A DNA stretch of 63,166 nucleotides, filler included, from Octopus bimaculoides (Eukaryota), in NCBI RefSeq assembly GCF_001194135.2. It is 6 parts of 5 records of this genome, joined end to end, with 100 filler letters (N's around TTAATTAATTAA, not from the genome) between each part and the next. Parts side by side here need not be neighbours in the genome. Positions count along the whole stretch, not along the records: positions 45,660 to 60,048 come from NC_068983.1; 5 more parts are not named here. The stretch is one strand, 5' to 3'. Positions 1-63,166 of this stretch are shown here, in pieces. Under the pieces are notes generated by a model. It was not told where the DNA came from. It did no database searches and saw nothing but the letters and a program-made list of their open reading frames with translations. A program made the position numbers and the translations under genes. Each line of letters opens with the position of its first letter. Position 1 is the first letter of the stretch.

Positions 1-453
1 ATATATATATATATATATAATATATGTTCATAAAACAATGTTACTTTATTGTTACTATAATAAGAATTTGTTTATTCTTATACATGCTAATAAAGTATAT
101 TCAATTTTGTTGGGATTTTTATTTGGCATGCTGCAAAATAAATTCTCCTCGCCCAGTGTGTTGTAAGGTAAAAAGGTTTGGCAGAAACTGATTTAAAGTT
201 TTATGCTGATTCTCTTAGCATTCTATGATGTGTAGTTGTATGTTAATTTAGACATGAAATATATATATATTTCTCCTTATGTCTCTATAGATACACATAC
301 ATATATACAGTAAAGCCTTGCATGTACATATTCAGTACACAGGGACATGTGTACACATATACATACACACATTTATACATATGGACATATATATGTGTGT
401 GTATGTATGTGTTTACGTGTATGCACATCTATCTATCTAATTTATTTATCTAT

Positions 454-491
<38 letters not shown>

Positions 492-559
492 TATTAAACC
501 TTGGGAGAGGCATTATGCCAGTAATAAACACATGCACTGGTTCGGTTCTTTATTTATTT

Positions 560-2290
560 ATAAACAGTATTTAGTTTTTTTGTTAAATCATTTCATTGCA
601 CTCTTGCAATTTCTTCAGTAACCCGTCTCTCCACTTCCATTTAATTTGAACGTATGATTCTGCGTTGTTTTGAAATTGTCCGGTATGAGCATGTGAGTGT
701 GTGCACGCTCGTATGTGTGTGTGCTTATATGTAAGCATGTGCGTCCATATGTGTGTTTGTTAAATTTCATTCATATCAGATAAGATAGAGACTTTGGACT
801 TGGTTTTGGTTTTCTCTCTGTTATTTTCTGTTTTCTTCGTAAATGCATCCTTTCATTTACACGTTCACGTTCTGTATTTTATGTGTGAACAACATCCGCA
901 ACCATGGGTAATGTAAGGCTTTTATCTACGTGTAATTACTATTCAAAATTGGTCGTGTTTCAGTTATGAGGACCAACTCTTGTATTTGCCGTAACGATGC
1001 GTCATCGGGGTGTCTAGACAGAATTTCAATGCTAATCCGGTCCAGTACACCACCATGTTGTTCTTTGGTATGCTGGTGGAGCACCGAGGTTTGTTTGTGA
1101 TTCTTGTAATTCCTCCAATGTTCATTTACACGCTCAGTCAAACTTCTCCCCATTTCACCTATGTATGCCATGTTTCCGTTTTTACAATCACCATCCATAC
1201 AGCTTATTCTGTAAACCACATTTCTGGTTTTGCAGTTGATACCAGGACTATATTTGCACACAATGCAATTCTCTTCTACACACCTTGTCCTTCTGAAGGG
1301 GCATGTTTTGCATATTATCGACCTAATGGATCTCCTTGGTTTTTCTATGACATTTATCTTCAACTTAGTACTTTTGAGGATTTTTCTAAATCTGTGAGCC
1401 AGTTCTCCATGTGGTGTAGCGTCTATAAACATTACTTCTTGGAACTTGTCAGTATTGTACCGCATATTCTTTCTGTTTGTTTTATCACTAATTCTTTGTA
1501 GTCGATTCCACTGTTTATTACAGTACCTAGGTCGTGTTCCATCTGTATCTTTGACAACAATCTCCTCAAATTTCTTGCTAGCTCCTCTGTTTACTCGGAT
1601 TCTATCTTTCTGGCTGTATCCCGAAAACTGCATGCGATGCATGAAGTCTTGTATATGTCTTTGCCTCTCCCAGGGACTGCACAGGGGGGATATGTTTTTC
1701 ATTATTCTGACTAAATCAGCTATTAATATATTAATTTTCACACTGTGTGATAGAGCTGAATTTTTATGGATAACATACTTTGAAGATATAGGTTTCATAT
1801 AATGTGAGTAGAGGATTTGAACTTTGTCGTTAATTGTTTCTCGCCAAAGTTTTGTGTCAAGTACCGAGAGTCTCTTGTTTAGGTGTCTTGTTGGGTAATC
1901 TATTGTTACCTTGATGCTCTGGTGTATTGTATTAGCTATAATCTAGATGTTTTCCATCACGATCTTCTCATTCTCTTCAGTCTGAATGTTTGATGGTGTT
2001 TTGACTACGATGTTTATGTCATCCACATATCTCCCATACAGTTTGATTGTTATTGAGTGTTCTTCGAGAGTTGTTTTCAGCTTTTTGTCCCACCAGGTCA
2101 TGAATAGGCTTGCCACGTCTCTGGCCACACTGACACCAATAGCTGCTCCCTGGACCTGCATGTATAGTCTTTCATTGAATTTAACTATATGGTTCTGCAG
2201 GGTGGTCTTCAGACTTGCACCTACAGCATGTGCAACCATTTTTCGTGTTTGGATATTTGTATTCCATCCATTCCAACGCTCCATGGTGGT
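560..2290 (-). mobile_element. Degraded, 5'-truncated Penelope-like retroelement (RT + GIY-YIG endonuclease), probably Neptune-type
   Basis: ORF 1943-2284 carries RT motifs (LYMQVQGAAIGVSVARDVASLFM; YGRYVDDINIV). ORF 926-1798 carries the thumb/linker plus a GIY-YIG domain (NVVYRISC...AYIGEMGRSLTERVNEH...RQIQE...LNS), preceded by a Cys cluster (CPFRRTRCVEENCIVC...C) of the kind described for Neptune-group elements. The frame is broken between the two ORFs. A hammerhead core lies in the 3' flank. Confidence 0.9.
582..624 (-). ncRNA. Minimal hammerhead ribozyme motif in the Penelope 3' pseudo-LTR region
   Basis: Minus strand reads GGGTTA-CTGAAGA-A-ATTGCA-AGAG-TGCAAT-GAAA-TGATT-TAAC: CUGANGA core, perfect 6-bp helix II, GAAA, rudimentary helix III and a 4-bp helix I (GTTA/TAAC). 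It is on the sense strand of the element, about 300 nt after the ORF stop. Confidence 0.7.
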
Positions 2291-4373
2291 TTTTCTAGCA
2301 GCTGATGTGATCTTTGGTTATGAATGACAATGGGATTGCACCTAGAAAGTTACCCTCCAAAGCACAAGTCCAGGCAAGGTTGTTTTTGTGGAATGCTAGC
2401 AGCTGCCCATGCATACCAGCCTCCCCTCTCCATGCCACCAATGTTATCCAAGGGAAAGGCAAAGGCCAAATACATCTTGGCACCAGTGATACCATAACTC
2501 ATTTCTACAGCTGATTGAACTAGAGCAATGAGAAATAAAGTGTCTTGCTCAAGAACACAACATACAGCCCAGTCCGGGAATCAAACTCTCTACCTCATGA
2601 TTGTAAGTATGCCCAACACTCTAACCAGTGAGCCAGGTGCCTTCATCTATATAGCACACTTAATATGCTATACCAGATTTTTAATAAGCTGGGTTACTAC
2701 TTACAACATCCGTGAATGTTTATTTCCTTTTCTTTTATTAGAGACAACAAACTCTCATTCGAGTATGTGGCTGGGTGTGAATACTTTGCCATTGAAAAGG
2801 TTCAAAATTACTGAAATGCATTTGATGCTCTCACTGGTCACTGCTGGGATGAATTTTCATCTCTCTCTGATATTTGATGTATTTTAAACACAGCAAGTCC
2901 ATGAGAGATTTCAGGACACATACTGCCTTAACTGACCAATCAACAGTGTGCATACATAATGTTGTATATATAGTTGGCTATGTCCTTATCTACTGTCATA
3001 TTTCTTTATTTATTAGAGTGGCCTTATCTGGTTAACCATTTAGCATTTAGCCCTGTAACATTCAGATTTCTCTGTCAAATGTAGTGCTTATTTATTCACA
3101 TTGATTTGAATTAGTTGTGTATGACCTTGTAGCTTTGAGATTTCAATGATGATTGTTTATTTTCAGAATAATATTGTAGTGGAAGTGTGAGAGACTGAAT
3201 CTGGCTAGTATGGAGATAAAACAGGGCTGAACATTTTGGCCAGATATGGCTAATTCAAATGCTAAAGGGTTAGACTGACCATATCTAGCCGAAGTATAGT
3301 ACCTGTTTTATGTTCAAAAACATAAAACTGGTCAGATCTGGCTCCTCACAGCTGCCTTACAATGTCATTGTAAAAATAAACAATCACATCATCGATATTT
3401 CCAAATTACAAAGTAATACATTATTAACTCAAAACAATGTGAATAAATAAGCTTTACATTTGACAGAGCAGTCTGGGTGCTAAAGGGTTAAGACAGAGGA
3501 TCATTTCACTGTTAATAACAGGCTAAAGTAAAAGACAATTGCCCAAGGTGCCATGCAGTGGGATTGAACCTGGAACCATGTCGTTGGGAAACAAGCTCCT
3601 TACCACACAGCCATGCTTGCGCCTATATATTTATAATTTGTTCTTATAGTCAAAATGCACCTCCACTACCTCCTCCTCACATTTTCTAGGCCTAAGACCT
3701 CAAACAGTGTCTGTGACACAAAATAAAAAAGCACCTAGTATTCACTATTAAAGTGGTTTGTGTTTGGAAGGGCATCCAGTGATAGAAACCCTGCCAAAAC
3801 AGACATAGGAGATAGGTTTAGTCCTTGAACCCTTTGGATACTGCCAAACTATCCAGCCCAAGCCAGCAGAGAAATGATGATGATGACGACGACGACGACG
3901 ACGACGATGACAATGATGATGATGATACATACATACATGTGTGTGTGTGTGTGTGCATCAAGTTTATACATAATTTGTGTCATCCACAGTATTTTTTATA
4001 AGCTTTATTCAATCATCTTAAATAAATCATATTAAATAAATAAATAAGTAAATAAGATAAATTCTTTCACTGATGATGGGATAAAATGAGAAAAATGCTT
4101 TGAAACTTGTAATGGTCTCTCCATTTATCAAATATTTTCATACGTATTTTACTACAAAAGCAAAAATATCAATAATAATATTCTGATCGCAAGAATATAT
4201 TAACAAGAAGAAAGAAAACACCTCTCTCTCTCTCTCTACCTCTCACTCTCTCTCTCTCTCACCCTTTTATATGTACCCCTATTTCCTAATCATCAGAAAA
4301 AGCAAACAAATAGTAAAGAAACAGAAAAAATTCCAAAGGTAAAAGCAATCTAGAAGTGTATGTGGCATGAAAG

Positions 4374-4409
<36 letters not shown>

Positions 4410-4863
4410 TCAGATAGATAGATAGATAGATAGATAGATGCACACACAGATATCTATCTCTCTATCTATCTCTCTATCTATCTATATATATATATATATA
4501 TACATATATAATATATACATGCGTATATGTATGTGTGAGAAAAAGTATTTACAAAATTATATACTTTTAAGATAAGCGTATTATAATCATGAATATTTTA
4601 CATGCCATATTAGACAAGAAGTTATAGAGAAAGCATAATTCATGTCATACTTTACACTGAGTTTATCATTGCACAAATCAGATACAGAACAATCCTTTTA
4701 GCAATTTTTACTGGTGACAGTAAAGAAATATTGATTTTTGACATTAGCACTAGGTACCATATTTTAGATGGAGGAAAACCCTATCAATAACGAGATATGA
4801 CAATGAGTAATTAAATTTTTCTGATTTAGATGTGTGTGTGTATATGTATCTATGTATATATGC

Positions 4864-4900
<37 letters not shown>

Positions 4901-5000
4901 NNNNNNNNNNNNNNNNNNNNNNNNNNNNNNNNNNNNNNNNNNNNNNNNNNNNNNNNNNNNNNNNNNNNNNNNNNNNNNNNNNNNNNNNNNNNNNNNNNNN

Positions 5001-5031
<31 letters not shown>

Positions 5032-5774
5032 TACATGTATACTTTATTAAAATGCAGCAGAAATATATGCTTACTCCGGTATATATATAATTAATCAAAC
5101 AAATAGAGAAAAAAGACAAGAAAAAAACAACAATGTGAGGACATGGTACATGCAAAGTATTAATAAGACGCTCAGAGAAGGAAAGAAAGAGTGGCTGTTT
5201 TATGTTTTGAGTAAAACTCTTCTTCAGAAACAGGAGACATAGGAAAGTCCAAAAGAAAAGGAAGGAGGAAAATAATCGCCAACGTGTTGTTACATTTTGG
5301 AATGACCAGAAGTAGATGGACAAAGAGAAAGTGCTTTCTGGGACAGGAGTGTGTGAACAATGGTTGGTACCTGTGTGGGTGTGTGCGCAGTGGTATGTGT
5401 GTGTGTGTGTGTGCAGTGGTATGTATGTGTGTGTGTTCATGTGTGTCTGGGAGTGTGTATGTGCATGTGAGTGAGTGTGGAATTGTGTGTATGTGTGTGC
5501 ATGTATGTGCTGTGTGTGTGTTGTGTGTGCGGAGGTATATGTGCATTCATGTGTGTGTGCATGCGTGTGTGTGTCTGTGTGTGTGTGTGCATGTATGTAC
5601 ATGTGCACATGTACATGTGTGTTGTGCATGTGGTGGTGTATGTGTGTTCATGTCTGTGTGCATGCATATGTATATGCATGTATGTATGTATGTATGTGTG
5701 TGTGNNNNNNNNNNCTATATGTGTGTGTGTGTGTGTGTGTGTGTGAGAATCTATATGTATGTATGTGTGTATCG

Positions 5775-6279
5775 AACCGAATCTGACGACTGGCACCCAT
5801 GCCAACCTCTCCTTCATTGGACACTAAACTCTGCATCAGTGGAGCACTGTCTGAGCATGTTCATTGCCAGAGCAACTGTCTGACTTCCGTGCTAGTGACC
5901 CGTAAATAGTACTATTTGAGCGTAATCATTACCAGCGTCACCTTCTAGCACTTGTGCTGGTGGCACGTTAGAAAATCACTTGAGCGAGGTCTTTGCCAGT
6001 GCTGCTGGAATGGCTCCCGTGCAGGTGGCACGTAAAAAACACCTTTTGAGTGAGGCCGTTGCCAGTACCGTGTGACTGGCCCTCATGCCGGTGGCACGTA
6101 AAAGCACCCACTACACTCTCGGAGTGGTTGGCATTAGGAAGGGCATCCAGCTGTAGAAAGTCTGCCAGATCAGATTGGAGCCTGGTGTAGCCATCTGGTT
6201 CGCCAGTCCTCAGTCAAATCGTCCAACCCATGCTTGCATGGAAAGCAGACGTTAAACAATGATGCTGATGATGATGATG
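5775..6279 (+). mobile_element. SINE family S1 (RTE-type 3' tail ending in (GAT)n, internal tandem GGCACGTAAAA units)
   Basis: Ends ...GTCAAATCGTCCAACCCATGCT(A/T)GCATGGAAAGC(A/G)GACGTTAAA + (GAT)n. Related copies at about 3755-3930(+), 7640-7910(-), 8505-8800(-), 26105-26490(-), 37740-37975(+), 38752-38905(-), 42530-42645(-), 47000-47148(+), 50130-50295(+), 56430-56690(-) and 59790-60048(-). Confidence 0.8.
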
Positions 6280-7639
6280 TATGTGTGTGTATGTATATAT
6301 ATATATATATATNNNNNNNNNNNNNNNNNNNNNNNNNNNNNNNNNNNNNNNNNNNNNNNNNNNNNNNNNNNNNNNNNNNNNNNNNNNNNNNNNNNNNNNN
6401 NNNNNNNNNNNNNNNNNNNNNNNNNNNNNNNNNNNNNNNNNNNNNNNNNNNNNNNNNNNNNNNNNNNNNNNNNNNNNNNNNNNNNNNNNNNNNNNNNNNN
6501 NNNTATACTGGAAAAGAACAACATTTATACTCATGTCAAAGTAAAAGATGGAAAGAGAGCAATTGAGAAATATAGCATTAATAAAGCATAGAAATAAAAT
6601 GAAATAGACAAATGAATTTCTTTTTAAATTTGCTAGAAAGAAAATAAAACTGGAGGAGTGGAGAGCTACTAGAAGAGAAGAAAATTCAGCAGAGCTGGTA
6701 ATGAAAGCAATTGTTTGTGTTTTGAAAAAATATAACACTCAAATCAAAGAAGAATGAAATAATTGATTAACAACCATTATTGGAACATCCTGGAAGATCA
6801 GGAGTTAACAGGAAACAAAAAAAAAGATAGTTTGAAAACTTAAGGAATAATTTACAAAATATATATTAGCAATTTTTTTTCATGTGGTCAAAGCAAAGAA
6901 AAAAACATTAGAGCCACTTTTATATTATATGAGAATATTGAATCTAGAATAAAAGAATAAATAGTTTATCTAGAAATACATTACTACAACTATGTCTAGA
7001 ATTACATTACTACAGCTATATCTTTCTCATTGTTTTACATCTGCTTTCTATGTTAGCATAAGTTGAATGGGTTGCCATTGTCTAAGTTCTTATATGGAGA
7101 TGAATTCAGAAAAAAAAGACACAGAGAGATGTCACTGAAAAAGGGTTTTATTTTGCTTAAGAAATTGAATAAAAGGTTGGTTCTTTTTGTCATATATGTG
7201 TAATTCCATCATATAAAAATCATGTACAAGTTAGGTACAATGAGTTAGTTTTATTACTTTAATTGTATATAAGAGTTTAAATAAAATGTGACATTTATTC
7301 AGGTGATTTTTTTTCCTAGATAAGATGGTGACATTTTTCCAGTGTCTATTTTTCCAGACATTTTGGAGATACCCTAGATGATATGAAGGACCACATCTCA
7401 CTTGTGTGCTTCAATATTTTGACTTGGTAAGGCAACGAGCTGGCAAAAACATTAGCACACTGGGCGAAATGCTTAGCGGTATTTCAACTGTCTTTGCGTT
7501 CTGAGTTCAAATTCCGCCGTGGTTGACTTTGCCTTTCATCCTTTCAGGATCGATAAATTATGTACCAGTTGCATACAGATCTCTCTTTACATGAAACCTT
7601 TGGTAGATTTTTTAACCCACAAATAAAGTATATACATAT

Positions 7640-7672
<33 letters not shown>

Positions 7673-7960
7673 GTTTAATGTCCGCTTTCCATGCTAGCAT
7701 GGGTTGGACGATTTGACTGAGGACTAGTGAACCAGATGGCTACACCAGGCTCCAATCTGATTTGGCAGAGTTTCTACAGTTGGATGCCCTGCCTAACACC
7801 AACCACTCCGAAAGTGTAGTGGGTGCTTTTACATGCCACCGGCACAAAAGCTAGTCAGGAGGTACTGGCAACGGCCACGCTCGAAATGGTGCATTTTATG
7901 TGCCACCTGCAATATATATATATAGTAAGAATTGATATTACCTGAGATATACTGATACAT

Positions 7961-7995
<35 letters not shown>

Positions 7996-9836
7996 CATCA
8001 TCATCGTCATCATCATATATAGACTAATGTTTGTTAACCTTATGCATAACATAGTTATTTCACAAAAAAATTGATAAATTAGGAAAAAATACAAAAGATT
8101 ATAGAAGTTGAAGCCTGATAATACCAAAGTCCAGAAACTGAATGACTTTTTATAAAATGAGAAAATAAGAAAGTCTGGTAAATCATGAAACTTGTCCTGA
8201 GCTAAAAAAAACATGACAGATGCTTAGACAAACTTAATAGGAAATAAATGGATACAAACGAGTTTTATAAATATACATACACAAGTGGGTTGTCCTATTG
8301 TCCTGAAAGTAATGCAAAAACAGGTATAAGTTTTTGATATATATGTATATTATCATGATTTATAAATATTTGTTTCTCTTTTCTTGACTTGCCTTTGAAA
8401 GCAAAGATTTATGGAGCAGGATGTCTACGTCTGGTGCAGGTTTCTCAATATTCAACAAGTCCAGGATTGGTTGTAGTCTCCTTGTTTTCTCTCCTTCTTC
8501 TCTGCATCGTTGTCGTCATCGTCATCATTTAACGTCCGCTTTCCATGCTAGCATGGGTTGGACGATTTGACTGAGGACTGGTGAACCAGATGGCTACACC
8601 AGGCTCCAATCTGATTTGGCAGAGTTTCTACAGCTGGATGCCCTTCCTAACGCCAACCACTCAGAGAGTGTAGTGGGTGCTTTTACATGCCACCGGCACG
8701 AGGGCCAGTCAGGCGGTACTGGCAACGGCCACGCTCGAAATGGTGTATTTTACGTGCCACCTGCACAGGAGCCAGTCCAGCGGCACTGGCAACGATCTTG
8801 CTCGAATATGTATGTATATGTGTGTGCGTGTGTCTATAGATATATGTATATTCATTTTACACGAGTGTGCTTGTGTGTGTGGTATGAACAGGTCTCTACA
8901 TGTATATGTCTCTACATGTACATGTCTCCTTCAACATACACACACAAGAGAGAGAACTTGCATAGATGTAGGAGGCAAAGGGTTGTGGTGGGAGTAGGGA
9001 TAGCTTCCTCGAATTCCGTTGTTTTTTTCCTTTTTTTTTCACTTTCTTTTTTTTTATCAAGAAACATAACTAACAAATGTAAGAAGACATAGACAGGCAG
9101 ACGCTGGGGGGAGGGACACGCATGGATTGTGGATGTATCACAAGACAGACAGACAGAGAGACATGTTAGGTCTCTCATCATCAAGATTAAAACTGATGTG
9201 GTGCTTTTGAAAGGTTAAAGCCTTGATGATGTAGAGAAGAGGATTACATGTGTCAGATGGAAGTTGTTGAGGCAAATTTTCTATGGTTGGATGCCTTTCC
9301 TGTTGCCAACACTTAACTATTTTGAAGTAAGGTAATATTTTAGGGTATGTTTTTATGGGAGATTGGAAATGAAGAACATCACCTGCATGATGGTGACACT
9401 CTCTTATAAGAATCAAGACAAGCAGACACCAACTCACAAACATGCACGCACGCACACGCACACACACACACACACACACACACCCTTTATCTTTTACTTG
9501 TTACAATCATTTGACTGTGGCCATACTGGGGTTTAGTCAAACTAATTGACATCAGTACTTTTTTTTTTTTTAAGCCTGGTACTTATTCTATTGATCACTC
9601 CTGCTGAACCACTTGTTATGGGCATTTAAACAAATACTTGTCAAGCAGTAGTGGGGCAAAGCATGCACACACGCGCGTGCGCACGCATACACACACACAC
9701 ATTTCCATCTACTCACAAAATTTTAGTTGGCCTGGGGCTGTTATAGAAGACACTATCCCATGCAGTGAGGCTGAACCCAGAACCATGTGGCTGAGAAGCA
9801 AAAACACAGACACTCCTGCACCTATCTATCTATATA

Positions 9837-9880
<44 letters not shown>

Positions 9881-9912
9881 GTGCAGGCATGGATGTGTGG
9901 TTAGAAGCTTGC

Positions 9913-10012
9913 NNNNNNNNNNNNNNNNNNNNNNNNNNNNNNNNNNNNNNNNNNNNTTAATTAATTAANNNNNNNNNNNNNNNNNNNNNNNNNNNNNNNN
10001 NNNNNNNNNNNN
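9913..10012. other. Artificial assembly spacer (44N + TTAATTAATTAA + 44N)
   Basis: Exact 100-bp pattern. The 12-mer has stop codons in all six frames. The same spacer occurs five times in the window. Confidence 0.97.
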
Positions 10013-10881
10013 GGGTATAAGAGAGGGAAGGTGGATTAAGAGAGGGGGAAGGTGGGTATGGGGGGAGAGAAAGAGGGGAAGGTGGGTATGGGGGGAGAAA
10101 GAGAGGAAGAGAAAGAGAGGAAGAGAAAGAGAGTGAGAGAGAGGGAAGAGGGGTATGGGGGGAGAAAGGGAGGAAGAGAAAGAGAGTGAGAGAGAGGGGA
10201 AGAGAGTGAGAGAGTAAGGGTGAGAGAGTAAGAGAGTAAGAGAGTAAGGGTGAGAGAGTAAGATATATATATCCATATTTTTACATAAGCAGACACGCAC
10301 ACGCATGCACACACATATACACACGTATACACATATACACATATATACACATGTATATACATAAACGTACACGTACACGCACGTTCACAGACACATACTG
10401 ACACATATATGTATACATACATACACATACACATATATACATATATACACATAAATATACACGCACATACAGAGACACACAAACATACACACACACGCAC
10501 ACACACGCATACGCATACACACTCCTAAAACGAAATACACCAAAGAAATATATGGAACAAATTCGTGTTATGTGTTGAATAGTTATCGTACTTGAAAAAA
10601 ATCGAAGTTCTTTCTCGACAAACCGTGGAAACATCCTTAAAACGCTTCTCAACATTTCATTTATCATACACACGGAATATACACAAGTATTTGGATAACA
10701 AGATATAAATATGTTTCAGCCATTTTCCCATTAACTTAAAATTGTTTTTTCTTTCTTTCTTTCCTGTTTTTCTGCTTGTATTCTTTGGTAATAATGTACT
10801 TTAAAAAATCACGGTTTTCCTCTATGTGGTTGCTCATTATACTAGAAATAGCAGTTAAGTTCTGCTGGAATGTATTTGCTT

Positions 10882-11286
10882 ATAGGTCTGCTGAATGTAA
10901 TTCAAAGGGTCAGCCTTGTAACACTGTGTCACGCTGAATATCCCCGAGAACTACGTTAAGGGTATACGTCTCTCTGGAGTGCTCAGCCACTTGCACGTTA
11001 ATTTCACGAGCAGGCTGTTCCGTTGATCGGATCAACTGGAACCCTCGACGTCGTAAGCGACGGAGTGCCAACAACAACAAATAGGTCCGCTGAATGTAAT
11101 TCAAAGGGCCAGCCTTGTCACACTGTGTCACGCTGAATATCTCCGAGAACTACGCTAAGGGTACACGTGTCTGTGGAGTGCTCAGCCACTTGCACGTTAA
11201 TTTAACGAGCAGGCTGTTCCGTTGAACGGATCAACTGGAACCCTCGACGTCGTAAGCGACGGAGTGCCAACAACAACATAGGTCTG
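10882..11286 (+). mobile_element. Tandem pair of 5'-truncated S3 SINE 3' modules with (CAA)n tails
   Basis: Two ~198-bp units, CTGAATGTAATTCAAAGGG...CGACGGAGTGCCAACAACAAC, bounded and separated by ATAGGTC(T/C)G at 10882, 11081 and 11278. Confidence 0.85.
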
Positions 11287-11883
11287 GTGGATCAGGGCTA
11301 ACCAATGACTAAACAACAGAAGCAGCTATTTAGTTTCTTCCGAAAACAGATCTCTAATGGACATGTGCTTAAAAACACGATATTGAACGGGGGGAGACAA
11401 AAAAACATTCCGGCAGCGGATGGCGAGAACATCATTTTGGCTCTCCGATATATGAAGCAGTGAATAACACATTCACTGATTTTGTGAATGGATGCCGGGC
11501 TGAATAAATAATCCGGTGTATTCTATTGAATAGATATTAGCACGTCCATAAAATATCTTTTTTTAATCTCAAGCGAAAACTTCAGTAGCTTGCTGGTGAA
11601 CGGCAATTATATATTAAATATGGTTCATAGATGGCTATTATTTTTTATGAATAGTTAATAAGATAGAAATAGTATGTGTTAATAGTACGTATTGTTCAAA
11701 CTCCTATATAATCAGATTTTTCGACTACGAATTTCATACACGACTTTTATTGTAAATCTAGATAGTCAATCTTGGTACTGATAACGTACCGGATAGCATA
11801 TTTTGTGTGATAAATATAATGGGAGGTATTGTGAATATTACGAAGAATTTCGGTTTAAAAAGGATTAAGTCAAAATCATTTAC

Positions 11884-12118
11884 ACTTTTACTCTTTTACT
11901 TGTTTCGGTCATTTGACTGCGGCCATGCTGGAGCACCGCCTTTATAGTCGAGCAAATCGACCCCAGAGCTTATTTTTTGTAAGCCTAGTTCTTTTCCTAT
12001 TGGTCTCTTTTGCCGAACCGCTAAGTTACGGGGACGCAAACACATCAGCATCGGTTGTCAAGCGATGCTGGGGAGGAGGACAAACAGACACACAAACATA
12101 TACACACACATACATACA

Positions 12119-12196
<78 letters not shown>

Positions 12197-12368
12197 TATA
12201 TACATATACGACGGGCTTCTTTCAGTTTCCGCCTACCAAATCCACTCACAAGGCTTTGGTCGGCCCGAGGCTATCGTAGAAGACACTTGCTCAAGGTACC
12301 ACGCAGTGGGAGTAAACCCGGGACCATGTGGTTGGTAAGCAAGCTACTTACCACACAACCACTCCTAC
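11884..12368 (-). mobile_element. tRNA-derived SINE family S2 (central TA/CA microsatellite, (TAAAAGAG)n tail)
   Basis: Minus strand: tRNA-like head with B-box-like GGTT..GTCCCAC, body GGCACCTTGGGCAAGTGTCTTCTACTATAGCCTCGGGCCGACC..., tail GACTGAAACAAGTAAAAGAG. Other copies at 13640-14100(-), 17612-17960(-), 18599-18935(+), 53335-53710(-) and 55580-55980(+), plus many partial ones. Confidence 0.85.
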
Positions 12369-12448
12369 GCCTCATTTATGTATACACAATTAGACAAGCA
12401 CACACGCACACATGCACGCACACACACAAACACACACACACACACACA

Positions 12449-12495
<47 letters not shown>

Positions 12496-13073
12496 TGATA
12501 CACACTTTGTCTTTTTCTCTCAAACAAACTTATATATTGCACTGAAATGAAATGATTCGTCACAAATGGCCATATATTTGGCTCTACTACGAACTTTTTA
12601 AACGATTAAAATATTTGGGGAGGCTCAAAAAATTTGTGAAAAAATGAGATGGTTTATTTGAAGGTTGGTTTATTCTAAATATAAACTAAGTAATTTTATA
12701 TTGAATGGAGAGAAGGGAAGAAATATTGAGTAGAAAAAATGTGGTTAGGGATGGACTGAGGATAACAAAAGTACTGCAGATGTATAATTTCTGTATAGAA
12801 AGATAAAAATTAAAGTGCATAGGGAACAAAGGAAAAAACCACGTGATTAGATAGGAGTGAGGTAGCAAAGGAGTAGTATGCGTGTATGTGTGCGTGTATA
12901 TATACATATATACACTCCCCACATACACACACTTATATACATGCATATATAGTGAGATATGTAGACATATAGACAGATATGTTTAAGTGAGTGCATGGCA
13001 GTATACAACAGACGTTCTCATACACACAAACACAAACACAAACACAAACACAAACACACACATTTATATATAT

Positions 13074-13109
<36 letters not shown>

Positions 13110-13119
13110 NNNNNNNNNN

Positions 13120-13158
<39 letters not shown>

Positions 13159-13452
13159 ATGCACACACAGTGTACTGGAGTGAAATGTTCGGCTTGTTGG
13201 TAACTAAACCAAATAGCCATATATAGAGTCTGGCCACGTCATTGGATGGCGCCATATTTCCGATTGTTGAAAAATCCATGAACAATGATATTAGAATAAA
13301 ATTACAGAGGCTCCTATATCTTTGTAAACACTCAGACACATTGATGCAAAAGCAGATATGGATACATAAACATAGATGTGTACACACACACATACATACA
13401 CACATACATACACACATATACATACACGCACAATCACACACATATGTATGTA

Positions 13453-13527
<75 letters not shown>

Positions 13528-13845
13528 AATTAGCTGTCAAGCTTTCAAACTACGTGTATGTACATATACTATTCACATATATATATATGTGTGTGTTTGT
13601 GTGTGTATATATATATTCATATGCGTTTTTAAATATAGATACTCTTTTTACTCTTTTACTTGTTTCAGTCATTTGACTGTGGCCATGCTGGAGTACCGCC
13701 TTTAGTCGAGCAAATCGACCCCTGAAGCCTAGTATTTATTCTATCGGTCTCTTTTGCCGAATCGCTAAATTACGGGGACGTAAACACACCAGCATCGGTT
13801 GTCAAGTGATGTTGGGGGACAAATACAGACACACAGACATATAAA

Positions 13846-13885
<40 letters not shown>

Positions 13886-14463
13886 NNNNNNNNNNNNNNN
13901 NNNNNNNNNNNNNNNNNNNNNNNNNNNNNNNNNNNNNNNNNNNNNNNNNNNNNNNNNNNNNNNNNNNNNNNNNNNNNNNNNNNNNNNNNNNATATATATA
14001 TATATATACATATACGACGGGCTTCTTCCAGTTTCCGTCTACCAAATCCACTCACAAGGCTTTGGTCGGCCCGAGGCTATAGTAGAAGACACTTGTTCAA
14101 GGTGAAGACGTGTGGCCTAGTGGTTAGGGTGTTGCACTCACGATCGCAAGATCGTAGTTTCGATTCCTGGACGGGTGGTGCGTTGTATTTTTGGGCCAAT
14201 CACTCAATGTCGTGCATCTCCAGTTCACTGGCTGTAAATGTGCAGCAGCAGACCAGCGTCTGGTACAGAGACAATGTTCTAATCACGGTTGCATACTATC
14301 GAAATGAGTCAGGGGAAATAACTCAAAGTGGCCAATAGCGTGTCTCTGAATCGCATAAACAAATATAAGCATGTCAAATAACATACGATATAGATTCTTC
14401 ATTTACTTCCGACTAGTTAAGATTAAAAGCCATGAGAGCCACTACCTAGAATTGCATCAGGCA

Positions 14464-14517
<54 letters not shown>

Positions 14518-15756
14518 GAGTGAGAGAGCCGTGTGTGCCATCAAAGTGGCTCTGGGATATAATATACGAAGCTGAGTATACCCATCATGACTACTCGTGC
14601 GATAGGGGTACACCAGGCACATGCATCACAACCTGTTTATTATTATTGTTATTACCGGCGTTTTCTTCATGCTTGACCATATTCAAAAGAGTTAAATTGT
14701 TGTTGCTGCCTTAAATGACTAAACCGTATAATTATCCGCCTTTTAACAGTTTCATGGTTTGCAGTGTTTCTCAGCAATTTCTTCTCCATTGTATCTTACC
14801 TGAAATTCTCGTTAAAGTATTGTTCAGTATAAAACTGTCACTCCGTCGGTTACAACAGCAAAGGCCCCAGCAGATCTGATCAAAGGAACAACATGCAAAT
14901 GGCTCAGCACTCCAGAGATACGTAAAACCTTAACATAGTCCCCAGCGAAATTCAGCGTGATACAGAATGTGATAAGGCCGCCCATTTGAAAATGAGGTAC
15001 TTCTCGTTTTTGCCAGTTGCATGGTGGACTGGATCAACGTAAAATAAAAGCGTCGTGCTCGACGCCACAACGCACCGCCGGAAGCCAAACTCACAATTTT
15101 ACGATCGTGAACCGAGTACTCTAACCAGGAAGCCACACGCCTCCACATTCTTCAATATATACAATGCAAAGCAGCTTTCTATATTTCGTATGAAACACCA
15201 TGATATTTTTCTCACTTTCAGCATCCAACGTGAAATATTTCACGCCCTTAACTTGCTATAGAAAATTATCGCTCTTTAAATTATTGTTCTTAAAAATTAT
15301 TGCCCTTTTTTGTTGTTATTGTAAACGTTTTATTTTTCCATGCAAAGTCTAATTTTCCTAAAACCGATATAACTGATGCAATCCGTCATTTTACCTTATT
15401 CCTTCGTTTCACACGTCCCTTTGGTGTTCTTCCCAAAATAATCAAATTCATTAACGTGTTTCATCGTTTCTCCAGCTATTTTAATTGTCACAATCGTCAG
15501 AACGTCTTTGTATAACACTTTGCAATATGTATATTTACGACCTGTTACGTTTTTGCGTTCAAATCCCTCCGTTGTCGACTTAACATTTCATCCTTCACTT
15601 GTCGATCGATAAAACAGGCACCAGTTAAATACTGAGGTCGATATAATCAACTATACCCGCTTTGTAAACTGTCTGACTACTACTACTAAGGCAGCGAAAA
15701 ATGTACTCATTGAAAAAATCCACATACATATGCATATATATATATATATGTATATA

Positions 15757-15856
15757 NNNNNNNNNNNNNNNNNNNNNNNNNNNNNNNNNNNNNNNNNNNN
15801 TTAATTAATTAANNNNNNNNNNNNNNNNNNNNNNNNNNNNNNNNNNNNNNNNNNNN
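15757..15856. other. Artificial assembly spacer (44N + TTAATTAATTAA + 44N)
   Basis: Identical 100-bp pattern. Confidence 0.97.
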
Positions 15857-16321
15857 AGCATACAGCCCTAAAACATTGCCTTTAGAAAAAAGCCTGTCCA
15901 AGCCAAACCAGTAAAGAAAGGAAGAGGTTAAAATGATGATGATGATGGTGGTAGTGGTGGTGGTGATGATGATGATGATGGCCTATAATCAACTCCTGCT
16001 TTCAGAAGCAATCCTAGCCAAAACATCAAAGTGACTCTCACCTTTAAGCAAATAAGTATGGTGTATGGCTTAGTGGTTAGGGTGTTGTACTAATGGTTGC
16101 GAGATCATGCTTTCAATTCCCAGACTGGGCGTTGCATTGTGCTCTTGAGCAAAGTGCTTCGTTTAATGTTGCTTTGCAATCATTTCTTCACCTGACGTGT
16201 GGCACCCGTTGCACCTGCACAGGTAATGTTGATTTGATCACCGTAAACAAATCATCTGTGTGGTTGTTTGGCAAAAAATTGCCAAACCCTCAAATGTCAT
16301 CTAACGATGGAAGAGTCCATC

Positions 16322-16365
<44 letters not shown>

Positions 16366-16560
16366 GTATGTATGTTATATATGTATAAGTGTGTGTGTGT
16401 GTAAGTATCTTGTCTGCTAGAGTTAAGGTAGAAAATCAGCTGTGCTGATGACATCTGAGGCAGAAACACACATGCACAGCTGTCCTTTTAGCTCCCTTTC
16501 TATCAAATTATCTTTTCCTTAATGGCATGTTAATTTCAGTGGATTCCCTGATTCCCGAGA

Positions 16561-16615
16561 TTATCTCCTTTTCATATTTGGACATGGCTTCCAATTAACA
16601 CAAGGCATATGATTA
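16561..16615 (-). CDS. Myt1: Candidate alternative terminal coding exon of Myt1 ([17 protein letters not shown])
   Basis: Acceptor ...aaaattcccttccctttaag|T AAT CAT. Phase 2 matches the preceding exon (CAA AA|). TAA at 16563-16561. No homology is recognisable, so this is tentative. Confidence 0.3.
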
Positions 16616-16709
16616 CTTAAAGGGAAGGGAATTTTAATAAAAATCAAGAATTTATCTTTTATAGTATTGAATATACCTTTATTCATCTTTGATATATATA
16701 TATACATAC

Positions 16710-16779
<70 letters not shown>

Positions 16780-16833
16780 ATATATACATATAAACATATA
16801 TGTATGTATGTGTATAAATATATATATATATGT

Positions 16834-16866
<33 letters not shown>

Positions 16867-16965
16867 TAGTTACACACACATACACACATCGGACATATAT
16901 CTACATATGTGTATATAAGTGCAGTGTTGCATCATCTTATTTTTCCAGTATTTCGTTTTACTTAC

Positions 16966-45559
<28,594 letters not shown>

Positions 45560-45659
45560 NNNNNNNNNNNNNNNNNNNNNNNNNNNNNNNNNNNNNNNNN
45601 NNNTTAATTAATTAANNNNNNNNNNNNNNNNNNNNNNNNNNNNNNNNNNNNNNNNNNNN
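45560..45659. other. Artificial assembly spacer (44N + TTAATTAATTAA + 44N)
   Basis: Identical 100-bp pattern; it interrupts the Myt1 N-terminal exon. Confidence 0.97.
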
Positions 45660-45990
45660 AAGATACTTACACTCTGACGGGTATTCACATTGACATTACA
45701 CATCCAACGGAGCATACTGGCTTCATTCCTTGCGAGCTTACGTATGTCCTCAGCAGTTACAGCCCATGTTTCACTGCCATGTAGCATGGTTGTTCGTACG
45801 CATGCGTCATACAGTCTGCCTTTTACTCTGAGTGAGAGTCCCTTTGTCGCCAGCAGGGGTAAGAGCTCTCTAAACTTTGCCCAGGCTATTCTTATTCTAG
45901 CAGCTACACTTTCAGCGCACCCACCCCCACTACTAACTTGGTCGCCCAGATAGCGGAAGCTATCGACTACCTCTAGTTTTTCACCCTGGA
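45660..45990 (-). mobile_element. RTE-clade LINE fragment (region C-terminal to RT)
   Basis: GEKLEVVDSFRYLGDQVSSGGGCAESVAARIRIAWAKFRELLPLL...KGRLYDACVRTTMLHGSETWAVT...LARNEASMLRWM: typical RTE F.YLG, RI..AW..F and .LYG.E.W motifs. Confidence 0.92.
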
Positions 45991-46194
45991 ATGAGATAGA
46001 ATATATATATAAGGAACTTAGTAATGTAAGGGAACAAAAACTCTTATACATTCTTCTATCATTCATTTTTGTTCTGTAAAAGACTTGTAGGATTGAGATT
46101 TTGACTTTCACCAGGATATCAAGGGTTACAACAAACTCAACAACAGCAATACTAGAAAGAGATAGTAAACATGAGTATAAAAACAGTAACTTAC

Positions 46195-46298
46195 TTTACC
46201 GAAACATGGATATGAGACTTTAGAGCGAAAGTCTCCATCAAGTTTAGAGTATTTCAACAAATGACTGTAAATGTGTAGAATCTGTTCATTGAGGTTAC
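46195..46298 (-). CDS. DZANK1-like gene exon 7 (GNLNEQILHIYSHLLKYSKLDGDFRSKVSYPCFGK)
   Basis: ctatttatag|GT AAC CTC ... GGT AAA|gtaagt; 104 nt, phase 1 to 0. Confidence 0.75.
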
Positions 46299-49200
46299 CT
46301 ATAAATAGATATTGGAGAAGGATTATCCAACTTGATACCTGTAGTGTTTGTTTTCTCTGGTCATCCGATTATTTTTATACTTGTCACTAGTTTAATAACT
46401 TCAAACATTTTAAATTGGCAACATGTCATAGAAACACTTGTTACTACTGAATTTGAGGTTTTGGTATTTTTGTGCCTTTTAGATCATGTTATAAAAGGAT
46501 TAACACATCTGGAGGATCACGTTATAAAAGGATTAACACATCTGGAGGATCACGTTATAAAAGGATTAACACATCTGGAGGATCATGTTATAAAAGGATT
46601 AACACATCTGGAGGATCATACGATGAAAGGACATCTGGAGGATCATACGATGAAAGGACATCTGGAGGATCATTATATTATGGAGTTAACTTTTCTGGAG
46701 CATCATTTTATGATAGGATTAGATTAGGAAACAATACTCACCGTGACCTACACTGACATCTTGTAGTGGTGGATCCCGATATGTAAGGCGTTCAACAACC
46801 TTTGTCTTGACAGGAGCTTCGGGCAAAGCCAAAGGAGCAGGCTGCCTCACTTCAGGATTCTGTTTCTGCTGATTTTCTTCAATGATGTTCCTTATTTCAC
46901 CAATAGTTACAGCCCTGTTATTATCATTCAGACCCTGAAAGGTAAATATAGAGCAATTCTTATATTGTGTGTGAGAGAGATTTTTTTTATATATAGGTTA
47001 GGAAGGGCATCCAGCTGTAGAAACTCTGCCAGATCAGATTGGAGCCTGGTGCAGCCTGCTGGCTTGCCAGTCCGCAGTCAAATCGTCCAACCCATGCTAG
47101 CTAGCATGGAAAGCAGATGTTAAATGACGATGATGATGATGATGATGATTATATATATATATANNNNNNNNNNNNNNNNNNNNNNNNNNNNNNNNNNNNN
47201 NNNNNNNNNNNNNNNNNNNNNNNNNNNNNNNNNNNNNNNNNNNNNNNNNNNNNNNNNNNNNNNNNNNNNNNNNNNNNNNNNNNNNNNNNNNNNNNNNNNN
47301 NNNNNNNNNNNNNNNNNNNNNNNNNNNNNNNNNNNNNNNNNNNNNNNNNNNNNNNNNNNNNNNNNNNNNNNNNNNNNNNNNNNNNNNNNNNNNNNNNNNN
47401 NNNNNNNNNNNNNNNNNNNNNNNNNNNNNNNNNNNNNNNNNNNNNNNNNNNNNNNNNNNNNNNNNNNNNNNNNNNNNNNNNNNNNNNNNNNNNNNNNNNN
47501 NNNNNNNNNNNNNNNNNNNNNNNNNNNNNNNNNNNNNNNNNNNNNNNNNNNNNNNNTATATATATATATATATATATATATATAAGAGAGAGAGAGAGTG
47601 AAAGGTAGATAGTGATAGATAGATAGATAAATAGGTTCCAGATACAGATAGGCAAACATACAAGCAGTGTTGCTTTGTTTACATCTCCGTAACTAAGCAG
47701 TTCAGCAAAAGAGTTTGATAGAATAAGTACCATACTTAAACCAATACTGGGGTCAATTTGTTCAACTAAAACACCCTGTAAGGCAGTGCCCCAGTATGGC
47801 TGTAGTCCAATGATTGAAACAAGATAAAAGACAGTATTATGGGATCTAAGAAAAAGAAATACAAAATATACAAAAAAAGCAAAACAATCAATAACTGCAA
47901 AACTAATTTAGATTGTAAATTAATATCTTACTTACACGTATCATTTGTTCGGTGATAAATCCATATTGTGTGGGTTTGGGTTGGAATTGATTAAAATATT
48001 CATGGAAATTTCTGGATAGATTGGGAGGCACTCCAAACATATTGATTTGTGTCCCAGAATAGTTGGTTGGCTGGATAGATTTTTGGAGTTCCTGCATCTC
48101 TGCAAATAAAACAATAATTTTCTTTTAAGGGTGTCGCCGTAGATTATATGATGCATTTTTGCTCTGCCAGCTCCCTGGAAGGAACTGGTAGAGCAGTGCA
48201 AAAGCCTAAGATGGTGGGGGATACTGGAAGCTAAATGGAGTAAGCTGTCAGGGTTTAGTGGCAGCATTCATTCGGCAAAACTGACTAAGCTTGGAGTTAG
48301 GGTTTACAGCAAAGAGAAGGGCCATATATTCTATCCCCAAACCAGCAGAGATCACCAGATGGCTTTGGATAAAATGGGCAGGGAAAGTCAGTGGGTTGCT
48401 GCTACGAGATTAAGTTGAGATTTGATCAACCAGCTGAGTTTACCGAATGAAGGGGGTCCAATGCTGAAAGCCCCAAAAGCCCATTAAACCTCTAAATGAT
48501 CATTTATGATGCTTTCTAGAGCAGAATATTTTAGAATGAAGGGTTAGTATGAATTATCTAATGTATCTTGAGCTAAAAAGGATATTCCCACATAGTCATT
48601 TGGGTTGCTAGAACTAACAGCCATATGTCTTTCAAATCTATTTCTTATGACTGCCACTCTTAGACACATTGGATAATGTAGTCCTAGGTATACTATGTGT
48701 GAATAAAAAGTGAAATAGTCATGCCTGAGAAACCTTTTGATCATAGATTATCATTGTTGGTTAGCTTGAGGTTAGACAATCCAGTTCTGACCATCCCGTC
48801 TTTCTGTATATCTCTGATTGCATTATTCAAAATGACCCCTTTGTGATTTGGAGGAAATTCAGTTGCTCGTTCAATCAGATCAATTAATCCAATCAGAACT
48901 GACCTAAGGCTTGTTAAGAACAGCTGAAACAACATTTTTTTCACAGCAAACATACTACACCTATTCTTTGTTCTCAACCAACCATGGGGCATACATTTTC
49001 CAGGGGAAAATAGACTGGGAAACACTGTACAAAGGGGAAGTAAAAATGGCAGCTTGCAATCATGACCAATGCTCCACAGGGAGGGAAAAGCTTCAGGGAA
49101 GACATTCAACCCAATACGCTCTCAACTATACAAATTCACTGCCATTTTGTTTTTAAACATTTTATCCATGTCAAACAACTGGAGGGTGAAAGAATAATTA

Positions 49201-50035
49201 TGCATGTGATGCGGATGGATGATGATAGCTGCATAAAGAAGTGCTGAGAGCTCTAACCGTGGAAGGTGCCTGTGGAAAGGGTAGACCCAGGAAGATATGG
49301 GATGAAGTGATGAGAAGGGATCTTTGGATGCTGGGCCTTGTTGAGGAAATGACAAGGGACTGGAAGATGTGGTGATTTGCTGTACTTGATAAGACACATC
49401 AAGCTAAGTAAAGTTGCTGTCTTCCACACATACAGGTGTGTCCTTCCAGGTGCTGGTGCCACTTAAAAAGCATCTGTGCCACTGTTGCGTAAATGCATCT
49501 CTGCTGGTGCTGCATTAATGCACCCATGCTGGTGGTATACATAAAATGCAGCCAGCACACTCTGATAAAAGGTTGGCATTAGGAAGAGCATCCATGCCAC
49601 AACAGACAGCTGGAGTCTGGACAGCTTCCTGCTAGCCAGCTCCATGTCAAACCGTCCAACCCTTGCCAACATGGAAAGCAGACATTAAATGGTAATAATG
49701 ACTATTGGAAACATTAAAACTGCCACATGGAAGAACTAATCAGAAATACTAACAAATTAAACTGGAAAAAAAAAAAAAAATTAAAGAAAAATTTGAAGCC
49801 TTAAAAACCTGAAGAATTTCTGTAATTAATTCTGTGGTCATAGATATCCTCATTTTTTTCTTCCCAAGCTTGATTAACAGGGAATTCTCTTGATTGTTGA
49901 ACAGATACCATTTGGTTGTCTTTGTCTTCTCCTTCAGACAGGAAATGGTCATTCTGTAATTAAGGGAAGATAAATGTATTGAAAGGAAAATGAACTCATC
50001 AAAAATATGATTATATTATTCCTGTTCACACACAC

Positions 50036-50107
<72 letters not shown>

Positions 50108-51245
50108 AGATATTGGTGTCATGAAAACTGACACCCATGCTGGTGGTATGTAATAGCACCCATTACACGCTCGTAGTGGTTGGCATTAGGAAGGGCATCC
50201 GGCCTAGAGTCTGGTGCAGCCCCTCAGCTGACCAGCCCTGGTCAAATCGTCCAACCCATGCTAGCATGGACAACAGATGTTAAATGATGATGATGTGTTT
50301 GTGTGTACAGGCATGGCTGGGTGGTAAGAAGTTTTCTACCCAACCACATGGTTCCAGGATCAATCCCACTGCATGACACCTTGGGCAAGTGTCTTCAAAT
50401 ATAGCCTCAGGACAACCAAACCCTTGTGAGTAGATGTGACAGATGGAAACTGAAAGAAGCTTGTTTTGTGTGTGTGTTTGTGAGAGAGAGAGCACACACA
50501 TATTTCCCATATAAATACAACTTGACTTTAAGTCAAGTGATTTAATAAAATTCAGGTTGCAAGATTCCTGATGTGAAACAGATATTGTTGTATTTCGGAG
50601 TGGTCATTTTTTTTTTCTTTTGCCAAATAAACCCATGCATTATATATTTTCTCTTCAGTCGTTTATTATTTTAACTCGTGTCCATTGTCCGGAAATCTTT
50701 TGTCACACATCTGTGGCATTCCTCTGGAACTGTTTTCTCCAGAAAACTGACATTTCCAGATCCTTCATCTTGGAACTCAGGGCTGGATATTAGAGATCTG
50801 AACACAGCAATGCAGAACCATGTAGTGTGGAAAACGATTATCAATGGAGTTCCAACCGACCATAGGTTTGTTGAAGGATGAGTGACCTCTTCAGCGACAC
50901 TTTTCGTTTTCGAGTGTGTTTTTGCTCCATTTACTCCATTCTGTTCTTCTAAGATGTGTATCCTTATGTGTGCATGCGTTTGTGACCTTGTTTGAGTGCG
51001 TGTGTGTATGCTTGTGTGTGTCATAGTTTTGAGCAGCAGTGTGGTCTTCCCCTCAGCCCCATTGTGCTGCTGCTGTCCTAAGACCCAAACATATGGTACA
51101 GTTCTTGTATTCTTCTGTGTATGTGTGTTTGCCCATGGTGTTGCCATTGTGGTCGTTGTTGTTATTGCCATCGTTGTCACCACTGCTGCTGCTGCCATTG
51201 TTAATCCTGTTGTTGAAATTATTCTGGCTGTCCCCGTGAAATTTC

Positions 51246-51290
<45 letters not shown>

Positions 51291-54200
51291 GGTTTGCTTC
51301 GTATGTTGTTTGTATCCATGGCCTTTATATAGATTTATTTATTTTATCTATATCTTATATTTATCCCAGGTATGTGACAAATATATTTATTTATATATTT
51401 GTTTTTTCTTTCATACATCTATCTCTATTTCTCGTATCACAGGTAAGTGTACATATGTCTATTGTGTGTGTATTACCCCGTATGTTTCTGTGTATTATTT
51501 ACGATTTTTTTCTTCCTCTCTCTTCTCATCTCTTCTGTCTTTAGTCATGTGGTGTGGTAATGGGTAAATTATACATTATTTGATGGATATTTATCCTCAT
51601 CTTGTTTGTTGTAAACACAACATTTCGGCTGATATACCCTCCAGCCTTCTTCAGGTGTCTTGGGGAAATTTTGAACCTGGGTTCTCATTCCTAAGGTATT
51701 TTTCGATGTTATTATAATTATTATTCAGGTCCCTGTCTGGAATCGAACTCGGAATCTTGGGGTAAGTAGCCTGTGCTCTTAACCACTATGACATATACCC
51801 GTGGGCGTAATGGTTAAGAGCACGGGCTACTAACCCCGAAGATTCTGAGTTCGACTCCAGGCAGTAACCTGAATAATAATAATAATGTCAAAAAATACCT
51901 TAGGAATGAGAACCCAGGTTCGAAATTTCCCCAAGACACCTGAAGAAGGCTGGAGGGTATATCAGCCGAAACGTGTTAACAACAAACAAGATGAGGACAA
52001 ATATCTGTCAAATGTAAATAATGTACATAATTCCTCATCTCTTAAATATAGAACTGGGTAAATTATGTTGATTGATGTATTGTGAAGACAGAAGAAAATG
52101 TAATTAAAAACAGAACAGGGCTCATCACCAGAGGAACTTAAAAACTTACTTTACTATAATAACTGGAGGATTTGAAAGGTTCGTTGCTTTTGACTGGGCG
52201 GAAGTATTCACATGAATTGTCGGTATCAGACTCTTGGATATTTTCCACAAAAAATGTTTTAGTGACAACAACACTTTCTTGAAGTCCATCTCTGGAAGAG
52301 ATATAGAGTTTTGAAGATGAAAAGAAATGATTTCATTGCAAATTCCGTCCTTTGCAATTGAATATTTTACATGTGAAGATAATAAAACATGAAATACAGA
52401 AAGCTAATGAAGGAGCTTCTTTGTGTCACTGGACCTGCTAGAAAAAAAAGAGAAAAAAAAAACCTAGCAAAATTCTCTCTCAAATTGTATCCGAGAGCAG
52501 TGTTTCCTAATAGAGGTTCTCCCAAACCCTTAAGTTCCACGAGAGGTAGCTAGGAGTTCTGTGATGTTTGATAAATGGTCACAGTGTAATGATTGAAACG
52601 AGTAAACGATAAAGATTGATTAAGTAATGAAACACAGTTTGAAAATAGTTGGGTGGGTAGGTAGTTATTGCTTAACTCCTGACTCATATTGATTGAGCAG
52701 ACTAGTCATTCCAGTTATAACCATCCAACACCAATAACCACCAACACCATCACTATCACCAATAAATAAACAATGACCTATGGGATGGTCATGGGTGGAT
52801 TCCTTTTGTTCATATGTCTATTTAAGCAAGGCTGATCTAGTGCTAAGAATCAGCAACAAATATTTACCTGATTAAAAGGTATAGGATATTGTCTGCTTAA
52901 CTATTTTTGCAAAAACTAAAATCTATAAATTAGCTAAATTTAATAAAAAATTAATTATCAAATTCTTATTTTATTTTATTCTTTGCTATGTTGTCTCCCC
53001 CTCCTGGGTCTGACCTTATGGTGAGGGGGTTTGCATGATCCATAAATCCAAGAGAATGTTACCGTCCGGTTTCCCCAGGTAGGTTCCAGATTAATGGTGA
53101 CCTGTGGCACATTGACCCATTGCCAAGATGGCAGCCCCATCCTTAAACCATTCTGCAGAGGGCCAAAAGCTCACCCAGAAGGACCCTCAACATGTTATGA
53201 TACTGAGCAGAAGAAACCAGACTGCCTAACATCAGAACAGACCCCTGTATGCAGAGGGGATGACATGGGATTACCAGTGATGGGAGGTACTGGTGGACCT
53301 GGGTGGCTCTTTGCATGACAACACATACTCTCTCTCTCTTTTACTTGTTTCAGTCATTTGACTGCGGCCATGCTGGAGCACCGCCTTTAGTTGAACAAAT
53401 TGACCCCAGGACTTATTCTTTGTAAGCCTAGTACTTTCTATTGCCGAACTGCTAAGTTACAGGGACGTAAACATACCAGCATCGGTTGTCAAGTGATGAT
53501 AGGGGGACAAACACAAACACACATACATATATATATATATATATACATATATACGACGGGCTTCTTTCAGTTTCCGTCTACCAAATCCACTCGGAAGGCT
53601 TTGGTCGGCCCGAGGCTATAATAGAAGACACTTGCCCAAGGTGCCACGCAGTGGGACTGAACCCAGAACCATGTGGTTGGTAAGCAAGCTACTTACCACA
53701 CAGCCACTGCTGTGCCTATGAAACCATTAACAAGATGACCCCAGCCTCATTAAGGAAGAACATGAGACTGTGCTGTTTAGCCCAAGGTTAAACTTGATCA
53801 AACATACATATAACTTGCAGTTAGTCAACAACCAAATGACTAGACTTGATCAACAAATCCATATCTTTGGATTCAAATGTTATAATTGCGGGGATGAAAC
53901 TTTGATTTATGTTCTAGCCGCAAAACAAAAAAAAAAACAAAAAAAAAAACAAAAAAAAAAAGAAATCTGGTTTTATGCTGTCTTATAGTCTGGATAATTA
54001 TTTAGTGCATTCATTCATTTTTTAAAGACAAAGATGGAGTCTGACGTAGATTTGGCTGTTATTTCTAGCAAATCAAATAACAGCGGAAAGGCTTACTACT
54101 ATAGTTGATGCTGATGAGTGGTGGTGCTGGTGATGATGATGATGATGATGTCAGAGGTGATGACAACAGTGAAAGTAGTGATGGCAGTGACCTTGGTGGT

Positions 54201-54481
54201 GGTGATGACAACGATGGCATTGAGGGGGGTGGAATCTGACAATGACACTGAGGGCAACAACAGTGCTCAGGTTGATAACAGAATCGAGGGTGATGGCTTT
54301 GATAGGAATAGTGTTGATGGTGATGATGATGGCATAGAAGATTCAAAAGAAGCATATGTACATACATACATACATACATATATATATATACATATATATA
54401 TACACAGGGTGTCCATAAAATATCTTTACAACTTCCAAACTTTTAATCTTAATATTGTAAAGGGACTTTATGGACACCCTG

Positions 54482-54515
<34 letters not shown>

Positions 54516-54937
54516 NNNNNNNNNNATATATATATATATATATATATATATTTTTAAAAATAGCTGCACTAAGACTGGAGAAAGCCAAATGAAGCAGATA
54601 CAATTTATTTTACCTGGACACAGCAATAGTCTTAATTGTTCTCTTCCCAGGTTTCAGAGTAAATGGAGCAAAGTATTTGAATGTGATTTCCCGACCAGCC
54701 ACTTTACGTTTGAAATGACTTGGTTTCGTCCCATCAGTTGTAAAATATATACGGCAACCTTGTGTTTCTGCAAGTATATGGATACAATATGTTCTGGTTC
54801 AGTGATTCTTAACCCGAGCACTACTGTCCCCTTAAGTGCGCTGTGAGCGCAAAAGGGGCAGCAAATGTCATGGTGTTCTGTTAAAGATGCTTGTTACCCC
54901 CCTCTCTGAAATTGCTGGCTCTGTGCCAAAATTTGAA

Positions 54938-54969
<32 letters not shown>

Positions 54970-55221
54970 TACTACTAATATTATTATATATTATTATGTG
55001 AGGACACCTGGATTAGATCAAGAATGAGGGCAGAAACAGGTGTGTTGCTGTGGAGGAGATACCTGGCTACCAAGCCAAAGGGAAGAAAAAGAAATCGTTA
55101 ACTTACCTGAACTTAATTGAATCAAAGTAGATATATTAATTTTGGTTGTTATTGAATTTGTTGTAGGCCGGTTATGTAAAGGTGTAATTATTGGAGGGCA
55201 CACGCCTCCAGCACTTGGCAT
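46195..55221 (-). CDS. Protein with a DZANK1-like N-terminal (chitobiase/Fn3-associated-like) domain; join(55107-55221, 54614-54767, 52150-52291, 49809-49953, 47936-48099, 46742-46934, 46195-46298), at least 339 aa, 3' end uncertain
   Basis: Seven exons with GT-AG ends and matched phases 1,2,0,1,0,1,0 give 1017 nt with no stop. The N-terminus MPSAGGVCPPIITPL...SSETQGCRIYFTTDGTKP...TFKYFAPFTLKPGKRTIKTIAVSRDGLQESVVVTKTFFVE parallels DZANK1 (MTAGSV..P.I.PL...IYYTLDGSKP...FKY..P.TL..GK..VKAIAVS.D...S..VTK.F.V) as recalled. Confidence 0.85.
46482..46725. repeat. 33-bp minisatellite (GATCACGTTATAAAAGGATTAACACATCTGGAG) x4, two 27-bp variants and degenerate copies
   Basis: Units start at 46482, 46515, 46548, 46581 (33 bp), 46614, 46641 (27 bp) and 46668. 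Confidence 0.95.
46742..46934 (-). CDS. DZANK1-like gene exon 6 (GLNDNNRAVTIGEIRNIIEEN...VVERLTYRDPPLQDVSVGH)
   Basis: ttacctttcag|GGT CTG ... CAC G|gtgagt; 193 nt, phase 0 to 1. Confidence 0.85.
47936..48099 (-). CDS. DZANK1-like gene exon 5 (EMQELQK...FGVPPNLSRNFHEYF...YGFITEQMIR)
   Basis: ttttatttgcag|AG ATG CAG ... ATA CGT|gtaagt; 164 nt, phase 1 to 0. Confidence 0.85.
49190..49700 (+). mobile_element. RTE LINE 3' end with the same tail as SINE family S1
   Basis: HVMRMDDDSCIKKC / VEGACGKGRPRKIWDEVMRRDLWMLGLVEEMTRDWKMW (RTE C-terminal GRPRK.W motif), followed by a 3' UTR ending TGTCAAACCGTCCAACCCTTGCCAACATGGAAAGCAGACATTAAATG. Confidence 0.8.
49809..49953 (-). CDS. DZANK1-like gene exon 4 (NDHFLSEGEDK...YRNSS)
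   Basis: cccttaattacag|AAT GAC ... TCA G|gttttt; 145 nt, phase 0 to 1. The donor is weak but is required for phase. Confidence 0.7.
50750..50881 (+). mobile_element. RTE-like LINE extreme 3' coding remnant
   Basis: TFPDPSSWNSGLDIRDLNTAMQNHVVWKTII resembles the RTE C-terminal ..TGL...DL.TAM.DR..WR.I motif. Confidence 0.5.
51613..51661 (-). ncRNA. Minimal hammerhead ribozyme, left arm (complete topology)
   Basis: AAGACAC-CUGAAGA-A-GGCUG-GAGGGUAUAU-CAGCC-GAAA-UG-UU^GUGUUU: helix I AGACAC/GUGUUU (6 bp, one G-U), 5-bp helix II, minimal helix III and a GUU triplet. Predicted cut between 51619 and 51618. Confidence 0.75.
51933..51980 (+). ncRNA. Hammerhead ribozyme, right arm (core intact, cleavage site damaged)
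   Basis: Same core at 51940-51971, followed by CGUGUUAAC. A 3-nt deletion relative to the left arm turns the NUH triplet into GUG and disrupts helix I. Confidence 0.6.
52150..52291 (-). CDS. DZANK1-like gene exon 3 (RDGLQESVVVTKTFFVE...YYSK)
   Basis: tatctcttccag|A GAT GGA ... AGT AAA|gtaagt; 142 nt, phase 2 to 0. Confidence 0.9.
53335..53710 (-). mobile_element. S2 SINE copy
   Basis: Same body and tail as the other S2 copies. Confidence 0.88.
54405..54481. mobile_element. 77-bp Tc1/mariner-type mini-MITE
   Basis: CAGGGTGTCCATAAA...TTTATGGACACCCTG|TA, within a (TA)n/(TACA)n tract. Confidence 0.8.
54614..54767 (-). CDS. DZANK1-like gene exon 2 (ETQGCRIYFTTDGTKP...KTIAVS)
   Basis: atacttgcag|AA ACA CAA ... 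TCC AG|gtaaaa; 154 nt, phase 1 to 2. Confidence 0.9.
55107..55221 (-). CDS. DZANK1-like gene first coding exon (MPSAGGVCPPIITPL...; exon begins at 55230)
   Basis: atttctttccag|GAA TGA AAA ATG CCA ... TCA G|gtaagt. An in-frame TGA sits two codons before the ATG and all read-through frames are closed. The acceptor implies an unseen upstream non-coding exon. Confidence 0.85.
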
Positions 55222-55579
55222 TTTTCATTCCTGGAAAGAAATATGAAGGTTCACATTATTTTATGCAGTTCTAATGGAAGTCACAGCTGAAGCGTTCTTG
55301 ATCTGATTCTTGTTTGAAACTGTCTTCCCATTCTGTTAATACTCATTACACTCTTTCAGAAATATTTCTCATCTTGTGGGCAATAATCCTAGAATACCAA
55401 CAATATCTTGTTGCTTGGAGATTTTGAGGAAAAAAAAATGCAATATTTGAAATACACAAATAACAACTACTCTTTCTACCATAGGACAAAGCCTGAAATT
55501 GTGGCGGTTGCCGATTCCATCAACCCTCCCTTCACTATTTGGCTGTTACTTATTTCTTCAACTCCAAAAGGATCAAAGA

Positions 55580-55980
55580 CAAGTAGCTGTGTGGTAAGTA
55601 GCTTGCTTACCAACAACATGGTTCTGGGTTCAGTCCCACTGCGTGGCACCTTGGGCAAGTGTCTTCTACTATAGCCTCGGGCAGACCAAAGCCTTGTGCG
55701 TGGATTTGGTAGACGGAAACTGAAAGAAGCCCGTCGTATATATGTATATGTATATATATATGTGTGTGTTTGTGTGTCCGTGTCTGTCCCCCCAACATCG
55801 CTTGACAACCGATGTTGGTGTGTTTGCGTCCCTGTAACTTAGCGGTTCGGCAAAAGAGACCGATAGAATAAGTACTAGGCTTACAAAGTATAAGTCCTGG
55901 GATCGATTTGCTCGACTAAAGGCAGTGCTCCAGTATGGCCGCAGTCAAATGACTGAAACAAGTAAAAGAGTAAAAAGAGT
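55580..55980 (+). mobile_element. S2 SINE copy (near full length)
   Basis: GTGTGGTAAGTAGCTTGCTTACC...GGGTTCAGTCCCAC...GACTGAAACAAGTAAAAGAGTAAAAAGAG. Confidence 0.9.
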
Positions 55981-58900
55981 ACACAAAAAGACAAGATGGC
56001 TGTTTGGAATCGGCACTAAATAACAACTGATCAGCCAGCAGCATCATCATCATCATACCTTAACATAATGAGCCGTAGTAGCATCAACATCATTGTCATA
56101 ATCAACCATATCAACACCAAATGCGATATGCTTACAATGACCTCCTATTACTGAGGAGGCACATGGCTTAGTGGTAAAGGTGTTGGACTAATGATCACAT
56201 GATTGTGGTTTCAATTCCTGACTGGGCAATGAGTTGTCTTCTTGAGCAAAACACTTTATTTCACATTGCTTTAAAAGTCCACTGAGCTGGGAAAAATGAG
56301 TAATCCTGTGATGAACTAGCATCCCATCCAGGTGGGGAATATATTCACCACGGAAACCAGGAAACTGGGCCTGTATGGGTCAGCATGACTAAAGATAAAC
56401 TTTACCTTAGCTTTTTTACTTCTTATTAATCATCATTTACTGGCCGTTGTCCATGCTGGCATGGGTTGGACAGTTTGACTGGGCTGGCATGCTGAAAGGC
56501 TGCGCCAGACTCCATTCTGATTTGGCATGGTTTTCTACGGCTGGATGCCCTTCCTAATGCCAATCACTCGGAGAGTGTAATGGGTGCTTTTATGTGTGAC
56601 CAGCACAGGTGCTAACTTTCCTAATGTCAACCACTCCAAGAGTGTAATGGGTGCTTTTATGTGCCACTGGCAAAGGTGCCATTTGCATGACACCAGGATC
56701 CTTGCGTTTGTTAATCTTTAAATTCACATTTGTTCAATCTTAACAGTTCTATTGTTATTATCTTTTAATATTCGTCTCTCAAGATGGTATAAACAGGATG
56801 ATTTGACAGGATCCAGAATGCTCCTATGTCTGTTTTGTCATGGTTTTCATGGCTAGATGCCTTCCTTAATGTCAACCAATTTTGCAGTGAGTACTGGATG
56901 CTTTTTAAATGGTGCCAGGACAAGTGAAGCAGCAAGACTAAGGTTGCTTTTGAGTTAGAGAGGAAGGTGGCTTTATGCTAGGAGATAAGAAGTTCAAGTA
57001 CAAGGCCCGATAAAAAAATAGTAGTGGGACTGTTGCTATGGAAACGGAGCTAAAGTATGCTGAACTGCTAAGTTCCTGGAACATAAACAAACCAGCACCA
57101 GTTGTCAAGTAATAAGGAGACAAACAAACACACACACATATACATACATACATACACATACTCACACACACATGATGAGCTTCTTTCAATTTCAATCAAT
57201 CAAATCTACTCAAGGTTTTTGGCCCAGGGTCACATTAGAAAACACTTAATTAAGGTGCTATGCAGTTGGTCTGAACCCTAATCCATGTGGTTGGGAATCA
57301 AACTTCTTAACCACACAACCATCATTTTATCTTTTTTTTTAAGGCATGTTGTCTGAATTACTTTATCCAATGTAATTTAAGATTTGGCAGTTGTTTCTAG
57401 CAGGTTGAGTGACTACATAACAGCTCCTACATTTTCTTGTAGTCAGTGGTTTTGTTTGGGTGTCCGTCACCCAGAGAACAATATACTGTTATCACCAAGA
57501 TTTATTTGCTTAGAGACAAGCATCAACTGATTAATCTCGCTAAGTAATGCTCCTTAGAATTTCCAGCCATGAAATTTCAGCTGTTCAATCAATTAATCCA
57601 CCTATTTATTGAATTCCTGTGTAAATGGCTAAGTATATCACACACATGATATGATGGCAGTTTCTTCATGTCCAAAGATCATGAGAATGAATGGCATGCC
57701 CTCAAGTGTTAAGTAAACCAATCTTTGACGTTGCAGGGCTCTTCTTGCTGTCTGTGCTGATTAGTTTTAAACTGAACCAGTTCCATACATTTCAATCCCA
57801 CTTTTCAGACATGGAGACCTGAAAACGATAGCTCAGTGGCCTAAGACGGCTATGGCAACCAACCAGGGGTAGGTTTCACATTGGAGAGGCCTTCTCCTAG
57901 GTCAGTTGCCTTTTAGGGCTGGGGAGCTGCACCTACCCTGGAGATGCATGAAGGGTCTCAAAGAGAGCACCAAACTGCCTGAAGGATTCCACTATTTCAT
58001 CTGTTGTCAAGGTTGACAACCCTAGCCTTTCCTTTTCCCAAGGCTCTCACAAAGCATTAAGGCTACATGTGTACCCTTAATGCACACATTTTGCCTTAAT
58101 GTAATTCCAAGGGGTAGTGTTAGCATAAGACTGGACCTTTGAATTACCGGTACAACCCATCAAACAACCTTCTGTACATTATCGGTCTGTCCAGTTTTCA
58201 TTCATAAGTGTAGTGTCAACTCAAAGACTAAAGTAAAAAAACTTTGATCCAGGTTGAACCTGGAACCTTGTGATAACAAAGCAAACCTTTAAACTATTCA
58301 GTCATACTCTTTGTATCTTTTCTATTGGTTCAAGGTCTGAAATTTTGTGGGAGAGAGGTAATTGCTTACATAGACCCCAGGGCTTGACCAGTACTATTTT
58401 ATCGACCCTGAAGGAATGAAGGGCAAAGTCAGCTTCAGTGTACTTTGAACTCAGAACATGAAACCAGAAGAAACGCTACTTAGCATTTTGTCTGGCATGC
58501 TGGTAATTCTCTGTTTGCCATCTTATACTGTGTTTGTATAAAAAAAAAAAATCAATATTAGCATATTTAATGAAGTTAGCATTAAGAAGCTAATTAGAAG
58601 AGAGAAAAAGTAATATCAGTTCAATAATTAACATCATTGTAATCTGAGTAATTAAATACACTAATTTGTTATTTTATAATACAATAATTTTTCCCAGCTC
58701 CTCGTCTATAATATTGTGCATTTATCTAGTGATTCTCTTGTCACTACTTCAGCAAATAAACGGTGAAGAGTATGCTTGGCTGAGGAACATCAAAACCTGT
58801 CTGAAATTTTATTGTGTCTGGGGAGAGTCATTCTCTTTTAGTGCCTTATTAATTTAACACACTCACTGGTCTGATTTCCACTCATTTATTCAGTTTTATT

Positions 58901-60048
58901 AAAATTTTCTTTTCTGTCATTGAGTTCTTACTCATCCCTAAAAGCATGGGAAAGTTAACAACATTAAAATGATGAAGAGATGATAAGTAAATCAGTCACG
59001 AGGAGCAAAGCAATGACAACCCCCCACCCAATGCTCAACTGATACTTGTTTCATAGACCCTGAGAGGATGAAAGATAAAGTTAACCTTGGCAGAATTTGA
59101 ACTCAGAATACAAATAGGCAGAAGAAATATCCTTAAGCATTTAGTCCAGCATAACAAAACTGCCACCGCACTGCCTTATTAATAATAATAATAATCTTTT
59201 CTACAATACACAAAACACCTGAAATTTTAGGAGGGAGGGATGGAGGGGAGTCAATTACATTAACCCCAGTGCTCACCTACTTATTTTATTGACCCTGGTA
59301 GGATAAAAGGCAAAGTTGACTTCAACAGAATTTGAACTCAGAACATAGACGAAATGTTGTTAAGCATTTTGCCAGGCGTGCTAACGATTCTGCCAGCTCA
59401 TCACCTTAATAATAATAATATGCCAAAGGATAGAAATTTGCTGGGAAGAATTTGATTAAAGTGGCCCAAGTTCTCGACTTGTACTTCATTTTATCGATCC
59501 CAGAATGAATGAAAGGCTAAGTTATCCATGGTGACATTTGAACTTGGAACATAAGCTGAGATTAAATACCACAAGGCAGGAACAGGTGTGGCTGTGTGGT
59601 AAGAAGCTTGCTTCCCAACCACACAGTTCTGGATTCAGTCCCACTGGGTAACACCTTAGGCAAGTGTCTTTTACTATAGCCTTGGGCCAACAAAAGTCTT
59701 CTGAATAGATTTCATGGATGGAAACTGAAAGAAGCCCATAGTATTCTTTTACTTGTTTCAATCATTTGACTGCAGCCATGCTATATATCATCATCATCAT
59801 CATCATCATCGTTTAACGTCCGCTTTCCATGCTAGCATGGGTTGGACGATTTGACTGAGGACTGGTGAAACCGGATGGCAACACCAGGCTCCAGTCTAAT
59901 TTGGCAGAGTTTCTACAGCTGGATGCCCTTCCTAACGCCAACCACTCAGAGAGTGTAGTGGGTGCTTTTACGTGTCACCCGCACGAAAACGGCCACGCTC
60001 GAAATGGTGTCTTTTATGTGCCACCCGCACAAGAGCCAGTCCAGGGGC

Positions 60049-60148
60049 NNNNNNNNNNNNNNNNNNNNNNNNNNNNNNNNNNNNNNNNNNNNTTAATTAA
60101 TTAANNNNNNNNNNNNNNNNNNNNNNNNNNNNNNNNNNNNNNNNNNNN
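60049..60148. other. Artificial assembly spacer (44N + TTAATTAATTAA + 44N)
   Basis: Identical 100-bp pattern. Confidence 0.97.
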
Positions 60149-60513
60149 CTATACAGCTTTCTTCTCTTATAGTTTTAGTATTAGCTATAACTTGTGCGTT
60201 GCTCTTTTGGTTTGAGTTTTATTCGCATTTGCAAAACAACTAACTTCTTATTGTGAGCCAGTGCAGGGGTCTCTATATAGCCCCGAGAAACAGCATTGAA
60301 AAAAAATGACTCGAGTAATATCCATACATCTTTAAAAATTGAGGGTCTGTTAGGTAATTAGAATCCGAAATCGTCGACAGTCCTTACAGAGGATGAGGTG
60401 CTCACCTTTAGAACTGCATTTTCGCATAGACCATCTTCATCAGAAGAGAACTCACGTTAAACAATATCTTATTCATTAGTGTTTAATTTATTGTTGGTGT
60501 TGTTATATGTAGT

Positions 60514-60836
60514 GAAGGCGCGTGGGTAAGTGGTTAGGGCATTCGGCTCAAGGTCGTAAGGTCCTGAGTTCGATTCCCGGCTATGCGTTGTGTCGTTGAG
60601 CAAGACACTTTATTTCACGTTGCTCCAGTCCACTCATCTGGCAAAAATGAATAGTACCTGTATTTCAAAGGGCCGGCCTTGTCACGCTATGTGTCACGCT
60701 GAGTCTCCCTGAGTACTACGTTAAGGGTACACGTGTCTGTGGATTGCTCAGTCACTTACACGTTAATTTCACGAGCAAGCTGTTCCGTTGATCGGATCAG
60801 CTGGGACCCTCGTCGTCGTAACCGACGGAGTGCTCC
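60514..60836 (+). mobile_element. S3-related SINE with a different head/middle but the same 3' module
   Basis: Head GAAGGCGCGTGGGTAAGTGGTTAGGGCATTCGGCTC..GAGTTCGATTCCCGG, middle TGTGTCGTTGAGCAAGACACTTTATTTCACGTTGCTCCAGTCCAC, then CCTGTATTTCAAAGGGCCGGCCTTGTCAC...CGACGGAGTG. Confidence 0.85.
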
Positions 60837-61407
60837 TTTTTTTTTTGTTATATGTGTTTCTATTGGTGAGGAAGTTGGGGGGCACCCCATTACAAGCTGT
60901 AATAATTCTTCTTATCTCATAGAAAGAGTAAAGATTTCAATGAAGACGGGCTCCACGTAGCTGACTTGCTCTGTTCGAAGACATTGTTTTATGCAAGGAT
61001 TTACTTACGGAAACACAGCATTCTGCTCCTCCTGTTCCGCCTCCTTCCTTGCCTCCTCTTTCAACGATACAGCCTGTTTGTGAAATTAACGTTCAAGTGG
61101 CTGAGCACTCAGAGACTCACTAAATTTGGTTTTTGTTGCTGATTAACCCCAAGGCATTCCAGATCGGTCAGATCTAAGGTGATTTTCGCCATTCCTAAAT
61201 TGACCCGTACTTTGTGAGTGAAATTCAGTAGAAGGAAGCTGCGCAGAATCCCATCAGAGAGTTTGTACCTATAATTCCAAAGATATAGTCGTCTCACTCA
61301 CACACTGCATCACACAGATTCTGCCTGAGAATTACGTTAAAAGTACATGTGTCTGTGGAATACTCAGCCACTCACTCGTTTATTCAAGAACAGATTGTTC
61401 AGTTGAT

Positions 61408-61507
61408 NNNNNNNNNNNNNNNNNNNNNNNNNNNNNNNNNNNNNNNNNNNNTTAATTAATTAANNNNNNNNNNNNNNNNNNNNNNNNNNNNNNNNNNNNN
61501 NNNNNNN
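61408..61507. other. Artificial assembly spacer (44N + TTAATTAATTAA + 44N)
   Basis: Identical 100-bp pattern. Confidence 0.97.
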
Positions 61508-63166
61508 ATATGTATATGTATGTACATATGTATGTATGTAGCTATAGAGTAGGGTTTCTATGGCTTAGTGGAAATGATCAGATATAGAATAGAAGCAGAG
61601 AAAGGAGGAGGGAAGTACAGTTCTGGTCAGTATGGTGAAAGGGAACGTCATTGGGGTTTAAGGAGTTTCACTCACAGTCATGGATGGTGTCTGACTACAG
61701 AGAACTGAGGAGATAAGTAATGAAAAAGAGGAGTCAGGACGTGGGTAGCCGTGGATGAAAATATACTTAGATGGAGAGAAAATGGTACAAGGAGAATGAA
61801 GAAAAAAAATATAGCAACCGTAGCTAAAGAATAAGGGCTTAATACGATTAGAATAAATCATAAAAAACTTTACGCAATGGGCCGATACAGAATATAATTT
61901 GTAATTACATGAGAAGCTTACGTCAGAGAACCTATCGAGTAACTAGGTACCATGATGGCAAAGAATAGCAAGCGATTCCATGCAACAAAACTTATAAACA
62001 CAGTTGTTAATATCGTGCGGAGAAGCCCCCAAATCTACAGATTAAAATAAGGTAAAGGGAATATTCTAGTACTTTTGGCGATGTATGTATGTATGTAGCT
62101 AGGGAGGTAGAATTTAGAGGCTTCATTTGAGAATGAATTTAGGTAAGGCCGGTAACGTCACGTGAAATGAACAGTGCCGCCAGTGGAGAGCCTTGTATGA
62201 TGGGAACACGGGGTTACTATTCGGCATATATATACACGATTTATAGTCTAAAGGAAAGTTCATCTATCGGACATAGTCGGGAGACTCAACGATAACAGGT
62301 TTTTCTTGCAGTGATAAGGCTCGGGATCAATCCCTATTGCAGGTGTAGAGGGGAATCACAACTCTCATATCTCTTAGAGTTACTAGTATTAAGGGCTATG
62401 GTATCGGATTGCTACCATTGAAATGGGTAGGTTTCTCGAAGCTCATATATGCGCTAATACTATCTGTATTTCTAGAAATAGGCATGATATCATACTTAAT
62501 ACACAGATTCTTGTTTCTTGTTTATTTTTGTATAAATGTAAAACACAAATTCATAACACGAATGAAATCAACTCATTCTCAGCATTGACAATTGCGGTGA
62601 TGACTACAACCGGTTACATTCATTATGTACAGAAACATCGTCGGTTAGGTGCACTTTGTGACTACAGCTGTATCGCAAGCTTGTAAATGGTGTCGTTGAC
62701 GAAATTTGGCAATTGCACACTACATGCATGTCTTTGCTTATCCCGCCAACGACGTTTATCAGGAAACGGAGTACTTGAACAGATACCCTTAGCAATCTCG
62801 TGTGAATCACGGCCTGATTTGGTATATTTTTAACGAAACAAGCAGACAAAAGGCACAGTTGACCACAGGAAGATTTCAAATGGGATTGCAATGAGTCGGA
62901 GCGAGTAGGTTGAGAATGTGATTTAGTTCCACAATGCCAATTTCATCTTGGCATCTTTGATTACTTAGCTAAGCATGACAATACTATTTTCTGTTGAGTA
63001 TCAACGTCGCCTCTTTTTAAAGCGTAACAACATCTTCCTTGATGTTTTACAATTTTGCAACTCAGTCTCAGATCAGATAACATTGGCCACGAAGAAGTAT
63101 TATTATCGTGAAAAGGAGGAAGAAATGTATTTAAGATGTTCCCATTAGTGACGTAACACAAAGTCA

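What the first reader, a model, noticed from the sequence alone, without database searches (positions are those of the whole stretch)
51561..52066. Palindromic tRNA-promoter + hammerhead-ribozyme retroelement with a 12-bp TSD: a candidate new SINE/retrozyme hybrid
Seen: a ~480-bp insertion flanked by the direct repeat TGGGTAAATTAT. It is built from two ~220-bp arms joined head-to-head around CCCGTGGG. Each arm reads outward as a tRNA-like head (A box, anticodon-like arm CGGG-CTACTAA-CCCG, B box), an (AAT)n stretch, a linker, and a minimal hammerhead (CUGAAGA / GGCUG..CAGCC / GAAA / 2-bp helix III). The right arm has an unpaired 29-nt extension (52026-52054). Established: minimal hammerheads with rudimentary palindromic helix III occur in Penelope-like element pseudo-LTRs, retrozymes are non-autonomous hammerhead retroelements, and ordinary SINEs have a tRNA head plus a LINE-derived tail. 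Inference: this is a Pol III-driven SINE whose tail is a Penelope-type ribozyme end rather than a LINE tail, mobilised as an inverted dimer. A TSD around the whole palindrome means the dimer was the unit that inserted. I do not know of a description of this combination, but I cannot search the literature.
Basis: partly seen in the sequence, partly recalled or inferred. Interest (0 to 1): 0.9.

Follow-up and report, generated by a model that had tools for sequence, protein, structure and literature searches.

The report
Octopus SINE with Penelope-type hammerhead tail
The finding is real: a 482-bp head-to-head pair of short tRNA-promoter retroelements (SINEs), each with a minimal Penelope-type hammerhead ribozyme near its 3' end, inserted the way Penelope-like retrotransposons insert. 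It is a cephalopod variant of a combination already seen in schistosomes, not a wholly new kind of element.

Summary
The described structure is present. A 12-bp target-site duplication flanks two inverted arms (51573-51800 on the minus strand, 51803-52054 on the plus strand). The left arm has A and B boxes at tRNA spacing. It also has a formally complete type-I minimal hammerhead, a motif never seen in 2000 shuffles. The right arm's ribozyme is broken by a 3-nt deletion.

The core matches the published features of Penelope-like-element (PLE) min-HHRs: an extra nucleotide between A9 and G10.1, a G10.1-C11.1 pair, and a palindromic ACGU helix III.

The family is multi-copy. I recovered 10 further independent loci, from octopod read assemblies and from an unidentified ENA eukaryote, plus two Octopus bimaculoides proteins. 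Six of the 11 loci (window included) are head-to-head pairs, often unequally 5'-truncated, and one carries a 10-bp TSD. The 29-nt "extension" is a conserved family 3' tail, often present on only one arm.

Inverted pairs, a one-sided ~30-nt tail and short variable TSDs are the published hallmarks of PLE integration. So the inverted pair is an integration product, not a palindromic master copy.

No autonomous PLE partner was found, and neither cleavage nor Pol III transcription has been tested. The closest precedent is the schistosome SMalpha/Sjalpha SINE-like hammerhead elements. My verdict is a new variant of a known kind.

The parts
51561..51572 (.). Left copy of the 12-bp target-site duplication TGGGTAAATTAT
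   Evidence: Exact direct repeat D4, directly abutting the insert
51573..51800 (-). Left arm: full-length SINE unit without the 3' tail (short 3' end ...AATAATGTA). Read on the minus strand it starts GGGTATATGTCATAGTGG
   Evidence: The 5' end matches that of the full-length monomer L012
51783..51793 (-). A box TGTCATAGTGG (1 mismatch to TRGCNNAGTGG)
   Evidence: the only A/B pair in the piece, 0 of 300 shuffles
51739..51749 (-). B box AGTTCGATTCC, 44 nt downstream of the A box start
51711..51725 (-). (AAT)n-type linker of the left arm
   Evidence: Homologous A/T-rich linkers occur in L003, L005 and L012
51613..51660 (-). Formally complete type-I minimal hammerhead. Helix I 51660-51655 pairs with 51618-51613; CUGAAGA 51654-51648; extra A 51647; helix II 51646-51641 pairs with 51632-51627; GAA 51626-51624; AUGU 51623-51620; U17 at 51619
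   Evidence: 1 hit in the piece, 0 in 2000 shuffles. Features match the PLE min-HHR description
51623..51703 (-). 81-nt core (body hairpin plus hammerhead core), almost identical between the two arms
   Evidence: 1 difference in 81 columns against 28 in the other 150; binomial P = 6e-5
51801..51802 (.). GT filler at the head-to-head junction, within the near-palindrome CCCGTGGG
   Evidence: Palindromes at inverted PLE junctions are described in the literature
51803..52054 (+). Right arm: full-length SINE unit with the 3' tail
51848..51858 (+). B box AGTTCGACTCC of the right arm. The A-box region 51803-51813 (GGGCGTAATGG) is degraded
51872..51886 (+). (AAT)5 linker of the right arm
51891..51971 (+). 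81-nt conserved core of the right arm
51934..51975 (+). Defective hammerhead. AGACAC, CUGAAGA (51940-51946), A, GGCUGG...UCAGCC, GAA and ACGU are intact. A 3-nt deletion puts G where U17 should be and removes helix I pairing
52026..52054 (+). 29-nt 3' tail (CATAATTCCTCATCTCTTAAATATAGAAC). It is family sequence present on one arm only. Positions 52032-52040 can pair with 51989-51997 (9 bp)
   Evidence: Conserved in P0001, both arms of L001, the minus arm of L003, L007, L008 and L012. Fold. PLE 'tail' literature
52055..52066 (.). Right copy of the 12-bp target-site duplication

Best explanation
The insert is one integration event of a non-autonomous SINE-like retroelement family of octopods. The unit is about 230-265 nt.

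Each unit has four parts:
- a tRNA-derived head carrying Pol III A and B boxes;
- an (AAT)n linker;
- a short body hairpin;
- a conserved 3' module of about 125 nt, made of a Penelope-type minimal type-I hammerhead followed by a 3' region that ends either 'short' or with an extra ~30-nt tail.

Inferred mechanism. The RNA is made from the internal Pol III promoter. It is then copied and integrated in trans by the reverse transcriptase and GIY-YIG endonuclease of an autonomous Penelope-like element that recognises the 3' module. As with PLEs themselves, integration frequently gives a head-to-head inverted pair, with the tail on one arm and a short TSD of variable length. In this window both arms happened to be copied to the very 5' end, which produces a near-perfect 482-bp palindrome.

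The hammerhead lacks a helix III loop, so it could cleave only as a dimer. It is probably a module conserved for its role in the PLE-type life cycle (processing of multimeric RNA or recognition by the enzyme), not something active at this locus. Here the two ribozymes lie on opposite strands and one is broken.

Shown: the anatomy, the non-chance motifs, the multi-copy family, the recurrence of inverted pairs, tails and TSDs, and conservation of the module in a second, distant genome.

Inferred: Pol III transcription, dependence on a PLE, and ribozyme activity.
For: Anatomy and TSD.

The min-HHR is not chance: 1 hit against 0 in 2000 shuffles. It meets the published PLE min-HHR traits: a nucleotide between 9 and 10.1, G10.1-C11.1, palindromic 15.2-16.2, a long helix II and a short helix I. 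'Dual min-HHRs ~100-700 bp apart on opposite strands' are also described.

The A/B boxes sit at tRNA spacing and are not chance. Neither arm has a T4 run in the sense strand.

Family: two O. bimaculoides proteins translate other copies, and 31 representative ORF hits were found. DNA was recovered for 10 more independent loci.

Head-to-head (-)(+) pairs occur in 6 of 11 loci and tail-to-tail never occurs. The arms are truncated at different points. L003 has a 10-bp TSD around an unequal inverted pair, with the tail on one arm only. L012 is a full-length monomer with the homologous head and the same 5' end as the window arms.

In ENA contigs a different tRNA-like head (A and B boxes) is joined to the same hammerhead module, with 129-nt tandem modules. 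Helix II pair 10.4-11.4 is UA in 9 copies, CG in 4 and UG in 3, and is never unpaired. Overall 75% of cells pair, against 19-45% when the partners are slid.

The published PLE insertion signature is an inverted head-to-head copy, a 30-40 bp tail at one end only, palindromes at the junction and TSDs of 8-10 bp. Penelope elements are expanded and recently active in octopus genomes.
Against: No autonomous PLE (RT plus GIY-YIG) with this 3' module was found in the piece or in any fetched locus. The only RT fragments nearby look LINE-like. The partner is therefore inferred from signatures alone.

Rfam hammerhead and tRNA models and ARAGORN give no hits. However, Rfam also misses the formally perfect L006 ribozymes, so that negative is weak.

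Covariation support is thin. One pair is clearly compensatory, and the shuffle controls are not significant.

Most copies have decayed ribozymes. Helix I is only 3 bp in the ENA lineage.

The loci were found through called ORFs, which may over-sample inverted pairs.

The arms differ by about 19% outside an almost identical 81-nt core. A simple one-template snap-back model does not predict this.
Confidence: 0.68

Rival explanations
1. This is an ordinary LINE-mobilised tRNA-SINE. The hammerhead-like core is an inert fossil, and the inverted pair arose by twin priming or two-template TPRT by a LINE enzyme.
For: LINE-type RT fragments are nearby and SINEs are very abundant in octopus. Twin priming is known to give inversions flanked by a TSD (my own knowledge). 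No PLE partner was identified.
Against: The element has no poly(A) or simple-repeat 3' end. Six of 11 loci are head-to-head pairs, with a one-sided ~30-nt tail and tandem 3' modules. That is the PLE signature, not what LINE-driven SINEs usually show. The conserved 3' module is exactly a PLE-type min-HHR.
Confidence: 0.12
2. This is not a SINE. The two arms are heavily 5'-truncated or solo pseudo-LTR remnants of an autonomous PLE, duplicated in inverse orientation by snap-back. The A and B boxes are coincidental or part of the PLE UTR.
For: Inverted 5'-truncated copies and solo pLTRs are common for PLEs. A snap-back copy would automatically give equal arms. No cloverleaf is detectable.
Against: Both window arms and the independent monomer L012 begin at the same GGRYATATG..TAATGG 5' end. 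The A and B boxes sit at exact tRNA spacing and did not occur in 300 shuffles. A second lineage joins a different tRNA-like head to the same module. No copy continues upstream into coding sequence.
Confidence: 0.1
3. A single SINE copy was duplicated locally in inverse orientation after insertion (a DNA-level fold-back), or two independent copies landed head to head.
For: The arms are only 88.7% identical, which fits either old divergence or separate origins.
Against: A perfect 12-bp direct repeat brackets the whole pair, and neither arm has its own TSD. The same architecture recurs at other loci, including one with a 10-bp TSD. A fold-back duplication would invert flanking DNA as well.
Confidence: 0.05
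4. This is a MITE or foldback DNA transposon with long terminal inverted repeats.
For: It is a palindromic 482-bp insert with a TSD.
Against: The actual termini are not inverted repeats, because the right end carries a 29-nt tail with no counterpart on the left. TSD length varies (12 and 10 bp). Relatives occur as monomers and as unequally 5'-truncated pairs. The unit also has polarity: promoter head, then ribozyme, then tail.
Confidence: 0.02

Closest known systems
Minimal hammerheads (min-HHR) in pseudo-LTRs of Penelope-like elements (Cervera & de la Pena 2014, PMC4209133; Lunse et al. 2017)
   Same: Type-I topology with a CUGANGA/GAAA core, an extra nucleotide between A9 and G10.1, a G10.1-C11.1 pair, a 6-bp helix II and a short helix I. 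There is no helix III loop, only a palindromic ACGU. They occur dispersed and as pairs on opposite strands 100-700 bp apart.
   Different: Here the ribozyme sits in a ~250-nt unit with a tRNA-type promoter head, not next to an RT/GIY-YIG ORF. No PLE partner was identified.
Insertion architecture of endonuclease-positive PLEs (Arkhipova et al. 2013, PMC3846280; Craig et al. 2021, PMC8557442)
   Same: A head-to-head inverted copy, a palindrome at the junction, a 30-40 bp 'tail' on one end only, TSDs of 8-12 bp, 5' truncation, and partial tandems of the 3' part.
   Different: The whole insert is non-coding and only 482 bp long. Both arms reach the unit's 5' end.
Schistosoma SMalpha / Sjalpha SINE-like retroposons (Ferbeyre et al. 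1998; Laha et al. 2000; reviewed in PMC6765202)
   Same: A short non-autonomous element that combines a Pol III promoter with a type-I hammerhead.
   Different: SMalpha carries a canonical hammerhead, active in vitro, and is described as often lying in tandem repeats. That it has a real helix III and loop-loop contacts is my own recollection, not something I read here. The octopus element has the loop-less PLE min-HHR, is dispersed, and is typically a monomer or an inverted pair.
Metazoan non-LTR retrozymes (Cervera & de la Pena 2020, PMC7229834; Li et al. 2026 preprint, 10.64898/2026.07.22.740005)
   Same: Non-autonomous hammerhead-bearing repeats thought to be mobilised by PLEs. The ENA relatives carry 129-nt head-to-tail modules, each with a hammerhead.
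   Different: Retrozymes are defined as tandem repeats of 170-400 bp with canonical type-I ribozymes, expressed as circRNAs. No tRNA-type promoter is described for them. The window copy is not tandem.
Classical tRNA-derived SINEs of octopus (Ohshima & Okada 1994; tRNA-Core/tRNA-Deu families, PMC8967140)
   Same: A tRNA-derived head with A and B boxes, short and abundant, flanked by a TSD.
   Different: The 3' part is a ribozyme module with PLE-type integration signatures rather than a LINE-derived tail with a simple-repeat end.

Membership tests
PLE-type minimal hammerhead (min-HHR) | Conserved core C3U4G5A6N7G8A9 ... G12A13A14, A15.1-U16.1, H17 | tested here: met
   The left arm has CUGAAGA / GAA / A..U / U17. 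The right arm has G at position 17 because of a 3-nt deletion.
PLE-type minimal hammerhead (min-HHR) | Unpaired nucleotide between A9 and 10.1, and a G10.1-C11.1 pair | tested here: met
   An extra A in both arms and in nearly all relatives. G-C at 10.1/11.1 in 8 of 14 scorable copies, with GU or AU in 3. Criteria taken.
PLE-type minimal hammerhead (min-HHR) | No helix III loop; positions 15.2-16.2 palindromic so that two copies can form helix III | tested here: met
   ACGU in the right arm and in the L006, L008, L011 and L012 copies. AUGU (CpG decay) in the left arm.
PLE-type minimal hammerhead (min-HHR) | Helices I and II supported by covariation within consensus families | tested here: inconclusive
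   With 16 copies, pair 10.4-11.4 switches between UA and CG through UG and is never unpaired. Overall 75% of cells pair against 19-45% when slid. The shuffles are not significant, and helix I is reliable for only 3 bp.
PLE-type minimal hammerhead (min-HHR) | Self-cleavage, as a dimer | not testable with these tools
   This needs in vitro transcription of monomer and dimer constructs.
PLE-mobilised element (integration signature) | Head-to-head inverted copy adjacent to the element, recurring across insertions | tested here: met
   Six of 11 independent loci are (-)(+) pairs and none is tail-to-tail. Literature.
PLE-mobilised element (integration signature) | Optional 30-40 bp 3' 'tail' present at one end only | tested here: met
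   Window: 29 nt on the right arm only. L003: on the minus arm only. L006: on the plus array only. L001: on both arms.
PLE-mobilised element (integration signature) | Short TSD of variable length | tested here: met
   12 bp in the window and 10 bp in L003. A possible 8 bp in L006. No clear TSD at L001 or L012.
PLE-mobilised element (integration signature) | 3' sequence shared with an autonomous PLE encoding RT and GIY-YIG in the same genome | not testable with these tools
   No cephalopod genome or TE library could be searched. No PLE ORF lies in the piece or in the fetched loci.
tRNA-derived SINE | Internal Pol III promoter: A and B boxes at tRNA spacing | tested here: met
   In the left arm each box has <=1 mismatch and they are 44 nt apart; 0 of 300 shuffles. 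The L012 head is homologous. The right-arm A box is degraded.
tRNA-derived SINE | Recognisable tRNA cloverleaf or identifiable parent tRNA | tested here: not met
   ARAGORN finds none, even at 60% thresholds. Rfam tRNA gives no hit at E<=10.
tRNA-derived SINE | Short, non-coding, dispersed and multi-copy with a defined 5' end | tested here: met
tRNA-derived SINE | Transcribed by RNA polymerase III | not testable with these tools
   Only indirect evidence: the boxes, and no T4 run in the sense strand.
Non-LTR retrozyme | Head-to-tail tandem repeats of ~170-400 bp, each with a canonical type-I hammerhead, expressed as circRNA | tested here: not met
   The window copy is an inverted pair, not a tandem. 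The relatives L006 and L010 have 129-nt tandem modules with min-HHRs. circRNA could not be tested.
MITE / foldback DNA transposon | Terminal inverted repeats at the very ends and a fixed TSD length | tested here: not met
   The right terminus is an unpaired 29-nt tail. TSDs are 12 and 10 bp. Monomers and unequal arms occur at other loci.

The most novel reading that the evidence does not exclude
These elements may represent an undescribed class: Pol III-transcribed tRNA-derived SINEs that parasitise Penelope-like elements rather than LINEs. They would do so through a ~125-nt 3' module (min-HHR plus tail) that is conserved between octopods and at least one distant animal genome. Such a class would account for many of the thousands of 'dispersed' minimal hammerheads reported in metazoan genomes. 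The near-identical core, the diverged flanks and the intact TSD of the window copy further suggest that the two arms were copied from two different RNAs primed on the two nicked strands. That would be a testable model of how PLEs build their head-to-head structures.
Probability: 0.35. Interest if true: 0.7.

Novelty: new variant of a known kind. Interest (0 to 1): 0.55.

Why it matters
SINEs are normally defined as parasites of LINEs, recognised through a LINE-derived 3' tail. A tRNA-headed SINE whose 3' end is a PLE hammerhead module, and which integrates with PLE hallmarks, would extend the SINE concept to the third class of retrotransposons.

It would also give a concrete identity to part of the unexplained dispersed min-HHRs. 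And it would offer a small, abundant reporter for two open questions in PLE biology: what the ribozyme does, and how inverted and tandem insertions with a one-sided tail are made.

In octopus, inverted SINE pairs also create ~220-bp dsRNA hairpins in read-through transcripts. These are potential ADAR or small-RNA substrates in a lineage known for heavy RNA editing.

Tried and rejected
- **Rfam.** Searches of the piece, of the 551-nt element and of L006 at E<=10 gave no hammerhead or tRNA hit. At first I read this as evidence against a ribozyme. I dropped that reading once a formal descriptor found the motif and Rfam also missed the perfect L006 copies.
- **Helix I.** My first manual check of helix I used the wrong register and suggested there was no helix I. 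The script corrected this.
- **ARAGORN.** Default and relaxed runs found no tRNA.
- **Self-BLAST.** There are no further copies in the 14.4-kb piece.
- **Exact-pattern scans.** Scans of metagenome contigs (two), genome contigs (two) and viral contigs (one) with core motifs gave 0 hits.
- **Antisense ORF search.** No candidates.
- **RT-fragment search, as a route to octopus DNA.** The octopus hits were UniRef-only and came without DNA. P0001 is not on record, and the P0002 gene is too long to fetch.
- **Literature searches by sequence string and by run accession.** Nothing relevant.
- **Supplements of the PLE and HHR papers.** None are held as text.
- **Taxon of ENA assembly ERZ21867824.** Cluster look-ups returned no names.
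- **P0142 and P0150.** These are unrelated low-complexity hits.
- **Arm folding.** Whole-arm folding is not unusual (z = -0.4 and -0.6).
- **Rival models.** The MITE, local fold-back and two-independent-insertion models are rejected for the reasons given under the rival explanations.
Full report
**Observation**

An exact 12-nt direct repeat, TGGGTAAATTAT, lies at 51561-51572 and 52055-52066 and brackets a 482-bp insert. The insert consists of two inverted arms joined head to head at 51800/51803 around CCCGTGGG.

The arms are 88.7% identical over 212 nt. A read-through RNA would fold into an almost continuous hairpin of about 220 bp (-333 kcal/mol, z = -35.6). The right arm runs 29 nt further (52026-52054) than the left. 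The 14.4-kb piece holds no other copy.

**tRNA-like head**

On the minus strand the left arm has TGTCATAGTGG and AGTTCGATTCC. Each has one mismatch to the A-box and B-box consensus, and they are exactly 44 nt apart start to start, which is tRNA spacing. This is the only such pair in the piece, and none appeared in 300 dinucleotide shuffles.

The right arm keeps the B box but has a damaged A box. Neither arm has a T4 run in the sense strand. The cloverleaf is gone: ARAGORN finds nothing even at 60% thresholds, and Rfam's tRNA model gives no hit. The head is therefore a tRNA-type promoter remnant, not a recognisable tRNA.

**Hammerhead**

Rfam found no hammerhead, and my first hand check saw no helix I. 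An explicit descriptor changed that. Read on the minus strand, the left arm is:

AGACAC CUGAAGA A GGCUGG-AGGGUAUA-UCAGCC GAA AUGU U|GUGUUU

That gives a 6-bp helix I, a canonical core, one unpaired A after A9, a 6-bp helix II starting with G10.1-C11.1, a 2-bp loop-less helix III, and a GUU cleavage triplet with the cut expected before 51618.

The descriptor hits once in the piece and never in 2000 shuffles. The right arm has the same core and a perfectly palindromic ACGU. A 3-nt deletion removes U17 and the start of helix I, so that copy is defective.

These traits are the ones Cervera and de la Pena list for the min-HHRs of Penelope-like elements. They also report such motifs as pairs on opposite strands 100-700 bp apart. 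Rfam also misses the formally perfect copies found later in L006, so its silence carries no weight for this ribozyme type.

**Family**

An open frame runs through the 3' half of the unit. Its translation hits two Octopus bimaculoides proteins:
- an uncharacterised 51-aa protein that includes ...NVNNVHNSSSLKYRT, which is the translation of the "29-nt extension";
- an alternative first exon of dystrobrevin beta, which is an exonised copy.

An exhaustive search of cluster representatives gave 31 hits at E<=0.001. The 28 I inspected as repeat copies are mostly translations of related repeats, in which PEEGWRxYQPK spells CCUGAAGAAGGCUGG...CAGCCGAAA; two hits are unrelated and one was not inspected.

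Their contigs gave DNA for ten further independent loci. Six come from read assemblies SRR11869385-94. At least one of these contigs shares another octopus SINE with the piece. Four come from long contigs of ENA assembly ERZ21867824, an unidentified eukaryote that shares nothing else with the piece.

**What the relatives show** (map)

1. **Head-to-head pairs recur.** Six of 11 loci, window included, are (-)(+) pairs and none is tail-to-tail. In the relatives the two arms are 5'-truncated at different points (L001, L003, L009, L010). The inverted pair is therefore generated at integration and is not a palindromic master copy.
2. **A second TSD.** L003 has a 10-bp TSD (ATAAATAGTA) around such an unequal pair.
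3. **The "extension" is family sequence with two alternative 3' ends.** The tail is on the right arm only in the window, on the minus arm only in L003, on the plus array only in L006, and on both arms in L001. The monomers L007, L008 and L012 also carry it.
4. **The head belongs to the family.** L012 is a full-length monomer whose head, GGACATATGGCATAATGGTTAAAAACATGGGCTACTAATCC...AGTTCAATTC, is homologous to the window heads and starts at the same nucleotide. Both window arms are therefore complete units.
5. **A different head on the same module.** In the ENA genome a different tRNA-like head (A box TGGCGTAACGG, B box GTTCAATTC) and a different body are joined to the same hammerhead-plus-tail module. 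That module also occurs there as 129-nt head-to-tail repeats.
6. **Pairing across copies.** Across 16 copies, 75% of cells form pairs, against 19-45% when the partners are slid. Pair 10.4-11.4 is UA in 9 copies, CG in 4 and UG in 3, and is never unpaired. The shuffle control is not significant, and helix I is dependable for only about 3 bp. Most individual copies have decayed ribozymes.

**Comparison with the literature**

Arkhipova et al. 2013 and Craig et al. 2021 describe the typical endonuclease-positive PLE insertion. It has an adjacent inverted copy, most often head to head, with palindromes at the junction. It has a characteristic 30-40 bp "tail" at the 3' end of only one of the inverted repeats. 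It shows 5' truncation, partial tandems and TSDs of 8-10 bp. The window insert and its relatives reproduce every item.

Penelope elements are expanded and recently active in octopus genomes. I therefore conclude that this is a SINE-like family mobilised by a PLE. The partner itself was not found. The only reverse-transcriptase fragments near these copies look LINE-like, and no cephalopod genome or repeat library could be searched.

**An unexplained detail**

Differences between the two window arms are very unevenly spread. There is one difference in the 81-nt core (body hairpin plus ribozyme core: 51623-51703 and 51891-51971) and 28 in the other 150 aligned columns (P = 6e-5). Yet the 12-bp TSD is perfect. 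Older copies elsewhere do decay in the core, so the core is not protected from mutation.

There are two possible readings. In the first, the arms were copied from two different RNAs of a family whose core is under selection, and the insertion is young. In the second, a short arm-to-arm gene conversion erased the differences. I favour the first only mildly. It would fit priming on both nicked strands, and that is testable.

**Function at this locus**

The two ribozymes are on opposite strands, one is broken, and a loop-less helix III needs a second copy in the same orientation. Self-cleavage here is therefore unlikely. The likely local consequence is a long dsRNA hairpin in any read-through transcript.

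**Novelty**

A Pol III promoter combined with a hammerhead in a SINE-like element has been known since the schistosome SMalpha and Sjalpha elements. Hammerhead repeats dependent on PLEs (non-LTR retrozymes) are a current topic. Short non-autonomous Penelope elements have also been noted.

In the searchable literature I found no description of a tRNA-headed SINE carrying the PLE min-HHR module, in cephalopods or elsewhere. That library is incomplete, however, and I could not consult Repbase or Dfam.

I rate the finding a new variant of a known kind. The interest is moderate and would rise if the PLE partnership and the breadth of the conserved module are confirmed.

Noticed in passing
window 45660-46111 (-): A retrotransposon ORF fragment (…FRYLGDQV…LHGSETWAV…), cut by the piece's edge. 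It is 74-95% identical to uncharacterised O. bimaculoides proteins and about 55% identical to many metagenome ORFs. It has no Pfam hit. It looks like the region C-terminal to a LINE RT, not like a PLE.
   Followed up: partly
window 55476-55808, 53333-53391 and 59865-60048: Copies of other abundant octopus SINE-like repeats. The first translates to ...GTLGKCLLL.... The last is cut by the piece's edge. 53333-53391 is 83% identical to the end of the Logan contig L001.
   Followed up: partly
window ~47170-47570 and ~54520: Runs of N (403 in all) inside the piece. These are assembly gaps flanked by (TA)n-type simple repeats.
   Followed up: no
window 46430-46700 (+): A tandem repeat that translates as repeated HLEDHVIKGLT / RYKRINTSGGS units of about 33 nt.
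   Followed up: no
window 50023-50093, 53505-53578, 54345-54550: (TA)n/(TG)n microsatellites give sub-threshold Rfam hits to mir-297, mir-1277 and mir-3149. These are low-complexity hairpins, not microRNA genes.
   Followed up: yes
window 51989-51997 with 52032-52040: A 9-bp perfect stem (AGAUGAGGA/UCCUCAUCU) joins the region after the ribozyme to the 3' tail, so it forms only in tail-bearing copies. It could be a recognition hairpin or could relate to how the tail arises.
   Followed up: partly
P0002 (O. bimaculoides dystrobrevin beta isoform X1, GCA_001194135.2): An annotated 94-aa isoform starts in an exonised copy of this SINE (…GEGWRVYQPKCCVNNKQDEDKYPSK…). The hammerhead region is translated in the gene model.
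   Followed up: partly
L006 10017-10378 and L010 4290-4551: In the unidentified ENA eukaryote the hammerhead-plus-tail module forms head-to-tail arrays with a 129-nt period. This is shorter than the 170-400 nt reported for retrozymes. Two units in L006 are formally intact min-HHRs.
   Followed up: partly
L007 10184-10440: Directly after the module's tail lies an unrelated tRNA-derived SINE (TGGTCTAGTGG...GGTTCAATCCCAGG, translating to ...GSIPGRVIPKT). A second copy lies near 16050.
   Followed up: no
L003 866-1000: The (AAT)n linker between head remnant and body has expanded into a ~130-nt A-rich microsatellite, and most of the tRNA-like head is missing. The linker is a hot spot for length change in this family.
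   Followed up: no
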